Virus record (IMG/VR): IMGVR_UViG_3300006155_000002
Direction: 5' to 3' (one strand)
Source: a virus
Taxonomy: Duplodnaviria > Caudoviricetes
DNA: 64,000 bases
Both the position numbers and the translations under genes were made by a program. This document shows positions 1 to 64,000 of this stretch, piece after piece (position 1 is the first letter of the stretch; each line of letters begins with the position of its first letter). The notes below the pieces were generated by a model. That model did no database searches. It had not been told where the DNA came from and was given only the letters and a program-made list of their open reading frames with translations.

Positions 1-9360: not shown

Positions 9361-10554
9361 ATGGACGAGCTTTCAAAGAAGCCAAACGAAACAGATTTGG
9401 CGTATCATAAGCGTCTAATCTATGGAAAGTTGGTTGACGGGACGCTTGCCGATGAAGACTACTCAGAACTGGCTCCATATGTCTACGGGAAAGAGTATAG
9501 TACAGATGTTGCACGCAGGATGATGTACGGCAGCAAGAGGACACTTGAACTGTTGGGTGAAGGTGTTGAGCAATCTATCACGGCCAGCGATATTTTAAGC
9601 GAGTTGGACGAGAAGAAGATCGCTTTTCAGAAGGAAAAGCAAAAACTGTTCGATCAGCGGTCTGCGCTCAACAAACTGATTCGTGAACGCGCACGTCAGG
9701 AAGAACTCAACGAAATTTTGGTTGGTGCGGTTGCGAACGGTAATCTGCCTCAGCTTGACTACACGCCATCTGGTGTATCTGCGTCTGACAATGATATCTT
9801 GGTGAGCCTGAACGATATTCACTATGGTGCGAATGTTGATAACTACTGGAATAAGTACAACTCAGATATTTGCAGCGATATGATGCGCAGGTATCTGGAT
9901 CGTATTATCGAGATCGGGCATTTACATAGCAGCGAGAACTGCATCGTGTGGGAGAATGGAGATGCAATCTCCGGCAATATTCACCACTCTATTGCAGTCA
10001 CCAACAAAGAAAACGTCATTGAGCAAGTGATAGGTGTATCTGAACTGATTGCTGAGTTCTTGGCAGAATTGAGTAAGCATTTCCTAACCGTTCAGTTTGT
10101 CAGTGTGTCTGGAAACCATTCAAGGCTTGATGTCAAAGACCGCGCCCTGAAGGATGAACGTCTTGATGATTTGGTTGAATGGTATCTGACGGCCCGACTC
10201 CAGAACTTCGAGAATGTCATTATTGGAGTTGGCGAAAAGGTTGACTCGACAATGTACCTGATTGACGTTCGAGGGAAGACATACTGTGGTATTCACGGAG
10301 ATTATGATGGAAGCGCTGCAAAAGTGCAGACGCTTCAGACAATGGCCCGCAGACCAATTTATGCTGTTCTGTCTGGGCATTTACACCACTGTCGAATGGA
10401 TGAGGTGCAGGGAATCAAAACGGTTATGGCCGGTAGCTTCCTTGGAATGGATGATTTTTGTGTCAGTAAACGAATCTATGGCAGACCGGAGCAGATGGTT
10501 TGTATCTGTGACGGGTCTGGTATTAGATGTTCGTACAACATTGATCTTAGCTAA
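9361..10554 (+). CDS. Calcineurin-like metallophosphoesterase with N-terminal coiled coil
   Basis: DIHYG, NGD, GNH, HGD, GHLH motifs. Confidence 0.85.
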   Translation: MDELSKKPNETDLAYHKRLIYGKLVDGTLADEDYSELAPYVYGKEYSTDVARRMMYGSKRTLELLGEGVEQSITASDILSELDEKKIAFQKEKQKLFDQRSALNKLIRERARQEELNEILVGAVANGNLPQLDYTPSGVSASDNDILVSLNDIHYGANVDNYWNKYNSDICSDMMRRYLDRIIEIGHLHSSENCIVWENGDAISGNIHHSIAVTNKENVIEQVIGVSELIAEFLAELSKHFLTVQFVSVSGNHSRLDVKDRALKDERLDDLVEWYLTARLQNFENVIIGVGEKVDSTMYLIDVRGKTYCGIHGDYDGSAAKVQTLQTMARRPIYAVLSGHLHHCRMDEVQGIKTVMAGSFLGMDDFCVSKRIYGRPEQMVCICDGSGIRCSYNIDLS

Positions 10555-10561
10555 AGCGACC

Positions 10562-10595
10562 GGGAGGGGTGAACAACCCCTCCCTTTCTTTTTTT
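10562..10595 (+). terminator. Intrinsic terminator
   Basis: GGGAGGGGT/ACCCCTCCC stem followed by a T-run. Confidence 0.8.
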
Positions 10596-10599
10596 ATAT

Positions 10600-10674
10600 T
10601 GCGGGATAGAGCAGCGGTAGCTCAACGGCCCCATAAGTCGTATGTCGCCAGTTCGAATCTGGCTCCCGCAACCA
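10600..10674 (+). tRNA. tRNA with CAU anticodon, initiator-derived but atypical
   Basis: Cloverleaf: TGCGGGA/TCCCGCA acceptor, GAGC/GCTC D stem, CAT at 10632-10634, TTCGAAT T loop, encoded CCA. Confidence 0.9.
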
Positions 10675-10723
10675 ACGAATACTTTCAAAAAATTGATATA
10701 TGTAAAGACGAAAGGGTGAACTT

Positions 10724-11011
10724 ATGGTAACGAAAGACGAGTTCATTGAGCGCCTGTCGCGTAAGGGTTATACCAAGCGTGATGCTGGCGTCATAATGGA
10801 CGATTTTATCAAGACGCTGGAAGAAGCTCTTGTTGATGGAGAATCTGTAATGTTCCATGGATTTGGTTCGTTTGAAATTCGTGAGCGTGCAGAGCGCAAG
10901 AGCAAAGGTCTTAACAGCGAGGATATCGTGATTCCCTCTTATAAAACCGCGCATTTTACTCCTGGTAAAAGGCTGAGACGTGAAATCAAAGAGGGATTGA
11001 TTAGGGAGTGA
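10724..11011 (+). CDS. hup: HU family DNA-binding protein
   Basis: TKDEFI...GESVMFHGFGSFEIRERAER...IPSYKTAHFTPGK. Confidence 0.93.
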   Translation: MVTKDEFIERLSRKGYTKRDAGVIMDDFIKTLEEALVDGESVMFHGFGSFEIRERAERKSKGLNSEDIVIPSYKTAHFTPGKRLRREIKEGLIRE

Positions 11012-11022
11012 GGTGACGCATT

Positions 11023-12075
11023 ATGCCGAAGCAGAGCAAGATTGTCAGCTCCCGACCAAGCAGTGCTGCTCCTGTGAAAGACAAACCAGAGAAATATTAT
11101 TGTACCCGCTGCACAAGGTCTTTCACAAAGCAAAAGAGCAATTTCCCAGGTGCGCAAAGTCCAATGTGGCGAGAAAACGGAGGCTATCTTCCTGTATGTC
11201 GGCATTGCGTGGATGAATTATATCACCACTACAAAGAAGTGCTTGGCGACGAAAAATCGGCGCTTAGACGTATTTGCCTGAAGTTTGATATTTACTGGAG
11301 TGACGATATTTATAAGATGCTCAATAAGACATCTACAACAAATTCTCGTGTTTTGTCTTATATCAGTAAATCAAACCTATATCAGTTTGTCGGCAAAACG
11401 TTTGACAATACTTTGGATGAAGAAGAGGCCGCTGACGCCGAGAAGACAGCATGGGTGCTTCACCAACAGGATGATGCGCCCGTTAATAATGCAGAAACCA
11501 TAGAGCAGATCGACCAGGATGTCATTGACTTTTGGGGAACTGGGCTTAGACCAGAGATGTATACGGAACTTGAACAGCGACGCAGATACTGGATGAGCCA
11601 TCTCCCTGCTGGTGTTGAACTCGGCATCGGCATTGAAGCATTGATTCGACAGATCTGCAACCTCGAAGTCGATATTAACCGTGACCGGGCTGCCGGAAAG
11701 TCTGTTGATAAAGCTATTGGCACACTAAACACACTTCTGGGTAGTGCCATGTTGAAACCAAGTCAGAATACAGATAAGGCAGATAGTTCTATGGAGAAGA
11801 CGCCATTTGGCGTATGGATCAAGAAGTGGGAGGATAAACGACCGATTCCAGAGCCTGACCCAGAGATGAAAGACGTTGATGGGATTGTACGGTATATCGA
11901 CGTTTGGTTGAGAGGTCATTTGGCCAAGATGCTTGGCAAAAAGAACGCTTATTCCTCGCTTTACGAAAAAGAAATTGCAGAACTACGGTTAAAGCGACCA
12001 GAGTTTGATGACGAAGATGACGAGACCTTCTTCTCTGACGTGTTTGGAGAGGAGGAGCAGGATGTCGAAAGTTGA
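11023..12075 (+). CDS. Zn-finger protein, probable terminase small subunit
   Basis: CTRC and CRHC pairs; overlaps the TerL start; assignment is positional. Confidence 0.5.
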   Translation: MPKQSKIVSSRPSSAAPVKDKPEKYYCTRCTRSFTKQKSNFPGAQSPMWRENGGYLPVCRHCVDELYHHYKEVLGDEKSALRRICLKFDIYWSDDIYKMLNKTSTTNSRVLSYISKSNLYQFVGKTFDNTLDEEEAADAEKTAWVLHQQDDAPVNNAETIEQIDQDVIDFWGTGLRPEMYTELEQRRRYWMSHLPAGVELGIGIEALIRQICNLEVDINRDRAAGKSVDKAIGTLNTLLGSAMLKPSQNTDKADSSMEKTPFGVWIKKWEDKRPIPEPDPEMKDVDGIVRYIDVWLRGHLAKMLGKKNAYSSLYEKEIAELRLKRPEFDDEDDETFFSDVFGEEEQDVES

Positions 12076-13792
12076 ACGAATCATGGAGGGCGTTGCTTCA
12101 TACTGCGCCTATTACCGGGCTAACCCACACAGGTTTGCTAAGGATTATCTGCATATTGATCTAAGATTATTTCAAAAAATCGTCATCAATATGATGATGC
12201 GGAGTACAAACGCTGTATTCATAGGCGCTCGTGGCATCGGTAAAACTTACTTGAGTGCAATTTTTTGTTGTATTAAGGCAATTCTGTGGCCTGGTTCAAA
12301 GATCGTCATTGCTTCTGGTACACGAAGTCAATCTATCAATGTGCTTGAGAAGATCATGACTGAGTTGAGGCCAAACTCTCCAGAGTTAGCGGCAGAAATT
12401 GAGGATTTTAAGATCAATAGTACGGATGCCAAAATTATGTTTAAGAATGGAAGCTATATTAAAGTGGTTACTGCTGCGGATTCTTCCAGAGGTAACCGAG
12501 CTACTGTTTTGATTTTGGACGAGTTCCGTTTGATCTCCAAAGACGTTATTGATACAATCCTGCGCAAGTTTCTGACACAGCGGCGTATGCCAAGGTATGA
12601 AGAACTGACCAAGGCAGAACGTCTCGCCGAATATGACAAAGACAAAAATATGACGGCATATCTTAGTTCTGCATACTATACCGACCATTGGAGCTACACA
12701 AAATGCCTGGATACGTTTGAGGAAATGCTCAATGACTCTAAATCGCAGTTTGTGTGCAGTCTGCCATACCAGCTCTCTGTCAAGGAGGGATTACTGGATG
12801 CAGATACGGTATTGGATGAGATGTCGGAGACAGACTTCTCAGAAGTTAAGTTTTCAATGGAATACGAAGCCTTGTTCTATGGTTCAGTGGAGGACGCCTT
12901 CTTCGATTTTGCGTCTGTGTCAAAAAATCGGCGTATCAAGTATCCGATGTTACCTGATAACAAATCGAACAAAGTCTCATCCAGTCAAAATGTTCGTATC
13001 GTACCAAAAAAGGACAGGGAAAAGAGAATCCTGTCAGTTGATATCGCACTTATGCGGAGCAAGAAGCGCAAGAATGACGCAACAGCAATATTTGTTAATC
13101 AGATGCTTCCAACAAAAGCTGGACGCTATGTGAGTAACATTATATACGCAGACAGTAATGAGGGAATGCATACAGCAGATCAAGCACTGCTTATTCGCAA
13201 GCTGTTCGACGAATATGATTGCGACTATCTTGTAATTGACGCAAATGGCGTTGGTGCTGGTGTTGCAGATCTGTTATTACGTGATATACCAGACCCGGTT
13301 ACTGGAGATATATACCCAGCTATATCGTGCTGCAATAATTCAGAGATGGCGGCACGGTGTACGTCAACAGACGCCAGAAAGGCAATATGGTCTATTCGGG
13401 CGTCTTCTCAGTTTAACTCAGACATTGCATATCTGCTCCGCGAAGGCTTTCGGAGCGGACGTATCCGCCTTTTAGAAACAGAGATTGATGGGGAGAGAAG
13501 CATGAGTGAATTGCGTGGGTATTCTTCTCTTAACCCTGTAGAACGTACACAACTATCCCTCCCATATATTCACACGACACTCTTGATTGATGAGCTGACA
13601 AAGCTGCAGCACGAAGAGAAAGATGGGCGTGTAAAGCTGTTTGAACGCTCTGGTATGCGAAAGGATAGATATTCCAGTTTAGCCTATAACTATTGGGTTG
13701 CCTGCCAGGTTGAGAATAAGATGCGTAAAAAGAGCGCGTCTTTGCCATCAACCGGGCAGACTTTTTTATTTAGACCGCCAAAAATCAAGTAA
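12062..13792 (+). CDS. terL: Terminase large subunit
   Basis: ARGIGKT Walker A, LILDE Walker B, nuclease acidic motifs SVDIA, VIDANG, KDRYSS. Confidence 0.9.
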   Translation: MSKVERIMEGVASYCAYYRANPHRFAKDYLHIDLRLFQKIVINMMMRSTNAVFIGARGIGKTYLSAIFCCIKAILWPGSKIVIASGTRSQSINVLEKIMTELRPNSPELAAEIEDFKINSTDAKIMFKNGSYIKVVTAADSSRGNRATVLILDEFRLISKDVIDTILRKFLTQRRMPRYEELTKAERLAEYDKDKNMTAYLSSAYYTDHWSYTKCLDTFEEMLNDSKSQFVCSLPYQLSVKEGLLDADTVLDEMSETDFSEVKFSMEYEALFYGSVEDAFFDFASVSKNRRIKYPMLPDNKSNKVSSSQNVRIVPKKDREKRILSVDIALMRSKKRKNDATAIFVNQMLPTKAGRYVSNIIYADSNEGMHTADQALLIRKLFDEYDCDYLVIDANGVGAGVADLLLRDIPDPVTGDIYPAISCCNNSEMAARCTSTDARKAIWSIRASSQFNSDIAYLLREGFRSGRIRLLETEIDGERSMSELRGYSSLNPVERTQLSLPYIHTTLLIDELTKLQHEEKDGRVKLFERSGMRKDRYSSLAYNYWVACQVENKMRKKSASLPSTGQTFLFRPPKIK

Positions 13793-13801
13793 AGGAGGTG
13801 A

Positions 13802-15355
13802 GTGAGTTTGGCAAGGAGAATTGTAGATGTTCAGGAGGAAGCAGAGAATCCACATAGTGAGCCATTGACGTTTGACGCAAATGGCCTTATCCGCATTCCT
13901 CAAAGATTTGCGGCACTGAACCGTCTGGTTATGCGAGATTTGAATGGGACTGGACAGAGTCCTATGTTTTACAAATATTCAAAGGATCAGATCTCAACAT
14001 ATCTGTCAAATCCATATTCGTATCAAAAGAATTTGCGAAATGCAGCTATTTATTTGTATGCCGCAAGTTCGCATTTCCGGCGGTTGATTCAATATTTCGT
14101 TGCATTATCTGACTTGGCATACGTCGTCTCTCCGTATAGAGTCGATACCAGCACAGCAAAGGCAGCTACGCTTGGCAAGCAATACAGACGCACGCTCAAT
14201 TTACTTTCTGCCATGGATATCAAGAATCAATTTCCTAAAATTCTAACGGTATGTTTGCGTGAGGATATATTTTATGGAACGATGTGGGTAACCAATGATA
14301 ATGTGACAATTCAGCAGCTTCCATCTGACTATTGTGATATTGCTGTTATTGAGGGAAATGTATTGAATGTGTCATTTGACTTTTCTTACTTTGACTCTAA
14401 TAGTGAATATCTTGAACTGTACCCATCCGAATTTTCCAAAAAATACAATTTGTATCAGAACGACAGAACCGGAATGAAGTGGCAAGAGCTTGACTCGCCC
14501 ACCTCATTTGCGGTGAAGTGTAACAATGACATCTTAAATTATGCTGTTCCTCCATTTGTTGGTATCTTCCGAGAAATCTACGATTTGGAGGATTATCGCG
14601 GTTTGAAGATGACAAAGACAGAACTTGAGAATTACGCTCTGCTGGTTATGCGGCTTGGGATCAATTCAGATGGCGAGTGGGAGATGGACTTTGACAAAGC
14701 AAAAGAGTTCTACTCTAACTTGGCTGGCGTTATGCCAGAGGAAGTTGGCGCTGTTCTTTCGCCCATGGATATCAATAAGATCAGCTTTGAAAAGTCAAAT
14801 ACTGGTGATACAGATACGATTGCAGAAGCAGAGCAAAATTTGTTTACTGCAGCCGGAGTATCAACATTGCTTTTTAACAACGACAAGGCGTCCAGCAATG
14901 CATTGCTGCTGTCTATCAAATCAGACCAGGCTTTGACATATGGCATTGTGAAGAGCATTGAAGGCGTTGTAAACCGCTTCATTCAAAGTTATTCCTACGG
15001 AAAGAATTTCAAGGTGACATTCCTCGATGTTAGTCCATATAACCGAAAAGAAATGGGTGACCAATATTTGAAGGCCGCTCAATACGGGTTCCCCACTCTA
15101 TCTTATTATTGTGCCTCACAAGGTCTATCACAAGCTGAAATGGATTGTATGGACTTCCTGGAAAATGACATTCTTGGCCTCAAAGAAAGATTCCAGCCGT
15201 TACAAAGTTCTTCGACAATGAGTACAGGGACATCAGATAATTCAGGAGATGGTTCTGATTCTTCTGGGAGGCCGAAAAAGGAAGCTGGCGAGTTGACAGA
15301 TTCCGGAGAGTCGTCTCAAGAGCACGATGATGGTGATGCTGCATTGAATGAGTAA
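13802..15355 (+). CDS. Portal protein
   Basis: 517 aa directly after TerL, acidic C-terminal tail with GRP motif. Confidence 0.75.
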   Translation: MSLARRIVDVQEEAENPHSEPLTFDANGLIRIPQRFAALNRLVMRDLNGTGQSPMFYKYSKDQISTYLSNPYSYQKNLRNAAIYLYAASSHFRRLIQYFVALSDLAYVVSPYRVDTSTAKAATLGKQYRRTLNLLSAMDIKNQFPKILTVCLREDIFYGTMWVTNDNVTIQQLPSDYCDIAVIEGNVLNVSFDFSYFDSNSEYLELYPSEFSKKYNLYQNDRTGMKWQELDSPTSFAVKCNNDILNYAVPPFVGIFREIYDLEDYRGLKMTKTELENYALLVMRLGINSDGEWEMDFDKAKEFYSNLAGVMPEEVGAVLSPMDINKISFEKSNTGDTDTIAEAEQNLFTAAGVSTLLFNNDKASSNALLLSIKSDQALTYGIVKSIEGVVNRFIQSYSYGKNFKVTFLDVSPYNRKEMGDQYLKAAQYGFPTLSYYCASQGLSQAEMDCMDFLENDILGLKERFQPLQSSSTMSTGTSDNSGDGSDSSGRPKKEAGELTDSGESSQEHDDGDAALNE

Positions 15356-15366
15356 AGGGGATTAGT

Positions 15367-15546
15367 ATGCACTTTATCTATGTAATGAGTGAACAAGATA
15401 AGGATAAGATGCTTGCACTTGGCTACGTTATGATGAAAGAAGACGCAAAGAACCGTATGTGGGTATTCTTAAATAAAGATACAAAAACATTTTCAGGTGA
15501 TAAGGCTGGCATCCAATTCATCCTGTCTAATACATTGACATTCTAA
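15367..15546 (+). CDS. Small hypothetical protein, 59 aa
   Basis: AGGGG RBS; MHFIYVMSEQDKDKMLALGY... fills the portal-protease gap. Confidence 0.65.
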   Translation: MHFIYVMSEQDKDKMLALGYVMMKEDAKNRMWVFLNKDTKTFSGDKAGIQFILSNTLTF

Positions 15547-15583
15547 ATATGCTCATATGAGTGCATTGTGAGGTGGAACTGTT

Positions 15584-17176
15584 ATGGATAATCAGATTCG
15601 TTTGCAGTTTGCCTCTTCTATCGAAAATATCTGCGATATCAATGAGTCGTTTGCGTCCGCCCGATTGAGAGCTTTCTATATGGGCGATAATCGCAATGGC
15701 TCATTTATCAGTAAGGCGAGTACGGAAGATGCGATCCCAACCATGTATAACTGCCCGATTGTGTGTAACTATGATGTGGAGTCAGACACGATTGGTGGAC
15801 ATGATATGGATATCGTCTCCACTGGTTCTGGCGAGGTTAAGCTGATCAATTTGACTTCAGCAATTGGTGTGATTCCGGCTGGCGCAAAATATAGTTTTGA
15901 GAAAATTGAAGAAGAAGACGGATCTGTTCATGAGTATTTTGTCGTTGATGCGATTCTGTGGAAACGGTCTCCTGCCTACGACAAAATTAAGCGTGATGGA
16001 ATCATATCTCAATCTATGGAGATTACTGTTACTGACGGATATATGCAGGGCGACCGTTATGTTATTGAGAAGTTCATCTTCACAGCATTTTGTCTTCTCG
16101 GAGACGGTGTGGAACCATGTTTTGAATCTGCGTCGCTACAGTTATTCGATAGAGGGCATTGCAGACAGCAATTTGCTCTGATGATGGAAGAGTTAAAACA
16201 AAACATCACAAAGGTCAATCCATCTATTCAGGATGACATACATACAAAAAATTTTGCAACGGAAGGAGGAGAAAAGGAGTTGGACGAGAAAATTAAACTT
16301 GCCGCCGAGTACGGGTTCAATATTGAAAGCCTTGGGTTCTCTGTAGACGATCTGTCTCTCGACGAATTGCGAGCAAAGTTTGATGAGATGAAGGCTGCTG
16401 ACAACGGAGATCAAATCGGTGGCACAGGAACGGACAATCATGATTTCTCTTTGGAAGGCACATTCCGTGACGAACTCCTCAATGCGCTGTACGAAGAGAA
16501 GGTTGAGACTCCATGGGGTATGGACTCCCACTATTGGTTCTGGGATTACGACAAGGAATTGTCTGAGGTGTACGCTACAGATTCATGCGATTGGAATCTG
16601 TATGGATTTACATTCTCAATGGACGGCGACCGCGTTGTCATTGACTTTGCCAGCAAAAAGCGGATGAAGATTTCTTTGGAGCCGTTTGATGAGGGTAGCG
16701 CTGGTTTTCCATATCAGGAGATGTTTAACGCAATTCTTGAGAAATCTGTTACTGCATCTATTGCAGCGAAAGAAACTGAACTTCAATCACAGTTTGACCT
16801 TGAGAAGGCGGAACTTGAAAAGAAGTATCAGGCGGCTTCTGGTACAATCGAACAAATGAATACGGAACTTAACGAACTGCGTCAGTATAAGCAGCAAAAG
16901 CTCAGTGATGAGCGTGAAGCTGCTGAGGGCGCAGTTTTTGCTATGTTCCCAGACCTGAGCGGTGTAGAGGCATTTGAAAAGCTTCGTGAGAACTGTTCTG
17001 AGATGTCTCTTGAGGACATCGAGGACAAATGCTTTGCTATTCGTGGAAGAAATGCTTCGACACAAACATTCTCTGCGCAAAAGCCAAAGCAAAATACGCC
17101 GCGTCTGCCTGTTGAAAAGGGCGTTGCCGACGAACCGTATGGTGGCCTCTTTGTCGAGTTCCCACCACAGCGATAA
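15584..17176 (+). CDS. Prohead protease/scaffold fusion
   Basis: GDNRNGS, GGH and SQSMEI protease-like N-terminus; coiled-coil C-terminus; head-module position. Confidence 0.65.
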   Translation: MDNQIRLQFASSIENICDINESFASARLRAFYMGDNRNGSFISKASTEDAIPTMYNCPIVCNYDVESDTIGGHDMDIVSTGSGEVKLINLTSAIGVIPAGAKYSFEKIEEEDGSVHEYFVVDAILWKRSPAYDKIKRDGIISQSMEITVTDGYMQGDRYVIEKFIFTAFCLLGDGVEPCFESASLQLFDRGHCRQQFALMMEELKQNITKVNPSIQDDIHTKNFATEGGEKELDEKIKLAAEYGFNIESLGFSVDDLSLDELRAKFDEMKAADNGDQIGGTGTDNHDFSLEGTFRDELLNALYEEKVETPWGMDSHYWFWDYDKELSEVYATDSCDWNLYGFTFSMDGDRVVIDFASKKRMKISLEPFDEGSAGFPYQEMFNAILEKSVTASIAAKETELQSQFDLEKAELEKKYQAASGTIEQMNTELNELRQYKQQKLSDEREAAEGAVFAMFPDLSGVEAFEKLRENCSEMSLEDIEDKCFAIRGRNASTQTFSAQKPKQNTPRLPVEKGVADEPYGGLFVEFPPQR

Positions 17177-17203
17177 CACTATAAAAATAAGGAGGAATTT
17201 ATT

Positions 17204-17701
17204 ATGGCATATACAGTTTTCCGTTCTGATCTGCTTCATGGCACGGATTCTGGGTCAGACCTGGTTTCTGTCCGCGTCTATGATACCAATGACGAACCGA
17301 TTGCCGTTGAGAACGGCACTATTGTCGAGCTGAAGGAGTACGAGGAAGGCGAGCGCGAAGTCTGGAAGGGCGTTCTGGCAACGGCCAGTAGCAAGCTGTC
17401 AGACTGCGTTGTCATCGGCTCTGAGGAAGTCTTCTATGATGAGCGCCAGAAGAATCTGGATGAGTTCATCAATGAGGCCGGCACGATTTGTCGCGGATAC
17501 ATCCTGCGCAGCCGCAATATGTTCAGCGTCACCAAGGAAGGTTTTGTTGGTGGCACAGTTCCCGCTAAGGGAGACACCGTCAGCATTGGTGCTGATGGCA
17601 AGATTAGCGCTTCTGGTACTGGCCTGGGCACTACACAGGCCGTTGAAGTGGCTGGTCGTTATACCTACTACGTGATCCGTATTGCTAATACGGAAGCCTA
17701 A
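17204..17701 (+). CDS. Head decoration / capsid-associated protein
   Basis: 165 aa between scaffold and capsid; strong RBS and codon bias. Confidence 0.55.
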   Translation: MAYTVFRSDLLHGTDSGSDLVSVRVYDTNDEPIAVENGTIVELKEYEEGEREVWKGVLATASSKLSDCVVIGSEEVFYDERQKNLDEFINEAGTICRGYILRSRNMFSVTKEGFVGGTVPAKGDTVSIGADGKISASGTGLGTTQAVEVAGRYTYYVIRIANTEA

Positions 17702-17720
17702 TAAAGGAGGGTGAAGAGAT

Positions 17721-18734
17721 ATGGCTGATATGAACGAAATCGTTCGACTTGCTGTTGACGCTTACCATGGCGTTACTACCAAGTATTCTATGAACGAATC
17801 CATGGACACGCTGCGTCAAGCGCTGGTTGCCGCCAATAACGGTTCCACCAAAATGGATTATAAGGCAATCCGTGACGGCAAGTGTGTTGGGCTGTTTACT
17901 CTGATCGAGGAAATCCTGGCTCGTACTGTTGTCGAGGGCTTCCAAGGCGATGAGTATTTCAACGCTCTGGTGGATTTCCGCAACGTTGCTCTTGGCGACA
18001 AAAATATCTTCGAGGTTGAGGATAGCAACCTGTTCGTAGTCGCCGATGTGGCCGAGGGTACTCAGGGCATCCGTCGGCAGCGCCTCGGCGGGGTCACACA
18101 GACCTCTATCCCCACGGTTCTGAAGGCCGTGAAGATCTACGAGGAAATGAATCGTGTCCTGTCCGGTCAGGTGGACTTTAACTACTTCATCAACAAGGTG
18201 GCAGAGTCCTTCCGTCGGAAGCTGCTGGATGATATCTACAGTCTGTGGAGCACAGCCACGGCTGCTGATCTGGGCGGTGTGACTTATTTCCCTGCCGCTG
18301 GTTCCTATGATGAGGATACCCTGCTGGAGCTGGTGAGTCACGTTGAGGCCACCGCCAACGGTCGTCCCGCGACCATTATCGGCACCAAGAAGGCTGTTCG
18401 TAATCTGGCTCCATCTGTGAACAGCAATGACGCTAACAATGAATTCTATCATATGGGCTACTACGGTAATTTCTATGGTACGAATGTTGTTGTGACGCCT
18501 CAGCGCCATAAGGTTGGTAGCACCGACTTTATCTTCCCGGACAACACTCTGACCATTATCGCTGGCGACGATAAGCCAATCAAGTGTGTGTATGAGGGTC
18601 AGTCCACTGTTATCATGGGCGACCTGCTCAAGAACGCAGATATGACCCAAGACTACTACTACGCTGAGCGTTATGGTATGGGCATTGTGCTGGCCGGCGG
18701 CAATGCTGGTATTGGTCGTTACGAAATTGCGTAA
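17721..18734 (+). CDS. Major capsid protein
   Basis: 337 aa, strong codon bias, AGGAGG RBS, downstream hairpin, position. Confidence 0.75.
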   Translation: MADMNEIVRLAVDAYHGVTTKYSMNESMDTLRQALVAANNGSTKMDYKAIRDGKCVGLFTLIEEILARTVVEGFQGDEYFNALVDFRNVALGDKNIFEVEDSNLFVVADVAEGTQGIRRQRLGGVTQTSIPTVLKAVKIYEEMNRVLSGQVDFNYFINKVAESFRRKLLDDIYSLWSTATAADLGGVTYFPAAGSYDEDTLLELVSHVEATANGRPATIIGTKKAVRNLAPSVNSNDANNEFYHMGYYGNFYGTNVVVTPQRHKVGSTDFIFPDNTLTIIAGDDKPIKCVYEGQSTVIMGDLLKNADMTQDYYYAERYGMGIVLAGGNAGIGRYEIA

Positions 18735-18743
18735 CAAACGCCG

Positions 18744-18780
18744 AAGTGGCAGTCTCGTGATTTGCGGGGCTGCCACTTAT
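18744..18780 (+). terminator. Stem-loop after the capsid gene
   Basis: AAGTGGCAG...CTGCCACTT; weak U-tract. Confidence 0.55.
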
Positions 18781-18804
18781 CATTGAATGAAAGGAATGTG
18801 AACT

Positions 18805-19398
18805 ATGCCTAACACTACTACTGGAAGCAAGGTTCGTAAGAATACTACTTCAGCTAAAACAGCAAACATGACAAAGGAAGCAGGGTCGGTGGCCGCAACA
18901 GTGGCCGCAGAAGCAGTTGCTTTCAACAACGAAAAGCCATCTTATAAAGTCAAAAAGGATCTGAATCCCAATATGATGGTAACGGTTAAAAATGGGTTTA
19001 ACGGAACGCTGGTTTATAAGAGCAAGCGAACTGGAGAAGTCTTTGTTTGGGATTCCTTTGGCAGCGAACAGGAGATGGAGCTTCAGGACTTGAAGTCCGC
19101 GAAGAATACTTATAAGGCGTTCTTCATCAACAACTGGTTCCTGTTTGACGATCCGGAAATCATTGAATGGCTGGGGATGACTCAATATTACAAGCACGCG
19201 TTGAACACCGAGTCTTTCAACGAGCTGTTCAACAGTACGCCAGAAGAAATCAAAAAGACGGTAGCCAAGCTGTCTGCTGGGCAGAAAAAGTCCGCTGCCT
19301 TCCGTGCAAAGCAACTTATTCAGGAAGGCAAGATTGATTCTATTAAGATCATTAACGCATTGGAGGAAAGCCTCTCTGTCGATCTGATTGAGCGATAA
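18805..19398 (+). CDS. Hypothetical virion morphogenesis protein
   Basis: ORF with RBS directly after the capsid gene. Confidence 0.65.
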   Translation: MPNTTTGSKVRKNTTSAKTANMTKEAGSVAATVAAEAVAFNNEKPSYKVKKDLNPNMMVTVKNGFNGTLVYKSKRTGEVFVWDSFGSEQEMELQDLKSAKNTYKAFFINNWFLFDDPEIIEWLGMTQYYKHALNTESFNELFNSTPEEIKKTVAKLSAGQKKSAAFRAKQLIQEGKIDSIKIINALEESLSVDLIER

Positions 19399-19412
19399 TC
19401 AGGAGGTGCCTT

Positions 19413-19910
19413 ATGAACATACCATACGATGTTTTTGCTGGAGCATTTCTTGGCAAGGTTACTGAGTATGATTTTTTGCGGCTTGAAGACTTCGATAGAA
19501 ATGAAACTGTTGATGGTTACATGAAGCGTGCCATTGCGGCATTCAAACACGTCTGTAAATATGACTTCACCAACACAGGTGATGATAATGTGCGTGAATT
19601 CATTATTAAGCCGGATCGCGATGATCCAGATGGAGAGCTTCAGCTTCGGCTTGATGCAGAACTGGAAGAGGATTTGGATGAAATTGTGGACATTGTATCA
19701 GAGGGTATGCTGGTACAGTGGATGAAACCATATTTCTACCGTGCGGACAACCTTGAAAATGTATTAAACACAGCAGATTTCTCTGCATATTCTCCGGCGG
19801 AATTGCTCTATCGGATTACAAACGCCTACCATGAAGCAAAGAGGGACTTCAAAAACATGATAAAGGAATACTCATATGACCACGGTGATTTGAGCGGGCT
19901 TGCGCTATGA
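19413..19910 (+). CDS. Putative head-tail adaptor
   Basis: Position, size and helical character. Confidence 0.45.
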   Translation: MNIPYDVFAGAFLGKVTEYDFLRLEDFDRNETVDGYMKRAIAAFKHVCKYDFTNTGDDNVREFIIKPDRDDPDGELQLRLDAELEEDLDEIVDIVSEGMLVQWMKPYFYRADNLENVLNTADFSAYSPAELLYRITNAYHEAKRDFKNMIKEYSYDHGDLSGLAL

Positions 19911-20236
19911 ATACAACCAATGGATATGATATTCCGGCAGATCTGGTCGGAAATTACCTTGGCGGTCTTGTAAACCAGTTCTTCAAAATTCTCCCTATTA
20001 AAGAAAGCGGAGAACCCTCTTTGAACGAGTTTATGAGGAGCTTACAAATTGAGTTGATTGGACATAGGGGACTTATGGAGTATCTCAATCACGATTCTAT
20101 GTATATGACGCTTCTCTCAATTCTCCAATATATGATTGACAACGATTGTGATACTCATGTGGTCAAGCGAGAAGTATTCAAGGCGATTTCTATTTGCAAG
20201 AAATTAAGAAAAAAGTATTGTAGCGAAGGAGTGTGA
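19907..20236 (+). CDS. Hypothetical neck-region protein
   Basis: ATGA overlap with the upstream gene. Confidence 0.65.
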   Translation: MNTTNGYDIPADLVGNYLGGLVNQFFKILPIKESGEPSLNEFMRSLQIELIGHRGLMEYLNHDSMYMTLLSILQYMIDNDCDTHVVKREVFKAISICKKLRKKYCSEGV

Positions 20237-20241
20237 TCTAT

Positions 20242-21054
20242 ATGAGTGTATGGAGCACTTATGAGGCGCGGTTCGCACGGGAGAATCAGGACATGGACCC
20301 CAAATGGAATTCTGCGCAAGATCGCATTCAAAACAGGCTCCGCCGCAAACTTGTTACTTCTTTGTCATATAAGCGGGTGAAATGCGAAGGGAAAGATATG
20401 GAGATGGCGATTGTTGATATCTCAAATGATTTCAGCACAAAAAAGATCTTTTCCATGCCCGGCGAAACTATCCCACATGGTTCGATTATAGAGTGGGAAG
20501 ATTCATTTTGGTTGATTACAGAGTTGAATGTGCATAAGGAGTTATGCTCAGAAGGTAAAATGCGACGCTGCAATTATTACCTAAAGTGGATCAATGATAA
20601 GGGCAATGTCATTGGGCGATGGTGCGTTGTTGAGGACGGAACAAAGTATTTGATTGGTGAGCGTGAAGAGGATACGATGTCCATTGGTGATGCAAGAATG
20701 GCTGTCACTATTGGTAAAGACCCAGAGACGAGTCAAATTAGTCGTGGAAAAAGATTTTTGATTGACGATATGGACTCCAAAGATGTCCTTGCGTTTGAAG
20801 TAACAAAGCCAAACAAAATGTTCAATGTCTTCAATGGGAAGGGCGTGTTCCGCTTTATTATGGGCGAAACAAACCTAACAGACAATGACAACACGAAGCT
20901 TCGTATTGCTGACTATTATGGTTGGAAACCAAAATCTGAGCGGCCAGTGCCAGACACAAAAACTGAGGCTACATTCGAGGAGATTGTGAACGAAGTTATT
21001 GAGAAGGATAAAGCCGAGCCAGAGGAAATTGAGAAAAGTGGGGTGTGGCTTTAA
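20242..21054 (+). CDS. Putative head closure/neck protein
   Basis: Beta-rich, neck-module position. Confidence 0.45.
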   Translation: MSVWSTYEARFARENQDMDPKWNSAQDRIQNRLRRKLVTSLSYKRVKCEGKDMEMAIVDISNDFSTKKIFSMPGETIPHGSIIEWEDSFWLITELNVHKELCSEGKMRRCNYYLKWINDKGNVIGRWCVVEDGTKYLIGEREEDTMSIGDARMAVTIGKDPETSQISRGKRFLIDDMDSKDVLAFEVTKPNKMFNVFNGKGVFRFIMGETNLTDNDNTKLRIADYYGWKPKSERPVPDTKTEATFEEIVNEVIEKDKAEPEEIEKSGVWL

Positions 21055-21551
21055 TGCTTCTTAATGAGTTTTTTGACTACAAGAATAAGCTGATGGAAAC
21101 GTTGTGTTGCAATGAAAACATCGTGCGCCTTGTAACAGACAGCGAGAGTGCTCCCGTTCCAAACTACAAGCTCAAGTATACTCAGATATACCCGTTTGAG
21201 TATATTCCAGATACAGTTGATGACGGGAGAACATTCATTTGTTTTGATGTGGACATTGCCCGCGTGTACGACAAGACATATTATGAGCCAGTGCTGTATT
21301 TATGGGTGTTTACCCATAAAAGCAAAGTGCGTTTGAAACAAGGTGGCATTCGTACAGACCAACTGGCCGCTGAAATTGATAAGGAATTGAACGGTAACAG
21401 GTATTTTGGACTTGGCGAACTGGATCTGTATTCAGTGGGTAGGTTTTCCCCTGTTTCAGATTACCAAGGCCGTGTATTGACATATACAGCTAAGGACTTT
21501 AATCGCCTCGGAATATCTAAGAAACCGCCAGTAAATCGGAAGCATTCATGA
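21054..21551 (+). CDS. Putative tail terminator/completion protein
   Basis: Position before the tail tube; TAATG coupling. Confidence 0.45.
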   Translation: MLLNEFFDYKNKLMETLCCNENIVRLVTDSESAPVPNYKLKYTQIYPFEYIPDTVDDGRTFICFDVDIARVYDKTYYEPVLYLWVFTHKSKVRLKQGGIRTDQLAAEIDKELNGNRYFGLGELDLYSVGRFSPVSDYQGRVLTYTAKDFNRLGISKKPPVNRKHS

Positions 21552-22261
21552 GTAGCGGATATCTGTATGCGCGTTCTTTCCCAATCAATGAACATATTGC
21601 AATCACAATACCGACAGTAGGTCAGATATGGGACAAAGAGGATGAGTATTACAGCCTAATTACAGGTATTATTGCAACGCCGTCAGATTTTATGGTTCAG
21701 CTCGACGATATAGGGATTGATTTTTCGAAGATCTCCTCGTTCGAGCTTTTTTTGCTGCTTTTCAACGGGATAAAGTCAAATGATACCAGCCTTGTTTTTG
21801 GCGACCTTGACCTATCAAAGTTCAAAACAGCAATTAACGAAAAGAATGGTAAAGTTGTTCTTGTAGATCAGGAGAACGACATTGTGATTGACCAAGCCAT
21901 TCATGACCAGATTCGGCGTGTGATTCGCAAAATTAACCACCTTGAAAAGAGCGATAAGAATCCTGGTAATGAAGAGGCCAGGAAATATATGATTGAACGC
22001 GCTCGCATCAAGCAAAAGCGGGCTGCGCGCAGACCTCGCAAATCGCAGTTAGAAGACCTGATTGTCGCCATGGTCAATACAGAGCAGTTTAAGTATGGCT
22101 ATGAGGAGACCAGGAATTTGACCATCTATCAATTCCATGCAAGTGTCTATCAGATCATCAGGAAGATTAACTACGACAATACAATGATTGGCTGCTATGC
22201 AGGAACAATCAACGTAAAAGAATTGAGCCAGGATCAACTGAACTGGCTGACATCAAAATAG
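21548..22261 (+). CDS. Hypothetical tail-module protein (possible assembly chaperone)
   Basis: Coupled ORF; C-terminal LTIYQF motif. Confidence 0.5.
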   Translation: MSSGYLYARSFPINEHIAITIPTVGQIWDKEDEYYSLITGIIATPSDFMVQLDDIGIDFSKISSFELFLLLFNGIKSNDTSLVFGDLDLSKFKTAINEKNGKVVLVDQENDIVIDQAIHDQIRRVIRKINHLEKSDKNPGNEEARKYMIERARIKQKRAARRPRKSQLEDLIVAMVNTEQFKYGYEETRNLTIYQFHASVYQIIRKINYDNTMIGCYAGTINVKELSQDQLNWLTSK

Positions 22262-22274
22262 GAGGATGATAGCA

Positions 22275-23123
22275 ATGATCAATGTCAACGATATTACTGT
22301 AACCAGTATCGAGACGATCACCGCGTTTGACATCGGTTCAGGTGCGTTCAAATGGGTCCTGGACGAGCTGCAGAACGCGACAATCGCAAACACCCAGGAG
22401 ACGACCGACATTACCGGTAAGCAGGGTCGTCTGCTGAATACCCTGAAGAAGAATAAGGCCGTGACTGTAAGCGGCAGCAATGGTCTGATTTCCGGCGGTC
22501 TGCTTGAGACGCAAACTGGCAGTGCCTTTGAGAACAAGATGACCTCCGTTATGTACCCGGACTATCTGACTGTGGCAAACAACACGGCTACCACAACCTA
22601 TAAGGCTGTTGGTACTGCCGGAAATGAGATTGATACCATCTACATTCGCAACAACGACGGTACTCTTGGTCAGGCTCTGACACAGGATTCCGCTGTGGGT
22701 CCCGGCAAGTTCACCTACGATCCCACCACAAAGGAGATCAATTTCTATGCCGGTGATGACACTGCCGACCCCGTTGTTCCTGCCGATGTCGAGGATGGTA
22801 CTGAAATCGCTGTGTACTACTTCCGCAAGATCCAGGCCAATGTGCTGGAGAATCTGTCTGATCATTATTCCGAGAAGGTGTCTCTGTATGTTGATGCTTT
22901 TGCGGAGGACAAGTGTGCCAACGTGTACCGCGTACAGTTCTACATTCCGAAGGCAGACTTCAACGGAAACTTTGATCTGGAATTCGGCGAAAACCAGAGC
23001 GCCCATGCGTTCGAGGCGCGTTCTCTGGCTGGTAGCGCTTGTAACGACAAGAGTTCAGGCACCAGTTCTGCGACTCTGTGGACTTACACTATCTTCGGCG
23101 AAGATACTCCTGATGCTGAGTAA
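22275..23123 (+). CDS. Major tail tube protein
   Basis: T/S/G-rich beta protein, strong codon bias, upstream of the tape measure gene. Confidence 0.7.
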   Translation: MINVNDITVTSIETITAFDIGSGAFKWVLDELQNATIANTQETTDITGKQGRLLNTLKKNKAVTVSGSNGLISGGLLETQTGSAFENKMTSVMYPDYLTVANNTATTTYKAVGTAGNEIDTIYIRNNDGTLGQALTQDSAVGPGKFTYDPTTKEINFYAGDDTADPVVPADVEDGTEIAVYYFRKIQANVLENLSDHYSEKVSLYVDAFAEDKCANVYRVQFYIPKADFNGNFDLEFGENQSAHAFEARSLAGSACNDKSSGTSSATLWTYTIFGEDTPDAE

Positions 23124-23140
23124 TCTGCGAGGTGGTAATT

Positions 23141-23431
23141 ATGCCAAGGCAGGCGAAAGTATGCCGGGTGTGTGGTAAGGAGTATGAGTCTTGCCGTACA
23201 GTCAAGACCGGCAGTGGTGTTTTCAACTGGAGGGAGATGTGTTGTTCGCCAGAGTGCGGGCAAATCTACTTCCAACGCATTCAGGATGCTCGAAATCCGG
23301 CACCAAAGGTAAAGGAGAAGAAAGTACACGCCAGACGTGAGACCATTGTTAAAGAGGCTCCTACGCCCCTTTATGAGGTTCCTGATAATGAGCAGGCAGA
23401 ACAACCTGCTGAGACGGCCGCGGAGAATTGA
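23141..23431 (+). CDS. Small Zn-binding protein
   Basis: CRVCGKEYESC...CCSPEC. Confidence 0.7.
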   Translation: MPRQAKVCRVCGKEYESCRTVKTGSGVFNWREMCCSPECGQIYFQRIQDARNPAPKVKEKKVHARRETIVKEAPTPLYEVPDNEQAEQPAETAAEN

Positions 23432-23439
23432 ATCCAATA

Positions 23440-23479
23440 AGGGGAGGAGGAGAGAGATAATCTCCCCTCCCCTGTTTTT
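23440..23479 (+). terminator. Intrinsic terminator
   Basis: AGGGGAGG...CCTCCCCT followed by GTTTTT. Confidence 0.6.
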
Positions 23480-23494
23480 GAGTGGTGATACATT

Positions 23495-24052
23495 TTGAAC
23501 ATTCTCGCAATAGACCAGGCACGAAACGGGGCTTGGGCTGTTTTTGACTATGAGAAAGGGGAATTGATTGGGTACGGCACATTCGAGTTCTCTCTTGAAA
23601 AATATACATACGCTAAAGCAATTATGCACATCAAAGAGCTGATTGCTGCGGTGTTAAAAACATATGACATCGGAGCTGTATTCGTTGAGGACATACAGAT
23701 GCGCGTCTCGGTGTCCTCGTTTAAGAAGCTCGCGCAGCTTCAGGGCGTCCTCGTGAACCTCTTTGAGGAGAACGAATACTTGTATGGCTATATCGCCCCG
23801 TCACAATGGCAGAACTTCTGTAAGGCGCGTGGGCGCAACACCAAAGAAAAGAGTGCTCGTATACTTGCGCTTGAAAAATCCGGTGTAAAACAATCAAAGA
23901 TTCTTTCTATACAGTTCATAAAAGACCAATTTGGTATTGAAACGGAGAATGATAATCTGGCTGACGCAATTTGTCAGGGATTCTATATTGTGAACGCCGT
24001 TGAAATACTGAAAAAAGACAAGGTTGTCCGCAAGCGCGGTGACAAGAAATAA
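23495..24052 (+). CDS. RuvC-like Holliday junction resolvase
   Basis: ILAIDQ, VFVED, PSQWQ and DNLADAI motifs. Confidence 0.8.
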   Translation: MNILAIDQARNGAWAVFDYEKGELIGYGTFEFSLEKYTYAKAIMHIKELIAAVLKTYDIGAVFVEDIQMRVSVSSFKKLAQLQGVLVNLFEENEYLYGYIAPSQWQNFCKARGRNTKEKSARILALEKSGVKQSKILSIQFIKDQFGIETENDNLADAICQGFYIVNAVEILKKDKVVRKRGDKK

Positions 24053-24064
24053 AGGAGAAATATC

Positions 24065-24727
24065 ATGAGTAAAAAAGCGGCTCGCATTTCTATCAATAAG
24101 TTAGAAGCCACCATGCAAAACAATACTATTGTTGTACCTATGGATGGAAATCCAGATGTTAAAATTATCATCCGCCGTATCCTGCCTTTGCAGGAAGTCC
24201 TTCAATTTGTGGAGGACGTTGTATCGTCCTGTATTGATATGGAAACGGGGCGGTACATTCCTGAAATTCAGGCTTTTACAACTCGTGCATCTGTGCTGAC
24301 GCGGTATGCAAATTTCACACTTCCAAAGGACCCAGAAAAGCAATATGACCTTATCTACAATACGAGTGCGTTCCAACAGGTAATGGGGACTATTGACGGA
24401 GTACAGTACAACGAGATCTTGTATTCAATCAATGAGAGAATCAAGCACGAGACCGCCATGATGGAAGGTGCATTGGCGAATCAGATGGCAGAACTGACGG
24501 CAAAGATCGATGCTTTCGTTAATAACAGTGAAGAACTGTTCGGTTCAATTAAAGGAGAAGATATGTCTGCTTTGGTGAAGAATCTGACTAAAGCTACTGA
24601 CGTTGACGAAGAAAAATTGGTAAAAGCAGTGTTTAATGCGAAGAAACAAGAAGCTTCAGTTACAGCAGAAAGCCCTGTTGTGTCGTTCGAGGAAAATGTG
24701 GTTACTTTACGCAAGAAAAAGGACTGA
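24065..24727 (+). CDS. Hypothetical protein (possible tail chaperone)
   Basis: AAGGAG RBS; precedes the tape measure gene. Confidence 0.65.
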   Translation: MSKKAARISINKLEATMQNNTIVVPMDGNPDVKIIIRRILPLQEVLQFVEDVVSSCIDMETGRYIPEIQAFTTRASVLTRYANFTLPKDPEKQYDLIYNTSAFQQVMGTIDGVQYNEILYSINERIKHETAMMEGALANQMAELTAKIDAFVNNSEELFGSIKGEDMSALVKNLTKATDVDEEKLVKAVFNAKKQEASVTAESPVVSFEENVVTLRKKKD

Positions 24728-24732
24728 TTGTA

Positions 24733-25188
24733 ATGCCTGTTTACGATAGTTGGGAAGGACTTTGTGATGCGGTGCAGAAAAAGTGCAATGACATCCTGAA
24801 ACGTGATGTAGCGCCAGTTGCGAAAGAAATCGTTAAAAAACACATCCAAAGCGATATCTATGACGTGTATACGCCAAAAACAAATGCATGGGTCGGTGGT
24901 ACAACATACAAACGTCGTTTCGTCCTTCTTGGTTCTGTATATTCAACATTCACACATGAGGACGAAATTATGGTAACCAGCAACGCAACAGCCTCCAAGT
25001 CTGTTGTGCCTGGATACAGCTTCCATAATAGGCGTCCTGGTTCTTTCTTGAAGTTGTTAGAGACCGGAAACATGGGTATCTGGAGAGGTGGATTTCCAAG
25101 GCCAGCAATTGGAAATGCACAAAAAGAAATTGACAGAAGTTCTGCGATACGCAACGCAATACAATCCGGATTGGACAGATATTTTTAA
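24733..25188 (+). CDS. Hypothetical tail/neck protein
   Basis: VYTP...YKRR and FPRPAI motifs seen in phage neck proteins. Confidence 0.55.
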   Translation: MPVYDSWEGLCDAVQKKCNDILKRDVAPVAKEIVKKHIQSDIYDVYTPKTNAWVGGTTYKRRFVLLGSVYSTFTHEDEIMVTSNATASKSVVPGYSFHNRRPGSFLKLLETGNMGIWRGGFPRPAIGNAQKEIDRSSAIRNAIQSGLDRYF

Positions 25189-25193
25189 TCATT

Positions 25194-25222
25194 GACGGAC
25201 AGGAGAAATCCTGTCCGTTTTT
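25194..25222 (+). terminator. Intrinsic terminator before the tape measure gene
   Basis: GACGGACAGGA-GAAA-TCCTGTCCGTT followed by a T-run. Confidence 0.7.
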
Positions 25223-25240
25223 CAAAGGACGGTGAGAAAA

Positions 25241-28200
25241 ATGGCAGGTTTTGGCGCAAAGGTTAAACTTAGTGTTGATCGGTCAAGTAAGGCTGAATTC
25301 AACAAGCAGATTAACGATTTGGTCGGTCAGATTAAGATTAGCAATAAGTTCACGGTTCTGCAGAAAGACATGGACCGCGTGAGAAAAGAAGCGCAAGCCA
25401 TGCTGAATAGCAATCCGATGACCTTAAAGGTAAATAAGATTGACTGTTCTGCCGCCGTGACCAATGTAAAGAGACAGCTTCAGACGATGCTCAGTTCGCT
25501 GAGTGTTCAGAATGGAGTCAATATAACTGGACTCAAGGATTTCCTTGGTACAGAAGGTGTTGACGCTACAATGCGTGGTACTGCCGACGCTGCAAATACA
25601 GCCGTTCAGAAAATGAACGAAGCAAAGGCTGCAGCGGCGGGCTGGGCTGGGCAGATGGAGGTTCTGGATTCCATTGTAAAGGGTGTAGCAAACACCTACA
25701 AAAGTGGTATTTCTGGAAGTAACATGATTGCCGACGAGGCAGAAATCCAAAGAATTACAGCGGCATACAACGAATGGGCACAAAAGGTCAAAGAAGTCAA
25801 GGCCAGTCGTTCTGGTGATATTGAGGCTCTCCAACAGGAGGGGCTTGCCATCCAAAGGAATATAACTGCAATCCAGAACAAACAAACTGAGGCGAAAAAG
25901 GCTGCAGAGGCCGCTGAACGTGCGGCAAGAGCTGCAGAAGCTGCGGCACAAAGGGAAGAATCTGCAAACCAAGTAGAGATTTCTTCACTCAAGCAAATTG
26001 CTGGGCTTCAGGAGCGCATGACGAAATTCTTGAAGTCTAACAGCAAGTTGAGCTATTCAGACGCAGGAGACAGTATACGTGCAATGCTTACGGAGCTGAA
26101 TTCTGGCGCTACAATTACTACTGAGAGACTTAGAGAAATGGAAGGCGAGTTTGCGAATATCCGCACACAAGCCACAACGACTGGATCGCTCGGTCGTTCA
26201 ATGCTGGATTCTTTGTCTAAAGCATATGAACGATTTGGCGGGTGGATGCTGATCACCAGAAGTATGACAGCGGCTATCCACACGATTAAAGATATGGTTA
26301 CCAATGTGCGGGCAATTGATAGCGCATTGGCTCAATTGCAGATCGTAACTGGCGCAACAGACGCACAGCTTTCGACTTTTTTAGAAAACGCTACAGTTTT
26401 GGCAAAGAACTTAGGCAAGAGTATCACTGACGTACTTGGTTCTATTGAGACGTTTAGCCGACTGGGCTACAATTTGGAAGAAGCGACAACACTTGCTGAA
26501 TATGCAAATATCCTCGCAAATGTAGCTGCCGTGGATTCCAGCGAGGCCACTACTGGTATGACCTCGATTATCAAAGGATTCAATATGGATGTTTCCCAAG
26601 CAGAACACGTTGCAGATGTTCTGGTTGAAATTGGGCAGAAGTATGCCGTTTCCGCCAGTGAAATGATGGAGGCGTATGAGAAGTCTGGCGCCGCTCTGAA
26701 CGCAACAAATACCAGTTTTGAGAAATCTGCTGGTTTGATTGCCGCCGCTAATGCTGCTGTGCAGAATGCTTCGACGGTTGGTACTGCTCTGAAAACAATT
26801 AGTGCTCGTATTCGTGGATCTAAGACTGAGCTTGAGGAATTGGGTGAAGACACATCTGATCTTGCCCAGGGATTTTCAAAGTACGCCAGTGAAATCAAAG
26901 CATTAACGGGCTTTGATATTATGGTGGAAGGAACTACAGATTCCTTCAAGGATATTTATGATATTTTTGAGGGAATTGCTAAGGTTTGGGACGACCTGAC
27001 TGATACGCAACAAGCTCGTATTGCGGAGATTCTTGGCGGAACACGTCAGCTTCAGGTTATCAGCAGTATCCTCTCGAACTGGTCCGATGCTGCTGGAGCC
27101 TATTCAGATGCCATGCACTCTGCTGGCGTTGCGACAGAAGCTAACACCATATACATGGACACGATTGATGCCAAGCTCAATCAGTTCAAGGCGACGTTTG
27201 AAGAACTTTCTAATATATTCATTAGTTCTGACTTTATTAAAGGGCTTGTTGATTTTGGAACAGGTGCCCTTGATGTGTTGACCAAGATTATAGAAAAACT
27301 TGGTACATTGCCAACAATGATTACAGCGATTGTTGGATCATATACAGCGATTAAAAATGCCAGGGGTACAGCTTCTGGGATTTTTGATTTTGATGATGGC
27401 AAAATGCAGCTTGCAAACCGTGGGCTTGTTGCACTCATTAAAAACTTTAATACGGCACGTAAAGCTGGTGCAAGTTTGTCGGATTCATTGCGTATAGGAT
27501 TTAATGGTAGTCTTAATAACGCCAATCTTCGTATAGATTCGTATAATGCTATGCTTGGAGCGTCTGCTGATGCGCAGGCTACATTTATGAGCAATCTTGA
27601 AGGAACAGACAATTCCTTGGCCGCATATTTGAAGAGCCTGAATGGTGGAACTGCCAGTCTTAAAGGCTATATGACATATTGCAAAACGGCTGGCGTGCAA
27701 ACAGAAACGCTTGGTCTTCAATCAAAACTTGCTGCAGTAGGAGTAACAGCACTCAATACCGCATTGAATATGATTGTCAGTATTGGTATTAGTCTTATTA
27801 TCAACGCAATCATTTCTGGATTATCAAGCCTTATCAATAAGGCGGCAGAGGCAAGAGAGGCAAGTATTAAAGCCGGTCGTGCGGCTGTTGAAGAAAGCGA
27901 TAACTTGCTTGACCTCACCCGGTCTTATATTGAGCTATGTAATGCTGTTGATGCTGGCACAGGATCACAAGAAGATCTTATTTCCATCCAAGATGAGTTG
28001 ATTCAGTATCTTAAGACACAAGGAATTGTTGTGCAGGATTTGGCCAGTGATTATGATGATCTAAAGGCTTCTATTATTGGTGCGGCTCAAGAAGCAATGA
28101 AGACCAATATTTCTACTGCGCTTGCTGGAGCAAAAGATTCAAAACAGCAAGCTGTAGAAGATATGACCCGATGGCTTGGCGGATCGTCTGGATTTAGCGC

Positions 28201-31200
28201 ATCTGGAGATGGTGTAAAGGAAGCTTTAGAATATCTCAAAGAACAAGGATTTTCTGGTATTTCAGTTGGTACAAATGGTGGTACTTTTACACCGCCGAAC
28301 AGTCTTATCAAAGATGTCTTCTCTGAGTATTCATTTGATGAAGTAGTAGAGAATTATCGCTGGATCGAATCTGCAATGAATGCGATCCGTGAGGAGTTCG
28401 GTTCAGAAAATAAGGTGTTTGAAGAACTCTCCGATGCGTATAATGATTATAACGAACATCTCGAAGACGCAATATCCGATATTGATAACGCAAATAAGCT
28501 GATTGCTCAGAATTGGCTTCTGGCCGCTGAAGCTGCAGGGTCTCCAACATCTGTGGATGAGTTCAAGAAATTTCGGGATACAATCATCGACAATTTGGAG
28601 GATGATAAAGATTTCGATGTCGATGGCTCCTATTCAGCAGAAGAAATTGTCAACAGTATGTTGGCAGAGGATACACAGTACAAGGCACTTCTGTCGGCGC
28701 TAACGAAGCAAGAAGCAACTGCAAAGGAGATCCTAAAACGTAGACACGCTATTGCAAGCGCCCTTGCCGAAAGTGTTGTAGGCACTTCGATTGAAACAAC
28801 TACACTAACCGGCGATGATCCATTTACCTACATACCAAATAATGTGATTGATGGATACAAAGCCATTCAGCGGATGCTCAATGATCTATCAGATGAAGAT
28901 CTTGAAATAGCATACAAATTGACTGTTGAGCAGGGTATCACTTCTTGGGATGATCTCAAAGTGGCTCTAAACGAATACAACAGTGAACAAGCCGTTGCAA
29001 AACGACGCGCAGAGGAGCTTGGGAACAGTATAAGGATGCTATGGAACTCTGAATCCTTTACTGATGCGAAGAGTGAACTTTTGTCTCTCCTTAATTCTCT
29101 TGGCGAAATTACTCCTGATAAGATAGAGGAGCTGGCTGGCAGTAGTTCGGAGCTGGCTTATATCCTTGAGCAGGATGGAATGAATGCACAGTTTTTATCT
29201 GTGATTCTTCAGAGTATGGCAAGCGGCGGAGATGGAATTAGTCTTATTACGGCAGAGGCTTTGGCACTTAATAAGGCTCTTGATGGTATGGTTGATGAGT
29301 TCGATAAGGTCGCAGGCGCTAAAGCAAAATATGATGCTGCTATGTCCGTTGAAGAAAAGGATACTGATTTTCAATCTTATGCAGCGGCGTTTGAAGAACT
29401 GAATAAACAGTTTGAAGCGGGAACAACTAATTCAAATGCGTTCTGGGCTGCTGCTGAGTTCCTTTTTGGCGGAGAACAACTTGCTATATGGGGTTGGAGC
29501 GACGGCCTTGACGAAATTTATGAGGCCATGCAGCGTAATGAGTCTATCTTTTCGGATGCAGATAGTGCTGGCGCCGGATTTATTGAAAAGCTGTATGAGC
29601 TGTCTGAGGCTGGTAAGCTGGTTAATGAAGAAGGCGAAAAGCTGCTCGAAATTAGCAGGGATTCTCGTGGAGGATATATTTTTGATATTGACCAGGAGAA
29701 TATTGCGGCCATTGCGGAACAGATGGGGCTTACGGAGGAAGCTGTTCTTTCTTGCCTCAAAGCATTGTCTATGTGGGGCGATGTTGATTTCTTCAATATT
29801 GACGATGTGATAGATACGCTTTATGACCTTGGCATTGCCATGGACAGTTATAAAGAGAACGTCGATGATATGGGAGAGACGACTGAGACGCTTACAAGGG
29901 TTATCAATCTCGATAGACTAACTGAGCAGCTTCTCACTCTCGGCAAAACACAAAAAGAAATTCACGATATTATCACAGCGCTATCTGAGCTTGATAATGT
30001 TAGCTTTCTTAGTATTACACAAGATGTAGACAGCCTAATTGGTTCTTTGGACGAACTCGGTGTTGTTACAAAGGACGGTATCAACATCTCTGTGAATTAC
30101 GAAGGATTGAGCGATATTCTTCAGGAGCTTGGCTTTACAAAGGACGAAGCAGAAGGACTGATTACCAAACTCGATGAGGTTGATAACATCACTCTCACAA
30201 ATGCAAACGGCGAAATCAAAGATATTACAAGTGCTCTTGAATACATTCAAGGACTTGAGTTTGTGGATGTTACAGCGAGCGTTGATGGTATTGGCGAGGC
30301 TGTTGAAGAAGTTGATGATCAGTCAACAGATAATGTTGTTTCTGAAATCGAAGATATCGGAAATGCAGCGGACAAAGCTGTAACAAAGGTATATTCTATA
30401 GGCGATGCTATTTCAGACATTAACGGTAGAACGGCCACTGTCTATTATGAAGTAAAGAAGAAAAATAGTATTCTTAGTTCAATTGGCAGTATGCTTGGAT
30501 TCGCAAACGGTACTGACGGTGCTCCGGCTGGCCCCGCTCTGGTTGGCGAGGAAGATCCGGAACTTATCAAGTCTGGCGATAGAGCGTATCTTGCCGGTGT
30601 AAGCGGTCCAGAGGTTGTTGACCTTAATAAAGGTGACCAGGTATATACAGCAGATGAGACAAAGAAGATCTTGCGTGGTTCTGGTAAGCATATCGTTGGT
30701 ACAATGCCAGCTTTTGCAGGCGGTACACATGGTAATGTTGTTATCAACAAAAATAAAACTGGAACACATGGCGAAATGTATTCGCCAAAAGCCGAAGTCG
30801 AGGTTACAGCAACTGTTGATAATAAGGAACTTGAAGATGCTCTTGAGGATGCTCTGAAGAAGCTCAAAGAAGAAATAAGTGACATCATTGGTAATTTTGA
30901 ACACTCTATTTTCTTGTTGGAGAAAAACGGTGGAAGCGCAGATCAGATCGTTGCGATTTATCGTCAGATGCAGGAAGCTGTACACGCTTATGCCGAGCGG
31001 TATCGTGCAATGGGGCTGGATGAGAACTCAGACTACATTCAGGAGCTTCAAAAGCAGTGGTGGAGTTATCAAGAGAGTATCCAAAAGGCCATTGTTGAGA
31101 ACTACGAAGATATGGCTAATGAGCGAGAAAATGCCATCAAGTTGACCGAAAACTGGATGGAAAATGCCATGGATAAGAATTACCTACCTGGTGTCGCCGG

Positions 31201-33271
31201 ATATGCTAATGATATCGTAGATTATTACAAACGAATCCAGGAAATCATCCATGAGCAAGCAGAGTTTTATAGATCACAGGGGTACAAAGATACCAGCGAC
31301 GAGGTTAGCAAACTGAGTGACCTATGGTGGGATTATGCCCAGAAAATCAAAGACGTTCGAGATCAAGTTGTTGATAATCTGCTTGACATGGTTGACGCCG
31401 CATCTGATCTTGTGGACGAGGTACAGAAGGTACAAGATACGCTCCATGACGCGGCAGAGGAGTTTGCTTCAAATGGCGGTTTTATTTCCGTTGATACACT
31501 ACAATCCATTTATGACCTTGGACCGCAGTATATGCAGTACCTTGAAGATGAGAACGGTCTTCTTGTTATCAACGAGGAACGTATCAACGCTGTCATTGCT
31601 GCAAAGACAGAACAGCTTGCCCTTGAAAATGCCTTGGCCTATGTTGAGAGGCTGCGTCTTGCGGCTCTCGGAGAATCAAATGAGAGTTTGGATATGTTGT
31701 GCTTTGCTACGACAGAGGCGACCAACACTACTTGGGGTCTTGTTTATGCACAGCTTGAGCAAATGCGGTTGGCTGGAGAACTTTCTGATTCTCAATATAG
31801 CGCTGCAATGCACAACATTAAAGCGCTACAGGCATTGTCAAAAAACGCTATTGCTGGGATTGGACGTGTATCCAACGAGGCAAAGGAGTCGTTGGAGAAG
31901 CTCAAAGAAGAATTGACAACTATGCAGGATGGCGTAGAGGGTATTGTCAAGTACGTTATGGATATGCTAAAGCATCGTATTCAGGAGCAGATTGATGCAC
32001 TTGAAGAGATGAAAGACGCATACTCCAAAATCATTGAGCTTCGCAAGGAGGCTCTTGATGCCGCAAAAGACGAAGCTGACTACGAGGATGAAGTTGCAGC
32101 AAAGGTAAAAGAGATTGCAAAGCTGCAAGAACGTATCAATGCACTGTCTCTTGATGATAGCCGTGATGCTCAGGCGCAAAAGATCAAACTCGAAGAAGAG
32201 ATGGCTGAACTTCAAAAGGAGCTTTCCGATACTCAATCTGATTATGCTCGTGAGGCACAAAAAGAGGCTCTTGATGATATGCAGGAAGCGTATGAGGCGC
32301 AGAAAGACCAAGAAATTGCTGCTCTTGAAAATACGATTTCTTCTTATCAGAAACTCTATGATATGGCTATCAACTACATTGACCAGCACTGGCAGACGTT
32401 GTATCAAGAACTAATTAGCTGGAACTATGAATATGGCTCAGTGCTTAACCAGGAAATCACCGATGCGTGGGCACAGTGTGAGCTCGCTGCACAGCGCTAC
32501 GGCACATCTGTAAAGGATATGCTTGCTGGATTAAGAGCTGAAATTGCAAGCATTACTACGCAAATCAGTAATATAGGCAGTGGTCCTAATACACTCGGAC
32601 CAGGAGACGATGGAATGTCCGGCATACTCGGTCCGTCTGATGTGGACACATCTACTACTGACGCGGATATGGTCAGAGCAATCGTCGCTCGCATGAAGAA
32701 GCTGAGTGCTCAATGGAGTACATTTAATCCAAAGGACACAAATGATGCACTCCATAAGCAAGCAGCTATTGAGGCTGCTAAGCTCGACCAGTATGGTGTT
32801 CATGCTGAGTATCGTGATTCTGACGGAACTTGGTGGATTACTAAGGACAGGCTGAATTCGTCCGGTGTTGGCAAACTGTTGTACAGCGTATACCATACTG
32901 GTGGATATGTTGATGGACAGGCTCCCCTTGGCCGCAAGGAGGTTCCGGCAGTCCTTGAAAAGGGAGAACTCGTGCTTGATGAGCCAAAGCAGAAAGGTCT
33001 GTACCGATTGATTGATTTTACATCGGAGTTGTCTGCGAAACTTAGTAAGGCTATTGGCTCCGTTGATCTGTCAGGACTTTTCGATATTGCTAAAAATGGC
33101 GTAGATAGTACACACGCTCCATTACCGGCTGTTACGAACAATCAAACAGATACCGTTCACTTCGGGGATGTTTACATTTATGGGGCAAATGACGAAACTG
33201 TGAAGCAGCACCAGGAAATCAATCGCAATTTCACCAATCAAATCCTGGCACAGCTTCGTATCAAACGATAA
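25241..33271 (+). CDS. Tail tape measure protein (~2676 aa)
   Basis: TP901-type core (GTALKTISARI), long coiled coils, FANGT...ALVGEEDPEL and YHTGG...LEKGELVL motifs. Confidence 0.92.
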   Translation: MAGFGAKVKLSVDRSSKAEFNKQINDLVGQIKISNKFTVLQKDMDRVRKEAQAMLNSNPMTLKVNKIDCSAAVTNVKRQLQTMLSSLSVQNGVNITGLKDFLGTEGVDATMRGTADAANTAVQKMNEAKAAAAGWAGQMEVLDSIVKGVANTYKSGISGSNMIADEAEIQRITAAYNEWAQKVKEVKASRSGDIEALQQEGLAIQRNITAIQNKQTEAKKAAEAAERAARAAEAAAQREESANQVEISSLKQIAGLQERMTKFLKSNSKLSYSDAGDSIRAMLTELNSGATITTERLREMEGEFANIRTQATTTGSLGRSMLDSLSKAYERFGGWMLITRSMTAAIHTIKDMVTNVRAIDSALAQLQIVTGATDAQLSTFLENATVLAKNLGKSITDVLGSIETFSRLGYNLEEATTLAEYANILANVAAVDSSEATTGMTSIIKGFNMDVSQAEHVADVLVEIGQKYAVSASEMMEAYEKSGAALNATNTSFEKSAGLIAAANAAVQNASTVGTALKTISARIRGSKTELEELGEDTSDLAQGFSKYASEIKALTGFDIMVEGTTDSFKDIYDIFEGIAKVWDDLTDTQQARIAEILGGTRQLQVISSILSNWSDAAGAYSDAMHSAGVATEANTIYMDTIDAKLNQFKATFEELSNIFISSDFIKGLVDFGTGALDVLTKIIEKLGTLPTMITAIVGSYTAIKNARGTASGIFDFDDGKMQLANRGLVALIKNFNTARKAGASLSDSLRIGFNGSLNNANLRIDSYNAMLGASADAQATFMSNLEGTDNSLAAYLKSLNGGTASLKGYMTYCKTAGVQTETLGLQSKLAAVGVTALNTALNMIVSIGISLIINAIISGLSSLINKAAEAREASIKAGRAAVEESDNLLDLTRSYIELCNAVDAGTGSQEDLISIQDELIQYLKTQGIVVQDLASDYDDLKASIIGAAQEAMKTNISTALAGAKDSKQQAVEDMTRWLGGSSGFSASGDGVKEALEYLKEQGFSGISVGTNGGTFTPPNSLIKDVFSEYSFDEVVENYRWIESAMNAIREEFGSENKVFEELSDAYNDYNEHLEDAISDIDNANKLIAQNWLLAAEAAGSPTSVDEFKKFRDTIIDNLEDDKDFDVDGSYSAEEIVNSMLAEDTQYKALLSALTKQEATAKEILKRRHAIASALAESVVGTSIETTTLTGDDPFTYIPNNVIDGYKAIQRMLNDLSDEDLEIAYKLTVEQGITSWDDLKVALNEYNSEQAVAKRRAEELGNSIRMLWNSESFTDAKSELLSLLNSLGEITPDKIEELAGSSSELAYILEQDGMNAQFLSVILQSMASGGDGISLITAEALALNKALDGMVDEFDKVAGAKAKYDAAMSVEEKDTDFQSYAAAFEELNKQFEAGTTNSNAFWAAAEFLFGGEQLAIWGWSDGLDEIYEAMQRNESIFSDADSAGAGFIEKLYELSEAGKLVNEEGEKLLEISRDSRGGYIFDIDQENIAAIAEQMGLTEEAVLSCLKALSMWGDVDFFNIDDVIDTLYDLGIAMDSYKENVDDMGETTETLTRVINLDRLTEQLLTLGKTQKEIHDIITALSELDNVSFLSITQDVDSLIGSLDELGVVTKDGINISVNYEGLSDILQELGFTKDEAEGLITKLDEVDNITLTNANGEIKDITSALEYIQGLEFVDVTASVDGIGEAVEEVDDQSTDNVVSEIEDIGNAADKAVTKVYSIGDAISDINGRTATVYYEVKKKNSILSSIGSMLGFANGTDGAPAGPALVGEEDPELIKSGDRAYLAGVSGPEVVDLNKGDQVYTADETKKILRGSGKHIVGTMPAFAGGTHGNVVINKNKTGTHGEMYSPKAEVEVTATVDNKELEDALEDALKKLKEEISDIIGNFEHSIFLLEKNGGSADQIVAIYRQMQEAVHAYAERYRAMGLDENSDYIQELQKQWWSYQESIQKAIVENYEDMANERENAIKLTENWMENAMDKNYLPGVAGYANDIVDYYKRIQEIIHEQAEFYRSQGYKDTSDEVSKLSDLWWDYAQKIKDVRDQVVDNLLDMVDAASDLVDEVQKVQDTLHDAAEEFASNGGFISVDTLQSIYDLGPQYMQYLEDENGLLVINEERINAVIAAKTEQLALENALAYVERLRLAALGESNESLDMLCFATTEATNTTWGLVYAQLEQMRLAGELSDSQYSAAMHNIKALQALSKNAIAGIGRVSNEAKESLEKLKEELTTMQDGVEGIVKYVMDMLKHRIQEQIDALEEMKDAYSKIIELRKEALDAAKDEADYEDEVAAKVKEIAKLQERINALSLDDSRDAQAQKIKLEEEMAELQKELSDTQSDYAREAQKEALDDMQEAYEAQKDQEIAALENTISSYQKLYDMAINYIDQHWQTLYQELISWNYEYGSVLNQEITDAWAQCELAAQRYGTSVKDMLAGLRAEIASITTQISNIGSGPNTLGPGDDGMSGILGPSDVDTSTTDADMVRAIVARMKKLSAQWSTFNPKDTNDALHKQAAIEAAKLDQYGVHAEYRDSDGTWWITKDRLNSSGVGKLLYSVYHTGGYVDGQAPLGRKEVPAVLEKGELVLDEPKQKGLYRLIDFTSELSAKLSKAIGSVDLSGLFDIAKNGVDSTHAPLPAVTNNQTDTVHFGDVYIYGANDETVKQHQEINRNFTNQILAQLRIKR

Positions 33272-33336
33272 GCATCGTGGAGGGGAGTTGCTATGCTCCC
33301 CTCCACAATCATATTTGAAAGGAGGCGATGTGATAC

Positions 33337-34128
33337 ATGGCTTTCAATTCTTATGAATTCTCATTTAATGGAGAATCATCTGCCATGTATGGGCTGATGA
33401 TTTATGATTTTGGTAGTACAAATCAAGGTAATGTCAGCTTTGGCAACCAAGCGTCTATTGTTGAGACACGCACAAACCTTCGCATTCCGCCTCTGCATTT
33501 TGGAGTGAATTATCATCAGAAGCCACTTGAGTTTAAGCTGATATTTGGCGCAGAGGGACCGCTTGACAGATATGAGTTGGAGAACATTGCGTTGTGGCTA
33601 ACTGGGCATCAACAATATCAATGGCTATCTATTGACCAGCCTGATTTAGAATGGGTGCAGTTTCGCTGCCTTATTACAAAATTAACTCCGCTTATGCATG
33701 GATGGTTGCCTGTTGCGTTTGAAGCAAATGTTGTATGCGACTGTCCATATGCGTATGGATACCCATTCGAAAACGAGTATACCATTAACGGGGAGACTGA
33801 AATCTTGTTTCGTAACAATAGTTCTGTCCGTGAGTATATCAAACCATCTATTTCCTTCCGGCCGACGTCTGGTACAACGAGATTGAGCATCGTTAATCAG
33901 GATGATGACAAGCGGGAATTTCTGCTTGATGGTATCCCAGCATCAACTGATGCTATTGAAATCGATAACCTAAACGGGATTATACAAGATACGAACAATA
34001 AGAGCAACTTGTATGAAGGGTTTAATCTGAACTTTTTCCGTTTGGTGCATGGCGACAACAATCTTATTGTAACAGGCAATGGAACACTCACGATTTCAGG
34101 AAGGCTCCTATATAACGTGTCAGCGTAA
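33337..34128 (+). CDS. Distal tail (Dit) protein
   Basis: After the tape measure gene; FSFNG, CPYAYG and FFRLVHGDN motifs. Confidence 0.75.
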   Translation: MAFNSYEFSFNGESSAMYGLMIYDFGSTNQGNVSFGNQASIVETRTNLRIPPLHFGVNYHQKPLEFKLIFGAEGPLDRYELENIALWLTGHQQYQWLSIDQPDLEWVQFRCLITKLTPLMHGWLPVAFEANVVCDCPYAYGYPFENEYTINGETEILFRNNSSVREYIKPSISFRPTSGTTRLSIVNQDDDKREFLLDGIPASTDAIEIDNLNGIIQDTNNKSNLYEGFNLNFFRLVHGDNNLIVTGNGTLTISGRLLYNVSA

Positions 34129-34140
34129 GGAGGTGACAAA

Positions 34141-37100
34141 ATGTATCTTGACTACTCAAAATTAGAATTTGATAGAAACGGTAATCCGGAGACACCTGAA
34201 CTGCTGCTGAAAACACTTGGGGATAAAGTAATTGGTGTAATTCCAGGCGTATATAATTTGAAATTCAACATTAAATACTCTGAGCCAAGTGAAATATCTT
34301 TTGATATTCCGGCAAGCATTGATGGCGTTAGGAATCCTCTTTATGAAGCTGTGTCCGGGCATAAGCAAATATACACAAAATGCTATGGGGTCTATGAGAT
34401 CTTGAATCCGTCTACAACGGCAGATGGGATATCCGAAGTAAAACACGTTACAGGGTATTCTTATGAGAAGACCCTTGAGTCCAAGAAATTTTTTTTGGAA
34501 GAAGGAACGTTTAACTTTTGGAACCCAGCATCACCAACAGATACCGTACTTGGGCGCATACTTGAAATTGCTATTGGTTGGAGCGCAGGGTACGTTTCTC
34601 CATCTCTAATTGGAAAATACCGCACGTTTGATGACTATGACGATTATTTGCTGTCCTTTGTGTATAATAATGCACCAGAAAAATATCGGTGCGTATTTGT
34701 ATTCGATACATATAAACGGACAATTAACGTCTATGACGCAGATGAACAGGTAAAACATCTACCAATTTATTTGGACTTTGACAATCTTCTGGAATCTATA
34801 GATAATTCTGAGCAGAGCGATGAATTGGTAACTGCAATTCGGCCATATGGCGCAGACGACCTGGATATTAGAGCTGTAAATCCAATCGGAACTAACTGGA
34901 TTTACGATCTATCATATTTTATCTCTAATGGAGATATATCTGGCGGACTCGCCAACAAATGGAATACATGGCAGCGCAGTATTATCAATCAGCAAATGTA
35001 TTACAAGGGACTTGTTGCGCTACAGGCATCGTCCACGGCACGAATTCTTGCAGAGCAGGCGGCTCTAACTGACCTGAAAGGGCAGCTTGATTCGCTTGTT
35101 AGTCAGCAAAGCGTAACAATTCAGGCGCTTGCTATGGAAACAACAAGCGCAGGAATTGCAAGTCAGCAAACTTTGTTGAATAACATAAATGCAAACATTG
35201 CTTCTAAAAATGCAGAAATTTCTTCAAAGCAAGACTTGATTGATTCGATTCAAAGCGAACTCGATTCCTACACAAGCGAGATTCAAATTGTTGTGGACGA
35301 GCTTGCTATCAAAAACTATTTTTCTGATGAAGAATATGAGGAACTTTCGCACTTTCTGATTGAGCAAGATATTACAGAAAACACATTTGTTGCGTCAACT
35401 TTAGATGTATCGGTATCAGGGGACTCTTATAATCTTTCCAATGAAACTGTTTCCATCAGCGGATCGTCTATCTGGATGGTGGATTTGACAGATACATTTT
35501 CAAAAAAGATGTATGTAATGTCTGGAGGGACGTTCTCATTGACTGGCGGCTACGATATTTCTGGAGATATTATTCGTGGTACACTGGAGACTAAAAGCAA
35601 CGGAAGTTTTGTTCTGAGCTTTTACGCTGGAACAATCCGTGTTAATGATAAAACTGCTCCAAGTGGAACTATTACTGTCAATGGTACTTACTCTGGACTG
35701 TCGAGCAATATAAGCGCAGTCACAATTGATGAGGTTACAACATATGAAGGTTCTATGATTCGATTTTCTGCGCCATCTGGTTCTATGTTCTTAACTGCAA
35801 ATGTAAGTGATTACCAAAAGTATTCTGTTCAGATGGAACTGTATGACTATGCTGTTGATGTCCTGAGTGATATCTCTACACCAACATATGAATTTTCTGT
35901 TGACTCCGGTAATTTCTTGTTTGCACAGGAATTTGCTCCGTTTCGCAATCAGCTTGAACTTGGAAAAGGCGTTTATTTGAAGATTGACAACGACGTAATC
36001 ATCACGCCCTATATTATAGAGTTTGAGATCAATTTTGAAAATCAGAGTGATTTTTCTCTGATATTTTCAAATAGGTTCAAGCGTCATGATATGACAAACA
36101 CCCTAAAAGACATGATAGAGACAAGCTATTCAACGAGCCGAAGTTTTGATGCGAATAAATATGTTTACAATCAGGCTACAAATCAGGCCGCTTCGGTTTC
36201 AAAATTCATGTCGGATTCTTTGGACGCTGCAAAAAATACTATTCTCGGCGCCTCAAATCAGAGCGTTGTTATCAATGGTTCCGGTATTCATGTTGGCGGT
36301 GATTCTAAATACCAAATCCGAATTGTTGACAGTATGATTGCTATGTCGGACGATAACTGGGCAAGCAGCAAATTGGCGATTGGATATTTTGCTTCACCAG
36401 AAGTTGGAGAGTATTTTGGAGTTAATGCGGAAGTCATTGGCGGTAAGTTGATTGTCGGAAATAATCTCGTTATCGAGAATGAAAATGATAGAGGAGTTAT
36501 GCAGTTTAAGGTCGATGCAACGGGAGCGTGGCTTTATAATGCAACCTTTATTCTTCAGAGCGGAAATGCGTCTACGTTTTCAACAAGAGCTGCCACTCGT
36601 GCTGTGACTGGTGGAAAAATCATTCTTGATCCAGACTACGGTGTGCTTGCCGGTACTGGAGATTTGTTCACAACAGAAGGAACGACCGTAATCCCTTCTT
36701 TTATAGACAATGACGGCGATATGGTATTTGATTCTGATGGTATGCCAGAGAACGCGAATTTCTTTCTTGACCTTCGAGACGGCAATGCCTATTTCCGTGG
36801 AAATCTCAAGGCTACATCTGGATATATAGGTGGATTCACCATTGAGAACGATTTTTTGCACGCTGGAAGAGGTAGCAACTATGTAGCTATCAATGGCTCC
36901 GGCACCAATACAGATTCTCTTTATGCGTTTTGGGCCGGTGCTGAAAGTCCTGGCAGCGCACCTTTCTGGGTGAAAAAGAATGGTGATATTTATGCAAAGA
37001 ATGGTACGTTCCAAGGTGTTGTTTCAGGGGCGACTTTCCAAGATAGATATGGCGGCTCTATGATGAATGGTAACTACGAGTTTACTGCAAGCTATCTAAA

Positions 37101-38055
37101 TCTAAACGGAATCAATGTCGGTAATGGCAACTTCGTTGTTGATGCTAATGGCAATGTAACTGTGCGTGGAAACATCACAATGAATTGGGGGTCATCAATC
37201 AACTGGGCAAATGTCACAGAATACAATGCATCAAGTAGTCAAGCATATCAAAGAGCAAATACCGCTGTAAACACTGCCAGCAATGCACAATCATATGCAA
37301 TAGCAGCTAATTCAAATGCGCAGAATGCGATTCAGATTGCACAACAGAATGCGATAAGCGATGAAAAGGTCTTTAATATTTTGACAAGCGGCGGGACGAG
37401 GTTTGGTATCTTTAGTAGTTCAGACTACAATCGTTTGTATATCAATGCCAGCTATATTCGTGCAGGTACGATTAACGCAGATATTATCACGCTCGGAAGT
37501 AGTTTTGGTGGTTTCAGATGTGCAATGGGACACGACGGAAAAAGTTATACATATGGTTCTATGATGTACGGGTCTGATGCGTCAAACTATGTTATTGCAA
37601 CCAATGGTGGTGTTCGCATGACCGCTGGAGGCCACGCTGTATACGTTACCTCTGGAGGGTGTTACTCAAGCGCCGAATTTGCGAGAGGATCAGATAGACG
37701 AATCAAAAATAGCATCATTTATGATATGGACAAGTATAGTAAATTCTTTATGAATTTGAAGCCAACTGCATTCCGTATGAATAACGGGCATAGCGGACGA
37801 TATCACATCGGATTCATTGCGCAGGATGTTGAAGATGCAATTTTGATGTCCGGACTTGACACATCTGATTTTGCTGGACTTGTTCGTTCTGCTGGCATTG
37901 ATGATGTGCATGACGAGTATGAAGATCAGTATTACTTGAGATATGAAAATTTCATTCCTCTAAATACGTTCATGACACAAAAACTTTATCATCGTATTGA
38001 TGAACTTGAAGAAAAAATCAAGAGACTTGAATCAAAAATAAACAATATGAGTTAA
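34141..38055 (+). CDS. Tail tip/spike (Tal) with C-terminal intramolecular chaperone (peptidase S74)
   Basis: Hub-like N-terminus; SDRRIKNSI...HIGFIAQDVE...LRYENFI then a coiled coil. Confidence 0.85.
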   Translation: MYLDYSKLEFDRNGNPETPELLLKTLGDKVIGVIPGVYNLKFNIKYSEPSEISFDIPASIDGVRNPLYEAVSGHKQIYTKCYGVYEILNPSTTADGISEVKHVTGYSYEKTLESKKFFLEEGTFNFWNPASPTDTVLGRILEIAIGWSAGYVSPSLIGKYRTFDDYDDYLLSFVYNNAPEKYRCVFVFDTYKRTINVYDADEQVKHLPIYLDFDNLLESIDNSEQSDELVTAIRPYGADDLDIRAVNPIGTNWIYDLSYFISNGDISGGLANKWNTWQRSIINQQMYYKGLVALQASSTARILAEQAALTDLKGQLDSLVSQQSVTIQALAMETTSAGIASQQTLLNNINANIASKNAEISSKQDLIDSIQSELDSYTSEIQIVVDELAIKNYFSDEEYEELSHFLIEQDITENTFVASTLDVSVSGDSYNLSNETVSISGSSIWMVDLTDTFSKKMYVMSGGTFSLTGGYDISGDIIRGTLETKSNGSFVLSFYAGTIRVNDKTAPSGTITVNGTYSGLSSNISAVTIDEVTTYEGSMIRFSAPSGSMFLTANVSDYQKYSVQMELYDYAVDVLSDISTPTYEFSVDSGNFLFAQEFAPFRNQLELGKGVYLKIDNDVIITPYIIEFEINFENQSDFSLIFSNRFKRHDMTNTLKDMIETSYSTSRSFDANKYVYNQATNQAASVSKFMSDSLDAAKNTILGASNQSVVINGSGIHVGGDSKYQIRIVDSMIAMSDDNWASSKLAIGYFASPEVGEYFGVNAEVIGGKLIVGNNLVIENENDRGVMQFKVDATGAWLYNATFILQSGNASTFSTRAATRAVTGGKIILDPDYGVLAGTGDLFTTEGTTVIPSFIDNDGDMVFDSDGMPENANFFLDLRDGNAYFRGNLKATSGYIGGFTIENDFLHAGRGSNYVAINGSGTNTDSLYAFWAGAESPGSAPFWVKKNGDIYAKNGTFQGVVSGATFQDRYGGSMMNGNYEFTASYLNLNGINVGNGNFVVDANGNVTVRGNITMNWGSSINWANVTEYNASSSQAYQRANTAVNTASNAQSYAIAANSNAQNAIQIAQQNAISDEKVFNILTSGGTRFGIFSSSDYNRLYINASYIRAGTINADIITLGSSFGGFRCAMGHDGKSYTYGSMMYGSDASNYVIATNGGVRMTAGGHAVYVTSGGCYSSAEFARGSDRRIKNSIIYDMDKYSKFFMNLKPTAFRMNNGHSGRYHIGFIAQDVEDAILMSGLDTSDFAGLVRSAGIDDVHDEYEDQYYLRYENFIPLNTFMTQKLYHRIDELEEKIKRLESKINNMS

Positions 38056-38067
38056 AGGAGACTCCAT

Positions 38068-38247
38068 ATGAAAGAAGAAATTATGCAGCGGCTTACGCTT
38101 GTTCTGGGCGCACTGAACAGCATCTCTGTGAGCGGAAAGCAGAACCTTGGCAACTTGGGCGGTAGTATCGCCGCCATTGAAGAGATTGCCGGTATACTGG
38201 AGGGCGTCGATATCGTCGGCCCCGAAAAAGCACAAGAGGATAAGTAA
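38068..38247 (+). CDS. Small hypothetical protein, 59 aa
   Basis: AAGGAG RBS; MKEEIMQRLTLVLGALNSISVSGKQNL... Confidence 0.7.
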   Translation: MKEEIMQRLTLVLGALNSISVSGKQNLGNLGGSIAAIEEIAGILEGVDIVGPEKAQEDK

Positions 38248-38270
38248 ACCGAGAAAGGCGGGTGACGTGT

Positions 38271-38651
38271 ATGTCGTGTGATATAAACCCGTACACCTTA
38301 CCAACGATTGAGTTTGTTGGCGGCGAAACACAGAACCTTTTGTTTAATGTGTATTTCTATCAAAATAGAAAACCATTCAGTATGACAGGATGCACAAGCA
38401 ATTTTTCGATTGTGGACTTCATCAATAAAAAGGGCAAACCTATCCTGACTAAAACTATGGATGTGCTTGAAAACGCAGATGAATCGGCACTTAACGTCCT
38501 ATCTGTGGAGCTTGCACCATTAGAAACCTATGAGCTGTCTGGCAAGTACATTTACCAGATTACCATTAAAGATGTGAATGGGAATGTGGAAATTCCAAAA
38601 CAAGGGTTGATGTATATCACGAACAACATCAATAAAAGCTTTATCCAATAA
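38271..38651 (+). CDS. BppU-like baseplate/tail protein
   Basis: GETQ...LSGKYIYQITI beta-sandwich pattern. Confidence 0.5.
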   Translation: MSCDINPYTLPTIEFVGGETQNLLFNVYFYQNRKPFSMTGCTSNFSIVDFINKKGKPILTKTMDVLENADESALNVLSVELAPLETYELSGKYIYQITIKDVNGNVEIPKQGLMYITNNINKSFIQ

Positions 38652-38709
38652 ATAACCGGCCTATTAGGGCCGGCTTTATTATACCTATTTTTAATAAGGA
38701 GGGTCATTT

Positions 38710-39108
38710 ATGACGACGCAATATTTCCTGAACGTTGTTGCTGGCAATGTCTATGGTACTGATACTGGTACTGCTCTGCCAACACAGTATTATATTGGGC
38801 TGTCCACCACAGCACCCACTGTTACCGGAATGAATGTAAACGAACCATCTGGCGCCGGTTATTCTCGTGTAGCGCTGGCCTCTCTCGGGAAGCCTTCCGG
38901 TGGCGTTGTGACGAACACTTTGTCTATTGATTTCCCTGAAAGTACGGCCAGCTGGGGAACTGTAACATACTTCGTGATCTATGATGCCCTGACGGGTGGG
39001 AACCTGCTTCAGTATGGGCAGCTTTCTACTCCACGCAGTATTGAACCCGCTACTATTATGTCAATCCCGACGAACTATCTCAACCTGAGCGTGCAGAATC
39101 CTGTGTAA
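38710..39108 (+). CDS. Phage tail structural protein
   Basis: YIGLSTTAP...GYSRV...WGTVTYFVIYDALTGGNLL. Confidence 0.7.
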   Translation: MTTQYFLNVVAGNVYGTDTGTALPTQYYIGLSTTAPTVTGMNVNEPSGAGYSRVALASLGKPSGGVVTNTLSIDFPESTASWGTVTYFVIYDALTGGNLLQYGQLSTPRSIEPATIMSIPTNYLNLSVQNPV

Positions 39109-39123
39109 TGTGAGGGGTGGCGT

Positions 39124-40062
39124 ATGGCAAAAGATTTTGATATTTTCCTGCACCGCCACCTAACAGAGTGTGACCTCATCATTCAATCTATTCCGTTTCG
39201 AGACGGCATATCTGTAACCGACCGTATGATTCTTAATGCTGTTCTGCAGGGGTGCAAGTTGTTAAGAATTGCGGCAGCTCAATCAGGTATAGAGATGACG
39301 GCAAAGATTGATAAGATGATCAAGACTTGTTATGAGAAGCTCGGAGTATCTGCCACGATTGATGCCTCGGCGGAATTTAAGGCAAGAGGTGTCATTCCAT
39401 TGGTCAATGAGTCAATTGAGATTTCTGCGGAAAATCTTGGTACGTTGTCTACCGTACTCACTACAGTAGAAACTCAGATGGTCATGTCTGTCAATCCTTT
39501 GGTAACAAGAATTGCAAAGTCTCTTGGACACATGGATGTCCGGATCGACTCAGATGTCAACGTCACAGATACGCTCAAAAGAAGCCTTCTGACCATTCAG
39601 TCGGATTCTCTTTTGAATGCTGAGGTATTAGGAGACAAAAAGACTGGATTTTTGCTTGATACGGACACAGAACTGTTTATTGATGCCACTTTGACAAGTC
39701 TGTGTAAACGTATTGGGTTTGATGCAGTCGCTGGTATTGAGCTTACGGCAATGGTTCTTGGAACAAGGCTTTCCCATTCTCTCGGTCGGGCTATCAGCGG
39801 AATTACTATTGATTCCAAGGTGATTGGCACAAAGGCAAAGAAATTGGAAATTGCAAACGACATTATTCAGCTAATGGCGGAAGCGGTTCCTGTTCTTATT
39901 AAGCTCATATATCCAGAAGCTGACGGGCTTATTGTCGATGCAAATATTTCTGGGTCAAAACTCAAGCGACATCGTTTGTTAGACGAAATGGACAGTTTTG
40001 CAATAAATGATTTTGATAATATGATGCTTGACGAGGTTGACTATGTTATTTTAGCGGAATAG
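39124..40062 (+). CDS. Hypothetical tail protein
   Basis: ORF with RBS in the tail cluster. Confidence 0.6.
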   Translation: MAKDFDIFLHRHLTECDLIIQSIPFRDGISVTDRMILNAVLQGCKLLRIAAAQSGIEMTAKIDKMIKTCYEKLGVSATIDASAEFKARGVIPLVNESIEISAENLGTLSTVLTTVETQMVMSVNPLVTRIAKSLGHMDVRIDSDVNVTDTLKRSLLTIQSDSLLNAEVLGDKKTGFLLDTDTELFIDATLTSLCKRIGFDAVAGIELTAMVLGTRLSHSLGRAISGITIDSKVIGTKAKKLEIANDIIQLMAEAVPVLIKLIYPEADGLIVDANISGSKLKRHRLLDEMDSFAINDFDNMMLDEVDYVILAE

Positions 40063-40102
40063 TATTGCATTTTCAAAAACTATTCCAGCAATCAATGAGG
40101 TG

Positions 40103-40117
40103 CGGGTGACATACAAA
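40103..40117 (+). promoter_or_regulatory. Repeated motif, copy 3 (CGGGTGACATACAAA)
   Basis: 15/15 match to the reverse complement of 2291-2305; intergenic, upstream of the fibre cluster. Confidence 0.5.
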
Positions 40118-40146
40118 GCCGTACTTATATATAGGGGGTGAAAACG

Positions 40147-41073
40147 ATGTTTTATATCAAACTGCGCGGCGATATGGGGCTGGAGGTCACGTCTCGTGAA
40201 GCGCTCTATCGTGGCGACCACCTCAACCAAAAACTCACCTTTCTTCTTCCAATTACCGTTGGAAACATTGATATGGGCGTTGCCGCCGTGTATCTAAGCT
40301 ATATCCGACCGGATGGAACGGCGGATATTGATCTGCTGAACCGACAGGAGGAACTTTACAACGAGACGTATTACAGGTTTACTATGCCGGTAACCAGCAA
40401 GCTGACGCGATATGCTGGGACAGTAACAACATTTTTGACGATTTATGCTGGCCCGTATAATGCTCCTTATGTTGCTAAGAGCGGAGAATGTCTGCTTCAT
40501 ATCGCAGAGTCCACCTGTATGGACGATGTGATTACAGACCACCACTTGGCTCTTATTTATAGTATGCAACGGCAGATGGAGGATAAGGTTGAGAAGGCTG
40601 AGCAGACGCTGAATGAGCGTATTGATAAGACCGACGAGGTCGTTGCAGCTAAAGCTGATAACATCGTATTCAATGAGGAGGACAGCACTATTCAGTTGGT
40701 GTCCACCGTTGTTGTCAAGGATGAAGATGGAAACGAAATTGGGACTGAGCAGGTTCCTCTCGGAGACCCGATTTTTGTTCGTGCCGATACTGCTCGCGGC
40801 ATTATTGGTATGGAGATTAACGAGGATGGCGAACTACTCGTCACATTTGATGACGAGACGACTCAGAATCTCGGTGTGGTTGTGGGAAAAGATGGCTCTA
40901 TTTATGTCCCGCACGTTGATGAAAGAAAGATCCTCACCTTCACTATTGAGGATGAACCAGCAGAGGTTCCAGACCCTGTTGATCTGAATCCCAATGATGA
41001 GTGGAGTGATATTGGTGGCGATAGTATAGATGAGCCAGGCGGCGAAACTACCTATATATGGGAGGATATGTAA
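40147..41073 (+). CDS. Baseplate upper/fibre-anchor protein
   Basis: BppU-like N-terminus; INEDGELLVTF...NLGVVVG fibre motif. Confidence 0.55.
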   Translation: MFYIKLRGDMGLEVTSREALYRGDHLNQKLTFLLPITVGNIDMGVAAVYLSYIRPDGTADIDLLNRQEELYNETYYRFTMPVTSKLTRYAGTVTTFLTIYAGPYNAPYVAKSGECLLHIAESTCMDDVITDHHLALIYSMQRQMEDKVEKAEQTLNERIDKTDEVVAAKADNIVFNEEDSTIQLVSTVVVKDEDGNEIGTEQVPLGDPIFVRADTARGIIGMEINEDGELLVTFDDETTQNLGVVVGKDGSIYVPHVDERKILTFTIEDEPAEVPDPVDLNPNDEWSDIGGDSIDEPGGETTYIWEDM

Positions 41074-41133
41074 TCACGATATAAGCGCTTAGAGAGCGTT
41101 TGTATATAGCAAAAAAATGAGGAGGTTATTGTT

Positions 41134-41991
41134 ATGGCAAATGTTATTTTCAAGCAGGGTATTCGCGCCCAGTATGATGCCATTGTCACAAAGGACAGCA
41201 ATACCCTGTACTGGCTGAGTGACACTCAGGAGCTGTTCAAGGGTGACGTGCTTTATGCCAAGGGTGCTGAGGCTACCGCTCTTGCGTCTGGTCTGATGTC
41301 CGCCGAGGACAAGAAGAAGCTGGACGCTCTGTCTGCCGGTGGTGCTATTGGCCTGACCGCTGTTGATACCAGTGTGATTCTGGACACCGGCGATGATGGC
41401 AATACTACTATCGGTGTGCAAATCTCCAAGGAGGAAGGCAACGCTCTGGAGCTTAAGGGAGACGGTCTGTTCGTTTCTCCTGCTGCGGTTTCTGGTGCTG
41501 TCGAGTTTGCTATTGAGGCTCAAGAGACTCCAGAGGAAGGCTACTCTGCTACCTACAAGCTGAAGCGGACCGAGGGTGAGAACGTTACCTATGTGGGTGA
41601 CGCCATCAATATCCCCAAGGATACTGTTCTGAGTGGTGGCACATATGAGATCGTCGAGACTGCCGACACTCCATACGCTGGCGCTGAGGTTGGCGATCCT
41701 TATGTTGATCTCGTTCTGGCGGATGCCGATGAGAGCCATATCTACATTCCGCTGAAAGGACTGGTGGACACTGTTAAGGCTGGTGACGGCATTAAGGTGG
41801 AGAACAACACCATTTCTGTGAAGCTGGACGAGACCAACGCCAACGGTCTGGTGGTTGGTGAGGCTGGCCTGAGCCTTGGTTTGGCTACTACTGAGTCCGC
41901 TGGTGCCATGAGTGCTGAGGACAAGGCTGCGCTTGATACTGTGATGGCAAGTATTGTCTGGGGCAACCTGGGTGATGAGGAAAACGTCTAA
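41134..41991 (+). CDS. Tail fibre-like protein
   Basis: GLMSAEDKKKLD / GAMSAEDKAALD repeats; AGDGIKV. Confidence 0.6.
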   Translation: MANVIFKQGIRAQYDAIVTKDSNTLYWLSDTQELFKGDVLYAKGAEATALASGLMSAEDKKKLDALSAGGAIGLTAVDTSVILDTGDDGNTTIGVQISKEEGNALELKGDGLFVSPAAVSGAVEFAIEAQETPEEGYSATYKLKRTEGENVTYVGDAINIPKDTVLSGGTYEIVETADTPYAGAEVGDPYVDLVLADADESHIYIPLKGLVDTVKAGDGIKVENNTISVKLDETNANGLVVGEAGLSLGLATTESAGAMSAEDKAALDTVMASIVWGNLGDEENV

Positions 41992-42061
41992 TCTTAGGCG
42001 ACAAAAGCCCGTGGCGGAGTTTTTCTGCCACGGGCACTACTAAATGAGGAGGAATAACGAT

Positions 42062-43357
42062 ATGGCACAAGTTGCTTTCAAAAAGGGTTTACTGGCTGAT
42101 TTGCCTGCCGCTATCGCAGAGGGTACTTTTTATGTGACCACTGATGAACGTGCGCTGTATCTGGACGTAAACGCCGATACTCGTGTGCGTATTGGCGACT
42201 TCCAGGAGTTCGCTACACTGACCGCACTGCAGGCGCACACCAACCCAAGCACCACTGCCCTGTACTATGTGGCAGATATTAACTGTCTGGCAAAATGGGA
42301 TGGCGAAAAGTATATCCAGATCAACCTGGATACTGGCGCTACCAGCATTGAAGTTGTTGGTACGGGCAACGCTATCACCAAGGCGAGCTATAATCCTGCG
42401 ACCCGTAAGCTGACCCTGACCGCTGATGCCACCTACACTACTGCCGAAGATGTGGAAAAGCAGATCGATGCTAAAGTTGGTGAGCTGAAGCTGGGTGAGG
42501 AAACCTTCGATACTGTGAAGGAATATGTGGACAAGAAGACAGATGGTATTGCTACCGATGCTGCTCTTGAAACTTTGACCAACCGCGTGACTGCCGCTGA
42601 GGGCAAAATCGACAAGCTGAATGGTGATAAGGCCACCGAAGGTTCTGTGGCTAAGACTGTTGACGATGCAATCAAAGACCTGGATCTGGGTAATACATAC
42701 GAAGCGAAGGGTGCAAACGATGACGCTATTGCCGCAGCCAAGAAGGCTGGTGATGATGCCCAGACTGATGTTGATGCTCTCAAGGACAAGGTTGGCGCCG
42801 TTCCCGAAGATAAGACTGTTGTGCAGTTGATTGAGGATGCCAAAGATGCTGCCACTTATGATGACACTGAACTGGCGGGCAAGATCAATACTCTGATTGG
42901 TACTGATACCGGCAAGTCTGCTCGTACCATTGCCAACGAGGAACTTGCGAAGCAGCTCATTCCTGAGAATGCTAAAGAGTCTCTTGACACTCTGGCTGAA
43001 TTGGCCGCATGGATTCAGGCACATCCAGACGATGTATCGGCTATCAATAAGGCTATTGCTGATTTGACTGCTCTGGTTGGTACTCTGCCAGAAGACGCTA
43101 CGTCTACTGATGTTGTGGCCTATATCAAGGAGTATGTGGACGGTGCTATTGCTGCGCTGAAGATTGGCGACTACGCTAAGGCCGCCGACCTGACTGCTCT
43201 GGCGGCCCGCGTTACTGCTTTGGAAGAGGATACCCATACCCACGACAACAAGGATGTACTGGATGGTATCACCGCTGAGAAGGTAGATGCTTGGGATGGC
43301 GCAGAGCAGAACGCTAAGGACTACACCGACACCGCCCTGACCTGGGGTACTTTCTAA
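42062..43357 (+). CDS. Tail fibre-like protein
   Basis: N-terminus paralogous to 41134; LDTLAELAAWI and HTHDNKDVLD fibre motifs. Confidence 0.65.
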   Translation: MAQVAFKKGLLADLPAAIAEGTFYVTTDERALYLDVNADTRVRIGDFQEFATLTALQAHTNPSTTALYYVADINCLAKWDGEKYIQINLDTGATSIEVVGTGNAITKASYNPATRKLTLTADATYTTAEDVEKQIDAKVGELKLGEETFDTVKEYVDKKTDGIATDAALETLTNRVTAAEGKIDKLNGDKATEGSVAKTVDDAIKDLDLGNTYEAKGANDDAIAAAKKAGDDAQTDVDALKDKVGAVPEDKTVVQLIEDAKDAATYDDTELAGKINTLIGTDTGKSARTIANEELAKQLIPENAKESLDTLAELAAWIQAHPDDVSAINKAIADLTALVGTLPEDATSTDVVAYIKEYVDGAIAALKIGDYAKAADLTALAARVTALEEDTHTHDNKDVLDGITAEKVDAWDGAEQNAKDYTDTALTWGTF

Positions 43358-43449
43358 GTCAGGAGAACCAAATAACGGATAGGGCGGGTGGGCTAAATGC
43401 CCGCCCCCTATTTTTATACTCAGACTCAAGATGAGGAGGGTTTCGACCA

Positions 43450-43875
43450 ATGCTATTCAGAATTTTGAAAGGCGATAGCTCCCGTATCTCAATGGACGTT
43501 ACGCCTTTTCATGACGGCTGGTGCTACTTCACCAGCGATGATGGGAAACTGTATATTGACTCCCAAGATGAGGATGGGAGTAACCAGAAGCGCACCTGTA
43601 TCAATCCAACCAGCGGAGGAGCGAGCAGGGCAGTTACTGGCACGTTGACAAAAAACGGATGGGTGAACGGTGAACAAATTTTGCTTATTGCAGGTTTGCA
43701 GGAAAAGCAAAACGGTGTCATTGGAGTCGCTCAGGAAGTTTCAGACCCACAGATGGAGGCAGCAAAGGGAGCGGAGATGTATGTCTGTAAGCAGGTAGAT
43801 GGCGCTTTGACCGTAGCCTGCTTTGGCGACGCTCCGCAAATTGATATCCCTGTTGTCACGATTCTGTTGGCTTAA
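43450..43875 (+). CDS. Tail fibre-associated protein
   Basis: Shares its C-terminal domain with the next gene. Confidence 0.55.
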   Translation: MLFRILKGDSSRISMDVTPFHDGWCYFTSDDGKLYIDSQDEDGSNQKRTCINPTSGGASRAVTGTLTKNGWVNGEQILLIAGLQEKQNGVIGVAQEVSDPQMEAAKGAEMYVCKQVDGALTVACFGDAPQIDIPVVTILLA

Positions 43876-43889
43876 ACGAGGTGGATGAT

Positions 43890-44294
43890 ATGAGCGAAAC
43901 AACGAACTATAAGCTCCATCTGACCGATGACAGTAGCGAACGGTTTCAGGATTGGCGCAACGCAATGAACGGGCCGGATAATTCCAACATGGTCAAAATT
44001 GATGAGATACTTTGGAGCAAAGCGGATAATAGTATATACGTGTCATGTACTTTGCTGGCTTCCGCGTGGTCTGGTGTTGACGCTCCATATATCCAGTCAT
44101 TGTATGTTGATGGACTCGGCCAGTCGCAGAACGGAACAATCAGCATCGCGCAAAATGCTACATTTGAGCAACGCGAAATGGCTCGTGACGCGAAACTCGC
44201 AGTTACTGGTCAGGCTGATGGGGAGCTTATTATTTCAGCAGACGGCGAAATGCCTGATATCGACATTCCCGTCTACATTATTCTTTTAGGATGA
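43890..44294 (+). CDS. Tail fibre-associated protein
   Basis: ETTNYKL N-terminus; TLLASAW...QNG...PDIDIPV domain. Confidence 0.55.
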   Translation: MSETTNYKLHLTDDSSERFQDWRNAMNGPDNSNMVKIDEILWSKADNSIYVSCTLLASAWSGVDAPYIQSLYVDGLGQSQNGTISIAQNATFEQREMARDAKLAVTGQADGELIISADGEMPDIDIPVYIILLG

Positions 44295-44353
44295 TCTACA
44301 TGAAACGACCGCCTTTAGAGGGCGGTCATTTGTATATATAAGGGAGGTTTTAT

Positions 44354-46621
44354 ATGCCTATTATCTCTAATTTTCCATCTGGCGGTGGAAGCGGCAGCAG
44401 TGGTCTGGCATTGGGTCCTGTAAAGAACATTCAGACACTCACAGCAGCCGGAAAGATCTATGTGAAATGGACAGACCCGGATGACCTGGTAGTTGCCGGC
44501 GCTACACTGGCAGCATGGGCTGGTACTTTGCTGGTGCGTAAGGCCGGCAGCGCCCCAATGAGCCGCCGTGACGGTACAGTGGTTCTGGACAGCAAGACCC
44601 GTCATGCCTACGAAAACGAGTATTTCTGTGATAGTGGCCTGACTAATGGTGTGACCTATTACTACAAATTCTTTCCCTACACCACGGCCAATTCCTATAC
44701 GGACAGCGAAGACAACGAGTTCAGCGCTATTCCTGGTACTGTGAGCCTTGGGGATGTAAGCAACATCAGCACTGCAGCGGCTGGTAATGGAAAGCTCAAT
44801 GTGAAATGGACTGATCCTGCATCCACTGTCGTAACAGACGGTATCACTGTTGCTACATGGGCAAATACGACCATTGTGGTAAAGACTGGATCATATGCTA
44901 CCAATCCTGATGACAGCAGCGACGCTGTTGCCTATCGTAAGGTGGTGACTACTCGCAATCAATATGCGAGCACTCCGCTGACTATTACAGGACTGAGAAA
45001 TGGTGTGACATACTACATCTCTTTCTTCCCGACTTCTACGGATGGCGCATCAACTATCAATTCGAATAATCGGACAACTGGTGTTCCAAATCGTCTGACA
45101 ATCACAACCGCGCCTACTCAAAGCAACACTCTTACCTACAATAAAGCGGCACAGAATCCGACTTGGTCTAACTACGATACAGCAAAAATGACCATTGGCG
45201 GTGAGACTGTTGGCACAAATGCTGGAACGTATACAGCTACATTCACTCCGACCGATGACTATGTTTGGTCTGGTGATACGGAGCCGAAGGCCAAGAACGT
45301 ATCCTGGACCATCGGGAAAGCTACTGGCACTCTGACGCTTACCCCTGCATCCATCGTACTGGATAAAACCACGACGAGTGCCACTTTTACCATCTCTGGT
45401 GACTTCGATGGTTCTTATACTGTCGTGTCACAAAATACAAGCATTGCAACTGTGGCGCTGGTAAGTGGTAAGACATATCGTGTCAGCAGCGTAAACAGCA
45501 CCACAGGCAGCACCACTATCAAGGTGACCTGTTCTGGCGGCAGCAATTATTCTGTGCCCTCCGAGAAGTCTGTAAGTGTGACAGCTAAGTTCGTTACAAT
45601 CTATGGCGCTTCTTGGGATGGATCAAGCACCACTAAGTGGTCTCGTACCGACGCATCTGCAAGCTTTACAGATCCTGTACCTGCTGTAAGCAATGGAACA
45701 GGCAGTTCTCCGTTTGACAATTTGGCGCCGTGGTCCGAGATGAAGCGCACGTCAGATTCTGTTGGTGGCGAGCTTGTTTCTATTCCAAAGTTCTACTACA
45801 AGTGGACGAAGAGCGGAAACTCGTTGAAGCTCCAGCTTGCAGATGGACAGACGGATGGCTTCAATGTGTCTCCGGCACACGCAGACAGAGGAGATGGAAG
45901 GGGTGAGCGAGATGTAGTTTATGTTGGAAGGTATCATTGTGCAAGCGGGTATAAGTCTACTACTGGCGTTGCACAGCAAGTTAGTATCACACGTTCTGCA
46001 GCGCGGACAGGTATTCACAATTTGGGTACAACCTTTTGGCAGTTCGACTATGCTATGCGTGTAACCATTCAGATGCTTTATCTGGTGGAGTTTGCTGATT
46101 GGGATTCGCAAACAAAGATCGGCTATGGCTGTTCTTCTGGTGGTTCAAAGCTCAACAACGGACAGACTGATGCGATGCAGTATCATACTGGTACAACAGC
46201 AGCAAATCGTACCACTTATGGTTTTACGCAGTATCGCTACATTGAAGGTCTGTGGGACAACGTGTACGACTGGATGGATGGTTGCTATTACAATAGCAGC
46301 GGCATGAACATTATCATGAATCCCAACAATTTCTCGGATTCTGCCAATGGCACCCTGATTGGTAAGCCGTCCAATGGCTGGCCATCCGCTATTGCTGTGG
46401 CTACCGCAAGCGGTCTTGAGTGGGCAATCTACCCGACAGCAGCGAGTGGCTCTGCTACAACCTACGTCGCGGATAGCTGGAACTATAACGCTTCCAGCCC
46501 GTGCCTGTTCTGTGGTGGCTACTACAACCAGTACACCTACTACGGGTTGTTCTACGTGAACTACAGCGGCACGAGCAACACGATCGCGGTCATCGGCTGC
46601 CGCCTCCAAAAACTCCCCTAA
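44354..46621 (+). CDS. DGR target: receptor-binding protein with FN3/Ig-like repeats and C-terminal CLec-fold VR
   Basis: Two VKWTDP...GLxNGVTYY repeats; IEGLWDNVYDWMDG; ends IGCRLQKLP; 3' end matches TR. Confidence 0.9.
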   Translation: MPIISNFPSGGGSGSSGLALGPVKNIQTLTAAGKIYVKWTDPDDLVVAGATLAAWAGTLLVRKAGSAPMSRRDGTVVLDSKTRHAYENEYFCDSGLTNGVTYYYKFFPYTTANSYTDSEDNEFSAIPGTVSLGDVSNISTAAAGNGKLNVKWTDPASTVVTDGITVATWANTTIVVKTGSYATNPDDSSDAVAYRKVVTTRNQYASTPLTITGLRNGVTYYISFFPTSTDGASTINSNNRTTGVPNRLTITTAPTQSNTLTYNKAAQNPTWSNYDTAKMTIGGETVGTNAGTYTATFTPTDDYVWSGDTEPKAKNVSWTIGKATGTLTLTPASIVLDKTTTSATFTISGDFDGSYTVVSQNTSIATVALVSGKTYRVSSVNSTTGSTTIKVTCSGGSNYSVPSEKSVSVTAKFVTIYGASWDGSSTTKWSRTDASASFTDPVPAVSNGTGSSPFDNLAPWSEMKRTSDSVGGELVSIPKFYYKWTKSGNSLKLQLADGQTDGFNVSPAHADRGDGRGERDVVYVGRYHCASGYKSTTGVAQQVSITRSAARTGIHNLGTTFWQFDYAMRVTIQMLYLVEFADWDSQTKIGYGCSSGGSKLNNGQTDAMQYHTGTTAANRTTYGFTQYRYIEGLWDNVYDWMDGCYYNSSGMNIIMNPNNFSDSANGTLIGKPSNGWPSAIAVATASGLEWAIYPTAASGSATTYVADSWNYNASSPCLFCGGYYNQYTYYGLFYVNYSGTSNTIAVIGCRLQKLP
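46465..46607 (+). repeat. DGR variable repeat (VR) with IMH
   Basis: Ungapped 143-nt alignment to 46807-46949, 25 mismatches. Confidence 0.92.
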
Positions 46622-46631
46622 GAGAGGGGTT

Positions 46632-46655
46632 TGGGGAGAACCGCAGTTCTCCCCA
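46632..46655 (+). promoter_or_regulatory. DGR target-recognition hairpin
   Basis: TGGGGAGAAC-CGCA-GTTCTCCCCA, perfect 10-bp stem just after the VR stop codon. Confidence 0.8.
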
Positions 46656-46681
46656 TCCAGTAGCCAAGTAAACAATGTAAA

Positions 46682-46707
46682 AGGGGACGTGCGCAAGTAC
46701 GTCCCCT
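46682..46707 (+). other. GNRA-capped hairpin between VR and TR
   Basis: AGGGGACGTGC-GCAA-GTACGTCCCCT. Confidence 0.6.
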
Positions 46708-46806
46708 AAATCGAATCATTCCTATTTTTAGTAAAGCAAACAAGAAGCGCATTTTATGTGCGCTACGGGATTGCCTACGCAGCAGTCGCTGGTTCATTTA
46801 TTGTGC

Positions 46807-46949
46807 CGTCGCGGATAACTGGAACTATAACGCTTCCAACCCGTGCCTGCACTGTGGGGGTAACTACAACCAGAACCAGAACCACGGGTTGTTCTACGTG
46901 AACTACAACAGTGCGTCGAACACGAACTCGAACATCGGCTGCCGCATCC
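46807..46949 (+). repeat. DGR template repeat (TR)
   Basis: AAC-rich intergenic copy of VR upstream of the RT. Confidence 0.92.
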
Positions 46950-47189
46950 TTGTTTTTCGCTGGGCCTCACCAGAGGTTCCGGGCGAGTGCGTGGTTAGCA
47001 TTATTTTTGGTAGATCGGGCTCCTCACCCTTTCTATAAGGGCTGTGGTGCGTATTTCGCACTACACCCTTGGCGCGGGCAATCGCGTGCCCCTTGGCAAA
47101 GATTAACCGATAGGACATGGGTTAGTACCCTCTGAGAAACCGGAGCGTGGGAAAGCTCATGAGGTTACAAGGAGGTACTGTAACAACCT

Positions 47190-48305
47190 ATGAAACGTAC
47201 AAAAAATCTATACGAGAAACTCATTTCACACGACAACCTGATGCTTGCCCTCGTGGAGGTAAACACGAGTCACAGGTGGCTGCCGAAACACAGGCCAAAC
47301 AAAACGGTCGCATGGATTGAACAGGATATGGAGGCGCGTGTAGAGGATCTGCGCCATATCATCGAGCAGATCGTATATCATAAGCGCCAGCTCTCCAAGC
47401 CGAAGCAGAAGCAGCGGTATGATAAGAGCGCCGGAAAATGGCGTATCATCAACGAACCAAAGCTGTGGCCGGATCAATATATACACCATGCGCTTGTGCA
47501 GGTTCTCCAACCAACCATGATGCGTGGAATGGACAGGCATTGCTGTGGTAGTATCCGCAATCGTGGCATTCACTACGGAAAGAAGAAAATTGAGAAGTGG
47601 ATGGACACGGATGTTAGAGGGACCAAATACTGCGAAGAACTCGACATCCATCATTTCTACGACAGCATTGATCCAGGGTTCATTTTGATACGGTTGCGCC
47701 ACCTCATCAAAGATTGGCGCGTATTGAAGGTATGCGAGGAAGTCCTACGGTACGGCGTACTGATTGGCCTATACACCTCGCAGTGGTTCGCAAATACGCT
47801 TCTACAGCCACTCGACCAGCTCATCAGAGACAGCGGATTCTGCACCCACTATCTCAGATACATGGACAATTTCACAATCTTTGGAAGTAACAAAAGGAAA
47901 CTGCACAGGCTGAGAAAGCTAATTGAAGAATGGCTTGCGGGAGTCAATCTCTCTTTGAAAGACAACTGGCAGGTGTTCCCCACAAGGAGCCGTATGCCAT
48001 GCGCACTCGGCTACAGGTTCGGCAGAAGGTTCACATTGCTCAAGAAGCGCAATCTGTTCCGTCTAAAACGGAAGCTGAACGAGTATTACCGCCGCAAAAG
48101 GCAGCACAGAAAAATATCCGCCAGAATGGCGACTGGGCTGATTTCAAGATTGGGTCAGCTCAAACATTGCAACAATAAAAACATCTATGAAAAAATCTAT
48201 CACGGCAAGGTTCAAAAGGAACTGAAACAAGTGATTCGAAATCATATGCGAGAGGAGAGATTAACGTGGAGTATGTATTTGGAGCAAATGGCTACAGCGG
48301 CGTAG
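47190..48305 (+). CDS. DGR-class reverse transcriptase with YMDN motif
   Basis: LDIHHFYDSI, GVLIGLYTSQWFAN (DGR SQ motif), RYMDNF, ALGY. Confidence 0.92.
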   Translation: MKRTKNLYEKLISHDNLMLALVEVNTSHRWLPKHRPNKTVAWIEQDMEARVEDLRHIIEQIVYHKRQLSKPKQKQRYDKSAGKWRIINEPKLWPDQYIHHALVQVLQPTMMRGMDRHCCGSIRNRGIHYGKKKIEKWMDTDVRGTKYCEELDIHHFYDSIDPGFILIRLRHLIKDWRVLKVCEEVLRYGVLIGLYTSQWFANTLLQPLDQLIRDSGFCTHYLRYMDNFTIFGSNKRKLHRLRKLIEEWLAGVNLSLKDNWQVFPTRSRMPCALGYRFGRRFTLLKKRNLFRLKRKLNEYYRRKRQHRKISARMATGLISRLGQLKHCNNKNIYEKIYHGKVQKELKQVIRNHMREERLTWSMYLEQMATAA

Positions 48306-48550
48306 AAACTCTCCGTACCAAAGGGAGCGAGCACACCGATTTTGAGGGGTTCGCGGAGGTGGTACAGGAATACGATGACAGCACCATCACAGACACCTTC
48401 CACGTCATCCAGAAGACAAAATTCGATGAGGATGCGGAAGGCAACTGCTATGATTGGTATGAAATCGACCATCACAACCGCATCGTTGATAAGACGAAGC
48501 GCATGAAAGCGAATATGGCTGTGCTGGTCGCATCCATTTTGGAGGGCTAA
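48266..48550 (+). CDS. Small hypothetical protein (possible fibre chaperone)
   Basis: GAGGAG RBS, GTG start overlapping the RT end. Confidence 0.65.
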   Translation: MEYVFGANGYSGVETLRTKGSEHTDFEGFAEVVQEYDDSTITDTFHVIQKTKFDEDAEGNCYDWYEIDHHNRIVDKTKRMKANMAVLVASILEG

Positions 48551-48553
48551 GAT

Positions 48554-49147
48554 ATGGACAAACAGTATATTTCACAGCTTTATCACGATGGCGGACTGAC
48601 CAATATGGGTGTGCTCCAGGCTATTACTATGGGCTGGATCACCACAGAGGACGCCGTTGATATCCTCGGTTTAGATAATTCTCTCAGCGTTGTCCGGTCT
48701 GCAAAGCTGCTGGAAATCTCCAAAGCCTGCAATACGGTGATTGTATCCGGTGTTGACGTTCAGATCGGCGACCGTACAGATCACTTCAATCTGGCACTGG
48801 AAGACCAGAGCAATATCAACAACCTGTTCCGCGTGGTAGAGTTGGGCGGCACCGCATTCCCCTATCAGGCGGATGATGGAACCTGTACGGTCTACTCCGC
48901 TATGGAGATTGCACAAATCTACATTGCCGCACAAACCCTTATCACAACACAGACTTCATACCACAACGCGCTGAAAGCATACGTCCTGTCTCTTAAAGAT
49001 GAGGATACTATCTCCGCTGTGGTATACGGAATGGATCTGCCGGAGCCCTATGCTTCTGAACTGACCGGTAAGCTGACCGTAGCACAGGAGCAGATGGCGG
49101 CAATCGTTGGGAGGTTGAGCGCAAATGCGGCTTCCGCAACTGATTGA
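48554..49147 (+). CDS. XkdX-like N-terminus fused to DUF4376-like domain
   Basis: AITMGWITTEDA; HFNLALEDQSNI...YQADDGTC. Confidence 0.6.
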   Translation: MDKQYISQLYHDGGLTNMGVLQAITMGWITTEDAVDILGLDNSLSVVRSAKLLEISKACNTVIVSGVDVQIGDRTDHFNLALEDQSNINNLFRVVELGGTAFPYQADDGTCTVYSAMEIAQIYIAAQTLITTQTSYHNALKAYVLSLKDEDTISAVVYGMDLPEPYASELTGKLTVAQEQMAAIVGRLSANAASATD

Positions 49148-49307
49148 TCTTCTGATTGATATCTGCCGGCGGCAGGCGGATGTGATTCGAGCACAGGCAT
49201 TTGCACTGAGTCAATATGATGCTGCTGTCTGCGAAGACGAAGCAGAGTGGGCCCGGCGCAAGCTGGACGAAATCTGTGATGATTGGGAGCCTGATGCGCC
49301 ATGGTAG
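49125..49307 (+). CDS. Small hypothetical protein
   Basis: GGAGG RBS; overlaps both neighbours. Confidence 0.55.
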   Translation: MRLPQLIDLLIDICRRQADVIRAQAFALSQYDAAVCEDEAEWARRKLDEICDDWEPDAPW

Positions 49308-49750
49308 TCAATAAGAACGGAAAGTGGGTTCTGAGCGTACTCCTTTGGGTATGGACGGGGACGTTCTACTTCTTCACTGAGGTTATCTGGAAGACAGCAA
49401 ACGGGAGACCGGAAACAATCAGTTGGACGATGCTTTTGCTTGCTATTTTCCTTGCCGTACCTCTGGAGCGATTCGGAGCAGAACTTCCATGGAATATGCC
49501 TCTGCTCTTACAATCTGTTATTTGTACCTGTGCTATCACAGCGGCGGAGTTCTGTGCGGGTTGTGTTCTGAACTTATGGCTTGGCCTTGGTGTCTGGGAT
49601 TACTCTCACATGCCCGGGAACATTCTCGGTCAAATCTGCCCGCAATTTATCTGCGTGTGGTTTCTTCTGTCAACTTTTGCAATCGTTATGCTCGACTGGA
49701 TGAGGTACAGTGTTGAGGGTGGAGAGCGACCACACTACAGATTTGTCTGA
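49301..49750 (+). CDS. CmpB/TMEM229-like membrane protein
   Basis: About four TM segments; WDYS...NILGQIC motif. Confidence 0.75.
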   Translation: MVVNKNGKWVLSVLLWVWTGTFYFFTEVIWKTANGRPETISWTMLLLAIFLAVPLERFGAELPWNMPLLLQSVICTCAITAAEFCAGCVLNLWLGLGVWDYSHMPGNILGQICPQFICVWFLLSTFAIVMLDWMRYSVEGGERPHYRFV

Positions 49751-49820
49751 ACATCATATAACGAGGGCTGTGTCTATTGAGACATTGCCCTCTATCTAAA
49801 AACCGAAGGGAGGGATTTCA

Positions 49821-50843
49821 GTGAGCAGGAAAACGAACCGCTGTTTGACGGCGCCACCTGAGAAAATCGCACAGATCAACCCGGAAAATATCAGACTGAT
49901 GAATGATTTCATTATGTATCTGCGCTCCGTGGACAGGTCTGAACAGACTATCGTGGTTTACAAGAATGATTTGCTGATTTTCTTCTGCTGGGTCGTAGAC
50001 AACGCAAACAACAAGTTCTTCACTGATATTTCCAAGCGCGACATCATGGCATTCCAAAATTATGCGCTGGGACAGGGGTGCTCTGCGAATCGTGTCCGGC
50101 ACCTGAAGGCCGCGCTTTCTTCACTGTCAAACCTTATCACAAATATTCTGGACGATGAATATCCAGACTATCGGCCGGTTGTCCGGAAGATCGAGAACCC
50201 AGTCAATGAGCCTGTACGCAAAAAGACCGTTCTGACTAAAGAGCAAATTCAGGGCTGTCTTGACTATCTGGTCGAACATAAAAAGTATGAGCAGGCGTGT
50301 TTCCTTGCACTGGCGGCGTATTCGGGCCGGCGAAAATCTGAGCTGGGTCGATTCAAAGTCGTGTATTTCTCTGATGAAAATATCATCTACGGTTCTCTGT
50401 ATAAGACGCCGGAGAAAATCAAAACCAAAGGACGCGGCAAGAGCGGAAAGATGCTGACATGCTATGTGCTCGCAAAACCCTTTAAGCCATACCTCGACCT
50501 GTGGATGGAAGAGCGCAAGCGGCGCGGCATTGACAGCGAATGGCTGTTTACGGACGTACACGACAAAACGCAGCCCATTACAGTATCCCGCATGAACAGC
50601 TTCGCCCGTACATTTTCCAGTATCATTGGTGAGGATGTATATCTGCACTCTCTTCGGCACTTTATGACGAGTGAACTGGCGAGAGCAAACATCCCGGATT
50701 CTGTGATCCAGTCTTTGATTGGATGGGACTCTGCGGATATGGTCGGTGTGTATAAGGACATTGACGCAGATGAAGAGTTCGGCAAATACTTCAAGGACGG
50801 CGAAATTGTCGCACAAAAACAGGCAGGTCTTGGAGACTTGTAA
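49821..50843 (+). CDS. Tyrosine recombinase (second copy)
   Basis: SAM-like N-terminus, SGRRKSEL, KTKG, HSLRH, IGW...VY. Confidence 0.9.
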   Translation: MSRKTNRCLTAPPEKIAQINPENIRLMNDFIMYLRSVDRSEQTIVVYKNDLLIFFCWVVDNANNKFFTDISKRDIMAFQNYALGQGCSANRVRHLKAALSSLSNLITNILDDEYPDYRPVVRKIENPVNEPVRKKTVLTKEQIQGCLDYLVEHKKYEQACFLALAAYSGRRKSELGRFKVVYFSDENIIYGSLYKTPEKIKTKGRGKSGKMLTCYVLAKPFKPYLDLWMEERKRRGIDSEWLFTDVHDKTQPITVSRMNSFARTFSSIIGEDVYLHSLRHFMTSELARANIPDSVIQSLIGWDSADMVGVYKDIDADEEFGKYFKDGEIVAQKQAGLGDL

Positions 50844-50851
50844 TATGTTGC

Positions 50852-50926
50852 TTAGCCATAGGCGGGGTGGGCTGCGGCCCTCCCCTGCACCCCTCCCATA
50901 GGGGTTTGAAGGAGGCGGCGACAGAT
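50852..50926 (-). repeat. Orphan inverted copy of the DGR IMH plus tandem hairpins
   Basis: Minus strand ATCTGTCGCCGCCTCC...CCCCTATGGGAGGGGT...GGGGAGGGC-CGCA-GCCCACCCC resembles 46592-46655. Confidence 0.6.
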
Positions 50927-51003
50927 AAGGATAAAAGGACGGGAGTCGGCTGTGCTGGCTCCCTTTGTATATAAAACCATCGTTTTACCGAGGAGGTGGT
51001 TTC

Positions 51004-52440
51004 GTGAACGAAGTTACTATTTGGAAATTTCTGAAAGCGCAAGGGCTGACCGACGCTGGCGCAGCAGGGCTGATGGGGAATATCTATGCGGAAAGCGGCC
51101 TGAACCCAAAGAATCTCCAGAATACATATGAGAAGAAGTTGGGATATACAGATGAAACATACACCGTCGCCGTGGACAATGGGACGTATACCAACTTCGT
51201 CCGAGACAGCGCTGGCTACGGCCTGTGCCAGTGGACATATTGGACTCGGAAACAGGCTTTGTATGCCTTCTGCAAGGCCATAGGAGCGTCTATCGGCGAC
51301 CTCAACGCCCAGCTCAGGTTCCTCATGAAAGAGCTCTCAGAGAGCTTTAAGGGCGTACTGGGGGTGCTTCTGACCACGGCATCCGTGCGAGAGGCATCCG
51401 ATGCTGTGCTGCTCCAGTTTGAGCGTCCGGCAAAGATGAATGACCCCGCAGTCCAGCAGAAGCGGGCTGAGTACGGGCAGACCTATTACAACCAGTTCGC
51501 CATTGTGGCGGCTGAGAGAGGAGATGACGTGAAGATGAAGTATGCTTCCGCAAATCCACCCATGAAGTGTTTCATGCGGCAAAGTACCTGGTACAAGGGC
51601 GCCGGGAAAACCACCGTCAGAGGCGTACTGTGGCACTCCACTGGTGCAAATAATCCGAACTTGAAGAGGTATGTCCAGCCGGATGATAATGCGTCAGACA
51701 AAGCGCAGATGCTGGCGTTGCTCGGTACGAATAACAGCCGCAACGACTGGAACCACAGCGAGCGGCAGGCTGGCGTTCATGCCTGGGTCGGTAAGCTCGC
51801 CAACGGAGATGTGACCAGTGTTCAGGTGGGAGATTGGGACAAAAAGGCGTGGGGCTGCGGCTCCGGCAAGAAGGGCTCCTGCAACAACGGCTGGATTCAG
51901 TTCGAAATCTGTGAGGACAAGCTGAACGACCCCGCCTACTTTGAGAAGGTGTATCGGGAGGCGGTCGAACTGACGGCCTACCTGTGCAAACTCTACAACC
52001 TCGACCCACAGGGGACGGTTACATACAGCGGAGTCAAGGTTCCCGTTATCCTGTGCCACCAAGACAGCTACCGGCTTGGGCTCGGCTCGAATCATGGCGA
52101 TGTTCTGCATTGGCTTCCGAAGTACGGAAAGAGTATGCAGACTGTTCGTGACGATGTCTCTGCACTTCTGGCGGGGGCAAATACCAATGTAGAGGAGGAT
52201 GAAGATATGGACGTAGCACGTTTCAAGGAACTCTGGGGCGAGATGCGCAAGGAACTCCAGGACAATGATTGCGGGGCATGGAGCAAAGACGCCCGTGAAT
52301 GGGCTGTATCTACTGGTCTGATTGCCGGTAACGGGACAACCATTAACGGCGAGCCAAATTGTATGTGGGCCGATGTACTCACCAGAGAGCAGCTTGTTAC
52401 TGTTCTGTACCGTTTTGCACAAATGATGGGTAAGGTGTAA
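51004..52440 (+). CDS. Modular endolysin: phage tail lysozyme + amidase_2 + SLH-like domain
   Basis: GLMGNIYAES/GYGLCQWT/FERP; WHSTG, AWGCG, QFEICED, HGD; TREQLVTVLYR. Confidence 0.88.
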   Translation: MNEVTIWKFLKAQGLTDAGAAGLMGNIYAESGLNPKNLQNTYEKKLGYTDETYTVAVDNGTYTNFVRDSAGYGLCQWTYWTRKQALYAFCKAIGASIGDLNAQLRFLMKELSESFKGVLGVLLTTASVREASDAVLLQFERPAKMNDPAVQQKRAEYGQTYYNQFAIVAAERGDDVKMKYASANPPMKCFMRQSTWYKGAGKTTVRGVLWHSTGANNPNLKRYVQPDDNASDKAQMLALLGTNNSRNDWNHSERQAGVHAWVGKLANGDVTSVQVGDWDKKAWGCGSGKKGSCNNGWIQFEICEDKLNDPAYFEKVYREAVELTAYLCKLYNLDPQGTVTYSGVKVPVILCHQDSYRLGLGSNHGDVLHWLPKYGKSMQTVRDDVSALLAGANTNVEEDEDMDVARFKELWGEMRKELQDNDCGAWSKDAREWAVSTGLIAGNGTTINGEPNCMWADVLTREQLVTVLYRFAQMMGKV

Positions 52441-52444
52441 TGCT

Positions 52445-52801
52445 ATGACCATCAAGATTGAGCGTGGGCAAAAGAAACCCAAGCGGCGCAGAAATAAGCG
52501 TCCAGGCATTGGTTTCACTAACCGGCTGGCGCTCTATCTGATGCTGTTTCTGGCAGCAGGGCTTGCAGGAGGTTTCATCCTCGCCTGGAAAAGCATCGAG
52601 TATCAGTATATGGGCGCTCTGGCTTGCTTTACTGTAGTATTCACCCCAGTGGGTACTGCTATTGGTATTGTACTGAACAGCATCGTACATAAGAGCGAAA
52701 CGGAGAACAAAGGTGCTGATGGCGAGGGAATCAAGTATGCTGCCGCGAAAGCAGCGGGATTTTCACAGGACGACGGGACTGAGGACAGCCCCGCAATTTG
52801 A
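52445..52801 (+). CDS. Two-TM membrane protein (holin-like)
   Basis: Two hydrophobic segments; lysis cassette. Confidence 0.55.
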   Translation: MTIKIERGQKKPKRRRNKRPGIGFTNRLALYLMLFLAAGLAGGFILAWKSIEYQYMGALACFTVVFTPVGTAIGIVLNSIVHKSETENKGADGEGIKYAAAKAAGFSQDDGTEDSPAI

Positions 52802-52813
52802 GGAGGAATGACT

Positions 52814-53146
52814 ATGAATATGGAGTGGGCAAAGTTAATTCTTTCTAATCTGACCGGAATTGCTGCTATCATCGCTCTGATGATCAGTATGGTAAAGTAT
52901 GTGCAGCAAATTATTAAGGACAAAAATTGGCCAGAGGTTGTAAAGATGGTCGCTGGATATATGGAACAGGCAGAGGACATGTTCGACAATGGAGCAAGTA
53001 GGAAAGAATGGGTTATGGCTATGGTTAAGGCTTCACCTGAAGCAGTTAAGTACGGCATCAATATGAGTGATATTGCTAAACTCATTGATGACCTGTGTAA
53101 GATGAGCAAGACGGTTAATGCGCCTACGGAGAAGGCAGGTGAGTAA
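52814..53146 (+). CDS. Holin (LL-H-like)
   Basis: N-terminal TM, then AEDMFDNGASRKEWV. Confidence 0.65.
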   Translation: MNMEWAKLILSNLTGIAAIIALMISMVKYVQQIIKDKNWPEVVKMVAGYMEQAEDMFDNGASRKEWVMAMVKASPEAVKYGINMSDIAKLIDDLCKMSKTVNAPTEKAGE

Positions 53147-53149
53147 GCT

Positions 53150-53617
53150 ATGAACCTTCAAGATATCATGACGAGCAGTGGAGCTCTGCTCGTTCTGATG
53201 ACACTGATTCAAATCGCGCCGATCAAGGTAAATCCATGGTCTGCAATCGGCCACGGATGCAAAAAGGTTATGTCTGCAATCGGTTCTGCCCTGCATGGAG
53301 ATATTATCGGAAAACTCGATAAACTCCAAGAGATGCAGACGGAGACACAAAAACGTCTTGACAACCATATTCACACCGACGATGAACGCAACGCTGATTT
53401 ACATAGGGTGCAGATTCTGCGTTTTAATCGAGAGTTGCTTCAGAATTTGCCTCATACACATGAGGATTTCATTGAAGCCCTGCATGAGATTGACTTCTAT
53501 GAGCGTTATTGCGAGACGCACAAGGAGTACGAAAATAACCGAGCCGTATTGGCTATTGAGAACATCAAGCGCGCCTATCGTGAGTGGCAGGAACATCACG
53601 AAGGACATGAGGCGTAA
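53150..53617 (+). CDS. Lysis-cassette membrane protein
   Basis: LIQIAPIKVNPW...ILRF...YERYC. Confidence 0.6.
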   Translation: MNLQDIMTSSGALLVLMTLIQIAPIKVNPWSAIGHGCKKVMSAIGSALHGDIIGKLDKLQEMQTETQKRLDNHIHTDDERNADLHRVQILRFNRELLQNLPHTHEDFIEALHEIDFYERYCETHKEYENNRAVLAIENIKRAYREWQEHHEGHEA

Positions 53618-53656
53618 CGCCGCACGCCCATACACCAGGGTATGGTATCAAAGTTT

Positions 53657-53696
53657 TAGGAGAGCGTCCATTTATGGGCTGCTCTCCTATTTTTTT
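53657..53696 (+). terminator. Terminator at the end of the late operon
   Basis: TAGGAGAGC...GCTCTCCTA followed by T7. Confidence 0.8.
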
Positions 53697-53859
53697 GCGC
53701 AAAAGAAGAAAGCGGAGCTAAGTTGCCGCAGCCCCGCCATGACGTAGATATTCACTTATAACATAGCCACAATCGTTTATGACTCTCTTGTAAATGAACA
53801 TCTGGTATGTATTCGTCTCAAATGATTGATTTGAGACGATTATGAAATAGGTAAGATTT

Positions 53860-53907
53860 CGCTGTATGTTGATTGTCCTGCTTTGGCGATACAATCAGAC
53901 TACAACG
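53860..53907. other. Candidate attP of the serine integrase
   Basis: 48-bp imperfect palindrome (17-bp arms, 13/17 match) centred on TT 53883-53884, next to the integrase stop. Confidence 0.45.
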
Positions 53908-53908
53908 C

Positions 53909-55420
53909 CTAAATCTTCCATGTAATTTCAACACGCTCCTCGTCCACTTTGATTGTATCAACCAGCGTGTCGATAACCACTAGCTTGTCGCTGATACTTA
54001 TTTCATTCCATTGGCGCAAATAGTCTTTGACTGCACCAACATCTTTCCTGCCGTAAATGTCTGCTGACATTTCAGCAATTTCTCTTTTTAGGACTACCTT
54101 CTCAGCATCCAGCTCCTCTATCTTCCGATTGATGTATTCCATTGTTGCAGAATTTGCAGATATAATCCTCTCTACAAGAATTTTAATCTCGTTCTCAATC
54201 TGATCTACCCTCACCTTTTTCTTTGTGACTTCCAAGCTGTCCTCGCGCTTTTCGTGCATTTGAAGTTCATTAAACTCTGCCAGCTTCTTCTGCATTTCAA
54301 GGAATACAATATCTTCTATTTTCTCTGCAGGAACAGCACCGATACCATCGCACGTCATAGCGACGTATTTCCTTGCACACACGTAATACCTTGCTGTATC
54401 TGCATATTTCCGTTTATACTCTCTGAGCGACAGCGCATATCCACATTTCCTGCATTTTATCTTACCCGCCAGCCACGTATTTTTGGCCTTGACCGGCTTT
54501 GCGATTTGTCTGACATTGAGACACTTCTTTCTGCACTGGAGCCATAGCGTTGAATCAATACATCCCATGTGTGGTGCCAGAACCACGATGTGTCCATCCA
54601 GCGATATAGACTTTCGTTTATCGGTATCCTCACCAGTATAGAGATAAACACCATTCATCCCTATAAACTGCGATATATCATTCACGATAACAGCCCCTTG
54701 GTTCTGGAAAAACTCATAGATCATGTCATCCGCTTTCAGATAGATTGGATTCACAATCACATCCCGTATTCGTGTTCTGCTGAAAGCTTCTCCGTCCCGG
54801 TTTCGTACTCCATGGTCGTACAGATACCGCATTACATCTGAAAATGATGTCTGTGGGTCTGAGTATAGGGAATAAATAAGCTTCACCACTTCAATCTCTT
54901 CTGGTATCGGCTCATACATACTGGTTTTGATACCATCTATCACTGTATCTTTCAAGCGAAAACCGTATGGAACACGACCGCCCATATAGAACCCCTTGCG
55001 GCTTCTTGAGCGGTATGCGTCAATTACACGCTGCTGTATTGTTTCGCGCTCAAGCTGAGCAAAAATCATGACGATCATCAACATCGCTTTACCTATCGGT
55101 GTCGATGTATCAAACCGCTCCGTTACTGATATAAACTCGACACCATATTTTTGAAACTCGTTGATAAGCTCAGCAAAGTCCAGAACAGACCGGCTGATAC
55201 GGTCGAGCCTATATACAATCACTCTGGTTGTGTCGCCAGCCTTAATGCGCTCCATCATACGCTGGAAGTCTGGCCTGTCTGTGTTCTTCCCACTGTACCC
55301 CTTATCCGAGAATGTCATGCACTCTGGAGAGGAAACCTCTTTTTTGCAGAGTTCAATTTGACTTTCAATAGAGATACTGTCCTCGCGGTCTACTGATTGT
55401 CTGGCGTAAATAAAATCCAT
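53909..55420 (-). CDS. Large serine recombinase/integrase
   Basis: YARQS, SGKNTDRP, RLDRISR, recombinase domain, Zn ribbon CRKC...C, coiled coil. Confidence 0.95.
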   Translation of the reverse strand: MDFIYARQSVDREDSISIESQIELCKKEVSSPECMTFSDKGYSGKNTDRPDFQRMMERIKAGDTTRVIVYRLDRISRSVLDFAELINEFQKYGVEFISVTERFDTSTPIGKAMLMIVMIFAQLERETIQQRVIDAYRSRSRKGFYMGGRVPYGFRLKDTVIDGIKTSMYEPIPEEIEVVKLIYSLYSDPQTSFSDVMRYLYDHGVRNRDGEAFSRTRIRDVIVNPIYLKADDMIYEFFQNQGAVIVNDISQFIGMNGVYLYTGEDTDKRKSISLDGHIVVLAPHMGCIDSTLWLQCRKKCLNVRQIAKPVKAKNTWLAGKIKCRKCGYALSLREYKRKYADTARYYVCARKYVAMTCDGIGAVPAEKIEDIVFLEMQKKLAEFNELQMHEKREDSLEVTKKKVRVDQIENEIKILVERIISANSATMEYINRKIEELDAEKVVLKREIAEMSADIYGRKDVGAVKDYLRQWNEISISDKLVVIDTLVDTIKVDEERVEITWKI

Positions 55421-55443
55421 GTTTTGTACTCCCTTTCTGTGCT

Positions 55444-55492
55444 AAAAAAAAGCAGAGCTCGCCCACGAAGGACGAAGCTCTGCTATTTTTTT
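55444..55492. terminator. Bidirectional terminator upstream of the integrase
   Basis: A-run, AGCAGAGCT...AGCTCTGCT stem, T-run. Confidence 0.75.
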
Positions 55493-55661
55493 ACGATGGT
55501 TGGTATTTGCTAAAGATGGAGTAGAGACGGTCTTCAACTTCCCGTTTTTGTTCATCTCTATCCTCTTTATGTATATTGGGAGTATTGTTGACTACGGTAA
55601 AAATAGATCCGCAGTGATTGACCTGGTGCTCGTCTGTGATATACTTTGGAATATCAATCAC
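55491..55661 (-). CDS. Small protein upstream of the integrase (candidate directionality factor)
   Basis: Open frame ...PKYITDEHQVNHCGSIFTVVNNTPNIHKEDRDEQKREVEDRLYSIFSKYQPS; start GTG 55661 or ATT 55652 after GAGGTGA. Confidence 0.55.
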   Translation of the reverse strand: MIDIPKYITDEHQVNHCGSIFTVVNNTPNIHKEDRDEQKREVEDRLYSIFSKYQPS

Positions 55662-55830
55662 CTCGCAAGAGAATCGCCAGAATAAAGGCGACGGCCGGAG
55701 GCATCCAGAGCGGCGCTAATACCAGCAACCAGCTCCATCTGATGATACCGAACAGTTTAAGAATGACGAATACGGCGGTCAATACCTTACAGTCAATTCG
55801 GAATATGAGCTTATTTGATTTTTTATCCAT
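55654..55830 (-). CDS. Small membrane protein, 58 aa
   Basis: LKLFGIIRWSWLLVLAPLW; TGATG coupling to dUTPase. Confidence 0.7.
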   Translation of the reverse strand: MDKKSNKLIFRIDCKVLTAVFVILKLFGIIRWSWLLVLAPLWMPPAVAFILAILLRGD

Positions 55831-56354
55831 CACTTTGCTCCTGTACTGCCGATGCCTCCATTTCTGACGGCAACAGCATTGTCGTTGTATGTGATACCGT
55901 ATGGGATGAAAATAGCCTGCATAAAGCCATCGCCAGCATCGATGCAGATATCTTTTCCTTCATTGGTATCGTTGGTGATCTTGGCAAAGATATGACCTTC
56001 ATTATCAGAGCCGTAATAGTCTTCATCGATCACGCCGATGGTGTTGTTAAGCTGCATCCGGTACTTGAACCCAAGACCACTACGCGGAACACACGCCAGC
56101 CACCATCCAGGCTCAATCTTTACCCGGATGCCAGTCGGAATTTTGATAGTATCACCTGGGTGCAGAGTAAAAGAGAAGGGGGCTCTGAAGTCATACCCTG
56201 CAGACCCTGACGTTGCCCGTGTCGGAAGTTTGATCTGCTCGTATAAGTCATGAACATACGCTTTATAAAATTCCCACTCATTTGCAATCGGCATATCCTT
56301 CATGGATTCAAGGAACTGTTCGAAGCTGACTTTTTCAAATTTTCCTACTTGCAT
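55830..56354 (-). CDS. dut: Trimeric dUTPase
   Basis: SAGYD, PRSGLG, GVIDEDYYG, RNGGIGSTG. Confidence 0.95.
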   Translation of the reverse strand: MQVGKFEKVSFEQFLESMKDMPIANEWEFYKAYVHDLYEQIKLPTRATSGSAGYDFRAPFSFTLHPGDTIKIPTGIRVKIEPGWWLACVPRSGLGFKYRMQLNNTIGVIDEDYYGSDNEGHIFAKITNDTNEGKDICIDAGDGFMQAIFIPYGITYNDNAVAVRNGGIGSTGAK

Positions 56355-56363
56355 AGTTTCTCC

Positions 56364-56861
56364 TTAATTCCGTGTACGTTTCCAGTAGTTCTTCATCTTG
56401 TATGAAGGATCATTTGTGACGTCCATTTTGCAGATACTCGGCGGTACAAAGTTATTTGCATCCTCTACGCTTTGGAATTCTACTTCTGCGTACATAAACT
56501 CTGTATCAGTGCCTTTGTCTACATGTGAGCATTCCAATATAAGGCCATCGATGTCATATATACTAAAATCCTTTTTGACAAATGGGTGTTCGACCATATC
56601 AGCCAGTGCGTAGAAGTATTCTTTTGAAATAGGAATCTCGACTTCACGGCGAATAAGTTCACCGTTCGATTTGATAGCGATGTAATATGAGACGTCTATT
56701 CCTTCAACAACATTCCTTCGAATTCTTACCTCTGGATCAATAGACAGATATGCTTGATAGACTTCTTTCCTCTCCAACATTGGCAAGGAAGTTGGTAATC
56801 TATCAATTAAGAACTTGCGTTCAATTTCTGTGAATTGGTTTTCCAACAAATCACTCCTCAT
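56364..56861 (-). CDS. CYTH-domain protein
   Basis: EIERKFL, EVRIR, AEVEF. Confidence 0.85.
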   Translation of the reverse strand: MRSDLLENQFTEIERKFLIDRLPTSLPMLERKEVYQAYLSIDPEVRIRRNVVEGIDVSYYIAIKSNGELIRREVEIPISKEYFYALADMVEHPFVKKDFSIYDIDGLILECSHVDKGTDTEFMYAEVEFQSVEDANNFVPPSICKMDVTNDPSYKMKNYWKRTRN

Positions 56862-57189
56862 ATCTAAATTCTGTGTGAGCTACAACAGAGTACAAGATGT
56901 CTGAGGAGATGTCTTTGTCATACAAAACAAAGTTGAACTTGTGTCCTCTTGCACTGTCTCCGGCGGATAAAAACCTGATGCTGCTTCCATTTTTGAAAGT
57001 TACATATCTGTCTTGTACTTTGGAAATGGCATCCTTTTCTTCTTCGTCTAAACATATCTCATTTACAAAGTCCATATAAACGCACTTTGCATCATGGATA
57101 AGTTTTGTAAAGACACCGACTCTGAATCCTGGTAGCTGCACACATTTTCTGATGGCTTTCAGTTCTTCAAGGTAGTCAAGCTGTACCAT
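56851..57189 (-). CDS. Small protein resembling a TerL ATPase fragment
   Basis: FKNGSSIRFLSAGDSARGHKFNFVLYD versus TerL FKNGSYIKVVTAADSSRGNRATVLILD. Confidence 0.6.
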   Translation of the reverse strand: MVQLDYLEELKAIRKCVQLPGFRVGVFTKLIHDAKCVYMDFVNEICLDEEEKDAISKVQDRYVTFKNGSSIRFLSAGDSARGHKFNFVLYDKDISSDILYSVVAHTEFRYEE

Positions 57190-57190
57190 A

Positions 57191-57430
57191 TCACTTGCGC
57201 CTAAAGATGTTGCTAATTACAGCAGCGCACACACCAATAACCGTAACAGCCAGCGTTGTAACAGCCATTACTACGCAAGGACCATCGACAAGCTCTACCT
57301 CACCTGTGAGAAGCTCTCCATCTTCACATTCACCACACGGAACTCCCTCTGTAGTTTCAGTGATTACCTTTCGATCCATCTTACCAGTTACTTCATTGTA
57401 GAAATACTGGATTTCAGTCTTCGTTTTCAT
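57191..57430 (-). CDS. Small protein with C-terminal TM helix
   Basis: GGAGG RBS; hydrophobic C-terminus. Confidence 0.65.
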   Translation of the reverse strand: MKTKTEIQYFYNEVTGKMDRKVITETTEGVPCGECEDGELLTGEVELVDGPCVVMAVTTLAVTVIGVCAAVISNIFRRK

Positions 57431-57439
57431 ATTGGCCTC

Positions 57440-57625
57440 CTATTCTGCACACTTGATATAAAGCCCGCAATGACAGGCGCCCTCTGTCATTTCTCGGAAT
57501 TCTTTACACATACATTTTGTATCTGCATTTTTTACCAGAGCACATGGGCAGTATCCATTGTTGGCTTTTAGCTGCTGTCTGATTTCATACACAAATTCTG
57601 TGTCAGGGTTCGTTGTGATTCTCAT
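57440..57625 (-). CDS. Ferredoxin:thioredoxin reductase catalytic-subunit-like protein
   Basis: CPC...CMC...CHC motifs. Confidence 0.8.
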   Translation of the reverse strand: MRITTNPDTEFVYEIRQQLKANNGYCPCALVKNADTKCMCKEFREMTEGACHCGLYIKCAE

Positions 57626-58110
57626 TATGAAATCCTCTCTGCATATTGATTATCACTTGCGAGGGTAACGCCAAGAACATCATCAAACCGGCTTGTACTA
57701 TTCGGTACGAATCGTCCAAACTTTACAATAATGTTCTTATAAGCAGATAGTGTCTTGAGCTGCTCCTTTATCTCCTCTGGGTAATAGCCTGTATAGATTA
57801 CAACATCGTCGTTGCACCTAAAGACAAGCCGTAAATCATGAATAACTTCTTCCATCTCATTAAACTGCTCGAACGGTTCCAGACCACCAAAAATAACTGC
57901 CTCGGTAACTTTATTGGCGAGGTATCGTTCACACAGTTCACAACTGTCAATAGTGACGGGGGCGCGTGAGCGCCACCCGTCATTCTGACAGACAGATGTA
58001 GGTATTCCTGCTTCTATGCAGCATTTGCCGCCGCAGGATATTGCGCCGATGAACATTGACGGTTTCTTGTAATCATCGAACCGTTCATCAACAACAGTGA
58101 GGACTCGCAT
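57625..58110 (-). CDS. nrdG: Anaerobic RNR activase (radical SAM-like)
   Basis: CGGKC...CQN, GGLEP, YTGY, KFGRF; adjacent to nrdD. Confidence 0.85.
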   Translation of the reverse strand: MRVLTVVDERFDDYKKPSMFIGAISCGGKCCIEAGIPTSVCQNDGWRSRAPVTIDSCELCERYLANKVTEAVIFGGLEPFEQFNEMEEVIHDLRLVFRCNDDVVIYTGYYPEEIKEQLKTLSAYKNIIVKFGRFVPNSTSRFDDVLGVTLASDNQYAERIS

Positions 58111-59861
58111 CAGAGTTGAACCCTGTCTGAAAACTCGGCTTTTTTGCCGCGATTGAAGTTATCCACACAGCGCAGATACCCAGTGATGCGCTGATACTTC
58201 TTGAGCCGTTGCTTGCAGTACGGACACTTATCCACTTTTTCTGGTATATATCCATGTTCGTCGCAGTAACGAGAGATCGGGGATAGGCTCATATACGGAA
58301 CCCGATAGTTCTCACACATTGCTTTGACGATGGCTTTTGCCTGCTCGCCAGTAATAGCGCCTTCTTCCCACACATGAATGACAGTTCCGCCTGTAAACTG
58401 CGTCTGAAGATCTTCCTGGTGCTTGAAGGTGCTATCGATACCATCAATCATGCTGACAGGAATGTGACAGCTATTCGTGTAATAGCAATCAAGTCCGCTG
58501 CCCTGAGTAATGATGTCAGGGTAGATTTTCCTGTCGGCCAACGCAAACCGGTAGCATGTCGATTCGGCCGGCGTTGCCTCGTAGTTATACAGGTGGCCGG
58601 TCTCCTCCTGATAAACCAGGAGCCGTGCCCTGATGTGGTTGCCAACATCAACACAGAACTGCTTGGCTTCAGGGTCAATAATGTTCTTCCCCATGAAATT
58701 TTCACACATTTCATTCATGCCGATGACGCCGATTGTTGAGAAGTGGTTGTTGATCGTACCAACATACTCCATATATGCCGGCAGCATGTGCGCGTCGATA
58801 ACCTCTTTCTGGAGCCAGTCCCGCTTGATTTCCAGACTATCTCTGGCGATGTCGAGATACTTATCCAAAGCGGCGTAAAAGCTTGCCTGATCGCCTTTGT
58901 TCTCATATCCAAGGCGAGGAAGATTCAGTGTAACAACGCCAATAGAGCCTGTTGAGTCTCCTGCTCCAAACAGGCCGCCATTTCTATGGCGAAGCTCAGA
59001 CAGATCGAGGCGCAGGCGGCAGCACATAGACCTCACGTCTGAGATATCCAAATCGCTGTTGATAAAGTTGGCAAAATACGGAGTCCCGTACTTCCCCGCC
59101 ATCTCCCACAGCATTTCATTGTTAGGATTATCCCAATCAAAACGTTCGTGGATATTATAAGTCGGAATAGGATATGCAAACAGCTTCCCGTCTGCATCAC
59201 CATTGAGCATAATCTCAAAGAATACTCTGTTGAGCATGTCCATTTCCTGCTGGCAGGAACCATAAGTGAAGCTTTGGAGTTTGCCGCCAACGATGACATA
59301 TTCGTCCAACATATCTTTTGGTGGTGTCAGGTCAAAGGTAATGTTGGAAAAAGCAGGTTCTGCTCCAGCCCGACTGTTCGAGTTAATGCTGAAAATAAAG
59401 TTCTGCATTGACTGCTTTACTTCGTCATACCCGATTTTGTCGCTTTTGATGAACGGAGCGAGCAACGTGTCAAATCCGTTCAAAGCAACAGCTCCCATGA
59501 TTTCGTTCTGGAAAATCGTAATCAGGTTTGCAATCTGATTAAGAACAGAGTCAAAGTGCTTTGCCGGAGCAGATGTTGGCACACTTGGTACATTACGAAC
59601 GCCTTTGAGCAGGATTTCCCTCAGAGAGTATCCAACGCAATAAAGTGTCAGTCCCCCAAGATCATGGATGTGGATATGTCCATCAACATATGCTTGCGAG
59701 ATGTATTCAGGGTAGACTTCGCGGAGCCAGTAGTCCTTGCTGACCTCTGCCGTAATGTACTTGTTCATTGCTCCAAAGCTGTATGGAGCATTTGAATTTT
59801 CCTTTACTCGCCAATCCTTTTTGTCCAGATAAGATTCAACAATATTTTTACTGCTTTTCAT
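58110..59861 (-). CDS. nrdD: Class III ribonucleotide reductase, no ATP cone
   Basis: HIHDL, SMCCRL, EATPAES, C-terminal Zn site, RITGYL glycyl-radical loop. Confidence 0.95.
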   Translation of the reverse strand: MKSSKNIVESYLDKKDWRVKENSNAPYSFGAMNKYITAEVSKDYWLREVYPEYISQAYVDGHIHIHDLGGLTLYCVGYSLREILLKGVRNVPSVPTSAPAKHFDSVLNQIANLITIFQNEIMGAVALNGFDTLLAPFIKSDKIGYDEVKQSMQNFIFSINSNSRAGAEPAFSNITFDLTPPKDMLDEYVIVGGKLQSFTYGSCQQEMDMLNRVFFEIMLNGDADGKLFAYPIPTYNIHERFDWDNPNNEMLWEMAGKYGTPYFANFINSDLDISDVRSMCCRLRLDLSELRHRNGGLFGAGDSTGSIGVVTLNLPRLGYENKGDQASFYAALDKYLDIARDSLEIKRDWLQKEVIDAHMLPAYMEYVGTINNHFSTIGVIGMNEMCENFMGKNIIDPEAKQFCVDVGNHIRARLLVYQEETGHLYNYEATPAESTCYRFALADRKIYPDIITQGSGLDCYYTNSCHIPVSMIDGIDSTFKHQEDLQTQFTGGTVIHVWEEGAITGEQAKAIVKAMCENYRVPYMSLSPISRYCDEHGYIPEKVDKCPYCKQRLKKYQRITGYLRCVDNFNRGKKAEFSDRVQL

Positions 59862-60069
59862 CTGATACCTCCCCGTATGTATTTGCCCAGTTAATTGCTG
59901 CGTTGTATTGAATCAACTCATCGCCCACACGCAATACTGGGACTTTTGTAATACCAAGAGAAAACATCTCATCGACGGAATTGTTCTCCACGTATGGAAT
60001 GTTCTTCTCATCCAGCAAGTCTTTTAGCGCCCGGCAATTCGGGCAGCCTGTGGTATACATTACGACCAC
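59848..60069 (-). CDS. Glutaredoxin/NrdH-like redoxin
   Basis: CPNC and KVPVL. Confidence 0.85.
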   Translation of the reverse strand: MVVMYTTGCPNCRALKDLLDEKNIPYVENNSVDEMFSLGITKVPVLRVGDELIQYNAAINWANTYGEVSDEKQ

Positions 60070-60077
60070 TGTATCAC

Positions 60078-60638
60078 CTACCCTTCGTTTGCAATTCGCC
60101 AGATCTCGTCATATGCTTCAACCCAGCTATTGACTCTTACGGCACCAACCATGCTTTCATCCAGATCCAAATTGTGCATGGCGCTCATAAGGATCTTCCT
60201 GTATGAACCGCCGTAAAGATTATGAATACCGTCATCAACAAGCACATCTCCAGCAATCAAATGCTTTCTACATGTGATGATGACGTCATCCCAAGTTAAG
60301 AATGGGAAGTATCGGAAAAGAACCTTCTCCATCTTAGCTTTGATGGTATGATAGGTAGAGGCGGTCACGATCAGAACGTCGTGACCATCCTCTTTCAGTT
60401 TCAAGAGAGTCTCTGCTGCTCCATCGATTGGTTCGACCCAATCCCAGAAATCGTCTTCCAATAGAGGCCCATATACCTGATCTTTGGTAAGTGTTGGATA
60501 TGCTTTAGATACATCCCATTGATTGACTGCTTCGTATGGAACGTTGAGTCCATATTTGTGGTTTAGATACTTTGACCACGCAAATGACAATTTCTCAATG
60601 CAGTCATCCATATCAACCAATACAGTTAATTTCCGCAT
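60078..60638 (-). CDS. 5'(3')-deoxyribonucleotidase (HAD, NT5C family)
   Basis: VDMDD, IVTAS, LVDDG. Confidence 0.85.
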   Translation of the reverse strand: MRKLTVLVDMDDCIEKLSFAWSKYLNHKYGLNVPYEAVNQWDVSKAYPTLTKDQVYGPLLEDDFWDWVEPIDGAAETLLKLKEDGHDVLIVTASTYHTIKAKMEKVLFRYFPFLTWDDVIITCRKHLIAGDVLVDDGIHNLYGGSYRKILMSAMHNLDLDESMVGAVRVNSWVEAYDEIWRIANEG

Positions 60639-60641
60639 TGG

Positions 60642-61061
60642 TTACTCCTTGCTGACGCTCATAATGTCGTCAAAAGTAATCTGATCTGGGTCAACTCCGT
60701 GAGAACTGAGGTAGTGTGGCATATCGTCAAACTGGGTCTGACCAAGTTCCTCATGGTGCATGATAGCGAGGATATTCCACGCCGCAGCAGCCAGATGGTC
60801 TTCGTCGTCCATACCCATGATGAACTTATCGAGGTGTCGCTTCGTCGAGTCTATGTAGCGGGAGAAAGGCATACCTTTTTCCCAATTACGATCCGCATAT
60901 TTGCGGCTTCCAGCCTCATACCACATGGCAAGACGGCGGATGCCGAACGGAGTAATGAGGTCGTAGCGACCCTTTCCGGTTGATGGTTCACGCATTGCGA
61001 GACCTTCGCCGTAAACCATGCGTTCTCCACCGTCGTTGATCTTTTCATCCGCATAACTCAT
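60642..61061 (-). CDS. dATP/dGTP diphosphohydrolase domain protein (DUF5664-like)
   Basis: GKGRYDLI...KYADRNWEKG...EDHLAAAAWN. Confidence 0.8.
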   Translation of the reverse strand: MSYADEKINDGGERMVYGEGLAMREPSTGKGRYDLITPFGIRRLAMWYEAGSRKYADRNWEKGMPFSRYIDSTKRHLDKFIMGMDDEDHLAAAAWNILAIMHHEELGQTQFDDMPHYLSSHGVDPDQITFDDIMSVSKE

Positions 61062-61067
61062 ATCGAA

Positions 61068-61745
61068 TTACTCCTTCCTCGGCATCAAGCCGCAGGTGTA
61101 TCGTTCCTTACAGAAGCCCATATACTTGCACTTCGGCACAAAATAATGTCCAACAACGTACTTCCACTCTTCGGAATAGTTGGACAGAGCATCACACAGA
61201 TCGTTGAACAGTTTCCGGTATTCATGATACGCCCTCTTACACATCCTCTGATGGGACATATCAATGAGGTTTCGCATGTTATGCTTACACACGATTTTGG
61301 TCGTCATACCAAGCGGAAGAGCAAGTGCTGAATCCTCTCGTGGTATCCCAAGTTCGTCAAGGTCTTTCAGACCATCTTCGATAGATGCCATGATATTTGC
61401 ATAGATATCGCCAGCAGTGGTATTCTCCCGAATGCTGAGCGGAGTTACAAAATCAAAGCCATGCTCATAGTCGATGTACCGTGTACTTGCCTGAAGGCGA
61501 GTTGGGGAACCGCCAATATGCGTATACCACTCACGAATAACGCGGGCAGAATACCCATCCAGAATCATATAGACATCCGGAAATTCGAATGTTCTCCCGT
61601 GCTCACTTTCAAGACAATCAATCCCGCGCTTGTAGTTTTTCTTGTCGTCACTGGTGTCTGCTCCCCAGCAGCATCCAGCTTCCTTTCCAATCATTGTGAT
61701 TGGGGTTTTGCTTGTAAATTCATCCTGAATAATGACTTTGCTCAT
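61068..61745 (-). CDS. thyX: Flavin-dependent thymidylate synthase
   Basis: HGRTFEF, QASTRY, LPLG, NMRNL...R; RHR signature divergent. Confidence 0.85.
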   Translation of the reverse strand: MSKVIIQDEFTSKTPITMIGKEAGCCWGADTSDDKKNYKRGIDCLESEHGRTFEFPDVYMILDGYSARVIREWYTHIGGSPTRLQASTRYIDYEHGFDFVTPLSIRENTTAGDIYANIMASIEDGLKDLDELGIPREDSALALPLGMTTKIVCKHNMRNLIDMSHQRMCKRAYHEYRKLFNDLCDALSNYSEEWKYVVGHYFVPKCKYMGFCKERYTCGLMPRKE

Positions 61746-61753
61746 ATGTATCC

Positions 61754-62362
61754 TCAACTTTCATATGGGGTTTCTAAGCTGTAATCCCATATTGAGAACT
61801 GACCTTTGTATGCGTTGCGGAAATGATTGTGTTCACCATCTCCAGAGAACCAAAGGTAATCGGGTGGCAATACTCTGCCAACGTTAACCTCGCCATTTTT
61901 CTCGTTGTTCCAACGGGTCAAAACGTCTTTTGCAAGCTGATACAGCGCATCATCAACCGGCCTGTCATTGTAATAGGCGAATTGATTCTTCGCTGTTACA
62001 ACCTCATAAATCGTTCCGCCGTATTCATCAACTCGATTCAGAACAGTCCACACGACACATGCTTTCTCTGTGTCGCTCGGAACCCCTCCGCATTCCTGAT
62101 ACATGAGTTTTGCGAGCATAACAATATCACTCTCATTGTAATACATCACATAAGGCGGTTTGGTCTGTTCCTTCTTAATCTCCGACTTGTTCGTGTGGGC
62201 AGAGATTATAGTTCTCTCTTCGAGTGTGCGCACCGTATTGGACGTCAAATGTACGGGGTCTACCATCTGCACATTTGGCTCCGGCTCCGGTATCGTGGTT
62301 AACCCACACGCCAAAAGCATAATTGCGGTGACAACAAAATATACGATTAAAGAACGCTTCAC
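61754..62362 (-). CDS. SleB-like cell wall hydrolase with N-terminal membrane anchor
   Basis: LAKLMYQEC...VLNRV...NQFA. Confidence 0.8.
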   Translation of the reverse strand: MKRSLIVYFVVTAIMLLACGLTTIPEPEPNVQMVDPVHLTSNTVRTLEERTIISAHTNKSEIKKEQTKPPYVMYYNESDIVMLAKLMYQECGGVPSDTEKACVVWTVLNRVDEYGGTIYEVVTAKNQFAYYNDRPVDDALYQLAKDVLTRWNNEKNGEVNVGRVLPPDYLWFSGDGEHNHFRNAYKGQFSIWDYSLETPYES

Positions 62363-62419
62363 TTATTTATACCTCCGTTATCTGGGCGGTAAAAAGGACG
62401 GCGCTTTAGCACCGCCCTC

Positions 62420-62707
62420 TTATACCGAATCCTCCCCGTATACGCGAACAAACGCCTGGTTTCCAAAGGCGATGCTGCATTCTCTATCAAGCCATTTCTG
62501 TTCGAACTGGCTGTATATGGGGATTACCCTGCTTAGCTTCACTTTAACTGGCTCCATTGCCTGCGCCGCTTCATATATGAGATTGATAAACTGCCTCTCA
62601 ATGATAATTCGCGGAGCTTCAATGGTTTGCCTTCGTGTGCCTCGTGTCGTAATGATATCGATGGCACAAGTGAATATCTCAAATTGATCCTGCATCGTCA
62701 TGACCAC
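62420..62707 (-). CDS. Hypothetical protein
   Basis: ORF co-oriented in the operon. Confidence 0.6.
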   Translation of the reverse strand: MVMTMQDQFEIFTCAIDIITTRGTRRQTIEAPRIIIERQFINLIYEAAQAMEPVKVKLSRVIPIYSQFEQKWLDRECSIAFGNQAFVRVYGEDSV

Positions 62708-63209
62708 TACCGCCTTTCAGAATATCAATGAAGCTGCCTTCATCAATATCCGTTGGCTCATCTATAGTAGCTGTTTTCTTAGCAGGTGGTTTCTTTTTCT
62801 TCGGTGCTGCATCCAGATTGAACGCCGCTTGATATACCGGATTCATAAACGGGTCAGCCCTTACTTGCCAGCCACTCGGAGTAGTGAATGGACTTACCGG
62901 GAACCATTCATCTGCGCCTGTGTCCGATGTACTTGAAAAATCAATACCGAGTTGTGGTTGAACGCCTCTGTTAGGAATCAGACACACCTTACCGGGCTCC
63001 ATACCAGGAGAAACCGAGATGGGTATACCCATATATCTCGCGGCATACCCTCTGCCACTCTCTACATCATCGTTGCTGACATAGATCATTCTGGTCTGTT
63101 CCCAGAGCTGTTGAAGCGTTTCCTGACTGCAGAGAATCTGCCCTGGCTCTCCACCCGTTCGTGACTGCATTTCCTCAATTATACGGCTAAGTTCTTCCGA
63201 AACATTCAT
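62679..63209 (-). CDS. Hypothetical protein
   Basis: GGAGG RBS before ATG 63209. Confidence 0.6.
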   Translation of the reverse strand: MNVSEELSRIIEEMQSRTGGEPGQILCSQETLQQLWEQTRMIYVSNDDVESGRGYAARYMGIPISVSPGMEPGKVCLIPNRGVQPQLGIDFSSTSDTGADEWFPVSPFTTPSGWQVRADPFMNPVYQAAFNLDAAPKKKKPPAKKTATIDEPTDIDEGSFIDILKGGSGHDDAGSI

Positions 63210-63421
63210 AACAGACCTCCATCCTCTACCGGCGAGATCTTGCACCTGGGAACTATGTAATCATTTATCAGCTTGTCGAAACAGTCGCAGCACAGATCAA
63301 GATCAATATAGCTGCCGTCGAACCCGCTTCCATAACCGACATAGCGGTGAAGACTGAAATCCTCCTGTGTATCAAACTCATCGAAATCTTTACCGCACAT
63401 ATTACAAACTCGCTTTAACAT
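63206..63421 (-). CDS. Small Zn-finger protein
   Basis: CNMCGK...DLCCDC. Confidence 0.7.
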   Translation of the reverse strand: MLKRVCNMCGKDFDEFDTQEDFSLHRYVGYGSGFDGSYIDLDLCCDCFDKLINDYIVPRCKISPVEDGGLL

Positions 63422-63444
63422 CTGCTTTCACCCCTTTCATAGCG

Positions 63445-63999
63445 CTATGCCGCAATCGTACTCCGCCACTCTTTCATGCTATGGCATATTTCTTCCCTCG
63501 CATATTCAGGGATATTTGCCGCCGCAATCAGACCAGCGAGGTCAGGACACACGGCGTTTCCGCACTTTTCCATTTGCTCAGACGATGTCATCTTCTTACC
63601 GTCCGCATCCACATCGAACACGTAATCCGGCGCAAAACCCATTGCCCTGTACGCTTCCTTCGCCTTCAGCATCCGCAGACCAATATCCACAATGTAATAC
63701 CAGTCTCCGTTAATGTACTTGAGCAGGACTTCATCATCCTTCATGCTGTAACCAGCCCATCTGTTTAGCATTTCTCTGACTTTTGTCCAGTTACCCATAT
63801 TGACACCGTCGGAATACCTTACTGCCTTTGTCTTGATGACGGCAAACTCACCGGCAGTAGTCGTAATTGTTTGAAGCGGATCTGACGGATGCTGACCGAT
63901 ATTGTCCCCTTTGAACTTACAGATATGAGCAAGCACAAGCCCCTCGCGGTCATGCGCCGTAACAGTATGCAGCGGCTCTTCAATATCCTGACCGTGTTC
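63445..63999 (-). CDS. C5 DNA cytosine methyltransferase, C-terminal part
   Basis: PLHTVTA/PLQTITT repeats, LRMLKAKEAYRAMGF (motif IX), GNAVCP (motif X); frame open to the window edge. Confidence 0.85.
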   Translation of the reverse strand, partial: EHGQDIEEPLHTVTAHDREGLVLAHICKFKGDNIGQHPSDPLQTITTTAGEFAVIKTKAVRYSDGVNMGNWTKVREMLNRWAGYSMKDDEVLLKYINGDWYYIVDIGLRMLKAKEAYRAMGFAPDYVFDVDADGKKMTSSEQMEKCGNAVCPDLAGLIAAANIPEYAREEICHSMKEWRSTIAA

Positions 64000-64000
64000 G

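Follow-up and report, generated by a model that had tools for sequence, protein, structure and literature searches.

The two repeats (VR and TR) of the diversity-generating retroelement (DGR) in this 64,000-nt viral record, hereafter the window, are very probably non-cognate. By sequence comparison, the stretch up to about 46610 and the stretch beginning at about 46611 are assigned to two different phage lineages, and most likely the record is an assembly chimera created by a strain switch. The target gene and VR (to about 46610) would derive from a rarer gut phage, which we call strain II, and the spacer, TR, reverse transcriptase (RT) and downstream sequence (from about 46611) from strain I, a common prophage. 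The apparent breach of the adenine rule does not stem from the element itself, and the DGR is an ordinary one of known type.

On the plus strand, to which all features described here belong, the target gene (44354..46621) is an ORF for a 755-aa phage tail protein (phrog_5302, E 8e-40) that carries VR (46465..46607) in its C-terminal domain, with 14 nt from the VR end to the stop codon. We modelled the C-terminal 299 aa of the target from a 41-sequence alignment (mean pLDDT 57.5, pTM 0.70). The best and sole significant PDB fold match of this model was 5vf4 (E 5.6e-5, probability 1.00), which is the variable protein TaqVP of a Thermus aquaticus DGR and has a C-type-lectin fold; PvdO and then Mtd followed below it as weak matches. 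The model predicts, with moderate confidence, that VR occupies the 3' end of the target within a C-type-lectin-like ligand-binding fold, as is expected of a DGR. The likeness to TaqVP consists in this top fold match of the VR-bearing domain, whereas the two share 13-16% sequence identity with a TM of 0.38-0.52, values that depend on a model of low pLDDT (57.5). Pfam and PDB sequence searches with the C-terminal domain gave no match at E<=1.

The VR ends in a GC-rich, IMH-like segment that is not identical to the TR end and is followed by hairpin structure. This segment and the first hairpin together form the zone (46591..46640) in which contig alignments place the switch between lineages. A hairpin with a 10-bp stem and a 4-nt loop folds at 46632..46655, 25 nt after VR, and a small hairpin lies between it and VR; the fold of 46590-46665 has an energy of -17.4 kcal/mol (z -4.1). 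Three stem pairs of the 46632-46655 hairpin are altered on both sides, as compensatory changes, in the group of relatives called rel-type below.

An ORF-free spacer of 199 nt (46608..46806) separates VR from TR (46807..46949), and a conserved spacer of 240 nt (46950-47189) separates TR from the RT gene. The second spacer holds the RT-18 RNA motif (47087..47174; Rfam RF03021), which scored 77.6 bits against a gathering threshold of 41.3 (E 6e-14) and ends 15 nt before the RT start. The DGR-type RT (47190..48305, 371 aa; RVT_1 E 2.5e-13, phrog_1423 E 6e-68) adjoins TR, starting 240 nt past it, and its catalytic box reads YMDN in place of YxDD. Its sequence contains IGLYTSQ, and GxxxSQ is a mark of DGR RTs. 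The accessory protein Avd is usual in DGRs, but not universal. The Avd family of Pfam was detected in none of 15 local ORFs at E<=1 and, at E<=0.001, in none of the 110 ORFs of 85-170 aa across the window, and a 94-aa ORF at 48266-48550 had no Pfam or PHROGs family. Integrase, endolysin and tail genes surrounding the locus mark the phage as temperate. The locus is that of an ordinary phage DGR, comprising a tail-protein target, a lectin-like VR, an IMH with hairpin, a TR, a spacer RNA and an RT. Megablast of 44354-48305 against GenBank phages returned no match, and we found no open literature that ties YMDN to reverse transcriptase or RT-18 to diversity-generating retroelements.

The prototype phage DGR is that of Bordetella phage BPP-1 (mtd-avd-TR-brt). 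In both systems a phage receptor-binding or tail protein carries a C-terminal VR, TR lies upstream of the RT, and differences in true pairs are adenine-specific. The window differs from BPP-1 in that no Avd homologue was found (0/110 and 0/15 ORFs), in its RT box, which is YMDN and not YxDD, and in its order of target, TR and RT, where the spacer carries an RT-18 RNA motif. A further likeness is the hairpin that comes after a GC-rich VR end. According to PMC3240598 on BPP-1 target recognition, a hairpin or cruciform after VR is required, and by analogy with the role described there, the hairpin at 46632-46655 fits the expected target-recognition hairpin/cruciform of a DGR.

A direct-repeat search aligned VR with TR over 143 nt at 83% identity and without gaps, and blastn inside the window recovered the same repeat (E 1.5e-37) while finding no further TR-like or VR-like copy in the 64 kb. 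The GC-rich tail of VR (...GGCTGCCGCCTCC) and the TR end (...GGCTGCCGCATCC) differ at a single base. Our recount reproduced the ungapped 143-nt alignment and the 13 adenine and 12 C/G/T differences of the original prediction (25 mismatches: 13 at TR adenines, with C 4, G 4 and T 4), and all nine of its codon changes were found (CAC>TTC, GGG>GGT, GGT>GGC, CAG>ACC, CAC>TAC, AGT>GGC, GCG>ACG, TCG>AGC and TCG>GCG). The element qualifies as a DGR, whereas the particular VR-TR pairing in the window, with 13 of 25 differences at adenines, departs from the pattern expected of a DGR, in which differences fall (almost) only at TR adenines.

One explanation that had been offered for this departure was a broader misincorporation specificity of the RT. 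We surveyed 219 loci related to the window by taking the best repeat of at least 90 nt upstream of each RT, which yielded 139 distinct TR/VR pairs. Non-adenine differences numbered 0 in 67 of these pairs, 1 in 35 and 2 in 18, so that 120 pairs had two or fewer. Among the 96 pairs whose RT was at least 44% identical to that of the window, there were 1480 adenine versus 95 non-adenine differences. The survey includes one locus (L215) with 44 non-adenine differences and another (L192) with 1 adenine and 14 non-adenine. The five closest relatives have RTs 91% identical in amino acids, and among them are L001 (22/22) and L007 (21/21), whose TR/VR pairs differ at adenines only. Where the RT-box pattern matched in IMG/VR relatives, the box was Y[MI]DN at identities of at least 45%, and YxDD appeared only at 38% or less; the pattern had no match in 11 of 84 IMG/VR loci. 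Relaxed specificity is not a clade property, because Y[MI]DN elements have adenine-only TR/VR pairs, and the mismatch pattern of the window pair lies far outside the norm for its RT clade.

The window TR is itself adenine-specific when set against VRs of strain I. Compared with the VRs of L037 and L231 it differed at 14 adenines and one C (14/15 at adenines), and compared with the VR of L223 at 31 adenines, one C and one T (31/33 at adenines). The only observation that favours a YMDN RT miscopying C, G and T, or a second TR elsewhere serving this VR in trans, is the raw count of 12 in 25, and we consider this pair of explanations very improbable. RTs 91% identical to that of the window produce differences exclusively at adenines, the Y[MI]DN-clade subset does so in 1480 against 95 instances, and the window TR behaves in the same way with strain-I VRs. 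On the clade survey and these strain-I fits, we rejected relaxed RT specificity as the cause. Tabulating mismatch spectra across the YMDN clade, as the original prediction had suggested, gave an adenine-specific result that speaks against its proposal of broader misincorporation.

A TR acting in trans fared no better. No TR that would explain the window VR by adenine-only changes was present in the window or in any collection searched, including loci of relatives, in whose genomes the original prediction had proposed to look for one. The best TR among RT-anchored loci was the allele shared by the five close relatives (rel-type), which leaves 8 non-adenine differences, and none of the 299 loci gave a lower number. 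A pattern derived from VR, with N at two TR-adenine sites, had 0 matches in viral_contigs, and in a codon-level comparison none of 127 distinct copies fitted the window VR. With no second TR in the window and no better one in the collections searched, action in trans is unsupported.

We then compared the two sides of the locus with relatives, searching viral_contigs with the target protein and the metagenome and genome collections with the RT. The target allele of the window, which we refer to as the strain II form, showed about 73-80% nucleotide identity to every relative found. Its best DNA match among related loci was 74.8%, its best protein match in viral_contigs was 79% in amino acids, and target gene plus VR were about 80% identical to strain I. 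By contrast with these values left of the switch, the VR-TR spacer of the window was 99.5% identical to that of L037. The rel-type phages are more distant on this right side, as their VR-TR spacers are unlike that of the window, with an extra 110-150 nt, and their TR-RT spacer and RT gene are 90% and 81% identical to it, respectively. These comparisons assign the two sides of the window, which meet at about 46610/46611, to different phage lineages. Leftward from the switch, identity between the window and strain-I-type contigs runs at ~75% as far as 43316 at least, and the alignments therefore indicate one switch only and not a replaced cassette.

The same discontinuity was seen in public sequencing runs. 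A 1201-nt query (46200-47400) was present in 20 runs, with a share of 0.65-0.66 in 18 of them, 0.80 in run X2 and 0.97 in run X1. The share of 0.65-0.66 corresponds to the part from 46591 on (46591-47400, 810/1201). X1 and X2, which belong to the same study, were the only runs of the 20 to hold the left part of the window. We aligned Logan contigs of four runs (X1, X2, X15 and X3) on 44000-49000, taking depths as per-contig means. Contigs of X15 and X2 matched the window over 46591-49000 with a single difference in 2,410 nt. Over 46463-49000, an X3 contig matched with 30 differences, and its VR is thus not that of the window. In the target gene, strain-I contigs differed from the window by 82 positions in 45358-45743 and by 97 in 45825-46316. 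L037 carries this strain-I target allele, as shown by equal mismatch counts (17, 82 and 97) and by agreement at all 40 of the listed variants. Strain I is a widespread prophage form, and the identity of the window to it starts at 46591. Contigs matching the window target and VR with zero differences came from X1 and X2 only.

Depths in these two runs bear directly on how the two halves came together. In X1, window-form target contigs had depths of 18.7 (44348-44848) and 16 (44833-46640), and the strain-I target had a depth of 27.8. The window-form RT and downstream sequence stood at 30.8 and 29.2. Contigs of a diverged RT and its downstream sequence had 157 differences over 917 nt at a depth of 17.9 and 125 over 719 nt at 21.7; a further contig, with indels at 46957-47055, had a depth of 17.6, and the spacer-bin depth was 40.3, a value compatible with more than one extent of sequence sharing between the two strains beyond 46640. 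In X2, the window-form target appeared in three pieces at 2.9-3.7, a diverged RT piece had a depth of 2.9, and a 9.8-kb strain-I contig that spans target, VR, TR and RT had a depth of 16.7. We observed the same pairing in both runs: the depth of the window-form target tracks that of the diverged RT, and the depth of the window-form RT tracks that of the strain-I target. The diverged RT of X1 is not the rel-type RT, for which 171 differences were counted over that stretch, along with gaps downstream. We infer that it represents a third lineage and assign it to strain II.

Conserved sequence after VR is common to strains I and II, which co-occur in X1, the run that best matches the window, and we infer that the metagenome assembler switched strains there. 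The window VR would on this account have been written by strain II's own TR. The 12 non-adenine differences would then reflect divergence between the TR alleles of two lineages, and they are not products of the window RT.

The position of contig ends fits such a switch. At 46610, L037 and L223 carry G and the window carries A, and the window follows strain II through this position and strain I from there on. The strain-II contig of X1 stops at 46640. The strain-I target contig of X1 leaves VR unaligned, with a joint from 46316 to 46593, places its last 48 letters on 46593-46640 and stops at 46640 as well. This coordinate equals 46610 plus 30, which is where two k=31 graph paths are expected to merge past their last difference, and the contig ends at 46640 probably reflect such path merging. 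No listed contig of X1, X2, X15 or X3 bridges 46610 to beyond 46640 in window form, and the exact join of the window was found in none of the 18 other runs and in no collection searched.

A natural recombinant would yield the same discontinuity at 46591-46640. A phage might have gained a foreign target and VR, or a foreign TR-RT, by homologous recombination after VR, with VR not yet overwritten. Both parents are together in X1 and X2, mosaic joins occur at DGR repeats in other contigs (L037, L086/L087), and the VR end and hairpin are kept between lineages, so homology is on offer. The X1 depths also leave room for a minor third genome, at about 0-3x. The depth of the window-form target in X1 and X2, however, equals that of the diverged RT and not that of the window-form RT, which therefore leaves no surplus for a recombinant genome, or at most about 3x in X1. 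Furthermore, no listed contig crosses from 46610 to past 46640, and the join is absent from the 18 runs and all collections searched. We regard a recombinant as the main rival, with a distinctly smaller chance of being correct, and because the depth pairing in X1 and X2 leaves no surplus we favour the chimera over natural recombination at that conserved site.

A chimeric assembly had been named in the original prediction as something that would remove its observation, and the X1 and X2 depths now favour it. The first explanation given there, a recent swap or a TR in trans, survives to the extent that the pair is non-cognate and two lineages are involved; a biological swap is the less likely origin, as those depths favour a chimeric assembly, and the TR in trans is unsupported.

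Related contigs show comparable joins. The five close relatives share the rel-type TR allele, which has 7 clustered differences from the window TR at TR 105-122, and over the first 104 nt of TR strain I and rel-type are the same. L037 has a rel-type TR, to which its own VR is a poor fit (16 adenine and 6 non-adenine differences), against 14 adenines and one C for the window TR. Because this VR fits the window TR and the spacer is 99.5% identical, yet the RT is only 81% identical to that of the window, L037 reads as a window-like (strain-I) left part joined to a rel-type TR 3' end and RT, with the switch within TR. A contig from the same sample as L037 (L221) carries a rel-type target and ends 54 nt past its VR, and L223, with an L037-type target, ends 78 nt past its VR. 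L086 and L087, which are near-identical relatives, have 5'-truncated RTs. Evidently, assemblies of these phages break or switch at DGR repeats.

A set of 57 TR-like alleles from relatives varies at all 12 positions of non-adenine mismatch, and each of these positions has the VR base or A in some allele, for instance GGT GGC (L165, L091 and L292), ACC (L292), ACG (several alleles) and GCG (many). Since 60 of 92 other non-adenine TR positions are polymorphic as well, this background being high, the polymorphism lends modest backing to a foreign TR as the origin of the VR. Were the strain II TR identical in its first 104 nt, six central non-adenine differences would stay unexplained, and decay of the DGR of strain II would be one possible cause.

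Dormancy of the window element had also been proposed, by which a cognate pair has ceased homing and VR and/or TR have drifted by point mutation. The two synonymous Gly changes and the scattered non-adenine changes could be drift, and decay is known in the lineage from the truncated RTs of L086/L087. Nevertheless, across TR, spacer and RT the window has only 1 difference in 2,410 nt from the form whose VRs are adenine-only products of this TR, the flanking target is ~20% diverged, hence not of one lineage, and the triple change CAG>ACC and the cluster at TR 105-122 match differences between TR alleles and not drift. Dormancy of the window TR-RT, a TR that explains strain-I VRs almost by adenine changes alone, is unsupported, and we consider this account improbable.

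Assigning VRs to TRs by their non-adenine sites has a parallel in the Thiohalocapsa PB-PSB1 DGRs, for which PMC10907252 describes VR assignment to TR by perfect match at all non-adenine sites. The same test ties strain-I VRs to the window TR and leaves the window VR with no cognate TR in the record. As described in PMC10907252, non-cognate neighbours in PB-PSB1 reflect trans action within one genome, whereas the window would hold two genomes in one record.

Should the join nonetheless be biological, which we think doubtful, the conserved VR end and hairpin could serve as a recombination joint for swapping whole receptor-binding genes among related gut phages. A foreign VR, here 83% identical to the resident TR and with a matching homing site, might then be overwritten at the next homing event, giving a DGR a route to capture and reformat a newly acquired target. 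With the strain-switch chimera as the preferred reading, the window carries a caution that assemblers, and possibly phages, switch between co-occurring strains at DGR repeats or at conserved sequence after VR. For TR/VR pairs rich in non-adenine differences, lineage continuity over the VR-TR interval should be checked before new RT chemistry is claimed. Apart from this question, the survey shows adenine-specific behaviour in a large clade of YxDN-box RTs from gut-phage DGRs, and this clade may merit separate study.

One non-adenine difference between the window's VR and TR is a C>T change in the first base of a CAC codon (VR 46508, TR 46850; TR position 44). This change was recurrent, being found in the VRs of the window, of the related loci L002/L003 and of the contig L037, and among the 57 TR-like alleles collected from relatives, 21 had T at this position. 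On these sequence comparisons, the change probably reflects polymorphism between alleles and not miscopying.

L028 and L029 are sister contigs, and their loci were 94% identical across a 4.4 kb alignment. Their TRs (L028:2691-2837 and L029:3692-3838) differed at 12 positions, and at all 12 the L029 TR carried adenine. The L028 VR matched the L029 TR far better than it matched its own TR, with 18 differences at A and 4 at non-A compared with 12 and 14, respectively. The L028 TR looks to have been adenine-mutagenised, and could have arisen in either of two ways: mutagenised cDNA overwrote the TR, or the TR was converted from a VR.

As read from the contigs compared here, the DGR repeats are where assemblies of this phage group switch or break. 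L037, which is one contig with L080 and L231, was a mosaic in which a target, VR and spacer of the type of strain I (the common prophage form) were followed by the TR 3' end and RT of the rel-type, the lineage of five close relatives; the lineage change fell within the TR. The sample that yielded L037 also yielded L221, which has a rel-type target and ended 54 nt past its own VR, and L223 ended 78 nt past its own.

We next consider the RT, whose catalytic box (47850-47861) reads Y[MI]DN in place of YxDD, both in the window and in all relatives with at least 45% RT identity and a located box (loci L001-L065). The elements with this box had adenine-only TR/VR pairs and therefore appear, from their sequences, to be active. 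An open-literature search combining 'YMDN' and 'reverse transcriptase' found no paper. Two metagenome contigs, L086 and L087, matched the window from 47380 to 51085/51301 at 97-98% identity. Their RT was cut at about residue 64 because the counterpart of window 56049-59065, a minus-strand anaerobic ribonucleotide reductase region (95.7% identity), joins on the upstream side at the equivalent of 47380, and neither TR nor VR adjoined the cut gene. L086 retained a plus-strand, 94-aa acidic ORF that overlaps the RT 3' end (48266-48550). This ORF had no family in Pfam or PHROG and did not resemble Avd; no Avd-like gene was found anywhere within the 64-kb window.

The TR-RT spacer (46950-47189) contains the Rfam RT-18 motif and was better conserved relative to the rel-type than the RT gene (90% versus 81% identity), with ~100 nt lacking variation at 47031-47130. 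We infer that it is probably the structured portion of the DGR RNA that serves priming. Rel-type VR-TR spacers carried an additional 110-150 nt (in the regions L001:3380-3470 and L002:3340-3470) with long G and C runs, which may be assembly noise or a genuine homopolymer tract; the run lengths varied from contig to contig.
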